From: an uncultured Loktanella sp.
GTDB lineage: Bacteria; Pseudomonadota; Alphaproteobacteria; Rhodobacterales; Rhodobacteraceae
DNA length: 64,000 nucleotides
Assembly: GCA_937132065.1 (NCBI GenBank)
Contig: CAKZNT010000015.1
Coordinates: 2,094-66,093 of the forward strand
Reading direction: 5' to 3'
How positions within the stretch are numbered: position 1 is the stretch's first letter; the number at the start of each line of letters is the position of its first letter. The notes beneath the pieces were generated by a model. That model worked only from the letters and a program-made list of their open reading frames with translations, had not been told where the DNA came from and made no database searches. The position numbers and the translations under genes were made by a program. This document shows positions 1 to 64,000 of this stretch, one piece after another.

Positions 1-87
1 GCCTGTCAGCTCGCAAGCCGCCTCGATACCGACGTCTTTAACAAGCGCCTCAGTGTGCTTTTTCAGATAGCTACCGTAACCGGCCAT
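1..87 (-). CDS. 5' fragment of a hypothetical protein running off the window (MAGYGSYLKKHTEALVKDVGIEAACELTG...), possibly HTH-containing
   Basis: Open frame from ATG at 87 to the window edge, read manually; not in the ORF track because it is truncated. Confidence 0.6.
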   Translation of the reverse strand, partial: MAGYGSYLKKHTEALVKDVGIEAACELTG

Positions 88-406
88 GTGCGCTCCTAAC
101 CCTGTGCCCCGCCTGTTACGGGGAAAACTCTTACACTCTTCCCATTAGTGGCATGGGCAAAGTTTGTCATTGTTAAAACAGTCTCTTGTATAGGGACATT
201 AACCAGTAGATGCCAACATGCATCGCAGACCCAAGTAAGGTGTGTGCACATTTTGTGTCACTGGCTCCCTCGATCCAGATCACAGTGCGCCACCCCATGT
301 GTATGTAACCAGTTTCTTGCGGGACTGAGTGTTTACTCAATGTGTTGGTTGTTAATCCTGTGGGGTGGTCTTGCCAAAGATCGCCCCGCAGCGATATGAC
401 CCCGAT

Positions 407-991
407 ATGGCAAAGCTATATTTCAATTACTCGACCATGAACGCGGGCAAATCGACCGTGCTTTTGCAGGCGTCCCACAACTATATCGAACGCGGGATGC
501 AGACCTATCTGATAATCGCGCAGTTCGACAAGCGCGCGGGCGAAGGGCGCATCGGCAGCCGTATCGGCATCGGCGCGGACGCGGACACTTTTGCCGCTGG
601 CGAAGACCTGTTCACCAAGATCAAGGCCCGCTTGGACGCTGGTCCCTGTGCCTGTGTTTTCATCGACGAGGCGCAATTCCTGTCCGAGACCCAAGTCTGG
701 CAACTGGCACGTGCGGTCGATGACCTCGGCGTGCCGATCATGTGCTTTGGGCTGCGGGTCGATTTTCAAGGCAAGCTGTTCCCGGGCTCGGCTGCCTTGC
801 TGGCGCTGGCGGACGAAATGCGCGAGGTCCGCACGATCTGTCACTGCGGCAAAAAGGCGTCGATGGTTGTGCGCAAAGACGCGGACGGCACGGTGCTAAC
901 CTCTGGCGATCAGGTCGCGGTGGGCGGCAACGAGCGCTATGTATCGCTGTGCCGCCGTCATTGGCGCGAGGCCGTGGGCGACAGTGCCTAG
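407..991 (+). CDS. tdk: Thymidine kinase
   Basis: YSTMNAGKST P-loop, FIDEAQF, GLRVDF, C-x-C...C-R Zn motif; start moved to MAKLYF. Confidence 0.95.
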   Translation: MAKLYFNYSTMNAGKSTVLLQASHNYIERGMQTYLIIAQFDKRAGEGRIGSRIGIGADADTFAAGEDLFTKIKARLDAGPCACVFIDEAQFLSETQVWQLARAVDDLGVPIMCFGLRVDFQGKLFPGSAALLALADEMREVRTICHCGKKASMVVRKDADGTVLTSGDQVAVGGNERYVSLCRRHWREAVGDSA

Positions 992-1938
992 TTGACCAGT
1001 TCGGGCAATGGCATGCCCTCGTCCCACGCGATCAGATTATCAAGCGCCTTTTGCCCCATCGCCTCGCGCACCTCTAACGCCGCCGTGCCCAGATGTGGCA
1101 AGAGCACCACGTTTTCAAGGTCGCGCAACTCTTGGGGCACAAGCGGTTCGCGCGCATAGACATCCAAGCCAGCCGCCGCAATCCGCCCCGCAGCCAAGGC
1201 CTCGGTCAGCGCGGTTTCGTCCACAACGTCACCGCGCGCCACATTCACAAAAACTGCGGTTTCTTGCATTTCGGCAATCATATCGGCGTCAATCATGTTG
1301 GTATTTGCGCCGCCACCTGGAACGGTCACCACGATGATATCCGCTTGGCTCATCAACCCGCTGAGGGTTTCAACCTGCCTTGAGGGCACATCAACCTCTT
1401 TTTCGGAGCGGTTGAAATAAATGACAGGCATGTCAAATCCGTAGTGACACCGCTTGGCAACGGCCTGCCCGATCCGCCCCATGCCGACGATCCCGACCCG
1501 CTTGCCTGTCACATGTGTGCCAAGCATTTGTGTCGGTTGCCAGCCAAGCCATTGCCCCGAGCGCAGCAACCGCTCGCCCTCGCCCGCCCGTCGGCAAGCC
1601 GCCAAGATAAGGGTCATCGCGATGTCGGCCGTGGCGTCCGTAACCACGTCAGGCGTGTTCGAGACCGAGACCCCCGCCTTGCGCGCCGCATCCGTATCAA
1701 TGTGGTTATACCCAACGCCAAAATTGGCCAGTACCTTGCAGCGCACAGCGCCCGCAAAGGCCTCTGCCGTGAACTGGTCCCCCAAGGTGGGCAAGATCAC
1801 GTCATAGGTCGCAAGCGCGTCCGCAGCCTCGTCGGGCATCATGCCGACCGTGCTTGTCCGCAATGTCACATCAAACCGCTCGCGCGCCGCTCCAATGGTG
1901 GCTTCTGGCATGTCGCGGGTAATCAGTAGCGTTTTCAA
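988..1938 (-). CDS. D-isomer-specific 2-hydroxyacid dehydrogenase (glyoxylate/hydroxypyruvate reductase type)
   Basis: GIVGMGRIG Rossmann motif, NVARG, GLDV, PHLG. Confidence 0.9.
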   Translation of the reverse strand: MKTLLITRDMPEATIGAARERFDVTLRTSTVGMMPDEAADALATYDVILPTLGDQFTAEAFAGAVRCKVLANFGVGYNHIDTDAARKAGVSVSNTPDVVTDATADIAMTLILAACRRAGEGERLLRSGQWLGWQPTQMLGTHVTGKRVGIVGMGRIGQAVAKRCHYGFDMPVIYFNRSEKEVDVPSRQVETLSGLMSQADIIVVTVPGGGANTNMIDADMIAEMQETAVFVNVARGDVVDETALTEALAAGRIAAAGLDVYAREPLVPQELRDLENVVLLPHLGTAALEVREAMGQKALDNLIAWDEGMPLPELVN

Positions 1939-2273
1939 TGTAGGCGCCCTCCACTTGGCACGTCTTGATCAGGCGCCGCCAAAACGATCGCCCCTTCTGC
2001 ATCTGGAAAGCCGAGCACAAGCACCTCGGACATGAATTTACCGATCTGGCGGGGTGGAAAGTTGACCACGGCCATCACCTGCCGCCCGATGAGCATTTCA
2101 GGGGTATAATGCACGGTTACCTGCGCAGACGTCTTGCGCTCGCCGATCTCGTCGCCAAAATCGACCCACATTTTGATCGCGGGGTTTCGCGCCTCGGGGA
2201 AGGCTTCGGCACGCACAACACGGCCCACGCGCACATCTACCTTTAGAAAGTCGTCAAATCCAATCTTATCCAC
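1935..2273 (-). CDS. csaA: CsaA / tRNA-binding OB-fold protein
   Basis: FDDFLKVDVRVG, VVNFPPRQIG, SEVLVLG; GTG start overlaps the proC stop. Confidence 0.9.
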   Translation of the reverse strand: MDKIGFDDFLKVDVRVGRVVRAEAFPEARNPAIKMWVDFGDEIGERKTSAQVTVHYTPEMLIGRQVMAVVNFPPRQIGKFMSEVLVLGFPDAEGAIVLAAPDQDVPSGGRLH

Positions 2274-3081
2274 GGGCCAGTTCCTTTGATCTGTCAGTCG
2301 CCGCTTTGACCGCGCGCGCAAGGAGCGGCGGGAAGCCTTGCCCCTCGTCCATCAGCACCTCAAGCGCCGCTTGGGTTGTGCCATTTGGCGAGGTGACGTT
2401 GACGCGGAGCTGGCCGGGGTCTTCGTCAGCAGCTTCGGCCAACGCACCCGCCCCAGCAACGGTAGCCTTCGCCAATTGCATCGCCATGTCAGCAGGCAGA
2501 CCTTGCGCCACACCCGCCGCCGCCATCGCTTCAATCAGATGGAATACATAGGCAGGCCCAGATCCCGACACGCCCGTCACAGCATCAATCTGGCTTTCGC
2601 TTTCCAGATGCACCACCTGCCCGACCGCCGACAATAGCGCATCGGCAAGGGACATATGGCCCCGCGTGGCCATTTCATTGCCAACAATCGCCGAAATCCC
2701 CTTTGCAATCGCGGCGGGGGTATTCGGCATGGCACGGATAATGGGTGTCTTATCCCCCAACACCTCTTCGAACTTGGCAATCGGCGTGCCCGCAGCAACC
2801 GACACAAATAGCGTCGCGCCATTGCCCAGCGCCTGCATAGATGGCAAAGCATCCCCCATCATCTGCGGCTTGACCGCGACCAGAACAATCGCAGGATCAG
2901 CAGGCACACCTTCATTCAGATGAACTCCCGTCGCCTGCAACCAGTCCGACGGATTGGGGTCCAGCACCCACACCGAAGCCGTCGGCAATCCACCCTCCAG
3001 CCAGCCCGCCAACATGGCAGATCCCATCTTACCACAGCCTAACAACACAAGCCCACGTGCGGCCACATCGTCCATCTTCAT
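2266..3081 (-). CDS. proC: Pyrroline-5-carboxylate reductase
   Basis: GCGKMG, RAMPNTP, SGSGPAY, VTSPNGTT motifs; start moved to MKMDD. Confidence 0.95.
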   Translation of the reverse strand: MKMDDVAARGLVLLGCGKMGSAMLAGWLEGGLPTASVWVLDPNPSDWLQATGVHLNEGVPADPAIVLVAVKPQMMGDALPSMQALGNGATLFVSVAAGTPIAKFEEVLGDKTPIIRAMPNTPAAIAKGISAIVGNEMATRGHMSLADALLSAVGQVVHLESESQIDAVTGVSGSGPAYVFHLIEAMAAAGVAQGLPADMAMQLAKATVAGAGALAEAADEDPGQLRVNVTSPNGTTQAALEVLMDEGQGFPPLLARAVKAATDRSKELARG

Positions 3082-3122
3082 GAAATCACCTTCTTCTTCC
3101 GAGTAGAAATATGCTGGGGGGT

Positions 3123-3167
3123 CCGGGGGGCTAGCCCCCCGGCGTGGCGATTTGGGCAAAGCCCAAA
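3123..3167. repeat. Perfect 20-bp palindrome CCGGGGGGCTAGCCCCCCGG plus hairpin TTTGGGC-AAA-GCCCAAA
   Basis: Read directly at 3123-3142 and 3151-3167, between ybjN and proC. Confidence 0.8.
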
Positions 3168-3174
3168 GCGCAAA

Positions 3175-3678
3175 TCACGCGCGACCGTAAGCGCCACCAA
3201 TCGCCACCTGCACGGCATCCGCTGGCGTGCGGTCCGCCCAAGTCACCAACTGGATCGCGGGGTAATACTGCTCGCAGGCCGCAACAGCCGCATTGATCAT
3301 CGTATCGACCTGATCAGGACCAGCCACCTGATCCCCCGCAAGCACAAGCCCATAGCGGTAAACCATCATCTTCTGCTCGTCCCACCACGTGAACGATCCC
3401 GCCCAAAGGCGATCGTTAATCGTGTTCAATGTCTCGTAAAGGGCTGGCATCCGCGCGTTTGGCGGCTCCATTTCGAACGTGCAGATCAGGCGAAGCGTCT
3501 GGTCATAGGCAGACCACGCCAACGTAATCGCATAGTTACGCCACTGTCCTTCAACGGCCATCGCGATTTGATCGTCATGAATACGGTCAAATTCCCAAGC
3601 GTGATGCTCGGCGATATGCTCAACCAAATCAATGGGATGCAAGTCCTCAGCGGACTCAAAGTGCTCAGACAGCGACAT
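3175..3678 (-). CDS. YbjN/DUF1790-family protein
   Basis: HPIDLVEHIA...WEFDR...AVEGQWRNY signature; 167 aa upstream of proC. Confidence 0.8.
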   Translation of the reverse strand: MSLSEHFESAEDLHPIDLVEHIAEHHAWEFDRIHDDQIAMAVEGQWRNYAITLAWSAYDQTLRLICTFEMEPPNARMPALYETLNTINDRLWAGSFTWWDEQKMMVYRYGLVLAGDQVAGPDQVDTMINAAVAACEQYYPAIQLVTWADRTPADAVQVAIGGAYGRA

Positions 3679-3757
3679 TTCTCGGCCTCTTTTTTATAAC
3701 GTCAGACCACCGGGCAGATCGGTGCTAAGACTAGTTGGCTGCTCTAGGAACGGTATA

Positions 3758-3772
3758 GTTCTCATGATGTTC
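3758..3772. promoter_or_regulatory. Alphaproteobacterial LexA (SOS) box GTTC-N7-GTTC
   Basis: GTTCtcatgatGTTC, an exact consensus match 80 bp upstream of the ybjN start. Confidence 0.6.
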
Positions 3773-3820
3773 CTACCGCATATGGTGCAGGGTCACCCCC
3801 CCTGCTGTAAAGCAATTTCT

Positions 3821-3860
3821 TGGGGATAAGTCGGCATTCGGGCAAATTACATGTGGATAA
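3821..3860. promoter_or_regulatory. Two co-oriented DnaA-box-like 9-mers
   Basis: TGTGGATAA (reverse of TTATCCACA) at 3852-3860; TGGGGATAA (1 mismatch) at 3821-3829. Confidence 0.4.
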
Positions 3861-3917
3861 CCATCTGTTTGCCTTCTGCCAAACAGCGCCGCAATATGCG
3901 CGCAAAAGGAGAAATTC

Positions 3918-4952
3918 ATGAACACTGATTTACTTAAGCGACTATGCGAGACGGCGGGTGTGCCCGGAAACGAGCACCGCGTTCGCGATCTGATCCTGTC
4001 GGAAATCGACGGGTTGTTTGACGAGGTCACCACCGATCCGATGGGCTCGCTTTTGTGCAAACGCAAGGCCGACCGCGCTGATGCGCCCAAGGTTATGTTG
4101 CTGTGTCATATGGATGAAATCGGGTTTCTTGTCAGCCACATCAGCAAGGACGGCTACCTTTATATGCAGCCTGTTGGCGGCTTTGACCCGCGCAACCTGT
4201 TTTCACGCCGCGTAAAGGTTTGCACTGACGACGGCGACTTTAAGGGTGTCATGAATCCGGGCGGCAAGCCGATCCATATCTCCTCCGCAGAGGATCGTAA
4301 AAAGATACCCGAAGTCGGTGAATTCTTTGTTGATCTCGGGATGGGCAAAAAATCTCATGACCACATCAAAGTCGGTGATTTTGTCGTAATGGACGAGCCG
4401 TTTTTGGAAATGGGCGACAAGTTTGTGTCCAAGGCGCTTGATAACCGCGTGGCCTGCTGGCTTGGCATCGAGGCGATCCGTGCCTTGGCCGATCAGGGGC
4501 GCGGGGCAGAAATCCACGTGGTCTTTACCACTCAGGAAGAGGTCGGCTTGCGCGGTGCGCGCACATCCGCATTCAAGATCCAGCCTGACATCGGGATCGG
4601 TATTGATACGACCCTCTCTTGCGACACGCCCGGTATTCCCGACAAGGATGCGACAACCGTGCAAGGCGCGGGCTTTGGCCTGCATGTGCGTGACAGCTCG
4701 TTCATCGCCGATCGTGATCTGGTCAAGCAAATCGAGGCGGTCGCGATTGAAAACGACATCCCCTACCAGCGCACTATGCTCGCCGCAGGTGGTCAGGATG
4801 GCGCCGCCGCCCAACAGGCCGCCGCAGGCGCACGCGCCGTCGGGATCGTGGTTGGCACACGCTACATTCACACTGTGACAGAGATGGTGGCGCAGTCCGA
4901 CCTTGCGGCCGCGCGCGATATTCTCGTGGCCTATCTCGCCACGTTCAAGTGA
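3918..4952 (+). CDS. M42-family (TET-like) metallo-aminopeptidase
   Basis: CHMDEIG, ALDNR, QEEVGLRGA, GIDTT, RYIH metal-ligand motifs. Confidence 0.9.
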   Translation: MNTDLLKRLCETAGVPGNEHRVRDLILSEIDGLFDEVTTDPMGSLLCKRKADRADAPKVMLLCHMDEIGFLVSHISKDGYLYMQPVGGFDPRNLFSRRVKVCTDDGDFKGVMNPGGKPIHISSAEDRKKIPEVGEFFVDLGMGKKSHDHIKVGDFVVMDEPFLEMGDKFVSKALDNRVACWLGIEAIRALADQGRGAEIHVVFTTQEEVGLRGARTSAFKIQPDIGIGIDTTLSCDTPGIPDKDATTVQGAGFGLHVRDSSFIADRDLVKQIEAVAIENDIPYQRTMLAAGGQDGAAAQQAAAGARAVGIVVGTRYIHTVTEMVAQSDLAAARDILVAYLATFK

Positions 4953-5001
4953 TCATCCCCTGCCCGCCATTGGATTAACTCTTTGGCGGGCGGGCATCGC
5001 A

Positions 5002-5244
5002 TTATTTCTTGGCTTCAAGCGCCTCGATCCGCGCCAGCAATGATGCGTTCTCTTCGCGGGCCTTTTGCGCCATCGCGCGCACCGCATCAAACTCTTCGCG
5101 GGTCACAAGATCGCGATCAGCCAGCCAGCGGTCCATCATGCCGCCCATCGCAGTGCTTGCCTCGTCTTTCGCGCCTTGCGCCACGCCCATAGCGTTCGTC
5201 ATCAAGGCACTGATGTCGTCGAGAATTTTGTTCTTGGTCTGCAT
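5002..5244 (-). CDS. ubiK: UbiK / BMFP accessory factor (DUF526)
   Basis: LDLVTREEF-like DLVTREEFDAVR motif with a C-terminal coiled coil. Confidence 0.85.
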   Translation of the reverse strand: MQTKNKILDDISALMTNAMGVAQGAKDEASTAMGGMMDRWLADRDLVTREEFDAVRAMAQKAREENASLLARIEALEAKK

Positions 5245-5339
5245 TGCAGTCTCCGATTTCTATCTGCTCCCTATATGGGGTCGCCCCGGCGCGCGTGCAA
5301 GCAGTTGACTTCCCCTGCGGGTTTCTCAAGGTAGGCGAC

Positions 5340-6221
5340 ATGATAGCAGCCCTTACATTCCCCGACATCTCATCCGAGATTTTCGCCATTGACCTCTTCG
5401 GGTTTCACCTCGCGCTCCGCTGGTATGCGATGGGGTATATCGTCGGTATCGCCCTTGGCTGGCAGTTGCTCAAAGCGGCGCTAAACCGTGATCATATCTG
5501 GCAAGGCGGCGCACCGATGACGGCGGCAAAGCTTGACGACCTGCTCACCTATATCGTGATCGGTGTCATCGCGGGCGGGCGGCTTGGCTATGTGCTCTTT
5601 TATAAACCTGCCTATTATCTGGCGAACCCAATCGAAATTCCGCAAATCTGGACGGGGGGCATGTCGTTTCACGGCGGCTTTATCGGGGTGATCGTCGCGG
5701 TCTATATCTTTAGCCTGCGCCACAAGGTCCAGCTTTCCAAACTTGCAGACGGCATTGCCCTTGCGGCGCCACCGGCAATTTTCCTCGTGCGGATCGCCAA
5801 CTTTATCAACGCCGAGCTTTGGGGTCGTCAGACCGATCTCCCGTGGGGGGTGATTTTCCCAACCGAGGCCGCGCAGACCTGTGCCACCGCCGCCGCGGGC
5901 CTTTGCGCGCGCCACCCCTCCCAGCTATATGAGGCGACCCTCGAGGGGCTGCTGCTGGGCACACTCCTGTTCCTCCTCGCGTTCCGCTGGGGCGGGCTCA
6001 AGAAGCCTTGGCTGCTGACAGGTGTCTTCTTTACGGGCTACGGTATCGCGCGATTCGTGATTGAATTTGTGCGCCAGCCCGACGCGCAATTCGTGACTGA
6101 GGGCAATCCGCTTGGGCTTGCCTACCAGATCGACGGCTATGGCCTCACGATGGGGCAAACCCTGACGTTGCCGATGATCCTGATCGGGCTGGCCGTTATC
6201 CGCTGGGCCGCGAAAAAGTGA
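5340..6221 (+). CDS. lgt: Prolipoprotein diacylglyceryl transferase
   Basis: GGMSFHGG, RIANFINAELWGR, HPSQLYEA; start moved to MIAAL. Confidence 0.95.
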   Translation: MIAALTFPDISSEIFAIDLFGFHLALRWYAMGYIVGIALGWQLLKAALNRDHIWQGGAPMTAAKLDDLLTYIVIGVIAGGRLGYVLFYKPAYYLANPIEIPQIWTGGMSFHGGFIGVIVAVYIFSLRHKVQLSKLADGIALAAPPAIFLVRIANFINAELWGRQTDLPWGVIFPTEAAQTCATAAAGLCARHPSQLYEATLEGLLLGTLLFLLAFRWGGLKKPWLLTGVFFTGYGIARFVIEFVRQPDAQFVTEGNPLGLAYQIDGYGLTMGQTLTLPMILIGLAVIRWAAKK

Positions 6222-7270
6222 CGCCTCTGCATGCCCTTCTGGCCCAGCGCATTAGCGCGACAGGCCCGATCAGCCTTGCCGACTACATGGCCGATTGCCT
6301 GATGCACCCGCAATTTGGCTACTACGCCACCCGTGATCCGTTCGGGGCCAGCGGCGATTTTACCACTGCGCCCGAGATCAGCCAGATGTTTGGCGAGCTG
6401 ATCGGGCTTTGCCTTGCGCAAACATGGCTTGATCAAGGGGCGCCTGCGCAGATCACGTTGGCCGAAATCGGACCGGGGCGCGGCACACTCATGGCGGATG
6501 CACTGCGCGCGACAAAGGGGGTCGCGGGGTTTCACGCGGCGCTGTCGGTGCACTTCATCGAGACCTCGCCCACATTGCGCAAACGCCAAGCACAATCCGT
6601 AAAGGGCGCCACTTGGCACGATGACATCAGCACCCTGCCCGATGCGCCGCTCTATCTGGTCGCAAACGAGTTCTTTGACGCGCTGCCCATCCGCCAGTTC
6701 ACCCGCGACGAAGGGGGCTGGCGCGAACATATGGTCGGGCTAGAGGGGGATAACCTTGTGCTCGGGCTGTCGGCTGCCGCACCGATTGACCTGCTGGCGC
6801 ATCGGCTCGCGGATACCAAAACCGGCGACATCGTTGAACATTGCCCTGCCCTTGCCAGTATCGTCAGCACGATGAGCGCACAGATCGAGGCACGTGGCGG
6901 TGTCGCGCTGATCCTCGACTACGGCGACTGGCGCTCCTTGGGCGACACATTGCAAGCCTTGCAAAACCACGAGGCTGCCAACCCGTTTGCGAATGCAGGC
7001 TTGGCTGATCTGACTGCGCACGTTGATTTCGAAGCGATTGCCAAGGCGGCCACCCGGATGACCAAGGTGACACCGCAAGGCGTCTTTCTGGAACGGCTCG
7101 GGATCACGGCGCGCGCGCAGGCCTTGGCGCGGGGCTTGACCGACACGGCCCTCGAGGCGCACATTCACGCACATTGGCGATTAACACATCCAGACGCGAT
7201 GGGGGCATTGTTCAAGGTAATCGGACTTTTCCCCTCGACCAGCACACCACCTGCGGGATTAGAGATATGA
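6218..7270 (+). CDS. SAM-dependent methyltransferase, NDUFAF7/MidA (DUF185) family
   Basis: GDFTTAPEISQMFGE, EIGPGRG, ANEFFDALP, DLTAHVDF. Confidence 0.9.
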   Translation: MTPLHALLAQRISATGPISLADYMADCLMHPQFGYYATRDPFGASGDFTTAPEISQMFGELIGLCLAQTWLDQGAPAQITLAEIGPGRGTLMADALRATKGVAGFHAALSVHFIETSPTLRKRQAQSVKGATWHDDISTLPDAPLYLVANEFFDALPIRQFTRDEGGWREHMVGLEGDNLVLGLSAAAPIDLLAHRLADTKTGDIVEHCPALASIVSTMSAQIEARGGVALILDYGDWRSLGDTLQALQNHEAANPFANAGLADLTAHVDFEAIAKAATRMTKVTPQGVFLERLGITARAQALARGLTDTALEAHIHAHWRLTHPDAMGALFKVIGLFPSTSTPPAGLEI

Positions 7271-8022
7271 CACTCGATATTATCACCCATGATCTGCTAG
7301 ACGGCGTGGCCCACGGATTTTTCACACGGGTTGGCGGCGCGTCCTCGGGGGTCTTTGATGGGCTAAACTGCGGCTTTGGCAGCAGCGACCAACATGACAT
7401 TGTGGCGATCAACCGCGCGCGGGTCGCGGGGGCAATGGATGTTGAGTCCACCAGTTTGATGGGGGTGCACCAGATCCATTCGGCGGATGTGGTTACCGTA
7501 ACGCAAGCCAGCGCAGACAAGCCAAAGGCAGACGCCCTTGTGACGGCAACCAAGGGCATCGCGCTCTCGGTGCTCACGGCGGATTGCCAACCCGTGCTAT
7601 TCGCCGACCGCGAGGCGGGCGTGATCGGGGCGGCCCATGCAGGCTGGCAAGGGGCGCTGAATGGCGTTCTAGATGCAACAATCGACGCAATGGTTGATCT
7701 GGGTGCAAACCGCGCGGCAATCGTGGCAGTGATCGGGCCGTCGATCAGCCAAAAGGCCTATGAGGTCGGACCAGAGTTCGCAGAGCGGTTTATCGACGAG
7801 GATCACGCCAACGCACGCTTCTTTGCAAACGGGACAGGCGAAAAGATGCAGTTCGACCTGCCTGCCTTTGGCTTGGCGCGATTGCGCGATGCGGGGATCA
7901 AAGACGCGGCATGGACGCGGCACTGCACCTATAGCGATCCTGCGCGATTCTATAGCTATCGGCGCAGCTGCCACGTTAAAGAGGCCGACTACGGGCGGTT
8001 GATTGCGGCAATCAGGCTCTGA
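7267..8022 (+). CDS. pgeF: PgeF/YfiH peptidoglycan editing factor (purine nucleoside phosphorylase-like)
   Basis: HGFFTR, QIHSA, TADCQP, AHAGWQG, FYSYRR. Confidence 0.9.
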   Translation: MTLDIITHDLLDGVAHGFFTRVGGASSGVFDGLNCGFGSSDQHDIVAINRARVAGAMDVESTSLMGVHQIHSADVVTVTQASADKPKADALVTATKGIALSVLTADCQPVLFADREAGVIGAAHAGWQGALNGVLDATIDAMVDLGANRAAIVAVIGPSISQKAYEVGPEFAERFIDEDHANARFFANGTGEKMQFDLPAFGLARLRDAGIKDAAWTRHCTYSDPARFYSYRRSCHVKEADYGRLIAAIRL

Positions 8023-8267
8023 CTTGGGCGACAATGGGGCGGGTTCGCGCCTCATTTGCCGAAACAATCACGCTCAATTTGACCCGATTGTTTTTGCTAT
8101 CGCCCCAAAACCCATATTTTCTTAGCGTTTCCCAATCGGAAACAATGTGGCAATAATTTCTGAACAATTTTCGTAAAAACTGTTTTGCCGCCAAATTCCT
8201 GCCGTGCTCACCCAGCAATATGATCCCAACGCCGCCAATCAAGACGGCAAACATGAGGAAGAAAACT

Positions 8268-8456
8268 ATGGGTTCGAGCAAGCGTTGGATCGACAGCACG
8301 ATCGAAGAAGCAAACAAATGTGAAACGAAAATGCCATGGGAACGTGGGGCGCAACGCCAAGCCATGATCGCACGGCGCCTTGAGCAATCAGACCGTCAGG
8401 CAAAGGTATCCCTCCCGCCGATGCCTGCCTTCATGACAATGGCCGTAGGCGCCTAA
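8268..8456 (+). CDS. 62-aa hypothetical small protein (MGSSKRWIDS...MPWERGAQRQAMIARR...)
   Basis: GAGGAAG SD before ATG 8268; followed by an intrinsic terminator. Confidence 0.7.
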   Translation: MGSSKRWIDSTIEEANKCETKMPWERGAQRQAMIARRLEQSDRQAKVSLPPMPAFMTMAVGA

Positions 8457-8503
8457 GTCAGCACTACTTTGGCCCTCGTGGCCCGCTTCCCAAGAGCGCT
8501 AAG

Positions 8504-8534
8504 AACCGTGTGGTCCTCCCCCGCACGGTTTTTT
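8504..8534 (+). terminator. Intrinsic terminator with a TCCTCCC loop
   Basis: AACCGTGTGG-tcctccc-CCGCACGGTT followed by TTTT. Confidence 0.75.
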
Positions 8535-8616
8535 GCTGTCTTGGCCGTCACGATTCGGCGCTGATTCTGCTGAAATGTGGCAGGTTTCTCCACGCCCAGT
8601 GAACAATCCCTTGGCA

Positions 8617-8653
8617 TTAACCATGATTGGTGCAGGTTTTGGACCGTTAACCA
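8617..8653 (+). promoter_or_regulatory. Two CtrA-type half-sites
   Basis: TTAACCAT 8617-8624 and TTAACCA 8647-8653, 30 bp apart, upstream of the Hint gene. Confidence 0.5.
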
Positions 8654-8767
8654 AAACTCTTTGACAGGGCCGCCACCTTTGCGCCACATTCACTTCAACA
8701 GCAATCATCTCCTCAGATGTTGTCGGTGGGGCCGACAGATGATGTGACAAACCGAATGGTGAGACAC

Positions 8768-9553
8768 ATGACTTATACGCCCCCCACCACCGCAGGCCTC
8801 GCGGTGGAACCCAATACCTCTCTGGCCCAATCGGGTCGGATCGCTAGTCCAAGTGGGCAACTTACGCGCATGATGCCTCTCATGCGAAAATACGAAGTTG
8901 CCCACCTGACGCCCTCCCTTGAAATTCATGACGCTATCATTTCAGCCCCCGCAGTGCCGTTGTTTGAAAACGCCTTTGCGGCCTTTGGGCACGGCGCGAT
9001 TGTGCACACCGAATGCGGCCCGATGGCTGTCGAAGACCTGCTGCCGGGTGATCGCGTGATGACGACCCATCACGGGATGCAAACCCTGATGTGGCGCGGC
9101 GCGATGTCCTTGTCACCCAACGATCAAAACCTTGGCACGATGACGCGGATCACCGCCGAGGCGCTCGGCATGGGGCGGCCGTCCCTTGATCTTGTGCTTG
9201 GGCCGAGTGCGCGGATTTTGCATCGCTCGCCCGCCGTGCAGGTTCTGACTGGGGCAGCCGAAGCGATGATCCCCGTCAGCGATTTTGCCGATGGGAGCCA
9301 GATCATCGCGCTGCGCCCCGTCAGCCGTGTGCAGTTCTATCAACTCGGTTTTGCCAAGCACACAAGCATCAACGTGAACGGCATCGACGTAGAAACCCTA
9401 CATCCGGGACCGGTGCACACGCTTAAGTTACGCGCTGACATGCAGGCGCATTTTTCAAATCTGTTTGCTCATATGGACAGCCCTGCGGCATTCGGCCCCT
9501 TGGCCGCACCGCGCCTGCGCAAAGACGATATTGATCTGGTGATGGCCGCCTAG
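8768..9553 (+). CDS. Stand-alone Hint (BIL/Hint_2-like) domain protein
   Basis: AFGHGAIVHTECGPMAVEDLLPGDRVMT N-block, LVLGP, H...VNG...ETLHPG C-block; start uncertain (8717-8768). Confidence 0.8.
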   Translation: MTYTPPTTAGLAVEPNTSLAQSGRIASPSGQLTRMMPLMRKYEVAHLTPSLEIHDAIISAPAVPLFENAFAAFGHGAIVHTECGPMAVEDLLPGDRVMTTHHGMQTLMWRGAMSLSPNDQNLGTMTRITAEALGMGRPSLDLVLGPSARILHRSPAVQVLTGAAEAMIPVSDFADGSQIIALRPVSRVQFYQLGFAKHTSINVNGIDVETLHPGPVHTLKLRADMQAHFSNLFAHMDSPAAFGPLAAPRLRKDDIDLVMAA

Positions 9554-10050
9554 GCGTTTTGGGCCAAGCGCGCCTCGAGCACGTCAAACGGCACGCCCGG
9601 CTCGTCCTTCGCGCCACGGATCACAAGCGAGGTCTTCACGCTGGCCACATTTGTCGCACTGGTGAGGTCTTCGGTCAGGAACCGCTGGAAGGTGCGCAAA
9701 TCAGGCGCGACGCATTTCAGCACAAAGTCAACCTCGCCATTGAGCATATGACACTCGCGCACCAGCGGCCAGTTCTGGCAACGGTCCTCAAAGGCGGACA
9801 AGTCCACTTCGGCCTGACTAACTAGCCCGACCATCGCAAAAACCTGCACTTCAAAGCCAAGCTCGCGCGGGTCCACATCCGCATGATACCCGCGAATAAA
9901 GCCTTGCTCTTCCAAGGTGCGCACACGGCGCAGGCATGGCGGCGCAGAGATGCCAACGCGCTTGGCCAACTCGACGTTCGTCATCCGCCCGTCAGCCTGT
10001 AGTTCGGCCAGAATCATACGGTCAATTTCATCAAGCTTTGTGCCCGGCAT
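9550..10050 (-). CDS. Lrp/AsnC transcriptional regulator
   Basis: LDEIDRMILAELQADGRMTNVELAKRVGISAPPCLRRVR HTH. Confidence 0.92.
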   Translation of the reverse strand: MPGTKLDEIDRMILAELQADGRMTNVELAKRVGISAPPCLRRVRTLEEQGFIRGYHADVDPRELGFEVQVFAMVGLVSQAEVDLSAFEDRCQNWPLVRECHMLNGEVDFVLKCVAPDLRTFQRFLTEDLTSATNVASVKTSLVIRGAKDEPGVPFDVLEARLAQNA

Positions 10051-10234
10051 GTCGGTAGATCCTTGTTTGAATTTTCCAAAGACTACGCCGATGACCCCAG
10101 CTGCGCAACAATGTTTCAAGCATGCGCAACATAATTCTTGATTCCCGCAAACCCGCGGAAATCGGACGGGGTTTTAACCAAGGCGTTGCGTGGTTATATC
10201 CTATGGAAATATCACCTTGAAAGGGGCACATCCC

Positions 10235-11176
10235 ATGTCTGATACCCGTCACACCAAAGTTCTGATTATCGGCTCTGGCCCTGCTGGTTATACCGCTGGC
10301 GTCTATGCCTCTCGCGCCATGCTCGAACCGGTCCTCATTCAAGGCATGGAGCCAGGCGGACAACTGACCACCACCACCGAAGTTGAAAACTGGCCCGGTG
10401 ACACCGAGGTGCAAGGTCCAGACCTCATGGTTCGCATGGAAGCACACGCCAAGGCGATGGGCTGTGACATCGTAAATGACCTTGTCACCTCGCTTGATCT
10501 GTCCAAGCGTCCGTTTACGGCGCAAACCGATAGCGGCACAGTTTACACCGCTGACGCCGTGATCTTGTGCACAGGCGCGCGGGCAAAATGGCTCGGGCTG
10601 GACACCGAAGAAAAGTTCAAAGGCTTTGGCGTCTCTGCCTGCGCAACCTGTGACGGCTTCTTCTATCGTGGCATGGAGATCGTTGTGGTTGGCGGCGGCA
10701 ACACGGCCGTTGAGGAAGCACTGTTCCTGACCAACTTCGCCTCCAAGGTCACACTGGTGCACCGCCGCGACGAGCTACGGGCTGAGAAGATCCTGATCAA
10801 CCGCTTGGAAAAGAACCCCAAGATCGAAACCCTTTGGTTTAACGAAGTGCAAGAAGTCTACGGCACGGATTCCCCGCTTGGCGTCGAGGGTGTGAAGGTC
10901 AAGCACACCAAGACAGGCGAGATTACCGATATTCCTGCCAAGGGCGTCTTTATCGCGATCGGGCACGCGCCTGCGTCCGAACTGGTCAAGGACCAGCTTG
11001 AGCTACATTCAGGCGGTTATGTGTCCGTCGAGGCAGGCAGCACACGCACCGCAATCCCTGGTGTGTTTGCCGCAGGCGATCTGACCGACCACACATACCG
11101 CCAAGCGGTGACCTCTGCTGGCATGGGCTGCATGGCCGCACTTGATGCAGAAAAGTTCATCGCAGAACAAGAATAA
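10235..11176 (+). CDS. trxB: Thioredoxin reductase
   Basis: IIGSGPAG, CATCDG redox motif, GGGNTA, FAAGD. Confidence 0.97.
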   Translation: MSDTRHTKVLIIGSGPAGYTAGVYASRAMLEPVLIQGMEPGGQLTTTTEVENWPGDTEVQGPDLMVRMEAHAKAMGCDIVNDLVTSLDLSKRPFTAQTDSGTVYTADAVILCTGARAKWLGLDTEEKFKGFGVSACATCDGFFYRGMEIVVVGGGNTAVEEALFLTNFASKVTLVHRRDELRAEKILINRLEKNPKIETLWFNEVQEVYGTDSPLGVEGVKVKHTKTGEITDIPAKGVFIAIGHAPASELVKDQLELHSGGYVSVEAGSTRTAIPGVFAAGDLTDHTYRQAVTSAGMGCMAALDAEKFIAEQE

Positions 11177-11322
11177 GACCCCATTGGCCCGCGAATGCGC
11201 ATTACTGCGTCACATCGCGGGCTTTTCCCCATAAAAGTCGCGGAAAAATCTTGATTTGCCCCAGTTTTAGGCCCAAGACCCGCACAACACCGCCCATTGT
11301 CCGTAAAATAGAGAATAGTTTC

Positions 11323-13032
11323 ATGTCCCAAGACCTTGCACCGATCCCCGAGCTTTATGTCTCCTATGACAGCGCGCAGAAAATGAAGATGGAAGCGGCG
11401 TCTTTGACAAGCCACGACCTGACACCACGTCAGATTTGCGATCTGGAATTGCTGATGAACGGCGGGTTCAACCCGCTTAAGGGGTTCATGTCAGAGGCCG
11501 ATTATAACGGCGTTGTGGAAAACATGCGCACCGAAGACGGCGCATTGTGGCCAATGCCAATCACGTTGGACGTGAAAGCGGATTACGCAGACACCGTCGA
11601 GATCGGGCAGGATATTGCCTTGCGCGACCAAGAGGGCGTGATTTTGGCGACGATGACCGTCACCGACAAATGGACCCCGAACAAATCCAACGAGGCGGCC
11701 AAGGTGTTTGGCGCGGACGATGCGGCGCACCCTGCCGTGAACTACCTGCACAACACTGCGGGCGAGGTTTACCTTGGTGGCCCGATCACGGGTATCCAGC
11801 AGCCGGTTCACTATGACTTCCGCGGTCGTCGTGATACGCCTAACGAATTGCGCGCCTATTTCCGCAAGATGGGCTGGCGCAAAGTGGTTGCGTTTCAAAC
11901 GCGCAACCCGCTGCACCGCGCCCACCAAGAGCTGACGTTCCGCGCCGCAAAAGAGGCGCAAGCCAACCTGCTGATCCACCCTGTTGTTGGTCTGACCAAG
12001 CCGGGCGATGTTGATCACTTTACACGCGTGCGCTGCTACGAGGCCGTTCTTGACCAGTATCCTGCGTCCACAACGGCAATGTCGTTGCTGAACCTTGCCA
12101 TGCGTATGGCTGGCCCACGCGAGGCCGTCTGGCACGGTCTGATCCGCAAAAACCACGGCTGCACACACTTCATCGTTGGCCGCGACCACGCAGGACCGGG
12201 TAAAAATTCACAGGGCGAAGATTTCTACGGCCCGTATGACGCACAAGACCTGTTCCGCACCCACCAAGAGGAAATGGGCATCGAAATGGTCGACTTCAAA
12301 CATATGGTTTGGGTCTCCGAGCGTGCGCAATACGAGGCGATGGACGAGATCAAGGACAAGGACGACGTCACGATCCTCAACATCTCTGGCACAGAACTGC
12401 GCCGCCGTTTGGCCGAGGGTCTGGAAATCCCCGAGTGGTTCTCTTTCCCGCAAGTTGTCGCAGAACTGCGCCGCACCAAGCCGCCACGCGCCAACCAAGG
12501 GTTCACCGTGTTCCTCACCGGCTTTTCTGGCTCGGGCAAGTCCACCATCGCCAACGCGTTGATGGTCAAGCTGATGGAAATGGGCGGGCGTCCCGTGACC
12601 CTGCTAGACGGCGATATCGTGCGTAAAAACCTGTCGTCCGAGCTGGGCTTTAGCAAAGAGCACCGCGACCTGAACATCCGCCGCATCGGCTATGTTGCCT
12701 CCGAAATCACCAAGAACGGCGGCATTGCGATCTGCGCGCCAATCGCGCCATACGCGACAACGCGGCGCGCCGTGCGTGAAGACATCGAAGCCTTTGGCGC
12801 CTTCATCGAAGTGCACGTGGCCACATCCATCGAGGAATGTGAACGTCGGGACCGCAAGGGGCTCTACAAGCTGGCCCGCGAAGGCAAGATCAAGGAATTC
12901 ACAGGCATTTCCGACCCGTATGATGTGCCAGAAAACCCTGAAATGAGCATCGAGACCGAGAACGTCGAAGTGGACAACTGCGCCCACCAGATCATCCTCA
13001 AGCTCGAGAGCATGGGCCTGATCAAAGGCTGA
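11323..13032 (+). CDS. sat: Bifunctional sulfate adenylyltransferase / adenylylsulfate kinase
   Basis: QTRNPLHRAH, GRDHAG; C-terminal GFSGSGKST APS-kinase domain. Confidence 0.95.
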   Translation: MSQDLAPIPELYVSYDSAQKMKMEAASLTSHDLTPRQICDLELLMNGGFNPLKGFMSEADYNGVVENMRTEDGALWPMPITLDVKADYADTVEIGQDIALRDQEGVILATMTVTDKWTPNKSNEAAKVFGADDAAHPAVNYLHNTAGEVYLGGPITGIQQPVHYDFRGRRDTPNELRAYFRKMGWRKVVAFQTRNPLHRAHQELTFRAAKEAQANLLIHPVVGLTKPGDVDHFTRVRCYEAVLDQYPASTTAMSLLNLAMRMAGPREAVWHGLIRKNHGCTHFIVGRDHAGPGKNSQGEDFYGPYDAQDLFRTHQEEMGIEMVDFKHMVWVSERAQYEAMDEIKDKDDVTILNISGTELRRRLAEGLEIPEWFSFPQVVAELRRTKPPRANQGFTVFLTGFSGSGKSTIANALMVKLMEMGGRPVTLLDGDIVRKNLSSELGFSKEHRDLNIRRIGYVASEITKNGGIAICAPIAPYATTRRAVREDIEAFGAFIEVHVATSIEECERRDRKGLYKLAREGKIKEFTGISDPYDVPENPEMSIETENVEVDNCAHQIILKLESMGLIKG

Positions 13033-13051
13033 TCCGCGACACGACCAAAAC

Positions 13052-13087
13052 AAAGCCCGCCATTGGTGATCCAAGGCGGGCTTTTTC
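13052..13087. terminator. Bidirectional-type intrinsic terminator between convergent sat and DUF1150
   Basis: AAAGCCCGCC...GGCGGGCTTTTT. Confidence 0.8.
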
Positions 13088-13109
13088 GTGGGCGATGCGG
13101 ATCGGCGGC

Positions 13110-13334
13110 CTAATGTAGCGGCACGATCTCGACGTTGTTTTCAGCGGCCAGATGGGAGGCGAATGTCAGGTCGGCCACATAAGCCACCTTCTCGCCCTCG
13201 CCGTTATGCACTGCAAAAATCCGCTCCATGTCGCCCGCTTGGTCACGGACTTCGTCGGGCAAATCTGCGGTGTTCATCGGCTTGAGATAAACAATGTTTG
13301 CGCTCATCTGAGAAAGATCGAATTTCGTGTTCAT
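13110..13334 (-). CDS. DUF1150-family protein
   Basis: IVYLKP...DLP...FAVHNGEG...H pattern; directly downstream of the sHSP gene. Confidence 0.8.
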   Translation of the reverse strand: MNTKFDLSQMSANIVYLKPMNTADLPDEVRDQAGDMERIFAVHNGEGEKVAYVADLTFASHLAAENNVEIVPLH

Positions 13335-13337
13335 CGG

Positions 13338-13751
13338 TTATCCTTTCCGGATGTTGATGGTCTGTATCACGCGCTCGGGAACCGCACGGTTCAAGTCGAC
13401 GTGGAGCAAGCCGTTTTCGATAATCGCCTCGCCGACGTCAACGCCGTCAGCCAGAACAAACGAGCGCTGGAACTGGCGGGCCGCAATCCCGCGATGCAGG
13501 AACACACGGCCCTCGCTATCGTCAACCTGACGGCCACGGATCACCAGCGCATTGTCCTCAACGGTGATCGACAAATCCTCCATGGCAAAACCGGCGACAG
13601 CCAAGGTGATGCGATAGGAATGATCAGACGATTGCTCGATATTGTAAGGGGGGTAACCCTCGTTTCCCGATTTCGCCGTCCGCTCGACCAACCGTTCAAG
13701 TTGCTCGAACCCCAGCAGGAACGGATGCGTCCCCAAAGCCAATTTTGTCAT
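13338..13751 (-). CDS. ibpA: Small heat-shock protein (Hsp20/IbpA)
   Basis: GYPPYNIE, LAVAGF, FLHRGIAARQFQRSF, NGLLHVDL. Confidence 0.93.
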   Translation of the reverse strand: MTKLALGTHPFLLGFEQLERLVERTAKSGNEGYPPYNIEQSSDHSYRITLAVAGFAMEDLSITVEDNALVIRGRQVDDSEGRVFLHRGIAARQFQRSFVLADGVDVGEAIIENGLLHVDLNRAVPERVIQTINIRKG

Positions 13752-13758
13752 ACGACAC

Positions 13759-13774
13759 GTCCTTTTAAAGCGAC
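13759..13774 (-). promoter_or_regulatory. ROSE-like RNA thermometer hairpin sequestering the ibpA SD
   Basis: mRNA GUC-G-CU-UUAAA-AG-GAC: UCGCU pairs with AGGA leaving a bulged G. Confidence 0.65.
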
Positions 13775-13813
13775 ATCTCAATTTCGGCCCCGTTTTGGCG
13801 ACCTCTCAACAAA

Positions 13814-13842
13814 ATATGGGGGCCAAGGGGGCGTTGCGCAAG
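13814..13842 (-). promoter_or_regulatory. RpoH-type promoter for ibpA
   Basis: Minus strand CTTG-N18-CCCATAT. Confidence 0.65.
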
Positions 13843-13850
13843 AGGAACCA

Positions 13851-13879
13851 CTAGGAGGAATCGACCTAATCCCCTATAT
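13851..13879 (+). promoter_or_regulatory. RpoH-type promoter for the DUF465 gene
   Basis: CTAG-N18-CCTATAT. Confidence 0.5.
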
Positions 13880-13912
13880 GAAGAGCAACCGCCGCAACGA
13901 GGCCGAGAGACT

Positions 13913-14128
13913 ATGACCACCGCAAAAATGGAACAGATGGACGTGCTACGCGTGGAGCTTGCGATTTTGCGCCAGCAGCACCGCGATCTGGACACGGCAA
14001 TCGAGGCGCTGCACGAGCGTAATTCAAACGATATGCTGTCGATCAAGCGGCTGAAAAAGCAGAAGCTCGGGATCAAAGACCAGATGACCGCGCTCGAAGA
14101 CCGCATCACGCCCGATATCACTGCCTGA
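13913..14128 (+). CDS. DUF465/YdcH-family small coiled-coil protein
   Basis: HRDLDTAI...[11 protein letters not shown] pattern. Confidence 0.85.
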
Positions 14129-14192
14129 TTGCCGTTGCGCCCCTGCGCGCGCGGGCTATAGTGCCGCTTCCTTTCACCTCGGGGGTAGAGAC

Positions 14193-14681
14193 ATGACACA
14201 ACCACTTGTCGGCATCATTATGGGCAGCCAATCGGATTGGCCCACCATGCGCGAAGCCGCAGAAATTCTGGATGCGCTCGCCATTCCTTACGAGACAAAA
14301 ATTGTGTCCGCCCACCGGACGCCTGACCGGCTTTGGTCTTATGGCAAAACGGCGGTGGATCGCGGGCTGCAAGTGATTATCGCGGGTGCTGGCGGCGCGG
14401 CGCACCTTCCGGGCATGATGGCCTCAAAGACGCGGGTTCCCGTTGTTGGCGTGCCTGTGCAAACCAAGGCGCTCTCGGGGGTCGATAGCCTGTATTCGAT
14501 CCTCCAGATGCCAAAAGGGTTCCCTGTCGCGACAATGGCCATCGGGGCGGCGGGGGCTGCGAATGCGGGACTTATGGCCGCGGGTATCCTTGCGTTGCAA
14601 GACCCGAGCCTTGCGACACGCCTCGACACATGGCGCAGCGATCTTTCCGCCTCAATTCCAGACGAGCCTGTAGATGAATAA
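14193..14681 (+). CDS. purE: N5-CAIR mutase
   Basis: [25 protein letters not shown]. Confidence 0.97.
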
Positions 14682-15726
14682 TGTAAAAACCATCGGTATT
14701 CTGGGCGGCGGGCAACTGGGGCGGATGCTCTCGGTTGCGGCGTCACGATTGGGACTTAAAACCCATATTTTCGAACCCTCAGCCAACCCGCCCGCAGCCC
14801 ACGTCGCAGATGCGGTGACAACCGCATCCTACGCAGATGAGGCTGCACTACAGGCGTTTGCGCAGTCGGTTGACGTGATCACCTACGAGTTCGAGAACAT
14901 CCCGACATCCGCGCTTGATTTACTCGAAGCCATCAAGCCGATCCACCCGCCGCGCGGCGCATTGGCCACATCCCAAGACCGCTTGGTTGAAAAGAAATTC
15001 TTACAAGACCTCGGCCTGCAAACCGCGCCCTTCGCTGATGTGCAAAACGCGGCTGACCTGAGCAAAGCCATTGCCACGATCGGCACGCCCGCGATCCTCA
15101 AGACGCGCACGATGGGCTATGATGGCAAGGGGCAATCACGGATCATGTCGCCCGACGATGCGGCCTCTGCGCTCGCTGATATGGCTGGCGCTTCTGCGAT
15201 CCTTGAAGGGTTCGTCACCTTTAGCCACGAGGTGTCGGTGATCGGCGCGCGGGACGCTGAAGGCGCAGTCGCCTGCTATGATCCGGGTGAAAATGTGCAT
15301 GTTGACGGTATCTTGCGGACGACCACAGTGCCTGCAAAACTGACGCCAAGCCAGCGGACTGACGCGGTGCTTATCGCCGCGCGCATCCTGAACGCGCTTG
15401 ATTATGTGGGCGTGATGGGGCTTGAATTATTCGTGACGCCGCAAGGGCTTATCGTTAACGAGATTGCGCCGCGCGTGCATAACTCGGGGCACTGGACCCA
15501 GAACGGCTGCACGATCGACCAGTTCGAGCAGCACATCCGCGCCGTTGCAGGCTGGCCGCTCGGGGACGGGGCGCGCCATAGCGATGTCGTGATGGAAAAT
15601 CTGATCGGTGACGATATGGATAAGCTCCCAGCGCTCGCAAAAACCAGCGCGGCCCTCCATATTTATGGCAAGGATGATGTGAAAGCGGGCCGCAAAATGG
15701 GCCACGTCAATCACGTCAAATCATAG
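14674..15726 (+). CDS. purK: N5-CAIR synthetase
   Basis: [41 protein letters not shown]. Confidence 0.96.
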
Positions 15727-15733
15727 ACGCCCG

Positions 15734-16483
15734 TTACTCGGAGCCGAACAACACGTCGTCGATCCCCGCGCCAACCGCATCGCCAAAGCTAAGGGACCGG
15801 TCAAAGCGGCCATCCTCGAGGAACGACATGACCTGCGCCATAACCAGCGGATTGTTCATCATGAACGTATGGGTCACGGGCATTTCGATGTGATCAACCT
15901 CGCCCAAAAGATGAGTGCTTGCGACGGACACCTTGCCATCATCAGGGCCATCAATCAGCGACGAATAAACAGGGTTCAGCGAACGATTGCCCGCAATGAT
16001 CCCCACCTCATATTCCGCTAAGCCAAGCTGGTTGGGCAGGCTTTCCGCCTCTGTGCCCAGTTGCAGTCCCGCAGGGCCATTGACCCACAAAAACGGCTCA
16101 AAGTCGCCAAACACATCCACAAGTTCCGACCCTGCATTTGGAGGGGCCAACATCACCACGCGGCCCATGTTTGCAGGGCGGTTATTAGCCAGCCACGCAC
16201 GCGCCAGAATGCCGCCCATCGAATGGGTGACAAAATGCACGCGGGCCTCGCCACAAGCGGCGACATCAGCAGGCAGGTTCTCTTCGACCAACTGCTGGAT
16301 CGTGGCCTCTGTCGAGGGGTAGCCGCTATTCACAACGCTGTAACCACTGCGCTCAAGCACAACCTGCATCGGCGCAAACGAATATTCCGAACGGGCCAGC
16401 CCGTGCAGCATTACAATACAGTCCTGCGCAGTGGCAGCACTTGCAGACAGACCCAGAACAATGGCGGCAATCATATTTTTCAT
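15734..16483 (-). CDS. Secreted alpha/beta hydrolase (lipase/esterase-like)
   Basis: Signal peptide, LHGLAR, THSMGG nucleophile elbow, DGKV, HTF. Confidence 0.85.
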
Positions 16484-16570
16484 CAGACTGACATAACACC
16501 TCGCGGGCGTATTTAAAGACTTTGAAATCTGAACCTTGCGTCTTTTCGCGCAACCCGTCACGCTGGTGAT

Positions 16571-17017
16571 ATGAAACGCCCCATTCGGATCGCCACGCGC
16601 GCGATCATCCTACATGACAACAAACTCTTGCTTGTGAACGCCTGGAAAGGGCGCAGTGATCTTTGGTGCGCGCCGGGTGGCGGGGCAGAACCGCACAGCA
16701 GTCTTCCCGACAATCTCAAGCGCGAGATCATGGAGGAAACAGGGCTAAGCGTTGATGTCGGCGAGGTCTGTCTGGTCAATGAATTCCACGACCCTAAGGG
16801 CAGCTTTCATCAGGTCGATGTCTATTTTCACTGCACGATTACGGCGGGCACGTTAAGCGAAACATGGGTTGATCCAGAAGGGGTCGTCACGCACCGAAAA
16901 TGGGTGACAGAGGCCGAACTTGGGCGGCTGCGTGCGAAACCCGATAGCCTTGCAGGGGCCGCTTGGGGGGGAAGTCAGGCGATCAAATACGACCCGCTGG
17001 AGCCCATTTTACGTTAG
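16571..17017 (+). CDS. NUDIX hydrolase
   Basis: PGGG..E......KREIMEETG Nudix box. Confidence 0.88.
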
Positions 17018-17831
17018 AGAGTGCGATGCCGCCGATGACCAGCGCGCCCGCAATCACAAGGCGTGCGGACAATGGCTCGCCCAAGAACAGCACGCCCGCA
17101 ATGACGGCGATGACGGGCACACTAAGCTGCGCCACCGCTGCGACGGTTGTGGCGAGCTGGGGCAAAACACGATACCAGATCGCATAGCCGATGCCCGATG
17201 AAAGCGACCCTGCGACAATGGCAGATATGACGCCGCCTTGGGCGAACTCTCCGTCAGTGCCCGCCAAAAGCGCCAGTGCGACAATTGGCAAGCATAGGAT
17301 GAAATTGCCCGCCGTGGCCCGTAAGGGGTCTCGCGCCCCCTGCCCCAAAATGGTGTATGCCGCCCAGCCGATTGTCGCGACGATCATCGACACCGTGCCA
17401 AAGAACGGGACAGAAAACGCTTGGGTCGGCCACAGCAAGACGACCAAGCCGACAATAGCAAAGATCGCACCGATCCAGCGCATCAGCGGAATGGACTGGC
17501 CCCGCCAGACCGCCCAGCCAAACATGATGACCTGAAGGACACCAAAGAGGATCAAGGCGCCAAGCCCCGCACCAAGCGAGAGATAGGCCCATGAGAACCC
17601 AAGCATATAGATCGCGAGCGCAAGCGCACCGCGCCAGCGGGATGTGATGTCGGTCAGGGGGGAGTTACGGCGCGCGGCGACCAACAAGGCAAGGGTCAAG
17701 GCTCCCGCGGCAACACGGATCACCGCAAAGGCGACCGGATCCATTGCATAATGTGCGACACCAACGCGGGTCAGAACCGAATTGGCGGCAAAGGCCATCA
17801 TGGCCAAGGCAACAAGGATAAACAATTTCAT
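16983..17831 (-). CDS. DMT/EamA transporter
   Basis: About 10 hydrophobic segments in two EamA repeats; GYAIWY, QLSVPVIA. Confidence 0.88.
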   Translation of the reverse strand: MKLFILVALAMMAFAANSVLTRVGVAHYAMDPVAFAVIRVAAGALTLALLVAARRNSPLTDITSRWRGALALAIYMLGFSWAYLSLGAGLGALILFGVLQVIMFGWAVWRGQSIPLMRWIGAIFAIVGLVVLLWPTQAFSVPFFGTVSMIVATIGWAAYTILGQGARDPLRATAGNFILCLPIVALALLAGTDGEFAQGGVISAIVAGSLSSGIGYAIWYRVLPQLATTVAAVAQLSVPVIAVIAGVLFLGEPLSARLVIAGALVIGGIALSNVKWAPAGRI

Positions 17832-17868
17832 CGGGTTGGCTCGGCTCTCTGTTAGATCGCGCAACGAC

Positions 17869-17890
17869 GTAGGATGGGTTTTAACCCATC
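17869..17890 (+). repeat. GTAG-family REP hairpin GTAG-GATGGG-TTTTAA-CCCATC
   Basis: Exact reverse complement of 18394-18415; overlaps the GNAT stop codon. Confidence 0.8.
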
Positions 17891-18374
17891 ACATATCGCG
17901 GAAAGCGGAAGGGTAGACGATAGTTTGCACAGGCGCGCCCGTGACGCCAGACACCATCGTGTGAGATCGCGGGTATGGGCTGGTCAGCGTTGCAGCACTT
18001 GCAGTCGAAAATCCGGCTTTCTCGTAGAACGCGGGATTACCAACCACGACAATCGGGCTTTGGGTCAGACGGGACCACTCGGTCAACATACCCATCATAC
18101 GCTTGCCGTAGCCGCGGCGTTGCAGGTCGGGCGCGATCGCAACTGGGGCAAGACAAAGCCAGCCCTTTGGCTTTGTAAGATACGACAGGGCGTAATATCC
18201 GACGATACGGCCATCCCAACCGAGCACCTGCTCGCCTGCGATCACCTTGGACTTGCGCAGAGCCGCGACCAGCTTGGCCTCGGCGGGGGTGTCAAAGGCT
18301 GCGTGCAACAAGGCCTCGACCTCTGCCTCGTCCGCGCGCTTCATGTCGCGTTGAAAATCGGGCGTGATAAGCAT
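17889..18374 (-). CDS. GNAT N-acetyltransferase (YhbS-like)
   Basis: LAPVAIAPDLQRRGYG acetyl-CoA motif A, VVGNPAFYEKAGF; start moved to MLITP. Confidence 0.88.
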   Translation of the reverse strand: MLITPDFQRDMKRADEAEVEALLHAAFDTPAEAKLVAALRKSKVIAGEQVLGWDGRIVGYYALSYLTKPKGWLCLAPVAIAPDLQRRGYGKRMMGMLTEWSRLTQSPIVVVGNPAFYEKAGFSTASAATLTSPYPRSHTMVSGVTGAPVQTIVYPSAFRDM

Positions 18375-18393
18375 TGATGCGCCTTTCAGGAAT

Positions 18394-18415
18394 GATGGGT
18401 TAAAACCCATCCTAC
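18394..18415 (-). repeat. GTAG-family REP hairpin, inverted copy
   Basis: GATGGGTTAAAACCCATCCTAC, 20 nt upstream of the GNAT start. Confidence 0.8.
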
Positions 18416-18446
18416 GCAGTTGCGCCCGTTCAACAAGCGGCGAAGC

Positions 18447-18476
18447 AAAAAGGGCGGCCCCGCAATGGGACCGCCC
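18447..18476 (-). terminator. groEL intrinsic terminator
   Basis: Minus strand GGGCGGTCCC-attgc-GGGGCCGCCC-TTTTT. Confidence 0.75.
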
Positions 18477-18567
18477 TCGTTTTTGATCGACATTTTCGGC
18501 TCTCGGCATTTCCTAGGGAAAGGCCTGCCGTCTTGTCAAAATCGTTTGGGCAAGCCCAAGCCGGTTT

Positions 18568-20229
<1,662 letters not shown>

Positions 20230-20266
20230 TTATGAATTTTGTCTGGAAAACGAATGTGGGATGCCC

Positions 20267-20551
20267 TTACAGGATGCCCAGAATGTCGCTTTCTTTCATG
20301 ATCAACAGGTCTTCGCCGTCGATCTTGACCTCTGTGCCGGACCACTTGCCAAACAACACAGTGTCGCCAGCTTTGACGTCCATTGCGATCAGCTCGCCGT
20401 TGTCCTTGCGGGCGCCAGAGCCTACGGATACAACTTCGCCCTCAGCAGGCTTTTCTTTTGCGGCGTCAGGAATGATCAGACCGCCCTTTGTTTTCTCTTC
20501 GCCTTCGATGCGACGAACCAGAACGCGGTCGTGAAGTGGTGTAAATGCCAT
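20267..20551 (-). CDS. groS: Co-chaperonin GroES
   Basis: [21 protein letters not shown]. Confidence 0.98.
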
Positions 20552-20585
20552 CTTGGAATTTCCCCAGTGCGTGTTTCTCTTGTCG

Positions 20586-20612
20586 TTAGCACTCAAGCGT
20601 TGCGAGTGCCAA
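20586..20612. promoter_or_regulatory. CIRCE (HrcA operator)
   Basis: TTAGCACTC-N9-GAGTGCCAA upstream of groES. Confidence 0.9.
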
Positions 20613-20620
20613 CGCAAGGT

Positions 20621-20649
20621 AGGTAAGGAACCAAGTGGGCTTCGTCAAG
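20621..20649 (-). promoter_or_regulatory. RpoH-like groESL promoter
   Basis: Minus strand CTTG-N18-CTTACCT just upstream of CIRCE. Confidence 0.5.
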
Positions 20650-20686
20650 CATCACAAACCCGAGATTTCGCAAAAAAGTGCGGGGG

Positions 20687-21271
20687 CTAGCCGACGTCGG
20701 TTTTTCCACGGCGGTCACCGCGCAGATTTGCGTATAAAACATGGTTGCGCCAGCGACCATCAATCTGCAAATACGACTGGGCTACACCCTCGTATTTGTA
20801 GCCACATTTCTCGAGCAGACGGCGCGAGGCTGTGTTTTCCGGCAGGCAGCCCGCCTCGATACGGCTCAGATCAAGCGTGCGAAACGCGTAATGCACCACG
20901 GCCTCGATCGCCTCTTTCATATAACCATGACGGGCGTAGGGCTGGCCGATCCAATAGCCCGTTGTGCCCGCTTGGGCGGGGCCGCGTCGAATGTTTGACA
21001 GGGTAATCGCGCCAAGCAACACATCGTCAGCACGACGAAACATAAACAACGGCACATCATTGCCATTGGTGATCGACCGCTGCGCCCAGTAAACGCGATT
21101 TGTAAACGCCTTGCGAGCAAGATGGTCGGCAGCCCAAGTTGGCTCCCACGGGCTAAGAAACGCGCGGCTGTCATGGCGTAGCGACGACCATGCGCGAAAG
21201 TCGCCGTGCATCGGCGGGCGCAAATACATGCGCTCCGTCTCAAGCCGAACTTTCTTGCGCATGCCAAGCAT
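20687..21271 (-). CDS. RimJ/RimL-family N-acetyltransferase
   Basis: LETERMYLRP, GYWIG, N.ASRRLLEKCG, QIDGRWRNH. Confidence 0.88.
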   Translation of the reverse strand: MLGMRKKVRLETERMYLRPPMHGDFRAWSSLRHDSRAFLSPWEPTWAADHLARKAFTNRVYWAQRSITNGNDVPLFMFRRADDVLLGAITLSNIRRGPAQAGTTGYWIGQPYARHGYMKEAIEAVVHYAFRTLDLSRIEAGCLPENTASRRLLEKCGYKYEGVAQSYLQIDGRWRNHVLYANLRGDRRGKTDVG

Positions 21272-22539
21272 TAAGCGACCATCCGAGCCTTCAATTCGTC
21301 CAATGTCGGGGCGGCGTCCGCAGGGCCATATAGGGCCATCGCCGCGCCTGCCTTGCCAGCCATCTGGCCTGCAAATTCCTTGACGTCACCCGTGGTCACC
21401 GAATCCACACGCTCGATCGTTTCATCAAGCGACGGGATGCGGCCCCAAATCGACCAGAGGCGGGCCAAACGCTCGGCGCGGCTTGACGGGCTTTCAAGGC
21501 CCATCAGCAAGCCGGCCTTCATTTGCGCACGGGCACGGGCGACCTCGGCGGCGGTCATATCACTTGCGGCGCGCTTCATTTCGTCAACCGTAACAGTGGC
21601 CAACTCGTCGATCTGCTCGGCACTTGTGCCTGCATAAATCGTGAGCGTGCCCGTGTCTTCATAGGCACCAGCCTGCGCAAACGTGGTGTAGCAAAGCCCG
21701 CGCTTTTCGCGGATCTCTTGGAACAAGCGGGACGACACGCCGCCGCCCATCACAGACGCATATATCTGTGCAGTGTAAATCTCGGGGTCGCGATAGTTGG
21801 GGCCCTCAAACGCGAGGGCAAAATGAACCTGCTCAAGGTCTTTGTCGCGGCGCACTTCACCGCCGCCAAATTTTGCAGGCTCGATCAATGTCTCGGGACG
21901 GATGATCGGGGACAGATGGCCAAACATCGCTTCGGCTTGGGCGACAATCTTGTCGTGGTCAATGCCACCCGCTGCCGCCAAAATCATCTGGCCGGGGCCA
22001 TAATGTTCGCCGACAAACGCCTTCAGATCATCGCGGTTAAAGCTGGAAACACGCTCGGCTGGGCCAAGGATCGTGCGCCCGATCGCCTGATCGGGATAGG
22101 CCACCTCTTGCAACCAGTCAAAGATGATGTCGTCAGGGGTGTCATTGGCTTGACCGATCTCTTGCAAGATCACGCCGCGCTCTAGCTCAACATCCGCAGG
22201 GTCAAACACAGGATTGACCAGAATATCCCCGATCACGTCGAGCGCCAGCGGCACATCTTCCTCAAGAACCCGCGCATAATAGGCCGTGTTCTCGCGACTG
22301 GTATAGGCGTTCAAATAGCCGCCCACATCCTCGATCGCCTCTGCGATTTGCAGGGCAGAACGGGTCGGCGTGCCCTTGAATGCCATATGCTCTAGGAAAT
22401 GGGCGATGCCGTTTTGCGCAAGGCGCTCGTGGCGGCCACCCACATCAACCCAAATCCCGATGCTTGCTGATTTCAGGCCGGGCATATGCTCGGTGATGAT
22501 CTGGAAACCGTTGGATAGGGTGTGCTGTTCAATCGTCAA
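21271..22539 (-). CDS. M16B zinc peptidase (MPP-like)
   Basis: HFLEH inverted zincin motif, NAYTSRE. Confidence 0.93.
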   Translation of the reverse strand: MTIEQHTLSNGFQIITEHMPGLKSASIGIWVDVGGRHERLAQNGIAHFLEHMAFKGTPTRSALQIAEAIEDVGGYLNAYTSRENTAYYARVLEEDVPLALDVIGDILVNPVFDPADVELERGVILQEIGQANDTPDDIIFDWLQEVAYPDQAIGRTILGPAERVSSFNRDDLKAFVGEHYGPGQMILAAAGGIDHDKIVAQAEAMFGHLSPIIRPETLIEPAKFGGGEVRRDKDLEQVHFALAFEGPNYRDPEIYTAQIYASVMGGGVSSRLFQEIREKRGLCYTTFAQAGAYEDTGTLTIYAGTSAEQIDELATVTVDEMKRAASDMTAAEVARARAQMKAGLLMGLESPSSRAERLARLWSIWGRIPSLDETIERVDSVTTGDVKEFAGQMAGKAGAAMALYGPADAAPTLDELKARMVA

Positions 22540-23921
22540 ACTTTGATCCGTTCTTTGATGAGCGCCTGCAAGGTCGCCATGTCATTTGGCACGCGAGTCA
22601 CGCGTTCGGGGCGGTCATACAGGTCCGCCATGCGCGGGGGAAGTGGGGCCGCGACGCCACTCGCCGCTTTTACGGCATCGGGGAATTTCGCAGGATGGGC
22701 CGTGGCAAGCGTGACCATCGGCACAGTGCCCAGATGGTCCTCCGCCACATGCACACCCACCGCCGAATGCGGGCAGAGCAACTCGCCATGATGTGCCAGA
22801 TAATGCTTGATCGCGGCAGATGTTTCCGCCTCGGAAGCCCTGCCCGACTGAAACGTATCTTTCAGCATCTGATACGCGCCCTGTGAGATATTGAATCCGC
22901 CAGACTTCAGGTCATCCATCTGCGCAGCGACCGCCGCACCGTCACGACCGTAGGCGTCAAACAACGCACGCTCGAAGTTCGAAGACACCTGAATGTCCAT
23001 CGACGGGCTGATACTCGGGACAACACCCTCCTTGGTATAAGCGCCTGTTTGCAACGTGCGGTGCAAAATGTCGTTCTGGTTGGTCGCAACCACCAGATCG
23101 GCAATCGGCAGGCCCATCTTCTTGGCGATATAGCCCGCGAAAATGTCACCGAAATTGCCAGTCGGCACAGTGAACGAAACCTCGCGGTGCGGCGCACCAA
23201 GGCTGACCGCTGCCGTAAAGTAATAGACAACCTGCGCCAGCACACGGCCCCAGTTGATCGAATTCACGCCCGCAAGACGCACCTCGTCGCGAAATGCAAA
23301 GTCGTTGAACATATCCTTGAGCATCGCCTGACAATCATCAAAGTCGCCGTCCATCGCCAAGGCGTGCACGTTGTCCTCGACCGGTGTCGTCATCTGGCGG
23401 CGCTGGACCTCTGACACGCGGCCATGCGGGAACAGAATGAACACATCCACATTCTGCAAGCCCCGAAACGCCTCGATCGCAGCAGAGCCGGTGTCACCCG
23501 AGGTCGCGCCAACAATTGTGATACGCTCGCCAGAGCGGGTCAGCGCAGCCTGAAACATCTGGCCGATCAACTGCATGGCAAAGTCTTTGAAGGCGAGGGT
23601 CGGACCGTGGAACAACTCCAGCAGGAAATGATTGGGGGCAAGTTGCACCAAGGGCGCACGCGCGGCGTGACCGAACCCAGCATAGGCTTTTGCGATCAAA
23701 TCCTTGAATTGCGCATCAGAGAAGGTGTCGCCGATAAACGGGCGCATGACCTCGAATGCAACGTCTTCATAAGACTTGCCCGCCATCGCGGCGATTTGGG
23801 CCTTGGTAAGGGTCGGCACGTCTTCGGGGACGTATAGGCCGCCATCACGGGCGAGGCCAGTCATCATCGCCTCTTCAAACGTAAGGGCGGGGCTCTGGCC
23901 GCGGGTCGAGATATAACGCAT
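22536..23921 (-). CDS. thrC: Threonine synthase
   Basis: FHGPTLAFKD PLP lysine, ATSGDTG, NSINW, PTGNFG. Confidence 0.96.
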   Translation of the reverse strand: MRYISTRGQSPALTFEEAMMTGLARDGGLYVPEDVPTLTKAQIAAMAGKSYEDVAFEVMRPFIGDTFSDAQFKDLIAKAYAGFGHAARAPLVQLAPNHFLLELFHGPTLAFKDFAMQLIGQMFQAALTRSGERITIVGATSGDTGSAAIEAFRGLQNVDVFILFPHGRVSEVQRRQMTTPVEDNVHALAMDGDFDDCQAMLKDMFNDFAFRDEVRLAGVNSINWGRVLAQVVYYFTAAVSLGAPHREVSFTVPTGNFGDIFAGYIAKKMGLPIADLVVATNQNDILHRTLQTGAYTKEGVVPSISPSMDIQVSSNFERALFDAYGRDGAAVAAQMDDLKSGGFNISQGAYQMLKDTFQSGRASEAETSAAIKHYLAHHGELLCPHSAVGVHVAEDHLGTVPMVTLATAHPAKFPDAVKAASGVAAPLPPRMADLYDRPERVTRVPNDMATLQALIKERIKV

Positions 23922-23924
23922 CGG

Positions 23925-24599
23925 TTAGGTGTCCTTTTGGCGCAGGGTGCGGGAAATCAAAAAGAGGGTCATAATGGCCCAAACGAAAGCAAGACCAAAC
24001 CACGTGACCGCATAGCTCCAGTGGTCGTTCTTGATACCAGCGGTGTCCACTGGCAGCGGGATCAGGCGGGGGTCGGCGGGTTGCATTGTGCGGGCCACGA
24101 CCATCAGGGGATCGGTTGCAAGGGCGGCTGCCATCGCGTCAACATCGCGGCCAAACCAGATGTTCTTGGCCAGATCAGGCGCAGGGGTGGAACTGTTGAC
24201 ATCGTCAGGCCAGATCAACGTGCCCTCGACTTTGGCCCCAAAATCGGTGGAGGGCGTTGCATCATCCAGTTGCAGCAGACCCGCATCAAGCAGAACACGG
24301 CGACCGTCAACCAGATCAAACGCGCGAATAACGCGGTAGCCCGTGCCAGCCTGCGTCCCCGAGGCCAGCACATGCAATTCCGGACCCGCGACAGTGCCCG
24401 TCATCGACACTGCCATATACTCGTCAGCCGCCTCGGAGGGGGCAAGCGGGAGGGGCACGGGGGCAGAGGTCAGGCGGTCCGTGATATCTGCAAGCACCGC
24501 CTCTTTCCAGGCAAGACGGTCAAGTTGCCAGAAGCCGAGCCAGACCAAAACGGCAACGCCGCTGATGCCAAGGATCAAAGGAAATAGAATGCGTCGCAC
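23925..24599 (-). CDS. SURF1/Shy1 cytochrome oxidase assembly protein
   Basis: LGFWQLDRL.WK, NDH.SYA.TWFGLA; GTG start. Confidence 0.9.
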   Translation of the reverse strand: MRRILFPLILGISGVAVLVWLGFWQLDRLAWKEAVLADITDRLTSAPVPLPLAPSEAADEYMAVSMTGTVAGPELHVLASGTQAGTGYRVIRAFDLVDGRRVLLDAGLLQLDDATPSTDFGAKVEGTLIWPDDVNSSTPAPDLAKNIWFGRDVDAMAAALATDPLMVVARTMQPADPRLIPLPVDTAGIKNDHWSYAVTWFGLAFVWAIMTLFLISRTLRQKDT

Positions 24600-24626
24600 A
24601 GGGATCAGGCCTCAACCTTTGCAATG

Positions 24627-24659
24627 AAAAAGGCGCACGCAGGTGACTACGTGCGCCTT
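24627..24659 (-). terminator. Intrinsic terminator between ctaE and surf1
   Basis: Minus strand AAGGCGCACG-loop-CGTGCGCCTT-TTT. Confidence 0.7.
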
Positions 24660-24678
24660 GGTATGTTTTGACAGGGAT

Positions 24679-24722
24679 GATGGGTCAAGACCCATCCTAC
24701 GTAGGATGCGTTTTAACGCATC
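24679..24722. repeat. Back-to-back REP doublet sharing a CCTAC|GTAGG junction
   Basis: GATGGG-TCAAGA-CCCATC-CTAC followed by GTAG-GATGCG-TTTTAA-CGCATC. Confidence 0.8.
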
Positions 24723-24736
24723 GCACCCCGCAATTA

Positions 24737-25543
24737 TCAGCCGCCCCAGATGTAAACAGCTGCAAAGAGGAACAACCAAACCACATCAACAAAGTGCCAA
24801 TACCATGCAGCAGCTTCAAAGCCGACGTGGCGCTCTGGCGTGAAGTGGCCACGCTGCAAGCGGATCAGGCAAACCAGCAGGAAGATCGTGCCGATCAGAA
24901 CGTGGAACCCGTGGAAGCCCGTCGCCATAAAGAAGTTGGCGCCATAGATGTTGCCCGAGAAGCCGAAGGACGCGTGGGAATACTCATAGATCTGGAACAC
25001 AGTGAACAGCGCACCAAGAGCGACAGAAAGGATCAAGCCCCACTTCATGTCTTCGCGGTTGTTTTCGTGAACAAGGGCGTGGTGCGCCCATGTTGCGGCC
25101 ATACCAGAGCAAAGCAGGATCAACGTATTGATCAACGGCAAATGCCAAGGATCAAAAGTCTCGATGCCCGCAGGTGGCCAGATACCGTCAACAAGCGGCG
25201 ACGTGCCGTCAGGGTTCATCGGATACATGGCATGTTTGAAGAATGACCAGAACCAAGCAGCAAAGAACATCACTTCGGACATGATAAACATGATGAAGCC
25301 ATAGCGCAGACCGATCCGCACAACAGGCGTGTGATCGCCAACATGGCTCTCGGCGACAACGTCAGCCCACCACGCATACATGACGTAAAGAACGCCAACA
25401 AAACCGATCAAAAAGACATACGGCGTAGAGCCATGCATCCAGAAAACACTCCCGAGGAGCATAACAAAGGCGGCAACAGCGCCAGCCATTGGCCAGATCG
25501 AAGGTGGCAAAATATGATAGTCGTGGTTCTTTTCATGCGCCAT
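24737..25543 (-). CDS. ctaE: Cytochrome c oxidase subunit III
   Basis: [36 protein letters not shown]. Confidence 0.97.
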
Positions 25544-25570
25544 TGCAGTGGTTCCCTATCGGCTTGGTCG

Positions 25571-26188
25571 TTAGTTAATGTCTATGGCGACTTGCGGCGC
25601 CGTTGTCAAAGTTGTTGGTGTCGCATTCATCGCCTGCACCTCTGTTTCGGGCAGATCGATCTGGTAAAACGTATACCCGAGGGTAATGGTATGCACATAC
25701 TGACCTTCGCGGTCATTCACGATCGCAGGATCAACGAAGAAAGACACGGGCATCATCACCGTTTCGCCCGGTTGCAACACCTGTTCCGTAAAGCAAAAGC
25801 ACTCGATTTTATCAAAGAATGCGCCCGCCTCATATGGCGTCACATTGTAGGCAGCTTGGCCCGCGACAGGCACATCCAGCGGGTTGTGCGCCTCGTAAAA
25901 CGCCAAGCCGGTCTCACCAATGCGCAGGGTCATTTCGCGCTGCGCAGGCTTGAACGTCCACGGCATATCGCGGTCAAGTGACGCATCAAAGCGCACCTTG
26001 ATCGTTTGATCCAGAATAATGTCGGAACCGGCGTCAGCCGTGTTGGTGATCCCGCCGAACCCTGTGACACGACAGAACCAGTCATAGAACGGCACAGAGG
26101 CCCAAGCGAGCGACCCCATCAAAACCACAACGCCAACTGTCTGGAACAATGTGCGCTTGGGGCCCGTGATGTTTGGCAATATCTTCAC
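25571..26188 (-). CDS. ctaG: Cox11/CtaG copper chaperone
   Basis: VPFYDWFCRVTG, KIECFCFTEQ. Confidence 0.96.
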   Translation of the reverse strand: MKILPNITGPKRTLFQTVGVVVLMGSLAWASVPFYDWFCRVTGFGGITNTADAGSDIILDQTIKVRFDASLDRDMPWTFKPAQREMTLRIGETGLAFYEAHNPLDVPVAGQAAYNVTPYEAGAFFDKIECFCFTEQVLQPGETVMMPVSFFVDPAIVNDREGQYVHTITLGYTFYQIDLPETEVQAMNATPTTLTTAPQVAIDIN

Positions 26189-26388
26189 TGCGTATCCCCT
26201 TCCTCGGGGATGATCGCAGGGCGGGCAACGTGATCGAACGTCTCGAACTTCTTGGCTTCGCCCAGTTCCAGAACCTTTACGACAGTCAGTGCAAAGACAA
26301 GCCCGACAAAGGCAAGCAACAGGCCCAAAACGCCAAAGTTGCGGCCCTTACGGCGCTCGTGAATTTCGTGCTCGACATGAATAGCCAT
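26185..26388 (-). CDS. 67-aa single-TM protein between ctaB and ctaG
   Basis: ATG 26388 directly after the ctaB stop; RRKGRN followed by a hydrophobic helix; stop overlaps the ctaG start. Confidence 0.75.
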   Translation of the reverse strand: MAIHVEHEIHERRKGRNFGVLGLLLAFVGLVFALTVVKVLELGEAKKFETFDHVARPAIIPEEGDTQ

Positions 26389-26389
26389 G

Positions 26390-27322
26390 TTACCAGCCTC
26401 CGTAACCGTAGGGGCGCAACGCCGCCTCGGCCAATAGCGCACCAAAGTGCAAGAAAAGGTAGAACAGAGAAATCTTGAAGACATGTTTCTCGACAGCATA
26501 GTTGTCAGCATCTGCCGCAGCATCGTCACGCCGCCAGATGTCATAAGCGCCCTTGACGAACCAGAGGTTCAACAGCACCGAAACCGTCAGGTAGATCGGC
26601 CCGCCAATCGACGTGAACCCAAGGCCAATCGCCACGGGCACGAGCAAAACAGCATAGGCAATCACGTGGCGGCGCGTGGTGTCACGGCCATGTGTCTCGG
26701 TGAGCATCGGCACGCCTGCATCGCCGTAGTCCGACTTCACAAACAGCGCGAGCGCCCAGAAATGCGGCGGGGTCCACATGAAAATCAACGCGAACATCAG
26801 GAACGATTCGATGCTGACCGACCCCGTTGCGACTGCCCAGCCAACCATCGGCGGGAACGCACCCGCCGCGCCGCCAATAACAATATTGTGGGGCGTCGAC
26901 CGCTTGAGCCACATCGAATAAACCACAGCGTAGAAAAAGATGGTGAATGCCAGCAGACCAGCCGCGAGCATATTCGTCGCAAGTGCCAGCAATACAACGG
27001 AAAAACCGGACAGGGCCATGCCAATGCCAAGCGCCTCTCCCGGTTGCACACGCCCCGACGGGATCGGACGCTTTGCCGTGCGCTTCATGACCGCATCAAT
27101 ATCGGCGTCCCACCACATATTAAGCGCACCAGACGCGCCTGCGCCAACAGCAATGCAAAGCACGCCAACAAAGCCGATGAACGGATGCACAGGGACAGGC
27201 GCAACCAGCAAACCGACCAGCGCCGTAAAGATTACCAGCGACATAACGCGTGGCTTCAACAGGGCGAAATAGTCGCCCATGCTTGCCTCATATGGGGTGT
27301 CGTGCGCGGTCATATCGGTCAT
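26390..27322 (-). CDS. ctaB: Protoheme IX farnesyltransferase
   Basis: LLKPRVMSLV, DIDAVMKRT..RP, WTPPHFWAL. Confidence 0.96.
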   Translation of the reverse strand: MTDMTAHDTPYEASMGDYFALLKPRVMSLVIFTALVGLLVAPVPVHPFIGFVGVLCIAVGAGASGALNMWWDADIDAVMKRTAKRPIPSGRVQPGEALGIGMALSGFSVVLLALATNMLAAGLLAFTIFFYAVVYSMWLKRSTPHNIVIGGAAGAFPPMVGWAVATGSVSIESFLMFALIFMWTPPHFWALALFVKSDYGDAGVPMLTETHGRDTTRRHVIAYAVLLVPVAIGLGFTSIGGPIYLTVSVLLNLWFVKGAYDIWRRDDAAADADNYAVEKHVFKISLFYLFLHFGALLAEAALRPYGYGGW

Positions 27323-27377
27323 TTTGCTTCTCATAGGGTTAGAACAGGTCCGAAAACCTGCCCTCTTCTAAACGGAT

Positions 27378-27400
27378 GTAGCGCGGGGATGAGCCCGCGC
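27378..27400 (+). repeat. GTAG-hairpin (REP-like) between ctaC and ctaB
   Basis: GTAG-CGCGGG-GATGAG-CCCGCG-C: same 4+6+6+6 geometry as the other REPs, different stem sequence. Confidence 0.55.
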
Positions 27401-27410
27401 CAGTCGCAAT

Positions 27411-28241
27411 TTAGACGCCGTTTTCGATTTTCGCTTCTGCCAACCACGTATCATATGTGGCTTGGCTCACGACCTTAACGGTGATTGGCATATAGGCGTG
27501 GTCCTTGCCGCATAGCTCGGAACACTGGCCAAAGTAGATGCCTTCTTTCTCGGCAGCAAACCAAAGCTGGGACAAACGGCCCGGAACGGCATCCTGCTTC
27601 ACGCCGAACGCAGGGATCGTCCAAGAGTGGATCACGTCCGCGCCTGTCAACTGCATCACGATCGTGGCGCCAACGGGCACAACAACGGCTTGGTCAGTGG
27701 CCAGCAGGTATTCATTCTGCGAATAGCCCTTTTCCTCAAGCTCGTCGCGCTGAAGCATGTAGCTCTCGAACGCAACGCCATCATCCACATACTCATAGCC
27801 CCAATACCACTGGTAGCCTGTGACCTTGATTGTGATGTCGCCTTGCGGAATTTCCTGCTGCTTGAACAAAACAGGCAACGAAAACGCGCCGATAATAACC
27901 AGAATAACAACAGGGATAATCGTCCACGCAACTTCCAAAGGAGAGTTGTGGGTAAACGTGCGCGCCGTTGGATTCGATTTCTGGTTAAACCGCACAACAA
28001 CCCATGCCATCAGACCAGTCACAAACAGCGTGATGATCGTGATGATCACCAACAGCATATTGTCGAGCCAGTGCACGTCGCGGGCCAATTCGGTCGCGGC
28101 AGGCTGAAAGCTCATGAGGCCATCAACTGGGGCACCAATAATTTCAAGGTCTTGGGCCACATCTTGGGCAGAGGCTGCGGACCCTGCTAGGATCAAGCCA
28201 GCCGAAGTCCAAAGTGAAGTCGCAATCGTTTTCAAACGCAT
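27411..28241 (-). CDS. ctaC: Cytochrome c oxidase subunit II
   Basis: [26 protein letters not shown] CuA motif. Confidence 0.97.
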
Positions 28242-28432
28242 ATCATAACCTGTCTGTCATGGCGCCAAGTGGCGCGTCTCATTGGTGTCGCACCCGAAAG
28301 GGGGCGGAATCCCGTTGTATCTATCTGTTCATGTCCCATATCTTGATGAACAACTCAAGAACTGCAATCGCGGTAATCAGCCGCACATACCGAATTTTTT
28401 CGCCAGCCGATCAGAAAACGACAGGAATCCAG

Positions 28433-29854
28433 ATGTCCGCAGACCCATTTCGTCCCTTTGAAACCGCTCTCGACCAAGAGACGGCACTTAGCTTGCTGCG
28501 CGAGGCGACACATGGCGCCGACGACGGAGAGCTGTTCTTGGAACGGCGCAAGTCCGAAGTCCTGTCATTTGACGACGGACGGATCAAAACTGCAAGCTTT
28601 GATGCATCCGAAGGGTTCGGATTGCGGGCGGTGCGCGGCGAAACGGCGGGCTATGCCCACTCCACCACAATTGACGAGCACGCATTGCGGCGCGCAGTGG
28701 CAACCGCCCGCCTCGCGGTTGGTGAAGGGGGCGGCACGCTGGCAGTTGGGCCAAAAGGCACGAACGAAAAGCTCTATTCAGACGCCGATCCAATGCTACA
28801 GGCCACCTTCCCCGCCAAGATCGACATCTTGCGCGAAATCGACGCATTCGCCCGCGACCTCGATAAACGCGTGGTGCAGGTGTCCGCCACTCTCGCCGCC
28901 TCTCACCAAGAGGTGCTGATCCTGCGCCCCGAGGGCACGCTTGTCACCGACACACGCCCCATGTCGCGGCTCAATGTCTCGATCATCGTCGAGGAAAACG
29001 GCAAGCGCGAATCTGGCACGTCTGGCGCGGGGGGGCGTGCGGGGCTCATTGGCCTGATCGCCGCCGACCACTGGCAGGCCGCCGCACGCGAGGCGCTACG
29101 CATCGCCCTTGTGAACCTCGATGCGGTCCCTGCCCCTGCGGGCGTGATGGACGTGGTCCTTGGGCCGGGGTGGCCGGGCATCCTGCTGCACGAGGCGATT
29201 GGCCACGGGCTTGAGGGTGATTTCAACCGTAAAGGCTCTTCTGCATTCGCAGGGCTGATGGGCCAGCAAATCGCCGCCAAAGGGGTTACCGTGCTCGACG
29301 ACGGCACAATCCCTGATCGGCGCGGCTCCATCACCATCGACGACGAGGGCACGCCAAGCGCCAAGAACACCCTGATCGAAGACGGCGTTCTTGTCGGCTA
29401 CATGCAAGACCGCCAGAACGCGCGGCTCATGGGGGTCGCGCCCACGGGCAACGGGCGGCGCGAATCTTACGCACATGCGCCGATGCCGCGGATGACCAAC
29501 ACCTATATGCTGGCGGGTGATGCTGATCCGGCTTCCCTTGTCGCCGATCTTAAGGACGGGATTTACGCCGTGGGGTTCGGTGGCGGACAGGTCGACATCA
29601 CCAACGGCAAATTCGTGTTTTCCTGCACCGAGGCCTACCGCGTCAAAGACGGCATTGTCGGCGCCCCCGTGAAAGGGGCCACGCTGATCGGGGACGGCGC
29701 GACCTCCCTCAAGAACATCCAAGGGATCGGCAACGACCTTGAACTCGATCCAGGCATCGGCAATTGCGGCAAGGCAGGGCAATGGGTTCCTGTGGGTGTC
29801 GGGCAACCGAGCCTCAAGATCGGTGGGCTGACGATTGGCGGGGCTGGCGGCTAA
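28433..29854 (+). CDS. tldD: TldD metalloprotease
   Basis: LHEAIGHGLEGD, PRMTNT, GNCGKAGQ..PV..G.P; start moved to MSADP. Confidence 0.95.
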   Translation: MSADPFRPFETALDQETALSLLREATHGADDGELFLERRKSEVLSFDDGRIKTASFDASEGFGLRAVRGETAGYAHSTTIDEHALRRAVATARLAVGEGGGTLAVGPKGTNEKLYSDADPMLQATFPAKIDILREIDAFARDLDKRVVQVSATLAASHQEVLILRPEGTLVTDTRPMSRLNVSIIVEENGKRESGTSGAGGRAGLIGLIAADHWQAAAREALRIALVNLDAVPAPAGVMDVVLGPGWPGILLHEAIGHGLEGDFNRKGSSAFAGLMGQQIAAKGVTVLDDGTIPDRRGSITIDDEGTPSAKNTLIEDGVLVGYMQDRQNARLMGVAPTGNGRRESYAHAPMPRMTNTYMLAGDADPASLVADLKDGIYAVGFGGGQVDITNGKFVFSCTEAYRVKDGIVGAPVKGATLIGDGATSLKNIQGIGNDLELDPGIGNCGKAGQWVPVGVGQPSLKIGGLTIGGAGG

Positions 29855-29885
29855 ACCATGCCCTGCGCCCGAATCGATGAACGCC

Positions 29886-29927
29886 AAACCCCGCCCGATG
29901 ACAGTCATCGTGGCGGGGTTTTGGTTT
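29886..29927 (+). terminator. Long hairpin terminator after tldD
   Basis: AAACCCCGCC-CGATGAC-A-GTCATCG-T-GGCGGGGTTT followed by T-rich sequence. Confidence 0.75.
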
Positions 29928-29937
29928 TGACAGGTCG

Positions 29938-29967
29938 GTGCACGCTTGGTGCACGCGCTGTGCACGC
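29938..29967. repeat. Three GTGCACGC octamers at exact 11-bp period
   Basis: Copies start at 29938, 29949 and 29960. Confidence 0.85.
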
Positions 29968-30045
29968 AAGTCACACCCCGCAAACGCCTTGTTTTCATAG
30001 GTGAAAGTGCGTGCTTTGGATTTGTCGCTAATTTTCTGTTGTTGA

Positions 30046-30082
30046 TTCACCCCTCGTTAACCTCGTGGCTCTTAAGGTTAAC
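30046..30082 (+). promoter_or_regulatory. CtrA-like site(s) upstream of dprA
   Basis: TTCA-N7-TTAAC (1 mismatch) at 30046-30061, plus TTAAGGTTAAC at 30072-30082. Confidence 0.5.
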
Positions 30083-30104
30083 GGGCAGCAAGGCGGAGGA
30101 TAGG

Positions 30105-31241
30105 ATGCCTGTAAAATTAGCAGCTTCCACTCACCCCCCAAGCCGACCCACCACGGAAGACGAGGCGTTCACATGCCTTCGCCTGCTGCGCTCCAAACGT
30201 GTTGGCCCCGCGACCTATCGGCGGATGATCCGCGAACACGGAAGCGCCGCCGCCGCCCTTGATGCCCTGCCCGAGGTCGCTCGGGCCGCAGGCGTATCGG
30301 ATTATTCCATTTGCCCTGAAGCCGTTGTTATCGCAGAGTTAAAAGCGGGGCGCGCCAATAACGCGCGGCTGCTCTTGTCGGGGCAACCTGACTTTCCCGC
30401 TGACCTCGACGCCCTCAAGGATGCGCCTGCGATGCTATGGGCGATGGGTGATCTCGGGCTGCTAAACCGGCCCCTTGTTGCAATGGTTGGTGCGCGAAAC
30501 GCTTCCTCGCTTGGCACGCGCATGGCCAAATCCCTCGCCGCCGAACTGGGCGAGGCCGGGTTCGTGGTTGTCTCGGGGCTTGCGCGCGGCGTCGATACCG
30601 CCGCCCACCTCAGCGCGCTGAAAACAGGCACTATCGCGGTGCAGGCGGGTGGCGTTGATACGATCTACCCGCTTGAAAACAAAAAACTTTCCGAAGACAT
30701 CGCCCGCCAAGGCCTGCGCCTTTCGGAGATGGGAATGGGGCTTCAGCCACAGGCGCGCCACTTCCCTGCGCGCAATCGGATCATCTCGGGGCTGTCGCGC
30801 GCGGTGGTCATCGTTGAGGCCGCCGCAAAGTCGGGCAGCCTGATCACCGCACGCACCGCGCTTGACCAATCGCGCGAGGTGCTCGCCGTGCCGGGTCACC
30901 CGTTTGATGCGCGCTCTTACGGCTGTAACATGCTGCTGCGCGATGGGGCGACATTGGTGCGCAATGCCGCTGACGTCATCGAGGCGATTGGCCAGTTCAC
31001 CCCGCCAGTCGTGCCTGATGAACCCGTCATTCCCGCCCCCAAGCCAAAGCAGGACCTGCGCGCGGTGGCACAATTGCACAGTCAGATCCTCGACCGTCTT
31101 GGCCCCTCTCCCATCGCAGAAGACCAGCTGATCCGTGACCTCGGCATCGGCCCCCGCGAGGCCGCGCCCGCAATCGTCTCACTTGAACTTGATGGCAAAA
31201 TTTCGCGCCAGTTAGGTGGACTTCTGGCGCTGCGCACTTAG
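30105..31241 (+). CDS. dprA: DNA-processing protein DprA
   Basis: VGARNAS, VSGLARGVD, FPARNRIISG, VEAA.KSGSLITA; C-terminal wHTH. Confidence 0.95.
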   Translation: MPVKLAASTHPPSRPTTEDEAFTCLRLLRSKRVGPATYRRMIREHGSAAAALDALPEVARAAGVSDYSICPEAVVIAELKAGRANNARLLLSGQPDFPADLDALKDAPAMLWAMGDLGLLNRPLVAMVGARNASSLGTRMAKSLAAELGEAGFVVVSGLARGVDTAAHLSALKTGTIAVQAGGVDTIYPLENKKLSEDIARQGLRLSEMGMGLQPQARHFPARNRIISGLSRAVVIVEAAAKSGSLITARTALDQSREVLAVPGHPFDARSYGCNMLLRDGATLVRNAADVIEAIGQFTPPVVPDEPVIPAPKPKQDLRAVAQLHSQILDRLGPSPIAEDQLIRDLGIGPREAAPAIVSLELDGKISRQLGGLLALRT

Positions 31242-31370
31242 GTCACTTGCACGGGTGTGATGCAAAATTCTCGAACTTTCCCCTTTGACAATTCCTCGCA
31301 TTGACATTCCTTTAGCGGCAACCCCATGTTCCGCGATCATAGTCACCGTTTCGTTTTTTGAAGGATTCCC

Positions 31371-34064
31371 ATGCCAGTTGTCGTCGTCGAATCCCCCGCT
31401 AAGGCCAAGACAATTAACAAGTATTTGGGGAGCAACTACACAGTTCTCGCCTCTTATGGTCACGTCCGCGACCTCCCCCCCAAGGACGGCTCTGTGCTGC
31501 CCGATGAAGATTTCGACATGAAATGGGAGATCGCAAGCGACAGCAAAAAGCACATCAAGGCGATTGTTGACGCGCTCAAGAACGACAACGAACTGATCCT
31601 CGCGACCGACCCCGACCGCGAAGGCGAGGCGATTAGCTGGCACTTGACCGAGGCCTTGACCGCCAAAAAGGCGATCAAGAAAGACACCCCCGTCAGCCGC
31701 GTGGTGTTCAATGCGATCACCAAGACGGCCGTGCTCAACGCGATGGAAAACCCCCGTCAGGTCGACGTGCCGCTGGTCGATGCCTATCTTGCGCGCCGCG
31801 CATTAGATTATCTCGTCGGCTTTAATCTGTCGCCCGTGCTTTGGCGCAAATTGCCGGGCGCTAAATCGGCGGGCCGTGTGCAATCCGTGACGCTGCGGAT
31901 CATCGTCGAGCGCGAGATGGAGATCGAGTCGTTCCGCAATCAGGAATACTGGACCGTCAAAGCGCAGTTGAAAACCGATCGCGGCCAATCTTACGAGGCC
32001 CGCTTGACCACGCTGGCAGGCGAAAAGCTTGAGAAATTCAGCATCTCCAACGCCACGCAAGCAGAGCTTGCCGTGCAAGCCATCAACAGCCGCGACCTGA
32101 AGGTCATTGCCGTCGAGGCAAAACCAGGCACGCGCAACCCGTCCCCGCCCTTTATGACCTCAACCCTCCAGCAGGAGGCAAGTCGTAAATTCGGCTTTGG
32201 CGCGCGTCAAACAATGTCGGTCGCTCAGCGACTTTATGAGGCGGGTCTGATCACCTATATGCGGACCGACGGCATTGATATGGCCCCCGAGGCCGTGACC
32301 TCTGCCCGCGATGCGATCAAGGCGAAGTTCGGTGACAAATACCTGCCCGCCGAGGCGCGCGTCTATAAAAACAAGGCCAAGAACGCCCAAGAGGCCCACG
32401 AATGTGTGCGCCCGACCGATCTTATGGTTGGGGCTGACGAGGCCAATATCACTGACGCCGATCAACGCAAATTGTATGATCTGATCTACAAGCGCACGAT
32501 TGCAAGCCAGATGGCTGGCGCAAAGTTTGAACGCACGGCTGTTGATGTTGGCTCTGCTGACGGACAAGTCATGTTGCGCGCAAACGGTCAGGTGATGACC
32601 TTTGACGGCTTCATTGCGATCTATGAAGAAGGCAAGGACGACAGCACCGACGAGGACGACAAGCGCCTGCCCCAGATCACCCAAGGCGAGAAGGCCGAGA
32701 AAAGCAGCGTCGATCCAGAGCAGCACTTTACCCAGCCGCCCCCGCGCTACACCGAGGCCACATTGGTCAAGCGCATGGAAGAACTGGGCATTGGTCGCCC
32801 CTCCACATATGCCTCGATCGTGACAACCATCCAGGACCGCGGCTACGTCGAAAAAGACAAGAACCGCCTTATTCCACAGGATAAGGGCCGTTTGGTCACC
32901 GCGTTCCTGTCGAACTATTTCCGCAAGTATATCGGGTATGATTTCACCGCCGATCTGGAGAACCAGCTTGACGAGGTCAGCGCGGGCAACGCCGATTACA
33001 AGAAGGTGCTTGAACGGTTCTGGCGCGATTTCTCTGCCGCAATCGGTGAAACATCCGAATTGCGGATCACCGAGGTTTTGGAAAAGATCAACGAGGTCTT
33101 GGAGCCTCACCTGTTCCCGCCCCTTGAAGATGGTGGCGATCCACGGCTTTGCCCCAACTGTGGCAAGGGCCGCCTGTCGATGCGCACCGCCCGTTCGGGT
33201 GGCGCATTTATCGGCTGCTCGAGCTATCCAGAGTGCCGTTATACCCGCCCGTTTGGTCCGCCAAACCCCGAGGCAGAGGCGTCTGCGATCCCGCCCGAGG
33301 GCAAGTTGCTTGGCACGGATGACGGCGACGAAATCCGCGTTTTCAAGGGCCGCTTTGGTCCCTATGCCCAGCGCGGCGAAGTTACCGAAGAAAACAAAAA
33401 GCCACCACGCCAGTCGATTCCAAAGGATTGGGAGCCAGAAGAGCTTGAGCTTGAAAAGGCTGTCATGCTTTTGTCCCTCCCCCGCGAAATCGGCCCGCAT
33501 CCAGAGGATGGCATCACCGTTTGGGCCAATATTGGCCGCTATGGTCCATATCTTAAGCACGCGCCGTCCACCTCTGATCGGGGGGGCACAAACGCCAATC
33601 TTGAGGGCATCGACGATGTCTGGACCGTTGGCATGAACCACGCGGTGCAGCTTTTGGCCGAAAAAGTCGCGAGCCGTGGCCAACGTGGCAAGGCTGCCGT
33701 GCCAATCCACGAACTTGGCGAGCATCCCGAAGCGGGCGGCCCAGTAAACATCTACACAGGTAAATACGGCCCCTATGTGAAGTGGGAAAAGATCAATGCG
33801 ACGATCCCCGACACCATCGAGCCTGCGGACCTGACAATGGCGCAAGCTGTCGATCTGATCGACGAGCGCGCAGCCAAAGCCGGCAAAAAGAAGCCAGCGG
33901 CCAAAAAGAAGGCGGCCCCCAAGAAAAAGGCGGCTGCCAAAAAGCCGGCGGCAAAGAAAGCGCCTGCGAAAAAGCCGGCCGCCAAGAAAAAGCCCGCAGC
34001 CAAGAAAAAGCCCGCAGCCAAGAAAGCCCCTGCAAAAGATGACGAAGGTGATGTGATCGAATAG
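31371..34064 (+). CDS. topA: DNA topoisomerase I with Zn-ribbon and Lys/Ala-rich tail
   Basis: [39 protein letters not shown]. Confidence 0.98.
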   Translation: MPVVVVESPAKAKTINKYLGSNYTVLASYGHVRDLPPKDGSVLPDEDFDMKWEIASDSKKHIKAIVDALKNDNELILATDPDREGEAISWHLTEALTAKKAIKKDTPVSRVVFNAITKTAVLNAMENPRQVDVPLVDAYLARRALDYLVGFNLSPVLWRKLPGAKSAGRVQSVTLRIIVEREMEIESFRNQEYWTVKAQLKTDRGQSYEARLTTLAGEKLEKFSISNATQAELAVQAINSRDLKVIAVEAKPGTRNPSPPFMTSTLQQEASRKFGFGARQTMSVAQRLYEAGLITYMRTDGIDMAPEAVTSARDAIKAKFGDKYLPAEARVYKNKAKNAQEAHECVRPTDLMVGADEANITDADQRKLYDLIYKRTIASQMAGAKFERTAVDVGSADGQVMLRANGQVMTFDGFIAIYEEGKDDSTDEDDKRLPQITQGEKAEKSSVDPEQHFTQPPPRYTEATLVKRMEELGIGRPSTYASIVTTIQDRGYVEKDKNRLIPQDKGRLVTAFLSNYFRKYIGYDFTADLENQLDEVSAGNADYKKVLERFWRDFSAAIGETSELRITEVLEKINEVLEPHLFPPLEDGGDPRLCPNCGKGRLSMRTARSGGAFIGCSSYPECRYTRPFGPPNPEAEASAIPPEGKLLGTDDGDEIRVFKGRFGPYAQRGEVTEENKKPPRQSIPKDWEPEELELEKAVMLLSLPREIGPHPEDGITVWANIGRYGPYLKHAPSTSDRGGTNANLEGIDDVWTVGMNHAVQLLAEKVASRGQRGKAAVPIHELGEHPEAGGPVNIYTGKYGPYVKWEKINATIPDTIEPADLTMAQAVDLIDERAAKAGKKKPAAKKKAAPKKKAAAKKPAAKKAPAKKPAAKKKPAAKKKPAAKKAPAKDDEGDVIE
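33981..34025 (+). repeat. 18-bp in-frame tandem repeat (GCCAAGAAAAAGCCCGCA x2 plus a partial copy) in the topA tail
   Basis: Read directly; encodes AKKKPA units. Confidence 0.8.
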
Positions 34065-34181
34065 CGCGGCGGCCACAAACCGCCGCATTACAACATCCTA
34101 ACACGTTCGTGACTGCGCCATGATTGACCGCCCATAGGTTCAGCCATACTCAAATGGCTGAATTCTTTATGGAGGTGTAAT

Positions 34182-34730
34182 ATGACACATCACATTCTTA
34201 ACAGGCGCAAGGTGATCTTATCGGGTGCAGCCAGCCTTTTGGCCGCCCCTGCCATTGCCCAAACGCCTTCCGCGACAGCGACCCGCAACATCGCAAGTTT
34301 TGTGCAACAGGACTGGCGCGATCACTTTGACACTATGGGAGTCGCGACGATCGTGGCTGATACCGCATCGCGTGCCCTCCACTTCTGGAAGGGAGACATT
34401 TATCATGTTTACCCGACATCCGTGCCGATCAGTGAAGAGCTAACCAAACGCGGCTACACCGAGATTGTCCGCAAGCGTGTTGGGCCCGACTGGACCCCGA
34501 CTGCTTCGCAACGCGAACGGTTTGACTGGGAATACATCCCCCCTGGTCCCAATAATCCGCTTGGCACACATGCGATGTATCTGTCCTGGCCTGCCTACAT
34601 TATCCACGGCACGCACGACACCCGCAAGATTGGCCGACCGTCTTCGGATGGATGTATCGGCCTGTATAACGAGACAATCGCTAAATTGTTCGACATTACC
34701 CCTATCGGCACGCAGGTGCGGATCATCTAG
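34182..34730 (+). CDS. L,D-transpeptidase (YkuD) with Tat signal
   Basis: NRRKVILSGAA twin-Arg, IHGT...SSDGCIGL catalytic His/Cys. Confidence 0.9.
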   Translation: MTHHILNRRKVILSGAASLLAAPAIAQTPSATATRNIASFVQQDWRDHFDTMGVATIVADTASRALHFWKGDIYHVYPTSVPISEELTKRGYTEIVRKRVGPDWTPTASQRERFDWEYIPPGPNNPLGTHAMYLSWPAYIIHGTHDTRKIGRPSSDGCIGLYNETIAKLFDITPIGTQVRII

Positions 34731-34817
34731 ATCGCCCTTCGCTGCATTGCAGCAAATGCATTGACAATACCCGCGCCACATTTAAGGTTTGCGGGTATTG
34801 TTCTTGAAGGGTCCACC

Positions 34818-35531
34818 ATGAAGAAAATCTACCCCAACGCCGCCGCCGCCCTTGACGGGTTGTTGCATGACGGCATGTATATCGCCGCAGGGGGCTTTGG
34901 CCTTTGCGGTATTCCCGAGCTACTGCTTGGCGCGATCAAAGATGCGGGCACAAAAGATCTGACGTTTGCCTCTAACAATGCGGGCGTCGACGACTTTGGC
35001 ATCGGCATTTTGCTGCAAACCAAGCAGGTCAAGAAAATGATCTCGTCATATGTAGGTGAGAACGCCGAGTTCATGCGCCAGTATCTGTCTGGCGAGCTTG
35101 AGCTGGAATTCAACCCGCAAGGCACATTGGCCGAACGTATGCGCTCTGGCGGCTGCGGCATCCCCGGCTTTTACACCAAAACGGGTGTCGGCACGGTGAT
35201 CGCAGAAGGCAAAGAGCACAAGGATTTCCCGACAGGCGAGAACGGCGCGCCCGAGACTTACATCATGGAAGAAGGCATCTTTGCCGATCTCGCCATCGTT
35301 AAAGCATGGAAAGCGGACGAGACGGGCAACCTCGTGTTCCGCAAAACCGCGCGCAACTTTAACCCCCCTGCTGCGATGTGCGGCAAGACCTGCGTTGTCG
35401 AAGTCGAAGAGATCGTGCCAACAGGCAGCCTTGACCCCGACAGTATCCACCTGCCCGGCATCTATGTGCACCGCATCATTCAAGGTGATCACGAAAAGCG
35501 GATCGAGCAACGCACAGTGAGGAGCGCATAA
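34818..35531 (+). CDS. scoA: 3-oxoacid CoA-transferase subunit A
   Basis: [31 protein letters not shown]. Confidence 0.93.
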
Positions 35532-35532
35532 C

Positions 35533-36156
35533 ATGTGGGATCGTAACCAAATGGCGGCACGCGCCGCACAAGAACTCCAAGACGGCACATATGTGAACCT
35601 TGGCATCGGTATTCCGACGCTGGTGTCCAACTACATTCCAGAGGGTGTAGAGGTCACGTTGCAGTCCGAGAACGGGATGCTTGGCATGGGCCCATTCCCG
35701 ACCGAGGACAAAATCGACGCCGACCTGATTAATGCAGGCAAGCAGACGATTACCGAGCTACCGCAGACCGCGTATTTTGACAGCTCCCAGTCGTTTGGCA
35801 TGATCCGTGGCGGCAAAATCGCGATGGCGATCTTGGGCGCAATGGAAGTGGCCGAAAACGGTGATCTGGCGAACTGGATGATTCCGGGCAAGCTGGTCAA
35901 GGGCATGGGCGGCGCGATGGACCTCGTGGCTGGCGTGCGCCGTGTGGTTGTTGTGATGGATCACACGTCCAAACATGGCGATAGCAAGCTGCTCAAGGCG
36001 TGCACCCTGCCGTTGACAGGTCAAAAGGTCGTGGATCGCATTATCACCAACCTTGGTGTGCTTGATGTGGTCGAGGGTGGCTTGAAGATCGTCGAGTGCG
36101 CTGATGGCGTCACCGAGGACGAGCTGCGCGCAGCAACCGAAGCGACTATCGTATAG
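35533..36156 (+). CDS. scoB: 3-oxoacid CoA-transferase subunit B
   Basis: [13 protein letters not shown] catalytic Glu, GMGGAMDL. Confidence 0.95.
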
Positions 36157-36163
36157 ATAAGGT

Positions 36164-36188
36164 GGGCGCGGTTCGCTGCGCCCCCTAC
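36164..36188 (-). repeat. GTAG-hairpin between convergent scoB and SLT genes
   Basis: Minus strand GTAG-G-GGGCGC-AGCGAACC-GCGCCC. Confidence 0.45.
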
Positions 36189-36192
36189 TCCA

Positions 36193-37023
36193 CTACACGC
36201 CGTTATTATGGAACACGCAGCCGTCCGTCATCAACTCTGGTGGCGTTTGACATAGCCCCTTCGCAACCGTCCAAGCGGCAAGAACCTTGGGCACATAGGC
36301 GCGGGTTTCTGCGTAGGGTGGCACGCCTTCGTTCTTGCGCACGGCCCCCTCCCCCGCATTATATCCAGCCAGCGCCAGTATGGGGTCATTGTCGAAGTGG
36401 TTCATTAACCACGCCAGATACGCGACCCCGCCTTTGATATTGTCGCCCGCGTTCATGCTATCGGTCACGCCAAATCGCGCGGCAGTGGCGGGCATCAGTT
36501 GCATTAGCCCTTGCGCGCCTGCGCTGCTTGTCACGCTGGTCTGCCCCGCGCTCTCGACCGAGATCAGCGCAAGCACCAAGGCGGGCGACACATCCGTGCC
36601 AACCGTTGCGCGCAAAATATCCAGCCCATGCGCGGTCGCGATTGTCTGAAGCGTTTGAAGACGCGGCACGGGCACGGCCTTGCCTTCGGGCGGATTGGCC
36701 ATTTCGCGCAGCGCCTGCTCTAACCGCCCCGGTCCTGTGTCCGACAGCTTTGGCGACACTGCGAGCCAGAACCATTCCAGTCCTGTGATTTTCGGGGCCG
36801 CGTCAGGGACGGCTGCAACGGCGGTTCCCGCAGCGGCGGGCGCGGACGGGCCACGCGGCGCATTCGGGTCAATCTGCACGGTGATGCGGCGCGTTGTGCC
36901 ACTGGAGGGCACTGTCACGCGCTTAAAGCTGAAATCGCTTTGCAAGCGCGACGATTCCGCGAATCCTGATGACGCGACAACGGAAAAACACGCAATACAT
37001 GCGTAGAATGATGATCGAACCAT
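36193..37023 (-). CDS. Exported lytic transglycosylase (SLT domain)
   Basis: Signal peptide, ISVES catalytic Glu, GAQGLMQLMPATA, AGYNAG, ETRAYV. Confidence 0.92.
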   Translation of the reverse strand: MVRSSFYACIACFSVVASSGFAESSRLQSDFSFKRVTVPSSGTTRRITVQIDPNAPRGPSAPAAAGTAVAAVPDAAPKITGLEWFWLAVSPKLSDTGPGRLEQALREMANPPEGKAVPVPRLQTLQTIATAHGLDILRATVGTDVSPALVLALISVESAGQTSVTSSAGAQGLMQLMPATAARFGVTDSMNAGDNIKGGVAYLAWLMNHFDNDPILALAGYNAGEGAVRKNEGVPPYAETRAYVPKVLAAWTVAKGLCQTPPELMTDGCVFHNNGV

Positions 37024-37145
37024 GGGAACACTGCCTGAAACTGCTTTTTATTGACGCCAGCATCGCAGGAATCGGCTTTCAGAGCGATAGTTTTGATTAA
37101 AATGGTGTTCATTTGGGGCAGTTTGAACACAATTGCCTCCATTTC

Positions 37146-37219
37146 ATAATGTTCCGTTAAGCAGTTAACGAAATTTATATCACTGTAATTCAATGGGTTA
37201 ACAATAAATTTCCCGTTAA
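37146..37219. promoter_or_regulatory. CtrA-like sites in the SLT/flp divergent region
   Basis: ATAA-N7-TTAA at 37146-37160 and TAAA-N7-TTAA at 37205-37219, plus GTTAAC at 37164 and 37197. Confidence 0.5.
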
Positions 37220-37382
37220 TGTGCCCTTGTCCAAAATTGTGCGATTGGGGTCAAACTCCCGCCCTATTCAAAGTGCAAAACATGTTCAACCAAGACGGGG
37301 ATTGAGCCAAACAAGAGGCCGGTTCGAAACGATCCGACAAGGTTGAACTGAAAATCTAGCGATACCCTGAGGAGGGACTACA

Positions 37383-37562
37383 ATGCTTAACATGATCAAA
37401 AACTTCAAGAAATCCGAAGACGGCGCAGTAACAGTAGACTGGGTTGTTTTGACAGCCGCTATCGTTCTTTTGGGCGCAGCTGTTGGTTCTTCCATCAAGA
37501 CAGGCGCAACTGGCCTGGCAGCAGACGTTGGCGGCGACATGACCGCTCTTATCACTGAATAA
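37383..37562 (+). CDS. flp: Flp pilin 1, 59 aa (MLNMIKNFKKSEDG/AVTVDWVVLTAAIVLLG...ALITE)
   Basis: Manually translated (below the ORF-track cutoff); GAGGAGG SD; class IVb leader and hydrophobic helix. Confidence 0.9.
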   Translation: MLNMIKNFKKSEDGAVTVDWVVLTAAIVLLGAAVGSSIKTGATGLAADVGGDMTALITE

Positions 37563-37582
37563 TCCATTCGGATTTTGTGATT

Positions 37583-37614
37583 GGCCGCTGCGCTATGCTG
37601 CGCGGCGGCCCTTT
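37583..37614 (+). terminator. Hairpin/terminator after flp1
   Basis: GGCCGCTGCG...CGCGGCGGCC followed by CTTT. Confidence 0.6.
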
Positions 37615-37759
37615 CCGTTTAGCTTTGTGGGTAAAGTGACCTCAAAATGAGCACTCCCCCGCCACAACCCCGCCACAAGTTACTGGCAAACGTTGTAGCA
37701 GCGAAAATATCCGAAAAGAAAAATTCTTAATTCCAGATATATCCCGAGGAGGGACCACA

Positions 37760-37939
37760 ATGCTTAACCTGTTCAAAACTTTCAAGAATTCCGAAGACGG
37801 CGCAGTCACAGTTGACTGGGTTGTTCTGACAGCCGCTATCGTTCTTTTGGGCGCAGCTGTTGGCTCGTCCATCAAGACAGGCGCAACTGGCCTGGCAGCA
37901 GACGTTGGCGGCGACATGACCGCAATGATTACTGAATAA
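37760..37939 (+). CDS. flp: Flp pilin 2, 59 aa (MLNLFKTFKNSEDG/AVTVDW...AMITE)
   Basis: Manually translated; tandem paralogue of flp1 at +377 bp; same SD. Confidence 0.9.
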   Translation: MLNLFKTFKNSEDGAVTVDWVVLTAAIVLLGAAVGSSIKTGATGLAADVGGDMTAMITE

Positions 37940-37959
37940 TCCAACCGGATTATTTAATC

Positions 37960-37991
37960 GGCCGCTGCGCGTTATCGCGTGGCGGCCTTTT
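37960..37991 (+). terminator. Terminator after flp2
   Basis: GGCCGCTGCGC-gttatc-GCGTGGCGGCC-TTTT. Confidence 0.7.
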
Positions 37992-38112
37992 GCGTCGCAG
38001 CCGTGCCTTGGGAAATAACCTTGAATTGATCACCTGATCGCCACGAACGTGCCGCAATATCAAGCAACAGTAGGTTTAACGAGTAAGAACTGTAAACAAA
38101 GTGGAAACTGAA

Positions 38113-38292
38113 ATGTTGAACCGTATCAAAGATTTTTTCCGCCAGGACTGTGGCGCGATCTCTGTGGACTGGGTCGTTTTGACCGCAGGCATGGTCATTC
38201 TTGCAACCGCGGTCGGCGTGTCCGTCCGCGATGGCGCACTGGACGGGGGCGAAGACATTCAAGCCTACGTCGAGTCGCACATCACTGAATAA
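38113..38292 (+). CDS. flp: Flp pilin 3, 59 aa, divergent (MLNRIKDFFRQDCG/AISVDWVVLTAG...HITE)
   Basis: ATG 38113 in ORF 38101-38292; same leader length and VDWVVLTA core. Confidence 0.85.
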   Translation: MLNRIKDFFRQDCGAISVDWVVLTAGMVILATAVGVSVRDGALDGGEDIQAYVESHITE

Positions 38293-38363
38293 GTCGCACC
38301 CCCTTGCGACGATCACCCGTCAGAGCATCACGCTCTGCAAACGAAAGATAAAGAGGTACGACA

Positions 38364-39221
38364 ATGCGTGCATTATTCGGACTGGTTCTCCTTGTTGGCA
38401 TGGGCCTCGCAGGCTTTGCCGTCTATATGGTTCAGGGCTTTGTGAGCGAGCAGGAAATGGCGCTGCAACAAGAACGTGCCAAGGCCGCAGAAACTGTGCC
38501 AACTGTCAAAGTATACGCCCCCAACCGCATGATCGCTTATGGCGAGCCGGTGACGGAGGCCGATATCACCCTGATCGACTACGCAGTGGCCTATGTGCCC
38601 GAAGGGGCGTTCTCCTCTGTGGAAGAATTGTTCCCCGATGGTGTTGATACCCCCCGCTTTGTCTTGCGTCAGATGGAAATGAACGAGCCGATTTTGGCCG
38701 CTAAAGTGACAAGTCCTGGCAAACCTGCGGGCATCACGTCCCTTTTGGAGCGCGGCATGCGTGCCTTTACGATCAAGGTTGACGTGGCCAGCGGTGTTTC
38801 GGGCTTCTTGCGCCCAACCGACCGTGTTGATGTCTATTGGAGCGGCGCAGTGCGCGGCGAGAATGGCCAGACCTTCACCCAGCTGATCAAATCAGCCGTC
38901 GAGATCATCGCGATTGACCAAAGTGCAAACGGCGAAACCAATGGTGCAAACATTGCGCGCACTGTGACTGTGCAAGTCTCCCCTCAGGATGTGGCTGTTC
39001 TTGCGCAAGCCCAGTCAACTGGCGCTCTTTCCCTCTCTTTGGTGGGTGACGGTGACGATACGGTTCTGAGCGAAATTCTTGTTGACCAACGTGCGCTACT
39101 TGGACTTGCAGACGAGCCAGTGGTTGCCCAAATCGAGGCCGCGCCGATGCAGCAATCTTGCTATATCACCACAAACAAAGGCGGTGATCGGGTTCAGGTC
39201 GAGATCCCTTGCACCAACTAA
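38364..39221 (+). CDS. cpaB: Flp pilus assembly protein CpaB/RcpC
   Basis: N-terminal TM, SAF domain, GMRAFTIKVD..SGVSGFLRPTDRVDV. Confidence 0.93.
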   Translation: MRALFGLVLLVGMGLAGFAVYMVQGFVSEQEMALQQERAKAAETVPTVKVYAPNRMIAYGEPVTEADITLIDYAVAYVPEGAFSSVEELFPDGVDTPRFVLRQMEMNEPILAAKVTSPGKPAGITSLLERGMRAFTIKVDVASGVSGFLRPTDRVDVYWSGAVRGENGQTFTQLIKSAVEIIAIDQSANGETNGANIARTVTVQVSPQDVAVLAQAQSTGALSLSLVGDGDDTVLSEILVDQRALLGLADEPVVAQIEAAPMQQSCYITTNKGGDRVQVEIPCTN

Positions 39222-39246
39222 GCCCCTCATAAAATATAGAACTATC

Positions 39247-39277
39247 GGCACGCATCCCTAATGGCTGCGTGCCTTTT
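39247..39277 (+). terminator. Terminator between cpaB and cpaC
   Basis: GGCACGCA...TGCGTGCC-TTTT. Confidence 0.6.
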
Positions 39278-39433
39278 GCATCATTGCCCCCTTGCGCCGC
39301 TGTTACCGATCCACATCACATTTGCGCGGCAACTCATTGATTCTTGCAATAATTGTTGTTTCAGGGCAGGGTCTGGGGAATGCGGGCAAAAAGACCCGAA
39401 ATAAATGAGGCGTGATCGGAGAGGCAGGTCACA

Positions 39434-40861
39434 ATGACATGTACAAAATTTATCAAAGCGGTTGTTGCCAGCTTTGCGTTATCTATAGCCGTGGTTCCAA
39501 ATATCGGGACGGCGGAAAACTTGCGTGTGATGCGCGGATCGCCATCGACTGCACTAAACGTGCCGATGAACCGCGCGGTCGTCGTCGAGAGCGACACGCC
39601 GTTCACCGAGCTTTCGATTGCGAACCCCGGGATTGCGGATATTTCCTCGCTTTCGGATCGCACGATTTACGTGCTTGGCAAGGAACCGGGGCGCACAACG
39701 CTGACACTTCTGGGTGGTGATGGCCGCCTGATCACAAACGTCGAGGTCCACGTGACCCCCGACATTGCAGAATTCAAAGAGCGCATCCAACAAATCCTGC
39801 CCGGCGAGAACATCGAAATCCGCACCGCGAACAACGGTATCGTGCTTTCGGGAACCGTGAGTTCAATCGCACGTCTTGATCGCGCCCTTGAGCTGGCCGA
39901 GCGTTACGCACCTGATCGCGTGTCTAACCTGATGTCCGTTGGCGGCACGCAGCAAGTCATGTTGAAGGTCCGTTTCGCCGAAATGCAGCGGTCTGTCAGC
40001 AAATCATTGTCTTCCTCCATCGCCCTTCAGGGGTCGACATTGGGCGGCAACCTTGGCTTGCAGGCTGGCACGAACTCGACGAACAACTCTGGCGCCATTT
40101 CCAGCACATTGGACGGCGCAACCCCCGCATCAAACGCAAATAACGGCGCGTTCTTGTTCGGCTTTAACGCAGGTGGCGTAGAAGTCGGCATCCTGCTCGA
40201 AGCTTTGGAAGCGCGCGGCGTTGTGCGCACCTTGGCCGAACCGAACCTGACTGCGCTCAGCGGGCAAGAAGCCAAGTTTCTGGCTGGTGGCGAATATCCG
40301 ATCCCTGTTGCACAAGACGGCGGGTCGATCACAATCGAATACAAACCGTTCGGCGTCGAGTTGAACTTTACACCGCGTGTGATCGACAATGACGTCATCA
40401 ACCTTGAGCTTTCCGCGGCTGTGTCCTCGCTGGACCCGACCAACGGCTTTACCGCCAACGGCTTTAATGTTGACGCCTTCAAACGGCGCGAAACATCCAC
40501 CACGGTCGAAATGCGTGACGGCGAAAGCTTTGCGATTGCGGGTCTTTTGCAAGACGACTTCATGGATCTGAACGGGCAAGTGCCTTGGGTTGGTGACATC
40601 CCAATTCTTGGGTCATTGTTCCGCAGTGCCGAGTATTCGCGCAAGCAAACCGAGCTAGTCATCATCGTGACGCCACATCTTGTGACGCCGACACGTGGCG
40701 AAGTTCTTGCATTGCCAACCGACCGTGTGCAGCCCCCGACCGAGCGTGATTTGTTCCTCTTTGGACGTGTCACCGCCGATAAGGCGCCGCAAACTGGCGG
40801 CGCTGGTGAAGTTGCGCGCCAGGACTTTAGCGGCTCATATGGCTATGTGCTGGACGATTGA
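39434..40861 (+). CDS. cpaC: Secretin CpaC/RcpA with BON domain
   Basis: QVMLKVRFAE, EPNL.ALSG..A.FLAGGEYP, GDIPILGSLFRS, ELVIIVTP. Confidence 0.94.
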   Translation: MTCTKFIKAVVASFALSIAVVPNIGTAENLRVMRGSPSTALNVPMNRAVVVESDTPFTELSIANPGIADISSLSDRTIYVLGKEPGRTTLTLLGGDGRLITNVEVHVTPDIAEFKERIQQILPGENIEIRTANNGIVLSGTVSSIARLDRALELAERYAPDRVSNLMSVGGTQQVMLKVRFAEMQRSVSKSLSSSIALQGSTLGGNLGLQAGTNSTNNSGAISSTLDGATPASNANNGAFLFGFNAGGVEVGILLEALEARGVVRTLAEPNLTALSGQEAKFLAGGEYPIPVAQDGGSITIEYKPFGVELNFTPRVIDNDVINLELSAAVSSLDPTNGFTANGFNVDAFKRRETSTTVEMRDGESFAIAGLLQDDFMDLNGQVPWVGDIPILGSLFRSAEYSRKQTELVIIVTPHLVTPTRGEVLALPTDRVQPPTERDLFLFGRVTADKAPQTGGAGEVARQDFSGSYGYVLDD

Positions 40862-40876
40862 TAGGAAGTTAGGCTG

Positions 40877-41518
40877 ATGAAAAATATTCTGACAGTGACT
40901 GCCGCTTGTGTCGTCTTGAGCGCATGTGCCCAAGACAACTCCTTGCGCACAGGTTTTAACAGCGCGGCGGGCTCCCAGCTTGATACGGGTAACTTTGGCG
41001 CAGCGACCATGAACAATTCGCTCATCCAGTCGGGTGATGCGGATTACACCATCAATCTCGCGCGCCGGTTTGCACAAGAGGTGAACTCGACAGTCACCTT
41101 CCCGTTCAATTCCACAGCACTAGACGAGGCTGCCCGTGCGACCCTGCGCAAGCAGGCAACATGGATCAAGCAGTTCCCTGAGGTGCGCTTTAAGGTGTTT
41201 GGCCACACCGATCTGGTTGGCTCGCAATCCTATAACCGCCGTCTTGGCCTGAAACGTGCAGAAGCGGTTGTGCTTTACCTCACAAGTCAGGGGATTAGCC
41301 GGTCGCGCCTTGAGGCCGTTGTTTCGTTTGGTGAAACGCAGCCGCTGATCGTCACCGAAGGTATGGAGCGTCGGAACCGGCGCACCGTAACAGAGGTCTC
41401 GGGCTTCGTGCAAAATCACCCGATGGTGTTGAACGGTAAATACGCCGAAGTGATCTTTCGCGAGTATATTGGCGCAGCCGATGCACCCGCAACAGTGACC
41501 GCGGCAGACGGTTCCTAA
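40877..41518 (+). CDS. OmpA-family lipoprotein in the Tad locus
   Basis: LSAC lipobox, GHTDLVGS..YN..LG..RA, RNRR peptidoglycan-binding motif. Confidence 0.88.
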   Translation: MKNILTVTAACVVLSACAQDNSLRTGFNSAAGSQLDTGNFGAATMNNSLIQSGDADYTINLARRFAQEVNSTVTFPFNSTALDEAARATLRKQATWIKQFPEVRFKVFGHTDLVGSQSYNRRLGLKRAEAVVLYLTSQGISRSRLEAVVSFGETQPLIVTEGMERRNRRTVTEVSGFVQNHPMVLNGKYAEVIFREYIGAADAPATVTAADGS

Positions 41519-41764
41519 CCGCAAAAAACAGAGTTCACGCGTATCAAATGCGTGAACAACCCCGCCGAAATGCCGCTATCGTCGCGAATGGCCAAACAAT
41601 TAAGCTAGTTTTGCCCAAGTCTCGACAACATTGCCCCCCACAAACAGTCCAAAGGGTTAACCACGAATGCCGAGTCGGCGCGCGTGTGAGGCTATTAGGC
41701 GGCGTTGACGTGATTTTCACGCATCCCGTTTAAACAATGCCTGCGACCCATAAACAAAGGACGT

Positions 41765-43015
41765 ATGGTGATGAGCAACGCAGTTTTGAAATCAGATGCA
41801 CAGTCGATCGTGGCGTGCACCATCAGCCGGGATGTGCAGATCTTTGATCTTCTGATCGAGGACATGGAAACCGCACTTGGTGAGAATTGGGGCGACCTTT
41901 CCTTTGAGGATGCGGCGGCCTATTTGCAGCAACCAGAGGCATCAGGTCTCCAGTTTGTGACCATCGCAATGGATCACGAGGATGAAGACAACCTCGATCA
42001 AATCGCCAATGTCATTGCCGTTGCAAAAGCGCACGACATCAAGGTCATCCTGATCACCGAAGACGTCAGCCCCGCGTCCTTGCACAAGCTGCTGCGCGAA
42101 GGCGGCGACGAGTTTATCCCCTACCCGCTTCCCGAGCAGGAACTGGCGAATGCGATCGAGCGCGTTCTGACGCCGCCAGAGCAGACCCCGGTTGCAACTG
42201 ATAACGAGCCAAAGCTCAAGGCGACGGGCACACACAACGGCGTTGTCATCCCTGTTCAGGGCATGGCGGGCGGCACAGGTGCAACCACATTCGCAGTCAA
42301 CCTCGCTTGGGAGCTGGCGAACGTCAGCAAATCCGAAAACCCGCGTGTTTGCCTGATCGATCTCGATTTGCAGTTCGGGACGGTTTCAACCTACCTCGAC
42401 CTGCCACGGCGCGAAACGGTGCTCGAACTCTTGAGCGATACCGAGGCGATGGACAGCGAGGCCTTCATGCACGCCCTTTTGTCGTATGAACAAAAGGTGC
42501 ATGTCCTGACCGCCCCGACCGACATGATCCCGCTCGATATGATCACCGCAGAGGACATTGATCGCGTTATTGAAACCGCGCGGGCCAACTTTGATTACGT
42601 CATCATCGACATGCCATCAACGATGGTTGAATGGTCGCAGTCCGTGCTCGAGGCCGCGCATGTCTACTTTGCAATGATCGAACTCGATATGCGCTGTGCG
42701 CAAAACACGCTGCGCCTCAAGCGCGCGCTGCAATCAGAGGATCTTCCCTTTGAAAAGCTGCGCTTTGTGCTCAACCGCGCGCCCGGGTTTACCGACCTAA
42801 GTGGCAAGAGCCGTGTGAAACGACTGGCCGACAGCCTTGGCATCGCCATCGAAGTGATGATGCCCGATGGCGGCAAACCAGTGGCACAAACCAACGATCA
42901 CGGCGCACCGCTTGCTGTATCGCTGCCTAAAAACGCATTGCGCAAAGAGATCGCGAAGCTCGCGAAATCTGTGCACGAGGTCAATCAATCCGAAGAAGCC
43001 GCCGTTCAGGGCTAA
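41765..43015 (+). CDS. cpaE: CpaE/TadZ (receiver-like plus MinD-like ATPase)
   Basis: GMAGGTGATT deviant Walker A, LIDLDLQFG, DYVIIDMP. Confidence 0.9.
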   Translation: MVMSNAVLKSDAQSIVACTISRDVQIFDLLIEDMETALGENWGDLSFEDAAAYLQQPEASGLQFVTIAMDHEDEDNLDQIANVIAVAKAHDIKVILITEDVSPASLHKLLREGGDEFIPYPLPEQELANAIERVLTPPEQTPVATDNEPKLKATGTHNGVVIPVQGMAGGTGATTFAVNLAWELANVSKSENPRVCLIDLDLQFGTVSTYLDLPRRETVLELLSDTEAMDSEAFMHALLSYEQKVHVLTAPTDMIPLDMITAEDIDRVIETARANFDYVIIDMPSTMVEWSQSVLEAAHVYFAMIELDMRCAQNTLRLKRALQSEDLPFEKLRFVLNRAPGFTDLSGKSRVKRLADSLGIAIEVMMPDGGKPVAQTNDHGAPLAVSLPKNALRKEIAKLAKSVHEVNQSEEAAVQG

Positions 43016-43026
43016 GGAATTAAACC

Positions 43027-44469
43027 ATGTTTTCGAAATACAAAAAAACTGGTGACGCAGCACCTAAAGCAAGCGCAAAACCGGCACTGGTCGCCACCCC
43101 CGCGGCGGCCCCCGCCGAGCCAGCACGCCAATCATTGATGCGCGCGCGCGCCAAGCCACATGCAGAGGCCGCGCCGCAAGACAAAGAAAAGCGGCGCAAG
43201 GAACGGCTGGGCGATATCAAACTCGAGCTGCACAAAGCCCTGCTCGACAACCTGAACCTTGCCGCGCTTGAAACCGCGTCAGAGGCAGACTTGCGCGCCG
43301 AGATCAACGCGATCGCACAAGAATCCCTTGAGGAACTCGGGATTGTTCTGAACCGCGAAGAGCGCCAGTCACTTAGTCAGGACTTGTTCTTTGAGGTGAC
43401 GGGTCTTGGCCCGCTCGAAGTGCTTCTCAAGGATGAGACCGTCAACGATATTCTGGTGAACGGGCCGCAACAAATCTTTGTGGAACGCGATGGTAAACTG
43501 CAACTGACGGACGTGACCTTTAAGGATGAAAAGCACCTGTTGCGGATCATCGACAAGATCGTGTCGGCTGTTGGTCGCCGTGTTGACGAAAGCAACCCTT
43601 ATGTCGATGCGCGCTTGGCAGACGGCTCGCGTTTCAACGCGATGGTCGGGCCGATTGCGGTGGACGGTAGCCTCGTTTCCATTCGTAAATTCAAGAAAGA
43701 AAAGCTCGGCATCGACGAGCTGGTCAAATTCGGCGCATTCACCGAAGAAATGGCCGCCTACCTTCAGGCCGCCGTTGCCTGCCGCCTCAATGTGATCGTG
43801 TCAGGTGGTACGGGTTCCGGTAAAACGACAACTCTCAACGCGCTGTCTTCGTTTATTGATGACGATGAACGCATCCTCACAATCGAGGATACGGCCGAAC
43901 TCCAGCTGCAACAAACGCACGTTGGCCGGATGGAAAGCCGCCCGCCGAACGTCGAGGGTAAGGGCGCTGTTTCTCAACGCGATTGTCTGAAAAACGCGCT
44001 GCGTATGCGCCCCGACCGCATCATCGTGGGTGAGACGCGCGGCGAAGAAGTTATCGACATGCTGCAAGCGATGAACACGGGTCACGACGGATCAATGACC
44101 ACAATCCACGCCAACTCGGCGCGCGATGGTGTGTCCCGTCTTGAAAACATGATCGCGATGGCCGGGATCGAGATGCCGATCAAGGCGATGCGCAGCCAGA
44201 TTTCCTCGGCTGTGAACCTGATCGTGCAAGCCTCGCGTTTGCAAGATGGCTCGCGCCGCATGACCTCCATCACCGAAATCACGGGCATGGAAGGCGAGGT
44301 GATCTCTATGCAAGAGGTGTTCCGCTACCAGCGCGTTGGCCTGACACCTGACAACAAAATCATTGGCCACTTCACCGCAACTGGTGTGCGTAGCCACTAT
44401 TCAGATCGCTTTAAGTTGTGGGGCTATGACCTGCCGCCACAAATCTTTGAACCTATGGTCGCGGAGTAA
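43027..44469 (+). CDS. cpaF: Pilus assembly ATPase CpaF/TadA
   Basis: [43 protein letters not shown]. Confidence 0.96.
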
Positions 44470-44475
44470 AACATC

Positions 44476-45441
44476 ATGGTTTCTGCAGCGCCTATTATTT
44501 ATATCGTCATCTTCATCGCCGTTCTGGCGATTGTGCAGGGCGCGTATCTCGTTATTTTTGGCAAATCCATTTCGATGGATGGCAAGGTAAACCGACGCCT
44601 TGACCTGCTCGAAAAAGGGGGCGGTCGCGAACAGGTGCTGGAACAACTCCGCAAGGAAATGACCCAGCATATGAAATCGCAAAGCATCCCGCTTTACTCG
44701 ATTTTGGCGTCCAAAGCCCAGAAAGCGAATATCGCTTTCACACCCGCACAGCTCATTATGATCATGTGCGTGGTCAGCGTTATGGCCTTTGTTGGCCTCA
44801 CTGTTGGCACAGGCGTTGGCACACAAGTGCGTATCGTGCTCGCCATTTTGATGGGTGTCGGCGGCGTGTTTGTCTGGATCAACGGCAAGGCGAAAAAGCG
44901 GATGGCGATGATCGAAGAGCAGCTGCCGGAAGCTATCGAATTGATGGTGCGCTCGCTGCGCGTGGGTCACCCGTTTAGCTCTGCCATTTCCATCGTCGCC
45001 AATGAGGTCGCCGATCCGCTTGGCACGGAAATGGGCGTCATCTCGGACGAGGCCGCCTATGGGCGCGATGTCGGCGAATGCCTTAAGGCGATGGCCGAGC
45101 GGCTTGATATGCAAGACATGCGCTTCCTCGCGGTTGCCGTGACAATTCAACAGACCTCTGGTGGTAACCTCGCCGAAATCCTTGATGGATTGGCCAAGGT
45201 GATCCGGTCACGCTTCCGTCTGTTCCGGCGCGTGGCTGCGATTACTGCCGAGGCGAAGTGGTCTGGCAAGTTGCTCTCGGGCTTCCCGATTGTTGCGATG
45301 ATCGCCGTGAATGTCGTCGAGCCAACCTATTTTGACGAGGTCATGGAAGCCCCCGTCTTTATTCCTGCCTGTCTCGTTGTTGCGGGTCTGCTGATTGCAA
45401 ACCTGTTCGTGATGCGCGCCCTCGTGAACATCAAAGTGTAA
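44476..45441 (+). CDS. tadB: Inner-membrane platform TadB
   Basis: QLPEAIELMVRSLRVGH, QTSGGNLAEIL. Confidence 0.92.
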   Translation: MVSAAPIIYIVIFIAVLAIVQGAYLVIFGKSISMDGKVNRRLDLLEKGGGREQVLEQLRKEMTQHMKSQSIPLYSILASKAQKANIAFTPAQLIMIMCVVSVMAFVGLTVGTGVGTQVRIVLAILMGVGGVFVWINGKAKKRMAMIEEQLPEAIELMVRSLRVGHPFSSAISIVANEVADPLGTEMGVISDEAAYGRDVGECLKAMAERLDMQDMRFLAVAVTIQQTSGGNLAEILDGLAKVIRSRFRLFRRVAAITAEAKWSGKLLSGFPIVAMIAVNVVEPTYFDEVMEAPVFIPACLVVAGLLIANLFVMRALVNIKV

Positions 45442-45453
45442 GGGACCAGATCA

Positions 45454-46404
45454 ATGCAAAAGCTGAACACCATGATCGTCGACCTGCTGGGGCCATTTGG
45501 TCCGCTGATGCTCGTCGGGATGCTCGGGGTCTTTATGATCCTGATCGCTCTGCCCTCTTTTATGAAAAACGACGATGATCCGCTTGATCGCCTTAAGGCG
45601 GCCCCGCGCAAAGAGATCAAGAAAGGCGAGAAACTGCGTCAGGCGCAGAGCAACGATAAGCTCGACAAATACGCCAACTTTCTTGAGCCGCAAGATGACG
45701 AGGAATACTCGGCTGTTAAGCTCAAGCTTGTGCAAGCGGGTTACCAATCCAAGAATGCCGTGCGCTTCTACTACTTCGCGCAGTTTACACTGGGGATCAT
45801 CGGTCTGGTGCTTGGCGGGTTCTATGCCTTCATCAAGATGCAGCAAGGTGACGTGACCACGCAAAACCTGATCATGATGATCCTTGTGCCTGCGGGTTCT
45901 GGTTATTTTGGTCCGAAATACTGGGTCACACGCCGTCAGGCGATGCGCCAGGAAGCGATTACCAACGGTTTTCCCGACAGCCTCGACATGATGCTCGTTT
46001 GCGTCGAAGCGGGTCAATCCCTCGACCAGTCCATCATCCGCGTTTCGCGCGAACTGAAATCGGGCTTTCCTGATCTGGCGAGCGAGTTTGAAATCGTCAG
46101 CCACGAAATGAAGGCGGGTAAAGATAAAGGCTCTGTTCTCAAAGACATGTCCGAGCGTTGCGGCGTGCAAGACATCAAGAGCTTTGTGACCGTGCTTGTG
46201 CAGTCGCAACAGTTTGGCACATCGATCGCTGACGCCCTGCGGGTCTATGCTGCGGAAATGCGTGACAAAAGAGTCATGCGCGCCGAAGAAGCGGCCAACA
46301 AACTGCCAACAAAGATGACTTTGGCCACGATGATGTTGACGGTTCCGCCGCTTCTGATCATCTTGATCGGACCGTCAGCATACGCGATTTCGCAAAACCT
46401 CTGA
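45454..46404 (+). CDS. tadC: Inner-membrane platform TadC
   Basis: FPDSLDMMLVCVEAG, QFGTSIADALR, AEEAANKLPTKM. Confidence 0.92.
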   Translation: MQKLNTMIVDLLGPFGPLMLVGMLGVFMILIALPSFMKNDDDPLDRLKAAPRKEIKKGEKLRQAQSNDKLDKYANFLEPQDDEEYSAVKLKLVQAGYQSKNAVRFYYFAQFTLGIIGLVLGGFYAFIKMQQGDVTTQNLIMMILVPAGSGYFGPKYWVTRRQAMRQEAITNGFPDSLDMMLVCVEAGQSLDQSIIRVSRELKSGFPDLASEFEIVSHEMKAGKDKGSVLKDMSERCGVQDIKSFVTVLVQSQQFGTSIADALRVYAAEMRDKRVMRAEEAANKLPTKMTLATMMLTVPPLLIILIGPSAYAISQNL

Positions 46405-46423
46405 CGGTGTAAGGAAACTGTCG

Positions 46424-46981
46424 ATGTTGCATAAAAGGGCGCTTTGTCTCTTTGCCCTCATGACCCTTGCCGCCTGTTCTTCGGGCGGCTTTGGGCAATC
46501 CAATGACCCGATGTTCGCGCCCAGTGTTGCGGGCGCATCGGATATTGACGGGCTGCTTGTCGGTCATCGGTTGATGGCTGCGGGCGAGCATGAATTGGCC
46601 CTCAAGGCCTATACACGCGCCGCCGCCCAACAAGGATTGAACGTCGATACGCTTTCTGCGCTTGGCTCTGCGAACCTGCGGCTCGGGCGGCTTGGTCAGG
46701 CAGAACGGCTCTTGCGGCGGGCCACAAAACTCGACCCCACCTTCCCTGCGGCGTGGAACAATCTAGGCGTCATCCTCATGGAACAGCGCAAATATGGCGA
46801 AGCGGCGCAGATTTTTCGTCGCGCGTTTGCAACGGATAACGGAAATTCCGACCAGATCCGCGAGAACCTGAGGATATCACTCGCTCTGGTCGAAGATCCA
46901 TTCTACGATAATTCTCAAAACGAAGACGTAAAATTGGTGCGGCGGGGAACTGGCGATTTTGTCATCCTGACTGCACTTTGA
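46424..46981 (+). CDS. TPR lipoprotein (TadD-like) 1
   Basis: LAAC lipobox; TPR repeats (AWNNLG). Confidence 0.8.
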   Translation: MLHKRALCLFALMTLAACSSGGFGQSNDPMFAPSVAGASDIDGLLVGHRLMAAGEHELALKAYTRAAAQQGLNVDTLSALGSANLRLGRLGQAERLLRRATKLDPTFPAAWNNLGVILMEQRKYGEAAQIFRRAFATDNGNSDQIRENLRISLALVEDPFYDNSQNEDVKLVRRGTGDFVILTAL

Positions 46982-47008
46982 GAATTGAGCAGTAAAGGAC
47001 GCAGAAAA

Positions 47009-47866
47009 ATGCGCCACCCTATTAGTCTTACGCTGGCTGCGGTTGCAGCCATTGGTCTTGCCGGTTGTGATCAATCCGGAGAGGCGCAAGTCGAGCGCGC
47101 TCTGGAAGATATGAATGTCGTGGACGAGACAAACCTCAATGACGTGATGCTGACAATCGGCGATCCAGACGAGGCCGTGAACTATTTTGCAGGGGCAAAC
47201 ACCAATGATCCGGGCCGCATTGATCTGCAACGCGGATTGGCGAAATCCCTCATTCGTGCGGGGCGCGCGGCGGACGCTGTGACCGCATGGCAGGTCGTGA
47301 CCAAACACGCCGAGGCCAATGACGACGACAGTGTTGAACTCGCAGATGCCTATATTCGCACCAACAAGTGGGATGATGCAGCCGCCACGCTCAACCTGAT
47401 CCCCCCGACCCATGAAACCTATAAGCGTTACCGCCTTGAGGCCATGGTTGCCGACAGCAAGCAGCAGTGGGACAAGGCCGACAGCTTTTATCAAACCGCG
47501 GCGGGGCTGACGACGACCCCCGCTGGCGTGCTTAACAACTGGGGCTACTCCAAGTTGACGCGCGGCAAATATTCCGAGGCCGAGCGCCTGTTTAGCGATG
47601 CTCTGCGCCATGACACTGGCATGTTCACCGCCAAGAACAACCTTGTTCTCGCACGCGGGGCACAGCGCAAATACGATCTGCCCGTGATCCCGATGTCGCA
47701 AATCGAACGGGCGCAACTGCTCTATACACTCGCGTTGACGGCGATCAAGCAAAACGACGTGACAATCGGCAAAGGCCTACTGCGCGAGGCAATCGACACG
47801 CATCCGCAGCACTTTGACGAGGCAAACCGCTCGCTGCGTGCCCTCGAAGACAATGTGACGAACTAG
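47009..47866 (+). CDS. TPR lipoprotein (TadD-like) 2
   Basis: LAGC lipobox; TPR repeats (LNNWG, AKNNL). Confidence 0.8.
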   Translation: MRHPISLTLAAVAAIGLAGCDQSGEAQVERALEDMNVVDETNLNDVMLTIGDPDEAVNYFAGANTNDPGRIDLQRGLAKSLIRAGRAADAVTAWQVVTKHAEANDDDSVELADAYIRTNKWDDAAATLNLIPPTHETYKRYRLEAMVADSKQQWDKADSFYQTAAGLTTTPAGVLNNWGYSKLTRGKYSEAERLFSDALRHDTGMFTAKNNLVLARGAQRKYDLPVIPMSQIERAQLLYTLALTAIKQNDVTIGKGLLREAIDTHPQHFDEANRSLRALEDNVTN

Positions 47867-48367
47867 ATGTTTGTGCTGCCTGCATCTGCCGCTGCGTGGC
47901 TCTTGATTGCCGCGTTGCCGATCTCGATATTTGTCGCGTGGAACGATATGCGCGCCATGAAAATCCCCAATGTCGCTGTTGGCGCCTTGGTGATTGGCTT
48001 CGCCGTGCTCGGGCTTATCGCTTTTCCGTTTAGCCAATACCTGTGGCAGTGGTCGCACCTGATCGTGGTGCTTGTGATTGGCTTTGTGCTCAATGTCCTA
48101 GGTGTTTTTGGTGCGGGTGATGCCAAATTTGCTGCCGCAGCTGCGCCATTTGTGATGCTTGGCGACCTTGATTTGCTAGGATGGATCTTTATTGCTTGCG
48201 TGCTTGCGGGCTACGTGACGCACCGTATTGCCAAACATAGCCCCCTGCGCCGCCTTGTCCCCGACTGGGAAAGCTGGACGTCAGGGCGACGGTTTCCAAT
48301 GGGGCTGCCCTTGGGAATGACGCTTGTGACCTACTTGTTTTTGGCGGCAACCCAGTCACCCGTTTGA
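47867..48367 (+). CDS. cpaA: Prepilin peptidase CpaA/TadV (A24)
   Basis: D....KIPN and GAGDAK aspartates, FPMG. Confidence 0.9.
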   Translation: MFVLPASAAAWLLIAALPISIFVAWNDMRAMKIPNVAVGALVIGFAVLGLIAFPFSQYLWQWSHLIVVLVIGFVLNVLGVFGAGDAKFAAAAAPFVMLGDLDLLGWIFIACVLAGYVTHRIAKHSPLRRLVPDWESWTSGRRFPMGLPLGMTLVTYLFLAATQSPV

Positions 48368-48482
48368 TCAACAATGCCTTGAAACCTCGCGGCTTTGTCC
48401 ATCATTTAGCCATAAAGTTCGCTGATAAACTGCTGTAACGCCGCCCCGATTGCGGCCAGAAACAACAGTCAGGCGAGACACG

Positions 48483-49793
48483 ATGAACATGCACACCTCA
48501 AGCGTGATGGCCCCGCCAGCACCAAAAACGATCGCACAAATGCAGTTGCCGGTCGCGATGATGCGCGACATTCTTCTGAAAACGATCTTTCGGATGAACC
48601 TGAACCTCGTGTCGGAACTCAGCCGCGTAATCTGCCTGCCAGTGCCCGTTGTGCAAGAACTCGTCGACCTTGCCCGCAAGCAACGCCTCGTCGAGGCAAC
48701 AGGCACGCTTAGCGCCAGTAGCGGCAACGAGATGGGCTACCAACTCACCGATCAAGGTGCCAACCGCGCGCAGGATGCGCTTAAGCAGTCGGAATATTTT
48801 GGCGCAATGCCCGTCCCGCTTGATGTCTACCGCGAGCAAATCAAACGCCAATCAATCCGCAACCTGAACATCACCCGCGACCAGCTGGCCAACGCGATGG
48901 GGCATCTGATCCTGCCGCCCACCCTACTGGGAAACCTCGGGCCTGCGGTTGGTGCTGGTCGCTCGATCCTGATGTATGGCCCGCCGGGCAACGGCAAATC
49001 GTCCATCTCGAACGGGATTCGCGACGCCCTTGGGGACAAAATCTATGTGCCCCGTGCCATCGAATTCTCTGGTCAGGTGATCACCGTTTATGATCCGATT
49101 GTGCATAGCGCCGCCGAAGATGACGTTGATGACCCCACGAGCCTGCGGCGCACGTCAGGGCGCTTTGACACCCGCTATGTGCGCTGCGAGCGGCCCACGG
49201 TTATTACCGGCGGTGAACTGACACTCGACATGCTCGACCTTGTCTATAACCCGACCGCGCGGACCTATCAGGCGCCGCTGCAACTCAAGTCGACCGGCGG
49301 CATCTTCATCGTGGACGACCTTGGACGCCAGGTTGATCCGCCCCAGACACTCGTGAACCGCTGGATTGTGCCGCTGGAAGAGAACAAAGATATCCTGTCG
49401 CTCCAGTCAGGTGAGAAATTCGAAGTGCCCTTTGACACGCTCGTGATTTTCTCGACCAACTTTCACCCGAATGCGATCTTTGATAAAGCGGCGTTGCGGC
49501 GGATCTTCTTTAAGATCAAGATTGACGGGCCTGATCAGGCTGACTTCCTCAAGATCTTTGCAATGGTTGCGCGCAAACGGAAAATGCCGCTCGACGAGGC
49601 GACATTGATCCACCTGCTCAACAACCGGTATCCAGAGATCGACAATGTCTACGCGAACTACCAGCCCATCTTTTTGATCGACCAGATGATTGCGATTTGC
49701 GAATTTGAGGGTATTCCCTATCAAATGACGCCAGAGCTGATTGACCGCGCTTGGGCCAATATGTTCGTCGAAGAAGAAGACATCATGCACTAA
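48483..49793 (+). CDS. AAA+ ATPase of unknown function with N-terminal winged-helix-like region
   Basis: GPPGNGKS Walker A, FIVDD Walker B, FSTN sensor I, ALRRI Arg finger. Confidence 0.85.
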   Translation: MNMHTSSVMAPPAPKTIAQMQLPVAMMRDILLKTIFRMNLNLVSELSRVICLPVPVVQELVDLARKQRLVEATGTLSASSGNEMGYQLTDQGANRAQDALKQSEYFGAMPVPLDVYREQIKRQSIRNLNITRDQLANAMGHLILPPTLLGNLGPAVGAGRSILMYGPPGNGKSSISNGIRDALGDKIYVPRAIEFSGQVITVYDPIVHSAAEDDVDDPTSLRRTSGRFDTRYVRCERPTVITGGELTLDMLDLVYNPTARTYQAPLQLKSTGGIFIVDDLGRQVDPPQTLVNRWIVPLEENKDILSLQSGEKFEVPFDTLVIFSTNFHPNAIFDKAALRRIFFKIKIDGPDQADFLKIFAMVARKRKMPLDEATLIHLLNNRYPEIDNVYANYQPIFLIDQMIAICEFEGIPYQMTPELIDRAWANMFVEEEDIMH

Positions 49794-49814
49794 CCAACCA
49801 CGTGGGCAGGCAGC

Positions 49815-50573
49815 TTATTCCAAGTAGCCTGCCGCGACGAGGTTCTGGCGATAGGTCTTGCTGACAGGCACGACATAGCCGTTGGTAAGTTCGGCAACCT
49901 CCTTGTTGCCAACCCGCCTGCCCTCTTTGACAAAGGCGCGCGCAACCCAATGCGAGCGGTGCGTGCAATAGCCGTCCGTTGTGTCCATCTCTTTCACCGC
50001 ATCCGAAAACCGCATCAACAGGCGGTGCACGCTGCCGTCCTCGATTTGCACCTGCACATAATGATCACTGACGGTGATATGCGCAATCTGGAGCGCGAGA
50101 TCGGCGGGAAGTCTGGCGTATAACCGTGGACGCGCCACCTCTACCACATCAGCCTTTTCGAACACAGGGTTCATCAAGACGATCCACAGCCCCAATATGC
50201 CCGCAAAGGCAACTACAGACATGAGAACCTGCCAGAATGGCATGCCATTATCGATTCCGCCCAAAAGCCCCGCGCGCGAAATCAGAAAAACCAAGGGTGC
50301 ATAGATGATTGCAAAGGCAATGGAAGACAAAATTCCATGCTGATAAAGGCTGTGGGACGGAAACACCCGCTCTTCGATTTCGCAAGCAAAGCCGCCCACG
50401 GCAAGCGCCAGAAACGAGAGGGGAACCCAATAGATAATGCGGTCAACAAGCGACATTTCGGCGAACGTCCCGAATGGCCCAGACAGCACAAACACAACGG
50501 CGACCAGCAACGTCACAAGAAGCGTTCGGATACGAAACGTCCTGCTGATAAAGTCAGATAAAAAGTCTCTCAC
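49815..50573 (-). CDS. Membrane-anchored LytTR DNA-binding protein
   Basis: Four N-terminal hydrophobic helices; DHYV...LMRFSDA...THRSHWV LytTR; GTG start. Confidence 0.85.
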   Translation of the reverse strand: MRDFLSDFISRTFRIRTLLVTLLVAVVFVLSGPFGTFAEMSLVDRIIYWVPLSFLALAVGGFACEIEERVFPSHSLYQHGILSSIAFAIIYAPLVFLISRAGLLGGIDNGMPFWQVLMSVVAFAGILGLWIVLMNPVFEKADVVEVARPRLYARLPADLALQIAHITVSDHYVQVQIEDGSVHRLLMRFSDAVKEMDTTDGYCTHRSHWVARAFVKEGRRVGNKEVAELTNGYVVPVSKTYRQNLVAAGYLE

Positions 50574-50695
50574 GTAAAAATCCGCACTGCAAAATGCCCC
50601 AATACCTTTTCACCAAGGTAACGTGAACGGCAAATTGCAGCAAAGGGGAAAAATTGCCTAAAACAACCACTTCCCCCTTCGCCAAGCGCTTGATT

Positions 50696-51589
50696 TTATA
50701 CGGTTAAACCTTCCGGCTCAGGAAGGTTGTTGGCACGGCAACACGCTGTGATTGTGTTGGCCAAAAGGCATGCAATCGTCATCGGACCGACACCACCGGG
50801 CACAGGGGTGATCGCCCCCGCAACCTGCGCGCAGCTTGCATAGTCGGCGTCACCAACTAACCGCGTGCCGCCCTCTGGCTTTTCGATGCGGTTGATACCC
50901 ACATCCACGACAGTCGCTCCGGGTTTGATCCAGTCACCGATCACCATTTCGGGGCGCCCAACGGCGGCCACAACAATGTCGGCCTGCCTGACAACCGCGG
51001 GCAAATCTTTGGTGCGGCTATGGGCAATCGTGACCGTGCAGCTATCGCCAAGCAGCAATTGCGCCATCGGCTTGCCCACAATATTGGACCGCCCGACGAC
51101 CACAGCGTTCAAGCCAGACAAGCTACCGTGATGGTCGCGCAGCATCATCAAGCAGCCCAATGGCGTGCAAGGGACCATGCTTTTCTGACCAGTGCCAAGC
51201 AGGCCCACGTTTGAAATATGGAACCCGTCAACGTCTTTTGCAGGGTCGATCGCGTTGATAACAAGGTCGCTGTCCAGATGGGCGGGCAGCGGAAGTTGCA
51301 CCAAGATGCCATGCACTTTGGGATCATCGTTGAGTTGATCAATCAGAGCCAGAAGCTCGGCCTCGGTGATGTCGGTATCGCGCTTGAACTCGAGGCTCTC
51401 CATGCCGACTTCGACAGTCTGCTTGCCCTTAGAGCGCACGTAAACCTGACTTGCGGGGTCTTCACCCACCAAGACAACAGCCAACCCCGGGGTGATCCCG
51501 TGCTCTTCCTTTAGGCGGGTCACATGGGCTGCCACCTTTTCGCGCACCGTTGCGGCAAAGGCTTTTCCGTCGATCACTTTCGCTGTCAT
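50696..51589 (-). CDS. folD: Methylene-THF dehydrogenase/cyclohydrolase
   Basis: [36 protein letters not shown]. Confidence 0.97.
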
Positions 51590-51672
51590 TTTGTCGTCTT
51601 TCGAAGTTAAAGATGCCCGCACGGGCGAAAAGCAAAGGCGGAGAACGTATCGCTCTCCGCCTCATGTGTGGT

Positions 51673-53349
51673 TTAGAACAGGCCTTCGATTTCGCCCGCT
51701 GCATTGAGATGGATATTCTCGGCAGACGGGGTGCGCGGCAGGCCGGGCATTGTCATGATTTCACCGCAGATCACCACAACAAATCCAGCCCCCGCAGACA
51801 GGCGCACTTCACGCACTGGCACGGAATGGCCTGTAGGGGCGCCGCGCCGCTCGGGGTCGGTTGTGAACGAATATTGCGTCTTTGCCATACAGATCGGCAG
51901 GTCGCCATAGCCTTGCGCCTCCCAATCCTTCAACTGGTTGCGGATTTTCTGATCCGCCAGCACCTCGTCGGCGTGGTAGATGCGCTTTGCAATCACGTTG
52001 ATCTTGTCAAGCAGCGGCATGTCGTCAGGATAGATCGGCGCAAAGTGGGAAACGCCGCTTTCCGCGATCTCGGCAACCTTTTTGGCGAGGTCTTCGGAGC
52101 CCTTGGAGCCAAACTCCCAATGCTGGGACAGAACCGCTTCGGACCCTTGGGTTTTGACGTAATCCTTTACCGCTTGCACTTCGGCATCTGTGTCCGTGAC
52201 AAAGTGGTTGATTGCCACGACAACAGGCACGCCAAACGACTTCAGGTTGCCGATGTGACGGCCAAGGTTGGCACAGCCGGATTGCACCGCCTCCACGTTT
52301 TCGGACCCGAGATCGGCTTTTGCCACTCCGCCGTTCATCTTCATCGCGCGCACCGTGGCCACCAGAACCACGCAGTCAGGCGACAGGCCAGCCTTGCGGC
52401 ACTTGATGTTCAAGAACTTTTCCGCGCCCAAGTCAGCACCAAAGCCGGCTTCGGTCACGACATAATCCGCGATTTTCAGGGCCGTGGTTGTTGCCGTCAC
52501 CGAGTTGCACCCATGCGCGATATTGGCGAACGGGCCGCCATGCACAAATGCGGGGGTGTTCTCGAGGGTCTGCACAAGGTTCGGCTGCATCGCGTCTTTG
52601 AGCAGAACGGTCATTGCGCCGTCTGCCTTGATGTCGCGGCAGTAAACAGGCGAGCGGTCACGGCGGTAGGCCACGATCATTGCGCCCAGTCGCTCTTGCA
52701 GGTCCGCGAGGTTTTTCGCCAGGCACAAGATCGCCATGACCTCGGAGGCAACCGTGATATCAAATCCGGCTTCACGCGGGAAACCGTTCGCGACACCACC
52801 AAGCGAGACGTTGATCTGACGCAGGGCGCGGTCGTTCATATCCAACACACGACGCCAAGCCACACGGCGGATATCAATCTCAAGCGCATTGCCCCAATAG
52901 ATGTGGTTGTCGAGCATCGCCGACAGCAGGTTATGCGCCGAGGTAATCGCGTGAAAATCGCCAGTGAAGTGCAGGTTCATGTCTTCCATTGGCACAACTT
53001 GCGCCATGCCGCCGCCAGCAGCCCCGCCCTTCATCCCGAAGTTAGGGCCAAGCGAGGCCTCACGGATACAAACAGCGGCCTTCTTGCCAATGCGGTTTAG
53101 CCCGTCACCAAGCCCGACAGTCGTTGTCGTCTTGCCCTCGCCCGCAGGGGTCGGGTTGATCGCCGTGACGAGAATCAGCTTGCCATTCGGGCGGTCCTGA
53201 ACAGAGTCGATAAAACGCTGACTGACCTTCGCCTTGTCATGGCCATAAGGCAAAAGATCATCACTCCCGATGCCAAGCTTCGCGCCGACCTCTTGGATCG
53301 GTTGCTTGTTTGCCGCGCGCGCGATTTCAATATCTGTCTTGTAAGCCAT
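51673..53349 (-). CDS. fhs: Formate-tetrahydrofolate ligase
   Basis: [36 protein letters not shown]. Confidence 0.98.
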
Positions 53350-53503
53350 TTATTTTTCCCTGTTCTTGGACGCTAAACGCCCATTTCTACTGCGACACTA
53401 GCCGCCTGCACCCAGATGGCGAGCCGCGATTGCGACATTTTCGCAGTCGGAATCGTCGGAGGCGGATTTTGACCCGTTCCCTAAGGGAAGCTAACCAAAC
53501 AAA

Positions 53504-54079
53504 TCAGGGACGCCAAGCCCGTTGATCAGGCACATGCAGGCGCAATGTGTCGCCAACGCGCAGCTCCCCTTCATGTTCGACCCAAGCGGTTACGCCACGC
53601 TTGCCCGTTGCGGCCGCTTTGAACGGCTTGCCATGTGTCGGATGGTCCATCTCGATCTCACGCGCAGGTAACACGCAAGGGCGGTTTTCCATGTCGATCA
53701 CAAGCGTGACCCCGCTTGGGCCTTGCAGGCGCGATGACGGCGGCACATGGGTAAAATCCGAAATGCCGCGCACAATCATCGAGCAGCCAAGAAGTTGTGG
53801 GTCAAGCGCGCTCATCCCGCAGTCCTGTGCAATCTCGTCAAGCTCTTCTTGCGACAAAACCGAAAGCTGGCGCACATTACGGATTTCGGTCCCTTGTGGC
53901 CACTGGCTTTTGACGCGCGCACATGACGGGCGGGTCAATCCGCTATGGGCTTCACCTTGCGCGCCCGCATAGGTCAGGGTCAGCGTGTCTTGCGCCACAG
54001 AGCGCAGGCCACCACCCTCGGGAACAGTCCCCAGCCAGATGATTTCTCCATATTGTTCGGTCGGCGCCAATGCGGGCAT
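53504..54079 (-). CDS. MOSC-domain protein
   Basis: RNVRQLSVLS, ENRPC conserved Cys, G.L.VGD C-terminus. Confidence 0.85.
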   Translation of the reverse strand: MPALAPTEQYGEIIWLGTVPEGGGLRSVAQDTLTLTYAGAQGEAHSGLTRPSCARVKSQWPQGTEIRNVRQLSVLSQEELDEIAQDCGMSALDPQLLGCSMIVRGISDFTHVPPSSRLQGPSGVTLVIDMENRPCVLPAREIEMDHPTHGKPFKAAATGKRGVTAWVEHEGELRVGDTLRLHVPDQRAWRP

Positions 54080-54158
54080 GTCATTCTCCTGAAGTTGGTG
54101 AACTGGTAACGGCCCACCCTGCGGCAATCAAATCGCAATTTGTGACATCAGACATAAC

Positions 54159-54190
54159 GAAAAACGCCGCCCCGATCAGGAGCGGCGTTT
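54159..54190 (-). terminator. ftsH terminator
   Basis: Minus strand AAACGCCGC...GCGGCGTTTTT. Confidence 0.75.
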
Positions 54191-54194
54191 GCTG

Positions 54195-56114
<1,920 letters not shown>

Positions 56115-56199
56115 GGGGACACTCCTTTAAAATCGGGGTAGATGAGGCGACAGAGTCGCTTCAGACGTTTTCTTTAAAATAGAGGCAAAAACCTAATCT

Positions 56200-57447
56200 T
56201 CAATGCGCAACCAGCGAAGAATGGAAATCCGCGACAATCCGCGCTGTCCATCCTTGCGAAAATCCGGCCAATGGGGCGCAAACAAGGGTATTGTCGCGCC
56301 AAACAGCGGGGCTCGCCATCAGCGACATACGCCCCTGCCCGGTCTCGCGCCAATCAGGACATTGCAAAATGCCTTCGCCCAAGGCGCGGATTTGCAAATC
56401 GGGGGCATGCGGGCCGTCCAGCGACCAGCGCCCGTCCCATATTTCATCCGTCTTGCAGACCACTTGGCGCACCGCATTTGGCTCCCGCCCAAAGCGCAGG
56501 ATACCGTCCTTTAGGGTAACAATCGCGCCCCCCAGCGTATGCGCACCCTCTAGCGAAAGCCCCTCCATAAGATGGTTCATCGAGGTCAGACGCGGCGGAT
56601 AGGGCATGTGTCCCATCCACTGTATCGCCTTGGCACGCAAGCGGCGCACAATCTCGTCAGGGGCATCAGGTGACAAAGGCATGGTCAGGTCCGCGCCCTG
56701 CGCTACGACATGGCGGGCCGCTTCTTGGGCGGTATAATACTCAAGGGCATCACGCGCCTGACGCATCACAATACTGCTATGCTGCAAGGCCTCCGCGCCA
56801 AGGCCAAGGCCGTCAAGCGCGGCCAGCGCATTGCGCACGCGGACACGCTCGAAATCAACATCATGGTTTGACGGATCATCGACCCACGCCACAGCGTTAC
56901 GGTCAAGGTATGCGCGCAGCGCGGCCCGCGATGTCATCCAAAGCGGGCGCACATAGGTCACGCCGTTACGCTCAAACGTTGTGTCCATCGCAGCCAGCCC
57001 GTCAATGCCAGCCTTGCGCGACAGGCGCATCACAAATGTCTCGGCCCCGTCATCTTGCGTGTGGCCAACCGCAATGCGGGGCACATCGTGGCGGGCCGCC
57101 CATGCGGCCATCAGGCGATAACGGGCATCGCGGGCCACGGCCTGCAAATTGCCGTGCCCGTCCCAGTCCTGCCAAAGCAATGTTTCGTGAGGGATACCGA
57201 TCTTGGCGCAGAACGCAGCCACTGCCGCCGCCTCGCGGTCTGATCCGTCGCGCAATCCGTGGTCCACAGTGACAGCCGCAATCTTGCGCCCTGCCCCTTG
57301 CGCCCATCTGGCCGCTAAATGCAGCAAGGCCATTGAATCGCCACCGCCAGAAACGGCGATCCCGATTGTGCCGGATGTGTCGCGAAACGCACGCGCGATC
57401 CAATGAACGAGGCGGATATCGTCACCCGCAGGCGGGGTTAGCTGCAT
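56200..57447 (-). CDS. tilS: tRNA(Ile)-lysidine synthase
   Basis: AVSGGGDS PP-loop, VDHGLR, ARDARY, GHTQDD.AET, DPSN. Confidence 0.95.
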   Translation of the reverse strand: MQLTPPAGDDIRLVHWIARAFRDTSGTIGIAVSGGGDSMALLHLAARWAQGAGRKIAAVTVDHGLRDGSDREAAAVAAFCAKIGIPHETLLWQDWDGHGNLQAVARDARYRLMAAWAARHDVPRIAVGHTQDDGAETFVMRLSRKAGIDGLAAMDTTFERNGVTYVRPLWMTSRAALRAYLDRNAVAWVDDPSNHDVDFERVRVRNALAALDGLGLGAEALQHSSIVMRQARDALEYYTAQEAARHVVAQGADLTMPLSPDAPDEIVRRLRAKAIQWMGHMPYPPRLTSMNHLMEGLSLEGAHTLGGAIVTLKDGILRFGREPNAVRQVVCKTDEIWDGRWSLDGPHAPDLQIRALGEGILQCPDWRETGQGRMSLMASPAVWRDNTLVCAPLAGFSQGWTARIVADFHSSLVAH

Positions 57448-58259
57448 CCGAAGTTTTGCATCGCATCGCGGGCGTCAGCCTCTGCGTCCGTCCCCGGAAA
57501 GCGCAGGCCAACTTCGGCCAACGTCACACAGCCGTCTTGGGTCTGACCAATTGAGCCAAGCGAAAAACCGAGCTTGAACAAGGCATCAGGCGCCGATGGG
57601 CCAGTTGGATTAGAGGAAAACGCCTCCAGATAAGCACGGGCCGCATTTGTCATCTCGCCAAGACCCTCAAGTGCCTCGCCGCGCAGATAAGCCGCATCCG
57701 CCGCTACTGGAGAGCCGGGATAGGTCGTGCCAAAGGCCTCAAGCTGGTCAATGGCGCCGCGAAAGTCACCGGATGCGAGCGCCTCCTGCGCCCGCTGGAA
57801 ATCTTCGCTTTCGCCAATGGCCAACTGTGGGCCGCTAGATTGTGCCGGTGCAGGCTGGGCCGTTGGCACATTCGCGGCAGAATCGACGCCGCCAAGGCTT
57901 GGCGTGTCACCAAGACTGCCGATATCGCAACCCGCCTCTAGCTCGCACAGGCGAAACTCGAGATCACCAATGCGGTTCGTGCCGTCAGTCGTAATGCGGT
58001 TCACCCGAAATTCGACCTCTTCGGTCTTTGAAGTGAGGCGAACCAGCTCCGCCTCAATCGCATTCAAACGATCCAGCGGGGTATTGCCCACCGCGCCAGA
58101 CGTCAACGCACCCGTGGTCGAAAGCTCGGTGCGAAGGCGTTGCACATCCGTGTAAAGCACCGTCAATTGCTGCCTGATATCGGCCAAGGTCTGATCCTGG
58201 GCGAATGCGGCAGGTGCGGTGAACCCGAGGGCCACAATGAGGGCAATACGGTGCAACAT
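57438..58259 (-). CDS. cpoB: Cell division coordinator CpoB (YbgF)
   Basis: Signal peptide, coiled coil, TPR (APDALFKLG); directly after pal. Confidence 0.9.
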   Translation of the reverse strand: MLHRIALIVALGFTAPAAFAQDQTLADIRQQLTVLYTDVQRLRTELSTTGALTSGAVGNTPLDRLNAIEAELVRLTSKTEEVEFRVNRITTDGTNRIGDLEFRLCELEAGCDIGSLGDTPSLGGVDSAANVPTAQPAPAQSSGPQLAIGESEDFQRAQEALASGDFRGAIDQLEAFGTTYPGSPVAADAAYLRGEALEGLGEMTNAARAYLEAFSSNPTGPSAPDALFKLGFSLGSIGQTQDGCVTLAEVGLRFPGTDAEADARDAMQNFGCS

Positions 58260-58271
58260 CTTGGCGGCTCC

Positions 58272-58799
58272 TTAGCTAAGCGACGCGATCGAGATCACGG
58301 TGACAGCGCGGCGGTTCTGTGCATAACAGGACTCCGCAGAACACACCTGAATAGGGCGCTCTTTGCCATAGCTGGTGACGCGCAAGCGGGTCGCAGGGAC
58401 GCCTTGTGACACAAGGTATTCGCGCACCGCATTGGCACGGCGGAACCCGAGGCCGATGTTATATTCGCGCGTGCCCTGCTCGTCTGCGTGGCCTTCGATA
58501 ATCGCAAGGTAGTCTGCATTTGTCTGCAACCAACGGGCCTGACCATTCAGAATGGATTTGCCCTCTTCGGTCAGCGTGGATGTGTCAATCCTGAACAACA
58601 CACGATCACCGATGGTCTGGTTGAAAAACAGCGGGCTGTTAGGATCATTTGCACCTGTCAGGCCAGCCTGCGCATTGGGATCAACCGCGCCAACACCCGC
58701 CGCACCGTCACCAGCGCCCGCGCCAAAACGGTCAGGGCGCGTGCATGCCGCCGTCGTCAGGACCAGACCGATCACGGCCACTTTACTCAAAATATTCAT
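58272..58799 (-). CDS. pal: Peptidoglycan-associated lipoprotein Pal
   Basis: TAAC lipobox, EGHADEQGTREYN, SYGKERP, QNRR. Confidence 0.95.
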   Translation of the reverse strand: MNILSKVAVIGLVLTTAACTRPDRFGAGAGDGAAGVGAVDPNAQAGLTGANDPNSPLFFNQTIGDRVLFRIDTSTLTEEGKSILNGQARWLQTNADYLAIIEGHADEQGTREYNIGLGFRRANAVREYLVSQGVPATRLRVTSYGKERPIQVCSAESCYAQNRRAVTVISIASLS

Positions 58800-58872
58800 T
58801 TTTTATTGTTCCATTTCTGCTCTTTTGCGGGGACATTAACACGGAACGCCGCCGCTTGGAAATAACGCGATG

Positions 58873-60189
58873 TTACGGTTGTAGCGGGCCCCAAGACGGA
58901 TCGGACGCGCCGCCCTGCACGGGCACAGGCTTTAGGTTCCGGCCCGAAATATCCACGGAATACAGCGACGAAGTGCCGCCCGCACCTTGGGTTTCGCGCA
59001 TAAACATGATGACGCGCCCGTTGGGGGACCACGTTGGCCCCTCATCAAGGAAGGACGCGGTCAGCAACCGCTCTTCTGACCCATCCGTGCGCATCACGCC
59101 AATATGGAAACGGCCCGCGTTCTGCTTGGTAAAGGCAATCAGATCGCCACGAGGGGACCAGACAGGCGTGCCATAACGGCCCTCGCCAAAGGAAATACGG
59201 CGCGCTTCGCCGCCATTGCCCGACATAATATATAGCTGCTGGGAGCCAGAGCGATCACTCTCGAACACAATCTGCGAGCCATCGGGCGAGAAACTTGGCG
59301 CAGTCTCGATGGACGGGGCTTCGGTCAACCGCACATGTGACCCCGAATTCAGATCAGAACGATAGATGTCGGTGTTGCCGCCATTTGCGAGACTATAGAT
59401 CACTTGGGTTCCATCGCGCGAGAACCGTGGGCTAAACGCCATTTCGCCCGCAGCCGTGGTCAACTGACGACGACCGACAGTGGCCACGTCCAGCACATTG
59501 ATCCGCGGAAAGCCCGACTCAAACGTGGTATAAAGCACGCGATCACCCGTGGGCGAGAAACGGGGCGCAAGCACAAGCGAGCCGCTATCGGTTAAAAACT
59601 TGAGGTTCGCAGCGTCGTAATCCATAACCGCAAGCCGCTTGAGACGGTTATCCTTGGGGCCACTCTCGGCCACAAACACAACACGACTGTCAAAGTAGCC
59701 GCTCTCGCCTGTGATACGGCTATAGGCCGCGTCAGCCACCTTGTGCGCCATGCGCCGCCAGCCATCCGCCGTGCCCGCAAACTGAAGCCCGCCGCCCATT
59801 TCTGCGCCCGAGAACGCATCAAACAGGCGGAACTTGACGTTGATCTGGCCACCCGAAACCGACACCGCGCCCGTAATCAGCGCCTGCGCATTGATCGCGC
59901 GCCAATCGGCATAAGCAACTGTTTGGGCAAACGCGCTATGCTGGCTGATATAGGCAGAGGCAGGAACCTCGCGGAACAAACCAGTGCCAGCCAGATCTTG
60001 GGAAACAAGGCGGGTAATGTCGGCAGCCAGCTGGCTGGCCTCTGCGTTCTCGGCCTCAAAGACGGGCACGGCAAATGGCAACGGCTCGATTACACCGTCC
60101 GTAATCGTCAGGCGTAACGGACCGCTTTGCGCCCAAACAGGGCCACCCAGCACCAAAGCCATCATCAAGATCATCAATCGCTTCAACAT
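58873..60189 (-). CDS. tolB: TolB
   Basis: PD40 beta-propeller repeats (P.FSPDG); start uncertain (60189-60228). Confidence 0.95.
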
Positions 60190-60292
60190 AACTCGCCTCA
60201 TTTGTGTCGCGCGGATTTGAAACCGCACATTTTTCTTACCGAACTATTACATAACCCAAAGGGGAATTCACCGCCTTTAAGCGCATACTTGC

Positions 60293-61411
60293 CTATCGCA
60301 TTCGCATCCCTGACGGATCAAACGTGATTTCAACATCTTTCCATTGGTCGTATTTGTCAGCGGGAAGCTGATAGCCACCGCTCTGACACCGCAAAATCGC
60401 GCGGCGCGCCGCCTGAAATGCGATCTCCGTTGACCCTGTATCGCCCCCAGAGGCAGAGACCTGACGGACATCACTGTTCAAAACCTTGCCCGCACGATCA
60501 AGGCTAAAGGCCACCGTCATCGTGACACGGGCGGCTTGCGATCCGGGGTCCACATTCCAACAGGCATTCACAGCTACGCGAAACCCTTCTTTCTCGGAGC
60601 CGCTCATCGGTGGGCCAGCGGGCACATCAGGGCTGGAAGCTGCGGCCATCGCGGCAGCCAAAGCGGCCTCGACAGCAGCGTCATCAGCGGCACTCGTGGC
60701 ATTGTCACTGCTTGCACTTGTGGTCGTCGCAGGCGTTTGAGGCGCAGGACGGCTGGGGCGCGCAGGTGGGCGCGGCGATGTCTCGACCGCACCTGACGGC
60801 GCTACATCGGCAATCGCAATCTCGGTCGCGGCTTCCTCAGGGGCTGTAGGTTCAACGGCAGGCTCAACCACCTCGGAGGGCGTGGCCTCATCAGGCACAA
60901 CCGCATCTTGCACCACCTCCGACACGGCTGCATCGGGCGGTGGCGGGGCGACTGGCGTTGGGGCAATGCGCGGGGTTGGGCGGGGCTGCGGGCGCGGGCT
61001 AATCACCACCTCGGGCAACGCGGCAACCTCCGGGGCTGGCGGCGCTGGCTCAACGGGGGCCGTGTCTTCAACCTCTGCTGGGGGCGCAGGCGGCGTCGGG
61101 GCAACTGGCGGCGGTGTCTCGTCGGCGGGCTGCTCGGTCGGGGCTGGTGGCGGGGTCACCTCTGGGGCGGCCTCCATTACGGGGGCGTCTGGCGCATCCT
61201 CGATCAACGGGGTCGCTGGCGTATCGGGCTGTGCGGTGCTTGGCTGCGGGGTCGTGGCGGCGACGATTTGCGCGTATTCCTCGCCCGTCACCACAGACAT
61301 CTCCGTGACCTCAAACGGGAACGGATCACTGTCCAATCCCCACCCGAGGATCAGCCAGCCAATCAGCACCGTATGGCCAACAGCAGAAATATAAGTGCCC
61401 GGAGTTTGCAC
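60293..61411 (-). CDS. tolA: TolA-like energy transducer
   Basis: N-terminal TM with His (SAVGH), long Pro/Ala-rich linker, C-terminal AARRAILRC domain. Confidence 0.85.
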   Translation of the reverse strand: MQTPGTYISAVGHTVLIGWLILGWGLDSDPFPFEVTEMSVVTGEEYAQIVAATTPQPSTAQPDTPATPLIEDAPDAPVMEAAPEVTPPPAPTEQPADETPPPVAPTPPAPPAEVEDTAPVEPAPPAPEVAALPEVVISPRPQPRPTPRIAPTPVAPPPPDAAVSEVVQDAVVPDEATPSEVVEPAVEPTAPEEAATEIAIADVAPSGAVETSPRPPARPSRPAPQTPATTTSASSDNATSAADDAAVEAALAAAMAAASSPDVPAGPPMSGSEKEGFRVAVNACWNVDPGSQAARVTMTVAFSLDRAGKVLNSDVRQVSASGGDTGSTEIAFQAARRAILRCQSGGYQLPADKYDQWKDVEITFDPSGMRMR

Positions 61412-61415
61412 GTTG

Positions 61416-61895
61416 CTACCCGTCACTGCCATTCAAAGCAGGGCCACCGATATCCGTCACCAGACCGATATTCGAGAAGCCACCGGCATTCAGCGCGCCC
61501 ATTATCTCGGCAACCGTGTTCCAGTCATTTGCCCCGTCAGCGCGCAAGAAGATACGATCAGAGCTGCGCTCGGCGGCGATAGCCTGCAACTTGCCCACCA
61601 GTTCATCAGATGCCGTTTCGGTGTTCTGGATCATGATCAAACCATCCACAGTAATCGTCACCGTCAGCGGCTCTTCCTCGTCCGATGGCAGGGCATTTGC
61701 AGCGGTTTTCGGCAGCTCGACAGGGACACCCACCGTCATCAACGGGGCGGCCACCATGAATATGATCAACAGAACCAGCATCACATCGACAAACGGCGTG
61801 ATATTGATCTCGGCCATCACCGTCGAACGACGGCGGCTGCGACGACGACGGCGACCGCCCCCGTCATCACCTGATTTCATGACACCCGCAGCCAT
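61416..61895 (-). CDS. tolR: TolR
   Basis: EINITPFVDVMLVLLIIFMV, LRAD. Confidence 0.95.
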   Translation of the reverse strand: MAAGVMKSGDDGGGRRRRRSRRRSTVMAEINITPFVDVMLVLLIIFMVAAPLMTVGVPVELPKTAANALPSDEEEPLTVTITVDGLIMIQNTETASDELVGKLQAIAAERSSDRIFLRADGANDWNTVAEIMGALNAGGFSNIGLVTDIGGPALNGSDG

Positions 61896-62570
61896 TTAGC
61901 TATCCAACTGACGGCTAAGGATCGTGGCAAACTCATCAGCAAAACTCTCGTAGCCCGAAACGATACGATCACTGTCTGCCGACAGCTTGTTGTAGAAAAT
62001 TACCGCAGGGATCGCCGCCAAAAGGCCAAGCCCCGTGGCAAGAAGCGCTTCCGCGATGCCCGGAGCAACAACCGCAAGGTTTGTGTTCTGGGACTGCGCG
62101 ATCTCGATAAAGGCGTTCATAATCCCCCAGACCGTCCCGAACAGGCCGACAAACGGCGCCGTCGAACCCACGGTCGCCAGCACAGGCAAACCCTTTTGCA
62201 GCTTTGCTGATTCCTTCAAAATCGCGACATCCATCGAGCGATCAATGCGGGCCTGCGCGCCTGCAATCAGGCCACCATCCTGCCTGTGCGATCTGCGCCA
62301 TTCCAGCATGCCGGCTGCGAATACCTTCTGGCTTTGGCCTGTCGGCGTTGTGCCGATCTGGTCAAACAAGGCATCCAACGGCTCGCCTGACCAGAAAGCA
62401 CGGTCAAAAACCTCTGCTTCGGCGCGGGCTTTGCGATATTGAATGAGTTTGTCGACGATAATCGCCCAACACCAGATGGACGCGGCCATCAGCATCAACA
62501 TGACCAACTTAACGGTCAAAGTCGCGCGGGCGAACAACGCCCACATCGTATAATCGGTTGCTACTTCCAT
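61896..62570 (-). CDS. tolQ: TolQ
   Basis: GSTAPFVGLFGTVWGIM, APGIAEAL. Confidence 0.96.
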   Translation of the reverse strand: MEVATDYTMWALFARATLTVKLVMLMLMAASIWCWAIIVDKLIQYRKARAEAEVFDRAFWSGEPLDALFDQIGTTPTGQSQKVFAAGMLEWRRSHRQDGGLIAGAQARIDRSMDVAILKESAKLQKGLPVLATVGSTAPFVGLFGTVWGIMNAFIEIAQSQNTNLAVVAPGIAEALLATGLGLLAAIPAVIFYNKLSADSDRIVSGYESFADEFATILSRQLDS

Positions 62571-62671
62571 AATGCCTGCTCTGCCTATTTGGCCCATTTG
62601 GGCTCTGATTAGGACCAGATTAGACCATTTGATAGATGAAATCTATCTGCGCAGCACAACTCCGCGTGATA

Positions 62672-63058
62672 TTATGAATTTGCTCGGCGGATGTTTGCCG
62701 GAAGACGGGCCGCAGCGCCATTCGCACCAATTGCCACAATCGTGACAAGCGCCTCAAACAGCGGGGCATCATCGCGCAGCACCGTTTGGCGCAGCACCAA
62801 ACGCGCGCCCGTGGCCTTCTCGGTGACAGTGCGCACAATCAGCGCATCATCATAGTTTGCAGGCATAAAATAATCGGCCTCGACACGGCGGACCGCGAAA
62901 ACAATGCCCTCGGCTTTCATCGCCACCTGATCAATGCCGATCTCGCGCACCCATTCGCTGCGGGCACGCTCGATGAACTTGAAGTAATTGGCATAATAGA
63001 CAAAGCCAGCAAGATCGGTGTCTTCATAATAGACGCGAACGGGAAATTCATGGCTCAT
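62672..63058 (-). CDS. ybgC: YbgC acyl-CoA thioesterase
   Basis: RVYYEDTD.AG.VYYANY..F.ERAR. Confidence 0.94.
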   Translation of the reverse strand: MSHEFPVRVYYEDTDLAGFVYYANYFKFIERARSEWVREIGIDQVAMKAEGIVFAVRRVEADYFMPANYDDALIVRTVTEKATGARLVLRQTVLRDDAPLFEALVTIVAIGANGAAARLPANIRRANS

Positions 63059-63666
63059 AATGTGATCCGCGCGCTCAGGCGCATCGCGTGGGTCGGGTCA
63101 TGGGCCACATCCGGCATCACAGGATCATAGGCGGCGGCGATCACCGCCGCGACCTCGGGGCGCACAACCGCATTGCCCTTGATCGCGGCCAATGGGGGCA
63201 TCTCGACAAACGCCGCGTCCGACCACAAAAGGATCGACTGCACCGCTTGAGACAACGCCAATGTGTCGGCAGGGACTTCGGCCAAATGGGCATCCATGCG
63301 CAAGAACACAAAACAGCCCGTAATCGCGCCCGCTTTATCAAACCGGAACAGGCGATACTGGTTGGCATCCGCAGCCTTCAAGCGGGCGACGAGCGGGCCA
63401 ATGTCGGGAACCATCTGCTCCAGATGCGGCACGTCGTTGAACTCGTCCCAGTCACGGCAAAAGAACACCATCAGGTTCGCGCCCAAATGCGGGTCGATCT
63501 CGGCCATCTTGTGGCCCGCCAAGGTCACAACCGCCTCGATCGCGCCCTTGAACAAGCCAAGCGTCTGATCGTCCACGCCAAACACAACAGGCACAATCGG
63601 CACGCCCCAACGGGCAAACACATAGTCACCGTCCGCGCGGGTAAAATACGGGGCCACATCAATCAT
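63055..63666 (-). CDS. Hypothetical protein (203 aa) between ruvB and ybgC
   Basis: ATG overlaps the ruvB stop and the stop overlaps the ybgC start; no motif recognised. Confidence 0.75.
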
Positions 63667-64000
63667 CAAACAAATCCGCCTTTGAACGGGGGGCGTCCAG
63701 ACCCAAATGACGCCACGCCGCCTGCGCCAACATGCGGCCACGCGGGGTGCGCTGGATCAAGCCCTTTTGCAACAAATACGGCTCGATCACATCTTCCAGA
63801 CTGTCGCGGCTCTCTGATAGGGCCGCCGACATGGTCTCGATGCCAACAGGACCACCGCCATAACTCTCGGCAATCAGGCGCAGGTAGCGGCGGTCGGCAT
63901 TGTCCAAGCCCAGATGATCGACACCCAGACGGGTCAGCGAACTATCCGCAATCTCGCGGGTCACACGGCCATCGCCCTCGACAATGGCAAAGTCGACGAC
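63659..64000 (-). CDS. ruvB: RuvB, 3' part (runs off the window)
   Basis: [27 protein letters not shown]. Confidence 0.96.

Follow-up and report, generated by a model that had tools for sequence, protein, structure and literature searches.

Within the window (the whole 64,000-nucleotide stretch of DNA analysed here), a small gene for a GNAT N-acetyltransferase lies between groEL and an EamA/DMT transporter gene, all three on the same strand, and is bracketed by two short hairpins (Table 1). The downstream hairpin, at the left in window coordinates, is the exact 22-mer GTAGGATGGGTTTTAACCCATC, and the upstream one is its exact reverse complement, so that the GTAG tetramers occupy the outer ends of the arrangement. 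Judged by 100 dinucleotide-preserving shuffles, no such inverted 22-mer pair is expected. Between the two copies, GNAT is the sole ORF with family support and is accompanied by its weak RBS. The stretch that separates the hairpins measures 503 bp, and the whole REP-GNAT-REP unit 547 bp. The left hairpin shares 2 nt (17889-17890) with the TGA stop codon of GNAT. On the GNAT mRNA it reads UGAUGGGUUAAAACCCAUCCUAC and begins within that stop codon, which is both the typical position and the major orientation of the repeat family described below. The right hairpin lies away from any stop codon, a position atypical for the family. In all these points the preliminary description of the locus, which had reported an exact inverted 22-bp pair with outward GTAGs, enclosing only the GNAT ORF and its RBS and with the left copy on the stop codon, is confirmed. 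In the genome to which the window belongs (its own assembly of 2.94 Mb in 92 contigs, labelled G000 in comparisons), the inverted repeat can be followed over 32 nt, 30 of them matching (GCGCAAC..C precedes GTAG); this extension is unconserved in other species.

Table 1. Features of the GNAT locus and a family doublet elsewhere in the window (window coordinates).
Feature	Position	Strand	Remarks
EamA/DMT transporter gene	16983..17831	-	Pfam PF00892; downstream co-directional neighbour of GNAT
Left REP hairpin, GTAG + 7-8 bp stem	17869..17890	+	exact match
GNAT N-acetyltransferase, 162 aa	17889..18377 (ATG 18377, TGA 17889-17891)	-	Pfam PF00583/PF13508 (Acetyltransf_1/7)
Right REP hairpin	18394..18415	-	between groEL terminator and GNAT RBS; ends 16 nt before ATG
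groEL intrinsic terminator, 12-bp GC-rich stem + T run	18450..18478	-	distinct from REP
groEL	18568..20217	-	upstream co-directional neighbour of GNAT
Back-to-back family doublet, GTAGs inward	24679..24722		after cytochrome oxidase gene

The locus itself is ordinary. When both hairpins were examined as intrinsic terminators, neither was found to carry a T run, and a scan of the locus calls the groEL terminator only. The Rfam search matched no family; two sub-threshold chance matches both fall in the terminator region. We also considered the upstream hairpin as the source of a sigma-70 -10 box (TAGGAT) for GNAT and set this aside as speculative, as the scan returned no promoter-like site there. 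The space downstream of groEL is variable among relatives, which differ in the extra genes found between groEL and GNAT. These include an alternative-oxidase-like gene in one congener (G022), a NAD-binding dehydrogenase-like gene in three (G012, G029 and G030) and other genes in G034 and G015.

The two hairpins belong to a dispersed family. The assembly holds 14 exact 22-mers and about 32 copies at up to two mismatches, nearly all of them singletons. A conserved GTAG stands 5' of a short hairpin in the form GTAGGA, followed by the stem arms GATGGGT/ACCCATC, and compensatory stem variants keep the pairing intact (GGGTC..GACCC, GATGCG..CGCATC, GATGGT..ACCAATC). According to a heuristic gene call, a stop codon lies within 27 nt of about 26 of the 32 copies. 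At most of these stop-adjacent copies the mRNA reads stop-GAUGGGUUAAAACCCAUCCUAC, and several copies provide the stop themselves, either as TGA from T+GATGGG or as TAA in the loop. The family is multi-copy, extragenic and mainly ORF-downstream, as is characteristic of REPs. A 10-nt extension (GCGCAACTGC) was considered as part of the element and rejected; it is a family-wide tendency, yet only 55% conserved at orthologous sites. Among 61 congeneric genomes, which were used for family counts and for RAYT homologues and carry G-labels where named individually, 13 hold 30-70 copies of the family. A database search finds the exact 22-mer almost exclusively in Yoonia/Loktanella records, and we know of no earlier description of this hairpin family in Yoonia/Loktanella. 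Exact 22-mers also turn up in contigs labelled as Moraxellaceae and Rhodospirillales MAGs, which are probably mis-binned Yoonia-like contigs.

True doublets are rare, with just 2-3 among the roughly 32 copies. The doublet listed in Table 1 includes a copy whose stem is the compensatory GATGCG/CGCATC variant, and this GATGCG copy has a counterpart at the equivalent place in a congener (G034:C59:22077). Elsewhere in the window, a family-like hairpin (GTAGGATGCGGTTGTCACCGCATC, 14809-14832 on the minus strand) with the usual 5' flank of the family falls within the purK ORF (14674-15726) and is translated there as ADAVTTASY, which makes it a possible in-frame REP within a gene.

The preliminary description had assigned the GTAG-plus-hairpin architecture to RAYT-associated REPs and had suggested searching the genome for a RAYT that this REP flanks. 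The assignment proved correct, and such a gene exists. In G000, a RAYT-family gene on contig C24 (C24:4772-5278) has the family 22-mer 51 nt upstream of its start and carries this upstream hairpin only. In nine congeners (G034, G015, G006, G025, G081, G021, G026, G062 and G065) the C24-type gene is flanked on both sides, with hairpins 51 nt upstream of the start and 1 nt after the stop and the GTAGs facing inward. The C24-type gene together with its flanking hairpins is a REPtron, and the family is part of a genuine REP/RAYT system. A six-frame search with Pfam PF01797 (Y1_Tnp) found no match in G000 or in any hairpin-rich congener, which turned out to be a false negative. The idea of an orphan REP family without a RAYT was overturned by homologues retrieved with queries from G070 and G003. 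Weak Y1_Tnp matches in these two genomes are RAYTs flanked by related GTAG hairpins (motifs LPDHLHAV, GIWQRRFWEH and NPVKHGLV..DWPFSS), and as queries they retrieve two homologues in G000 (C24:4772-5242 and C85:15298-15822) as well as homologues in 57 of the 61 congeners. With NCBIfam NF047646 ('REP-associated tyrosine transposase', cut-off 80 bits), the C24 protein scores 159 bits and the C85 protein 172 bits, against Pfam scores of 0-13 bits for the same two proteins. Over these RAYTs as a whole, NF047646 gives 159-188 bits and the six-frame PF01797 search misses all. A practical lesson is that the Pfam Y1_Tnp model is false-negative for RAYTs that NCBIfam NF047646 finds.

The catalytic state of the two proteins can be read against the structure of E. 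coli TnpA-REP (RayT/YafM, PDB 4ER8), whose active site is made up of Y115, H59-M60-H61, N119, H123 and E161 (PMC3479197). Both proteins align with it over their full length, with E=6e-37 for the C24 protein. The C85 protein keeps HUH, Y115, N119 and H123. The C24 protein, in an ungapped alignment, has T-L-H for H-M-H (H59 replaced by T, H61 kept), Leu for Y115, Ala for N119 and Leu for H123. The losses extend to all orthologues and to related genera: Tyr is absent in all C24-type orthologues (Y115 replaced by L or V), the first His is absent in most and five are without both. Hence the C24-type protein does not have the residues of an active HUH-Y1 RAYT, all orthologues being without Tyr and most metal ligands. 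Even so, the gene has stayed intact throughout, and dN/dS values of 0.06-0.13 show that it is under purifying selection even though the encoded protein is, as predicted from the alignment, catalytically degenerate. It is the sole RAYT homologue in seven congeners (G034, G015, G006, G025, G064, G065 and G071), whose hairpins number 44-68. The hairpin-poor genomes G022, G023, G017 and G020 still keep the inactive RAYT, so its function cannot depend on a large hairpin set alone. The degenerate lineage also occurs with related GTAAGGTGGGTCTTGACCCAC hairpins in other genera of the family, and canonical H-U-H/Y-N-H RAYTs with other hairpin families coexist beside it. The C85 paralogue, with its intact catalytic residues, belongs with a different hairpin family of five copies (GTAGGGCGGGGTTCACCCCGCC-type; three on C77 and two in C85); its ORF holds an in-frame 87-nt outward-GTAG doublet of this other hairpin at 15563-15649.

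Set against known GTAG REP families and REPtrons (Nunvar 2010; PMC3479197; PMC3733652), the family is similar in its 5' GTAG followed by a short hairpin and in its tens of extragenic copies. As in those families, the copies are mostly found just downstream of ORFs, sometimes supply the stop codon and occur as singletons and as outward or inward dimers, and the hairpins also stand on both sides of a RAYT-family gene. It differs in its perfect, bulge-free stem, in its low copy number (about 30-70) with mostly singletons, in positions that are largely orthologous across deeply diverged species and in a flanked RAYT without the catalytic Tyr and three metal ligands.

We then asked how the hairpins and GNAT came to lie together. 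GNAT orthologues were found in 17 of 36 congeners in a first sample and in 6 further genomes. In all 23, EamA follows GNAT directly and on the same strand, groEL lies upstream in most, and the orthologues share 54-73% identity. In 12 of the 23, the locus has no hairpin, and GNAT and EamA abut or overlap. Since GNAT is syntenic with EamA also in these 12 hairpin-less congeners, the gene is older than the hairpins. Both hairpins occupy the same two positions in seven family-rich species (G000, G034, G015, G025, G081, G064 and G071). The left copy has exact or one-mismatch orthologues in six of the relatives among these and in G006, and the right copy is matched in G034, G015, G025, G081 and G064 and, with a compensatory stem change, in G071. 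A co-varying variant pair is found in G017. G006 has the left hairpin only, its right side being rearranged, and the GNAT hairpins are decayed in G023 and G020 and reduced to a remnant in G022. In a maximum-likelihood tree of EamA (a single protein, 276 columns), all 12 hairpin-bearing genomes fall into one clade with support of 100/99. The confinement of the hairpin pair to one clade of 12 Yoonia species shows that it arose once and has been passed on vertically since.

The preliminary description had proposed that the 547-bp unit could be a REPIN-like, non-autonomous element which owes its cargo to capture or movement through RAYT action on the inverted REPs, and these observations bear on that proposal. 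The exact inverted 22-mers (30/32 in the extended repeat), the outward GTAGs and the single enclosed ORF would fit such an element, RAYT homologues are present in G000, and according to Di Nocera et al. (PMC3733652) the two REPs of an outward-GTAG ('HH') dimer may have DNA between them. However, a mobile cassette would be recognised by presence/absence polymorphism at its boundaries or by its occurrence at different loci, and REP-GNAT-REP displays neither. It is found once per genome and at the same locus in 23/23, with no second copy, and comparison of the groEL-DMT interval across relatives, which had been suggested as a check, revealed no clean presence/absence at the REP boundaries but a gene that predates the hairpins. 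GNAT-less genomes hold no empty site with a REP doublet at this locus. Synteny of GNAT in relatives that lack the REPs is the very result by which the preliminary description had said its proposal would fall. The single phylogenetic origin of the pair, the missing nucleophile of the cognate RAYT and the inward GTAGs of the REPtron, opposite to those of the GNAT pair, likewise argue against mobilisation. The pair does not resemble a REPIN in the established sense either. A REPIN is a short doublet, its two REPs tens of bp apart, which replicates as one unit and is found in many near-identical copies (Bertels & Rainey 2011, PMC3116915). The system here has in common with REPINs the two inverted REPs and the vertical inheritance with a single-copy RAYT, whereas the GNAT pair is single-copy, its 503-bp spacer contains an older, resident gene and its halves lie in different intergenic spacers. 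We consider a mobile or REPIN-like origin of the unit highly improbable. Judged from these genome comparisons, GNAT is shown to be a long-term resident and the hairpins not to be the ends of a transposable unit.

A second gene is bracketed in the same way. An ABC-F ATPase gene on contig C90 (12714-14222) lies between two family hairpins (C90:12503-14234) in the same outward geometry as GNAT, and in G034 the same two hairpins are only 74 bp apart, with ABC-F absent between them. Taken by itself, this would favour a REP-bounded insertion, and we examined ABC-F as a second such case. But 18 of 24 genomes have ABC-F next to the same neighbours, which indicates that it is ancestral in the genus and was merely lost in G034, and the candidate was rejected. 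Throughout the genus, ABC-F is preceded by a conserved 18-codon leader ORF (MLSTRITRRLQHGPTHAL) and then a hairpin (C90:12578-12660); the leader resembles a translational attenuator leader.

How often hairpins of this family would enclose a gene by chance was estimated from random placements of 30 occupied intergenic spacers: about 25-27% of the trials enclose one gene or more, and about 3% enclose two or more. The observed number is two (GNAT and ABC-F) against an expectation of about 0.3 (P about 0.03), which hints that bracketing is perhaps more than incidental. The preliminary description had reasoned that an abundant 22-mer would make the flanking of GNAT a chance expectation. The 22-mer does recur in the genome, as the copy counts above show.

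Chance enclosure would suffice if the hairpins were neutral relics, that is, two independent REP insertions around a small gene, left by a decaying REP/RAYT system and under no selection. Apart from the frequency with which chance brackets at least one gene, this explanation can draw on the catalytically degenerate RAYT, on the decayed copies in G023, G020, G022 and at some G000 sites, and on the fact that nearly all copies are singletons, which are treated as remnants in the REPIN literature (PMC3337134). Against it stands the age of the copies and how little they have changed. About 16 of 30 G034 copies examined share their intergenic spot with a G000 copy; at others, G000 has either a decayed copy or another hairpin, or lacks the element cleanly. 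About 40% of G034 sites are without an intact copy in G000, which points to some turnover by gain or loss. At 15 orthologous sites, 320 of 330 hairpin nt (97%) are identical between G000 and G034, while their flanks (40-50 nt, much of it coding) are 55-64% identical. Synonymous sites are saturated, with pS of 0.77-0.86 in the RAYT gene among G000, G034 and G015. Neutral 22-mers would not have stayed 97% identical over a divergence that has saturated synonymous sites. In addition, both hairpins at GNAT are retained in seven species, altered at most by a compensatory change. Locus-specific variants are conserved across the genus, such as the GATGCG stem after the RAYT gene and the private TCTTGA loop of the hairpin after the dinB stop, which is found in both major clades even where the family is almost gone. 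Such private variants at the same locus in different species also argue against homogenisation by gene conversion from a master copy, which we considered and rejected. The hairpins thus appear, from their pattern of conservation, to be fixed, selected elements, and we regard an origin as neutral relics as very unlikely.

The pair might instead act as a unit. On a read-through or GNAT transcript, the inverted copies could form an RNA duplex of about 33 bp around the ORF, serving as an RNase III site or a translational lock, or could allow DNA inversion of the segment. Both the predicted MFE and the predicted centroid folds of positions 17840-18440 (minus strand) do pair the two copies in such a duplex (z = -5.5), the copies are kept together in seven species, and genes are bracketed above expectation. 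However, any inverted repeat would yield such a duplex as a matter of course, and either hairpin copy also folds locally by itself. Complementarity beyond the 22 nt is specific to G000, and G006 retains the left copy only. Inversion of the GNAT segment was not seen in any of the 23 genomes, in which its orientation relative to EamA is constant. A joint function of the two copies is therefore unlikely.

We find the observations best explained, with a probability of roughly 80%, by two singleton GTAG-REPs that flank a resident GNAT gene, have been inherited vertically and are now selected cis-elements. The comparisons show that GNAT already stood directly upstream of EamA before the hairpins arrived. 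In the ancestor of the 12-species clade, one REP came to lie at the stop codon of GNAT and a second one upstream, past the groEL terminator and ahead of the RBS. Both have since been passed on vertically and nearly unchanged while synonymous sites became saturated. The hairpin family has its REPtron, in which the flanked RAYT has lost its catalytic Tyr and most metal ligands. We propose that the hairpins are now fixed cis-elements that selection, and not transposition, maintains. The hairpin at the stop codon probably acts on the mRNA, where it may form a 3'-end barrier or slow translation termination, and it sets GNAT apart from EamA. The upstream hairpin probably shields the RBS of GNAT from groESL read-through.

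REPs in E. coli reportedly stabilise mRNA 3' ends or modulate translation near the stop codon. There, too, co-directional gene arrays have a stable hairpin that directly follows or overlaps the upstream gene's stop codon. The hairpins described here are shorter (7-8 bp), every position is conserved, beyond what pairing alone would require, and their function is deduced from sequence. Because every hairpin position is conserved, GTAG and loop included, sequence-specific recognition is suggested, and conservation of all 22 nt would be best accounted for by specific binding, with the inactive RAYT-derived protein as the leading candidate. A further-reaching reading is that the Roseobacteraceae contain a RAYT lineage without nucleophile and most metal ligands, under strong purifying selection and flanked by GTAG hairpins of its own, whose binding keeps the hairpins in place as position-conserved cis-elements at the 3' ends of genes and on either side of GNAT, so that REP and RAYT would have been fully converted to a host function, for example post-transcriptional or DNA-level regulation. 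On the present sequence comparisons we hold this tentatively, as a possible but rather doubtful extension.

For the interpretation of similar loci, a gene enclosed by identical inverted REPs is not necessarily part of a mobile unit; synteny across relatives decides. What benefit a host derives from vertically inherited REPIN/RAYT systems is an open question, on which a degenerate yet conserved RAYT and a set of frozen hairpins bear. A binding-only, host-beneficial role of the RAYT would be directly testable in this culturable genus.

Follow-up and report, generated by a model that had tools for sequence, protein, structure and literature searches.

Why should one pilus locus carry three prepilin genes of exactly the same length, two of them nearly identical in their mature parts? 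In the window, by which we mean the whole 64,000-nt stretch of DNA analysed here, flp1 (37383-37562), flp2 (37760-37939) and flp3 (38113-38292) lie in tandem on the forward strand. Each has 59 codons plus a stop codon, and a predicted cleavage after Gly14 would separate a leader of 14 residues from a mature part of 45 that ends in ITE. Between flp1 and flp2 there are 14 nucleotide differences in total. Their leaders are separated by four non-synonymous codons (M4L, I5F, N7T and K10N) and no synonymous ones, whereas their mature parts differ by one non-synonymous change (L56M) and seven synonymous codons (Fisher P = 0.01); because of this contrast, leader positions 4, 5, 7 and 10 appear to be free or diverging. 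flp3 is more acidic, with a mature net charge of about -6 versus -3 for flp1 and flp2. A first-pass annotation of this DNA had described the three 59-codon genes, their leaders, their ITE ends and the flp1/flp2 differences, and its counts proved exact to the base; its description of flp3 as far more acidic is borne out by the charges. As an overall answer, we consider it likely that the three genes encode Flp prepilins of a Tad machine, that flp2 is a duplicate carrying a conversion tract and that flp3 is a second pilin type.

The assignment to the Flp family is not given by the standard models. None of the three proteins matched PF04964 (Flp_Fap) at E ≤ 1 or any NCBIfam pilin model. A six-frame search with PF04964 matched a single sequence in this genome, a fourth gene that lies on a different contig (31.6 bits), and had no match in any of 24 further genomes of the genus. 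The canonical Flp motif is G/xxxxEY, with Glu5 and Tyr6; flp1 and flp2 read G/AVTVDW and flp3 reads G/AISVDW. Asp5 and Trp6 are conservative replacements of Glu5 and Tyr6, and Asp5-Phe6 is found in other members of the genus; it is this Asp5-Trp/Phe6 motif in place of Glu5-Tyr6 that explains why the proteins are missed by the Pfam model, and as a consequence Pfam-based surveys report tad loci without a pilin. Profile comparison nevertheless places these proteins among the Flp pilins: hhalign, run with an alignment of 45 family sequences against 11 canonical Flp proteins, gave a probability of 96.6% (E = 6.8e-10, 58 columns), in a register that sets G/AVTVDW on G/ATAIEY with the cleavage sites aligned. 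In addition, flp1 is 47% identical to the canonical Flp of its own genome (E = 8e-4), close public homologs are annotated as 'Flp family type IVb pilin [Yoonia sp.]', and the 59-residue length and the leader MLNMIKNFKKSEDG are those of a short prepilin, which typically has about 50-80 residues, a charged leader with a final Gly, a hydrophobic helix of about 20 residues and no globular domain. The AF2 model is one helix spanning residues 2-57 (pLDDT 83.7). A sequence-profile search of the PDB gave 0 hits, as did a Foldseek search of the model against the PDB, the latter being expected of a single helix. We therefore treat the flp proteins as homologs that would work like Flp pilins, even though they fail the literal motif and HMM tests, and as members of a subfamily, spread across the Rhodobacteraceae, with the mature N-terminus AVTVD(W/F)VVLTA. 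That an Asp5-Trp/Phe6 subfamily is missed by Pfam is a new detail, at a modest level; the motif, like the abundance of such arrays in the bacterial family, goes unmentioned in the first-pass annotation. Since the C. crescentus structure paper treats Thr2, Glu5, Tyr6 and Gly7 as conserved, the Glu5-Tyr6 pair across both the Tad and the type IV pilins of bacteria (PMC10710030), this N-terminus offers a natural test of the need for Glu5 and Tyr6.

The genomic context agrees with this assignment. Directly downstream of flp3, all on the forward strand, are cpaB/rcpC (38364-39221; PF16976, 7e-24), the secretin gene cpaC/rcpA (39434-40861; PF00263 and PF13629), an OmpA-domain gene in the cpaD position (40877-41518; PF00691), the ParA-like ATPase gene cpaE/tadZ (41765-43015; PF13614), the assembly ATPase gene cpaF/tadA (43027-44469; PF00437, 6e-66), the platform genes tadB and tadC (44476-46404; PF19360 and PF00482), two TPR-protein genes that are tadD-like (46424-47866) and, last, the A24 prepilin peptidase gene cpaA/tadV (47867-48367; PF01478), with the Asp motifs WNDMR and GAGDAKF and with no second copy found in the genome. 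On the other side, a gene for an SLT-domain lytic transglycosylase (36193-37023, reverse strand) diverges from flp1 and holds the same position in relatives. The three open reading frames thus appear to be Flp-type (type IVc, Tad) prepilin genes at the head of a full cpa/tad locus. In such a scheme, CpaA would cleave the prepilins after Gly14, and the CpaB-CpaC-CpaE-CpaF-TadB-TadC machine would polymerise the cleaved pilins.

A triple array is in itself ordinary, and its layout is normal for the family. With a family profile built here, such pilins were recovered from 173 of the 201 genera sampled in this GTDB family, and multi-flp arrays from about 160 of the 201; all but about 11 pilin-bearing genomes had at least two copies, and many had tandem pairs of identical profile score plus a further copy. 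Multi-flp arrays have long been known from Aggregatibacter, H. ducreyi and Bdellovibrio (PMC8383342, PMC3201912, PMC5430801). The pilin genes are left undiscussed in a published study of the Tad genes of bloom-associated Rhodobacterales. Within the genus, 17 genomes share one order: an A-type pilin gene, 130-220 nt further on a B-type pilin gene, and then cpaB. The window has two A-type genes, flp1 and flp2, and one of the faster-evolving B-type, flp3. The A-type genes have a near-invariant leader (MLNFIKNFRNDEDG), an invariant ATACCCTGAGGAGGGA and a terminator; the B-type genes have neither of the last two.

How, then, did the second A-type gene arise? The flp1/flp2 repeat has a period of 377 bp, and flp2 probably stems from a 377-bp tandem duplication of the segment from about -58 of flp1 to about +140 beyond its stop codon. 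Beginning at about -58 of the A gene, the duplicated unit takes in the terminator and extends into the spacer usually found ahead of the B gene. These boundaries explain why flp2 stands behind a copy of the A-to-B spacer, with a degenerate copy of the motif CGCCACGAAC..GCCGCAA; in the window, this copy of a motif that normally precedes the B-type pilin gene is CCCGCCACAACCCCGCCACAAG (37656-37680, forward strand). They also leave flp2 with the last third of the A-type leader (the last ~58 nt) and a strong Shine-Dalgarno (SD) sequence. A more distant relative, L038, has two A genes as well, with a duplicated unit that includes the whole leader. A common ancestral duplication was rejected for this similarity, because the breakpoints differ; the different unit boundaries mean that the duplication in L038 was independent. 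The flp2 duplicate itself is old, as judged from its divergence.

The near-identity of two old copies was addressed by comparison with sister strains, and the answer lies in a mosaic allele. Three sister-strain metagenome contigs carry the same triple array and are 99.53% identical to the window over 6180 nt. Of the 29 mismatches, 15 fall in flp2, whereas flp1 is identical at 180 of 180 nt. flp1 and the sister flp2 differ at 27 positions, which served as informative sites. Along the window flp2, the nine sites at gene positions 13-108 are sister-flp2-like, the 14 consecutive sites at 117-152 are flp1-like and the four sites at 165-171 are again sister-flp2-like, an arrangement with a chance probability of 7e-7. 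The window flp2 is therefore a mosaic with a gene-conversion tract of 36-56 nt, lying at 37868-37923 on the forward strand (at most 56 nt; minimal tract 37876-37911) and identical to flp1 37491-37546. This is also the longest identical run between the two genes, the 56-nt identical tract of the first-pass annotation. On its own, a run of 56 nt would fall short of significance (P about 0.06, given 14 differences distributed evenly along 180 nt); it becomes meaningful because of the sister-strain comparison. The sister flp2 encodes ...TGAEGLATDVGNDMTAMITE, and the flp1-like tract has consequently erased three of the four mature-residue differences between flp1 and flp2. The mosaic allele occurs in five independent assemblies and the unconverted allele in three, with both in sample ERZ928254. 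Alleles with and without the converted tract exist side by side in natural populations. Direct observation of such a conversion polymorphism is new, if modest in level, and the two flp2 alleles illustrate, neatly and on a small scale, how gene conversion between paralogs can segregate in the wild.

By the simpler reading, the conversion ran from flp1 to flp2 in the window lineage: flp1 sequence would have overwritten 36-56 nt of the part of flp2 that codes for the surface-exposed C-terminal half. The outgroup L041 is mixed within the tract and supports this polarity weakly. The opposite view, that the sister allele is the derived one, its central tract having been imported from a divergent strain by homologous recombination while the flp1/flp2 identity in the window is older, could draw on the outgroup, which within the tract agrees with the sister allele at some sites only, on the existence of recombinant haplotypes such as L060, and on the character of pilin genes as diversity hot spots, since flp3 holds 4 of the 14 strain differences outside flp2. 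We regard it as unlikely: the window flp2 is identical to flp1 at 56 of 56 nt while the flanks differ by about 11% (14 of 124 nt), so that homogenisation between paralogs would still be needed, and the window tract matches flp1 exactly and not a third sequence.

A technical origin was also weighed. The source genome is MAG-like (92 contigs, 94% complete), so that the mosaic flp2, or the whole array, could in principle reflect repeat collapse or strain mixing during assembly; two short contigs, L039 and L040, indeed carry a flp1/flp2 chimera in a two-gene array, produced either by a deletion through unequal crossover or by collapse of the assembly at the 56-nt tract common to both genes. For the mosaic itself, such an artefact is very improbable, because the identity around its breakpoints extends for just 8 and 12 nt, which is not long enough for a k-mer jump, and because the mosaic was assembled independently five times, on contigs of up to 113 kb, and the other allele three times. 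Gene conversion between flp1 and flp2 thus remains the preferred explanation of the tract.

Conversion does not act alone. For the mature parts of flp1 and flp2, dN/dS is 0.07 in the window and 0.12 when the unconverted sister allele is used (dS = 0.64); for flp3 against its orthologs it is 0.08-0.12, with dS saturated. All three genes are under purifying selection, and no decaying copy is indicated. The first-pass annotation had proposed that the flp1 and flp2 copies are kept alike by selection or gene conversion, had suggested gene-conversion tests across strains and had named relaxed selection in the other copies as evidence against its reading. The tract and the dN/dS values together point to both processes rather than to one, and relaxed selection was not seen. 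A related question is whether flp2 is simply a redundant spare heading for loss, with flp1 alone being of consequence. The A. actinomycetemcomitans flp-2 gene is described as unneeded and seemingly unexpressed (PMC8383342, citing Kachlany), most genomes of the genus have a single A-type gene, flp2 itself has no complete conserved leader, and a two-gene array occurs on L039. Such a fate for flp2 is nonetheless rather unlikely, as a dS of about 0.64 combined with a dN/dS of 0.12 for the unconverted allele implies long retention under constraint, the reading frame is unbroken, and 8 of 8 assemblies retain the strong SD and the terminator. Moreover, A-type duplications recur independently, as seen from the differing boundaries in L038 and from near-identical tandem pairs in many other genera.

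The signals around the three genes suggest different outputs. Ahead of the first flp gene stands a box, GTCAAACTCCCGCCCTATTC (37250-37269, forward strand), that is conserved at ≥80% across 15 upstream regions of the genus and is a candidate promoter or regulator site. It is followed by a structured 5′ leader of about 95 nt (37287-37385, forward strand), which ends at the ATG and is predicted to form a helix (CC..CGGG / CCG..GG) and then an SD mini-hairpin (CCCU-GAGG-AGGG). In 13 of the 121 genera sampled, a covariance model of this leader (R1) matched exactly once per genome, in each case immediately next to the first flp gene; 96.5% of cells in its helices are paired, compared with at most 65% in slid controls, and five pairs show compensatory change. 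An Rfam scan of 36900-38500 returned only far-sub-threshold matches and no family for the leader, which argues that it is not a known riboswitch, for example of the c-di-GMP type. As a working guess, the leader may be a 5′ stabilising or translational element of an abundant mRNA. A previously undescribed structured leader, conserved before the first flp gene only, is a further new detail of modest level. No exact CtrA box (TTAA-N7-TTAA) was found, and allowing one mismatch gave 6 hits against 5.7 expected by chance. Three of these six cluster at 37097-37219, upstream of flp1, an observation that was not counted as evidence.

Both flp1 and flp2 are preceded by the strong SD GAGGAGGGA and followed by a terminator-like hairpin: one of 11 bp, GC-rich (37583-37610), with CUUUCCGUUU after flp1 (37583-37620; z-score -4.4), and one of 12 bp (37960-37987) with UUUUGCG after flp2 (37960-37997; z-score -4.8), both on the forward strand. 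At flp3 there is a weak SD-like GGAA, neither of its two hairpins has a U tract, and the gene leads into cpaB 71 nt downstream; the hairpin GUCGCA-CCCCCU-UGCGAC (38293-38310, forward strand) directly follows the flp3 stop codon and lacks a U tract. The earlier statement that each gene has its own terminator thus holds for flp1 and flp2 and fails for flp3, and the idea of separately regulated copies is plausible, given that the conserved ~95-nt leader is found at flp1 only and flp2 keeps its last ~58 nt. Upstream of flp3, a spacer motif common to close relatives, TCGCCACGAACGTGCCGCAAT (38037-38059, forward strand), is a candidate promoter or operator of a flp3-cpa operon. Small hairpins on the forward strand overlap the stop codons of flp1 (AATCC-ATTC-GGATT, 37561-37574) and flp2 (AATCC-AACC-GGATT, 37938-37951), as had been noted in the first pass. 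They were rejected as a genus-wide feature, since a small hairpin is present in some relatives and absent from many. From these features we infer the relative expression of the flp genes, in which flp1, combining a conserved promoter region and the 95-nt leader with a terminator of its own and a very strong SD, would be the primary major-pilin gene.

What is the third gene for? The B-type gene is kept genus-wide and has the processing and assembly motif in common with the A-type, without the strong SD, leader or terminator. Within each genome, its C-terminal tail matches the tail of the A-type pilin: the pairs read ITE/ITE, QCSGGSCS/QCSGGVCD and GDAINP/GDALNP, a co-variation with a permutation P < 5e-5, a statistic that ignores shared ancestry among the genomes. 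Gene conversion was rejected as the source of these common tails (ITE, Cys-loop), because identical residues are mostly encoded by different codons; the match must therefore be kept by constraint or selection at the protein level. As the subunits of the C. crescentus filament touch their neighbours through C-terminal residues (PMC10710030), the matching tails fit co-assembly of A and B pilins in one filament. The conserved A+B pair with co-varying tails adds another modest new detail. Because of its weak SD and the absence of a terminator before cpaB, flp3 is probably expressed at a low level, and it would probably enter the flp1 filament as a minor or co-polymerising subunit; that it is a low-abundance subunit made together with the assembly machine is, in our judgement, about an even call. 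The earlier suggestion that flp3 is a minor or alternative pilin accordingly fits the genus-wide conservation of a second type and the weak signals around the gene, with its role being inferred. If it is a minor pilin, it is not one of the TadE/TadF kind: flp3 has no hit to PF07811 or another Pfam family and is 59 residues long, as against about 130-220 residues for TadE/F, and PF07811 matches in this genome fall on contig C52 only. Since TadE-like minor pilins are encoded elsewhere in genomes of the genus, a minor-pilin role is not forced on flp3.

The other half of that suggestion, an alternative major pilin that builds a different, more acidic filament under other conditions, is possible, albeit doubtful. 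flp3 equals flp1 in size and in its N-terminal assembly motif, the flp paralogs of Bdellovibrio are differentially regulated (PMC5430801), and the A. fabrum pilin genes ctpA and pilA are reported to be interchangeable (cited in PMC10934763). However, the weak SD, the lack of a terminator and of a conserved leader, and the position at the head of the assembly operon speak against such a role, and a tail that co-varies with the A-type tail of the same genome fits co-assembly. We therefore continue to favour flp3 as a subunit of the flp1 filament.

Bacteria of the roseobacter group are believed to use Tad pili to colonise algae and particles (PMC8383342). Taken jointly, the observations permit a broader proposal that we advance tentatively: segmental conversion and repeated tandem duplication of flp genes might routinely reshuffle the exposed C-terminal face of the pilus in populations of Rhodobacteraceae, for instance under pressure from phage or grazers, and the 95-nt leader before the first flp gene might be a new cis-regulatory or stabilising RNA that sets the output of major pilin.

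Among known systems, the Neisseria pilE/pilS loci are those in which segmental, non-reciprocal transfer between pilin copies alters the surface-exposed C-terminal part of the pilin. The event in the window differs in that it made two copies more alike, and silent cassettes, an initiation element and a high rate are not in evidence. Unlike silent donor cassettes, the three copies in the array are all complete and have start codons, with an SD and a terminator at both flp1 and flp2. One conversion event was seen, so that the locus does not resemble programmed antigenic variation. Closer in layout are flp-1/flp-2 of Aggregatibacter actinomycetemcomitans and flp1-flp2-flp3 of Haemophilus ducreyi, in which two or three tandem prepilin genes head the tad locus as in the window; their paralogs are 50-80% similar and the extra copies are of unclear role (PMC3201912; PMC8383342). 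These Flp proteins have the canonical G/xxxxEY and are detected by Pfam, neither of which applies to the window proteins; their peptidase gene comes next after the pilins, whereas cpaA in the window lies at the far end of the locus; and no gene conversion between their flp copies was reported in the literature searched. In Agrobacterium fabrum (ctpA/pilA) and Sinorhizobium meliloti (pilA1/pilA2/smc02446), both Alphaproteobacteria, several Flp paralogs are able to feed one machine (PMC10934763), as is proposed here for the flp genes. Those paralogs are dispersed or in separate clusters, in contrast to the tandem array with a recent conversion tract described here. The nearest structural counterpart is the PilA of C. 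crescentus, which has 45 residues and is all-helical in the solved structure (PMC10710030). The likeness extends to the alphaproteobacterial cpa locus, the 45-residue mature pilin and the one continuous helix, predicted here for the flp proteins, and the polar C-terminal half that forms the surface of the C. crescentus filament may be compared with that of the flp pilins (PMC10710030). At the N-terminus, Thr2, Glu5, Tyr6 and Gly7 of PilA correspond to Val2, Asp5, Trp6 and Val7 in flp1 and flp2, so that all four differ. Finally, Caulobacter has a single pilA gene, with cpaA coming after it (PMC10710030), whereas the locus in the window opens with three flp genes.

A structured 5' leader of ~95 nt (window 37287-37385) lies before the first flp only and is conserved, recurring at the genus loci and at the further loci L065-L076. 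It is found as a single copy per genome in 13 of the 121 sampled genera of the family, its helices display compensatory base-pair changes, and no Rfam family matched it. Of this leader, flp2, the tandem duplicate of flp1, retains just the last ~58 nt.

Two other kinds of upstream sequence were recognized. The motif CGCCACGAAC-N2-3-GCCGCAA precedes the B-type pilin gene by ~60 nt, both in the window (38037-38059, before flp3) and at loci L007 and L041, and may serve the flp3-cpa operon as a promoter or operator. A degenerate copy upstream of flp2 (37656-37680) was brought there by the duplication. Upstream of flp1, an AT-rich stretch (37097-37219) contains three one-mismatch matches to the CtrA-box-like pattern TTAA-N7-TTAA, and as the count of such matches over the whole window is not above chance, this cluster offers only a hint of a CtrA-box-like element.

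On two short metagenome contigs the array consists of two genes, in which a chimera of the flp1 leader and the flp2 tail (L039, 395-574; L040, 384-563) is directly followed by flp3. This arrangement reflects either a deletion by unequal crossover or a collapse during assembly across the 56-nt tract shared by flp1 and flp2. Downstream of cpaA, a 447-aa open reading frame (48450-49793) had no Pfam match at E <= 0.001, and the next gene, on the minus strand, encodes a LytTR-domain regulator (49815-50573).

The same genome carries a second tad-like island on contig C52 (~93.3-101.8 kb; loci L004-L006 and L055). Its genes encode a LuxR-type regulator, a canonical Flp that has the motif G/ATLVEY and scores 31.6 bits against PF04964, a 494-aa TadG-like protein and two TadE-like proteins, and it also includes cpaE, cpaF, tadB and tadC; cpaB, the secretin and the peptidase were not found there. 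Because the 24 other genomes of the genus all lack a PF04964-detectable Flp, this island looks acquired.

In the genus relatives L008, L009, L011, L016 and L018, both the A-type and the B-type pilins end in C-x-x-x-x-C, as in QCSGGSCS and QCSGGVCD. Judged by sequence, these ends look like a C-terminal disulfide loop, which would be unusual among Flp pilins and resembles the D-region of type IVa pilins.

Follow-up and report, generated by a model that had tools for sequence, protein, structure and literature searches.

Tad (Flp) pili serve in attachment, biofilm formation and host colonisation, as in roseobacters on algae, rhizobia on roots, Vibrio and Burkholderia. Current descriptions of the machine include one motor (CpaF/TadA) and one positioning ATPase (TadZ/CpaE) (PMC10934763, PMC11322086). 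A Vibrio vulnificus tad paper does not mention an ATPase gene of the kind described here, and a literature search found no paper in which this ATPase was the object of study. A conserved ATPase family found in many tad loci, and for which neither Pfam nor NCBIfam holds a model, would represent an extra part of the machine.

An accessory ATPase on a secretin-containing envelope machine has a precedent in type II secretion, where ExeA/GspA, an AAA+-type protein, is present in some systems only. ExeA spans the membrane and has a peptidoglycan-binding domain in the periplasm; the protein described here is soluble, and the likeness would be one of role alone. Structural comparison with Foldseek placed 8P49 first, followed by LonB, NorQ/MoxR and BchI. 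The 8P49 entry, a protein without Pfam assignment, forms a hexameric ring with a flexible N-terminal domain (bioRxiv 10.1101/2023.06.09.544317). This uncharacterised homohexamer (Q8U0N8 of Pyrococcus furiosus) matches our ATPase over nearly its full length, N-domain included (E 9e-13, TM 0.49-0.61), but it is archaeal, shares 13-14% identity and was missed by sequence profiles. Lon-type modules (archaeal LonB 4ZPX, mitochondrial LONP1) are second best (E 2e-10). In LonB, too, an insertion separates Walker A and Walker B; the ATPase differs in having no protease domain, in an insert which is soluble, beta-rich and without a membrane anchor, and in the absence of a family-level sequence match. 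The MoxR/Mg-chelatase group (NorQ, BchI, RavA, ComM) shares the pre-sensor-1 hairpin and an insert in the helix-2 region (E ~5e-8), and the stretch NRWIVPLE after Walker B appears to resemble this group in sequence; however, the ATPase has an N-terminal winged helix, and its locus includes no VWA partner gene.

The locus lies in a window of 64,000 nucleotides, the whole stretch of DNA analysed, from an uncultured Loktanella sp., and all features given below are on its forward (+) strand. Apart from cpaA, the Tad locus extends from 37383 to 47866, as recognised from Pfam matches and Flp-like translations. Three flp pilin genes (37383-37562, 37760-37939 and 38101-38292), assigned by their Flp-like translations, are followed on the same strand by cpaB, a secretin gene, an OmpA-like gene, cpaE/tadZ, cpaF, tadB, tadC and two TPR genes, all from Pfam. 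The cpaA/tadV prepilin peptidase gene (47867-48367; Pfam Peptidase_A24, 2.8e-8) directly precedes the ATPase gene, an order also seen in the beta- and gammaproteobacterial arrangement, as in the Vibrio locus and the Burkholderia record discussed below. CpaF, CpaE and the ATPase are all P-loop proteins of the same loci; CpaF belongs to the T2SSE secretion ATPases, CpaE is of ParA/MinD type, and the third protein matches neither.

The spacer of 115 nt between cpaA and the ATPase gene (48368-48482) holds neither a terminator-like nor a sigma-70-like site. It contains CATCATTTAGCCATAAAG (48400-48417), and a related motif, CATTTTTTGGCCACAATAG, precedes the ATPase gene in 20 of 78 relatives, where about 4 would be expected. 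This conserved element is more plausibly the leader of a divergent membrane-protein gene; the protein in question has no Pfam or NCBIfam match and does not resemble the Burkholderia GT87 gene. A previous interpretation of the window, made from sequence only (hereafter the sequence-only reading), had proposed a CtrA-like half-site here and co-regulation with the pili. The octamer TTAGCCAT does lie at 48406-48413, inside CATCATTTAGCCATAAAG, but its reading as a CtrA site was rejected because it differs from the canonical TTAACCAT and no full TTAA-N7-TTAA box occurs anywhere in the window. Co-regulation by CtrA likewise found no support, the octamer being part of an element conserved in relatives.

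The ATPase gene (48483-49793) is a stop-free frame encoding 436 amino acids, with orthologues of 53-91% identity and an AlphaFold model of pLDDT 93.8. The ATG at 48483 is taken as the correct start because orthologue alignments begin at residue 1. Every motif quoted in the sequence-only reading is present in the translated frame, from ELSRVICLPVPVVQELVDLARKQRLVE...MGYQLTDQG (residues 45-92) to the arginine finger, and the nucleotide-binding motifs are intact. Walker A (GPPGNGKS, 48978-49001, residues 166-173) has G166, G169, G171 and K172 invariant across 80 diverse homologues, the set used for all conservation statements on residues below. Walker B (IFIVDD, 49302-49319, residues 274-279, with FIVDD at 275-279) has DD in place of DE, and both D278 and D279 are invariant. 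Sensor 1 (FSTN, 323-326) and the arginine-finger region (ALRRI, 337-341) span 49449-49505, and N326, R339 and R340 are nearly invariant. Between genera the protein is 75-85% identical, which places it, like CpaF, above the other tad proteins. At E <= 1e-30, 644 representative clusters match it, mostly at full length.

In the model, an N-terminal MarR-like winged helix is followed by an AAA+ core and a helical lid. The winged helix, together with the next helix, covers residues 24-102 (48552-48788) according to the secondary structure of the models and Foldseek; its elements (H24-38, H43-50, H54-66, E70-76, E83-88) follow a helix-helix-helix-strand-wing-strand topology. Modelled separately (pLDDT 85.5), the N-domain matches the regulators MarR, ZitR, AdcR and SmtB at TM ~0.5 and E 4e-3 to 3e-2, and MarR-family or SmtB regulators make up nearly all of the top 50 matches. 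The wHTH-like N-terminus that had been suggested is thus borne out at fold level. Its net charge is about -0.2 in the Rhodobacteraceae clade; the recognition helix averages -1.2 in the clade of the window and -0.7 in other clades, and the wing -1.0 and +0.4, respectively. Both elements are poorly conserved across the family. The long insert that had been described was also confirmed: Walker A and Walker B lie about 100 residues apart, and a beta-rich segment of ~85 residues (~191-273; 49053-49301; strands within 192-263) runs from strand 2 to Walker B. It includes a flexible acidic/basic loop at ~210-230, where pLDDT falls to 63-69, and the invariant residues D204, H208, D229, R231, P238 and G273. 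A pre-sensor-1 beta hairpin (residues 302-316, strands 302-306 and 312-316 in the model; 49386-49430) conserves D303, G310 and P316 and carries a conserved Lys-Phe at its tip. The helical lid (residues 352-425; 49536-49757) consists of helices 352-365, 372-386, 393-409 and 417-425.

Membership of the AAA+ superfamily is supported by these motifs, by the core and lid of the model and by more than 1,200 Foldseek matches to AAA+ structures at E <= 0.001. At family level, no Pfam, NCBIfam or PADLOC model exceeded its cut-off; matches were confined to the level of Walker A, as they were for the Vibrio, Rhizobium and Burkholderia homologues. PDB searches with the single sequence and with a profile gave Walker A-region matches only, and a viral structure library returned generic Lon-, MoxR- and CobS-like ATPases only. 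The sequence-only reading was right in regarding this as a second P-loop ATPase unlike the known motor: by Pfam the protein has no T2SSE (PF00437) match, which the CpaF of the window has at 6e-66, and none of the AAA_31/ParA/CbiA-type matches shown by its CpaE. Membership of MCM, ComM or MoxR, groups that reading had brought into the comparison, was not supported. The Mg_chelatase model of the ComM/YifB group (PF01078) reached 12.3 of the 20.3 bits required, and only within residues 158-183, and a Vibrio homologue reached 18.1 bits of the 362 set for TIGR00368; AAA_5, the MoxR model, scored 11.9 against 22 (E 0.23), also on Walker A only, and there is no VWA gene among the tad genes of the window. 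No Pfam MCM match was found at E <= 1, structural matches to MCM were weak (TM 0.30-0.33), and the N-domain folds as a winged helix instead of an OB fold. The anti-phage ATPases IetA/IteA failed as well, with 28.9 bits against a cut-off of 510 for NF042959 and a PADLOC IetA match of ~30 residues around Walker A. The protein does fit a proposed Tad-associated wHTH-AAA+ family, defined by full-length homology (residues ~10-430) and a gene beside tad genes.

Within the family of the window, the ATPase is present and absent together with tad. Among 151 genera, the ATPase and an orthologous CpaF occur together in 118, the ATPase alone in 2, CpaF alone in 3 and neither in 28 (Fisher p = 8e-25, not corrected for phylogeny). 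In 105 of 108 pairs on the same contig, the two genes share a strand and the ATPase gene follows cpaF at a distance of 3.5-6.4 kb. Across 80 loci of named relatives, the order tad-cpaA-ATPase, with the divergent membrane-protein gene as an optional insertion before the ATPase, recurs in nearly all of those which reach far enough upstream, and the genes downstream of the ATPase vary. A locus search with an alignment of 10 sequences retrieved close relatives only, including members of Ruegeria, Leisingera and Cereibacter. One genus has retained tad without the ATPase; in three others the ATPase persists at 76-80% identity but does not stand at the distal (cpaA) end of the tad locus. Since FolD and FTHFS, too, frequently lie within 10 kb of the ATPase in this family, part of the adjacency to tad is inherited synteny.

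More distant homologues, at 30-40% identity, adjoin tad genes in different arrangements. Of 20 loci belonging to other proteobacterial families, 14 have the homologue between the A24 peptidase gene and cpaB, and in one further locus it directly follows tadC. Its stop overlaps the start of cpaB by 4 nt in a Vibrio locus, and in the annotated record of Burkholderia pyrrocinia (WN985_RS33280) it is placed between the prepilin peptidase gene and cpaB. In the annotated plasmid record of Rhizobium etli p42e (RHE_RS25680) it begins 16 nt after tadC, on a Salipiger plasmid it is convergent with tadC, and in one genome a second copy lies ahead of TPR-TadG-cpaB. Linkage to tad thus recurs independently of gene order in Alpha-, Beta- and Gammaproteobacteria, in at least four arrangements and also on plasmids, and the family tree requires at least three changes of linkage state, with the linked arrangements in separate clades. 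The sequence-only reading had stated that its pilus-linked module would be refuted by homologues mostly unlinked to tad loci; the idea was not refuted in this way, since tad linkage extends well beyond inherited synteny. The opposite view, that no link exists outside the family of the window, was rejected: a first class-level survey gave 0 of 18 loci linked, and was overturned by the phylum-level sample and the plasmid records.

Presence of the two ATPases is also associated in the class-level sample, where CpaF occurs in 13 of 15 genomes with the ATPase and in 83 of 186 without it (p = 0.002). This co-occurrence holds where the genes are unlinked. In V. parahaemolyticus, VP2426, a "predicted ATPase with chaperone activity" situated between tadV and rcpC, falls together with the remaining tad operon in the transcriptome of a qseC mutant (PMC7859628); its position and annotation suggest that it is a homologue of the ATPase of the window. 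There are exceptions. For 18 alphaproteobacterial homologues that form one clade, no tad gene lies within ~9 kb and no neighbour is conserved, contig ends shortening 4 of these loci, and a small-genome clade with tandem ATPase copies is likewise unlinked. In published gene lists, the tad loci of Aliivibrio salmonicida and Aeromonas hydrophila and the flp-1/flp-2 loci of Sinorhizobium meliloti do not include the gene. With many Tad systems devoid of it, the ATPase cannot be a core part of Tad.

On balance, the ATPase appears to be a member of a large unnamed AAA+ family and an accessory cytoplasmic component of one subclass of Tad (Flp) pili, a reading held with somewhat better than even confidence; it is probably an overlooked accessory part of Tad adhesion pili. 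If its quaternary structure follows that of 8P49, the closest structural neighbour, the protein would form a hexameric ring. Its ATP would be spent on remodelling or holding one of the Tad proteins, not on DNA, and the acidic winged helix may be a partner-binding or oligomerisation module. As the prepilin peptidase gene is its commonest neighbour, the likeliest clients, at a guess, would be the prepilin/pilin pool or the inner-membrane platform. The protein may plausibly be a remodelling chaperone, as the sequence-only reading had suggested. In a more ambitious version, which is possible but doubtful, a third, hexameric winged-helix AAA+ ATPase would be an old integral part of a major Tad subclass in Alpha-, Beta- and Gammaproteobacteria. 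Alongside the prepilin peptidase and the platform, it would extract pilins, hold them or recycle them, and a machine thought to be powered by CpaF alone would have a second energy-using step.

Among the alternatives, a transcription or switch regulator of flp/tad, in which the winged helix would contact DNA, and ATP or a signal would act on promoter activity through the AAA+ ring, is unlikely but survives best. The closest folds of the N-domain are DNA-binding repressors of MarR/ArsR type, some family members bear N-terminal FHA or HDOD signalling domains (on short contigs, with no tad genes nearby), the gene has its own spacer with an element conserved in part of the family, and the sigma-54 activator cores FleQ, NtrC1 and FlrC are among the structural neighbours. 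That last likeness is structural only, as there is neither a Sigma54_activat match nor a GAFTGA loop, and no MarR Pfam match was found either. Recognition helix and wing, besides being poorly conserved, carry a net charge that is acidic to neutral, and the upstream element is better assigned to the divergent gene. In Vibrio, Burkholderia and Rhizobium the gene is tightly placed among the genes of the structural operon, overlapping its neighbour or 16-33 nt from it, a position more typical of a structural or assembly factor.

That the ATPase is an unrelated cellular AAA+ protein, adjacent to tad through inherited gene order and with no shared function, is improbable. The two unlinked clades, the frequent proximity of FolD and FTHFS and the high identity retained in the three genera where the ATPase no longer follows cpaA at the tad end would all suit it, but it is opposed by the recurrence of linkage across gene orders, classes and plasmids, by presence and absence that track tad, and by the co-regulation with the tad operon in the Vibrio data set. 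A DNA-handling motor like ComM, MCM or RuvB, serving uptake of DNA or gene transfer agents through the Tad pilus, is the least probable reading: the place of the fold in the pre-sensor-1 hairpin superclade with MCM, RuvB and ComM relatives, the Lys-Phe at the hairpin tip and the reported DNA uptake by Tad pili in Micrococcus and Liberibacter (PMC4322843 and PMC8513845) speak for it, but it is made unlikely by a winged helix which is acidic to neutral and not basic, and further by Mg_chelatase and RuvB_N matches below cut-off and limited to the Walker A stretch, by the lack of competence genes among conserved neighbours and by the presence of the same family in the tad loci of Vibrio, whose competence depends on another pilus.

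If it is an accessory Tad component, the family would warrant a model of its own, given that its genes are now annotated as "AAA family ATPase" or "hypothetical protein". In one relative, the ATPase gene carries an in-frame stop produced by a single TGG-to-TAG change; decay of the gene after loss of tad was considered there and rejected, since the stop falls at codon 424 of 436 and would cause at most a slight truncation.

The ATPase gene lies within or beside the genes of the Tad machine in several gene orders, and its presence or absence tracks that of tad. In the window, the open frame at 48483-49793 (+) translates into 436 residues containing all the motifs quoted in the sequence-only reading. 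On the same strand, 5' of it, Pfam identified cpaB, a secretin gene, an OmpA-like gene, cpaE/tadZ, cpaF, tadB, tadC, two TPR genes and the A24 prepilin peptidase gene cpaA (47867-48367). Three tandem flp pilin genes (37383-37562, 37760-37939 and 38101-38292, all +) head the locus 5' of these Pfam-confirmed genes, and no TadE, TadF or TadG pseudopilin gene was seen within it. The 115-nt spacer 5' of the ATPase gene holds no terminator-like or sigma-70-like site. On the 3' side, the opposite strand carries a convergent LytTR-domain gene (49815-50573, -), folD, a formate-tetrahydrofolate ligase gene, a MOSC-domain gene and ftsH. The LytTR-domain gene recurs 3' of the ATPase in many relatives, directly or past a 3-4.5 kb insertion, on weak tblastn matches (30-34% identity). 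The window's genome also encodes a second CpaF paralogue (54% identity; G000:C52:98607-99842, outside the window), presumably in a second tad-like locus; the ATPase gene is single-copy in this genome, so that locus has none of its own.

No curated model was matched at cut-off in Pfam, NCBIfam and PADLOC scans, which, like PDB sequence searches, returned only short matches around Walker A, and the literature search found no published study of the protein. Its family is nevertheless large, with more than 6,500 proteins by word search and 644 clusters at E <= 1e-30 in a representative library clustered at 50% identity, most aligned over residues ~10-430 and named 'ATPase', 'AAA family ATPase', 'P-loop NTPase' or 'hypothetical protein'. 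The motifs GPPGNGK[ST], hhhIDDFGRQ, NRWIVPLE, FSTN and FLRRI are retained when 80 diverse members are aligned, and the nucleotide-binding motifs of the window's protein are intact. The confident AlphaFold model built from this alignment (pLDDT 93.8, pTM 0.90) agrees with the earlier description of an N-terminal winged helix (residues 24-88, then a helix) and of a long insert between Walker A and Walker B: a conserved linker leads to the AAA+ core, in which a beta-rich insert of ~85 residues replaces the region from strand 2 to Walker B, followed by a pre-sensor-1 hairpin (residues 302-316) and a four-helix lid. The top structural neighbour is 8P49, a Pyrococcus furiosus homohexamer that is uncharacterised, has a flexible N-domain and falls outside any Pfam family; below it rank the LonB ATPase module, the MoxR protein NorQ, BchI, sigma-54 activator cores, RuvB, MCM and dynein. 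These neighbours and the lack of a curated match place the modelled protein in the pre-sensor-1-hairpin superclade, outside all its named families. Membership of MCM, ComM or MoxR, the groups named in the sequence-only reading, was not supported.

The modelled fold matches ring-forming AAA+ remodellers, and we propose that the ATPase forms a hexamer which would remodel or hold a Tad protein in the cytoplasm. As for the client, the gene's place behind that for the prepilin peptidase gives a weak hint of the prepilin/pilin pool or the platform. The main rival is that it acts as a regulator. Modelled alone (pLDDT 85.5), the N-domain is predicted to be a winged helix and matches the MarR, ZitR, AdcR, MexR and SmtB regulators; this MarR-like fold favours regulation, as do N-terminal FHA or HDOD signalling domains in some family representatives (P0183, P0226 and P0255), on whose short available contigs no tad genes were seen. 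In net charge, the recognition helix and wing of this winged helix are acidic to neutral rather than basic, and they are poorly conserved; the DNA-handling motor, offered earlier alongside a pilus-remodelling chaperone, is a less likely reading than remodelling or regulation.

Within Rhodobacteraceae, 151 genera, represented by one genome each, were searched for the ATPase and CpaF: 118 genera have both the ATPase and an orthologous CpaF, 2 the ATPase only, 3 the orthologous CpaF only and 28 neither (Fisher's p = 8e-25, shared ancestry ignored). The pilus linkage suspected from sequence was borne out here, the ATPase gene lying on the same strand 3.5-6.4 kb 3' of cpaF in 105 of 108 single-contig pairs. 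The arrangement is the same in 80 named relatives, including Loktanella, Octadecabacter, Ruegeria, Leisingera, Gemmobacter, Rhodobacter and Cereibacter, wherever the contig extends far enough. The distance has two size modes, the larger arising because a divergent gene for a polytopic membrane protein of ~540-680 aa is inserted between cpaA and the ATPase gene. One genome (G253) keeps tad and is missing the ATPase; another (G277) has lost tad apart from one TPR fragment, and its ATPase has a single TGG-to-TAG change at codon 424; in G213, both genes are fragments. In three further genomes (G229, G284 and G290), an ATPase of 76-80% identity persists elsewhere than at the distal (cpaA) end of the tad locus; G284 has it inverted, 8.5 kb from cpaF, and in both G284 and G290 the membrane-protein gene remains beside it. 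Pure synteny with tad is a less likely explanation. Some inherited synteny exists, and the 3' side is variable, with FolD and FTHFS <=10 kb away at shifting distances in about half of the loci and absent from the rest, so that the ATPase-tad junction is tighter than its surroundings.

Homologues of 35-42% identity occur in 13 other alphaproteobacterial genomes, and their 18 loci (4 ending early at contig ends) show no tad gene within ~9 kb and no conserved neighbour. In this class-level sample, CpaF is present in 13/15 ATPase-bearing genomes vs 83/186 others (p = 0.002, kinship ignored); the genome samples are modest, and neither linkage nor co-occurrence counts take account of phylogeny. At phylum level, 15 of 20 loci from other families adjoin tad genes: in 14 of them, from eight families, the ATPase gene is flanked by a co-directional A24 prepilin peptidase gene and cpaB, and in one it comes straight after tadC. 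A Vibrio locus (L152) reads flp, flp, peptidase, ATPase, cpaB, secretin, tadZ, cpaF, tadB, tadC, TPR; the ATPase gene follows a 15-nt gap and shares 4 nt with cpaB, its stop overlapping that gene's start. Species with homologues include V. vulnificus, V. fluvialis, V. furnissii, V. harveyi and V. crassostreae, among many more. In the V. parahaemolyticus tad operon VP2423-VP2437, VP2426, a 'predicted ATPase with chaperone activity' between tadV/cpaA and rcpC/cpaB, changes by log2 -3.03 in a qseC mutant, equal to its neighbour VP2427 (PMC7859628); from position and annotation, we infer that it belongs to this family. The described tad loci of Aliivibrio salmonicida, Aeromonas hydrophila and Sinorhizobium meliloti (flp-1, flp-2) have no such gene, so the ATPase marks a subclass of Tad systems.

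Homologues also appear in 76 annotated plasmid or secondary-replicon records (57 from Rhizobium). On Rhizobium etli p42e, RHE_RS25680 ('ATPase AAA') starts 16 nt past tadC; in Burkholderia pyrrocinia, WN985_RS33280 ('ATP-binding protein') is flanked by the prepilin peptidase gene and cpaB; and on a Salipiger plasmid the homologue is convergent with tadC. Genome G293 has another copy, 40% identical, at the head of a second tad locus (ATPase, TPR, unassigned ORF, TadG-like, cpaB). A maximum-likelihood tree of 61 members resolves five groups, namely 'before cpaB', an unlinked small-genome clade with tandem copies, a Rhizobium-type linked pair, an unlinked alphaproteobacterial clade and the Rhodobacteraceae 'after cpaA' group; linkage state must have changed three times or more across the tree. 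The prepilin peptidase gene directly precedes the ATPase gene in both largest linked groups. The tandem duplicates unlinked to tad (L141, L143 and L144, in G357, G387 and G363) come from 2.3-2.5 Mb genomes, and two of these copies have one in-frame TAG.

The octamer TTAGCCAT (48406-48413), earlier taken for a CtrA-like half-site, is indeed present, inside CATCATTTAGCCATAAAG (48400-48417), but it is non-canonical and the window holds no full CtrA box; that reading was rejected. CtrA and quorum-sensing control have been reported for the D. shibae tad cluster (PMC7232146, PMC12363192); no link of the ATPase gene to CtrA was found in the window or in relatives' upstream regions. Relatives carry CATTTTTTGGCCACAATAG 80-120 nt 5' of the ATPase gene, and TTNGCCAY is enriched in the upstream regions (20 of 78 vs ~4 expected). 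Where the divergent membrane-protein gene is present, the last three letters of the element, CAT, are that gene's start codon in reverse complement, and the element is best read as its leader. The gene is absent from the window, so CATCATTTAGCCATAAAG would be a remnant of the CATTTTTTGGCCACAATAG leader, which suggests deletion of the membrane-protein gene in the window's lineage. This gene (540-680 aa, no Pfam or NCBIfam match) stands between cpaA and the ATPase in about one third of Rhodobacteraceae relatives, for example at L042:6532-8541 (-), L045:10255-11871 (-), L046:6521-8572 (-) and L041:11014-12771 (+).

Two minor observations concern other genes. In Burkholderia pyrrocinia, two GT87 genes, one GT2 and one GtrA gene (L162:5350-9431, -) lie divergently 5' of the flp genes of the ATPase-containing tad locus and may point to glycosylation of pilin or the cell surface. 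In the window, a topoisomerase I-like ORF (31371-34064, +) has a long Lys/Ala/Pro-rich C-terminal tail (KKPAAKKKAAPKKK...).
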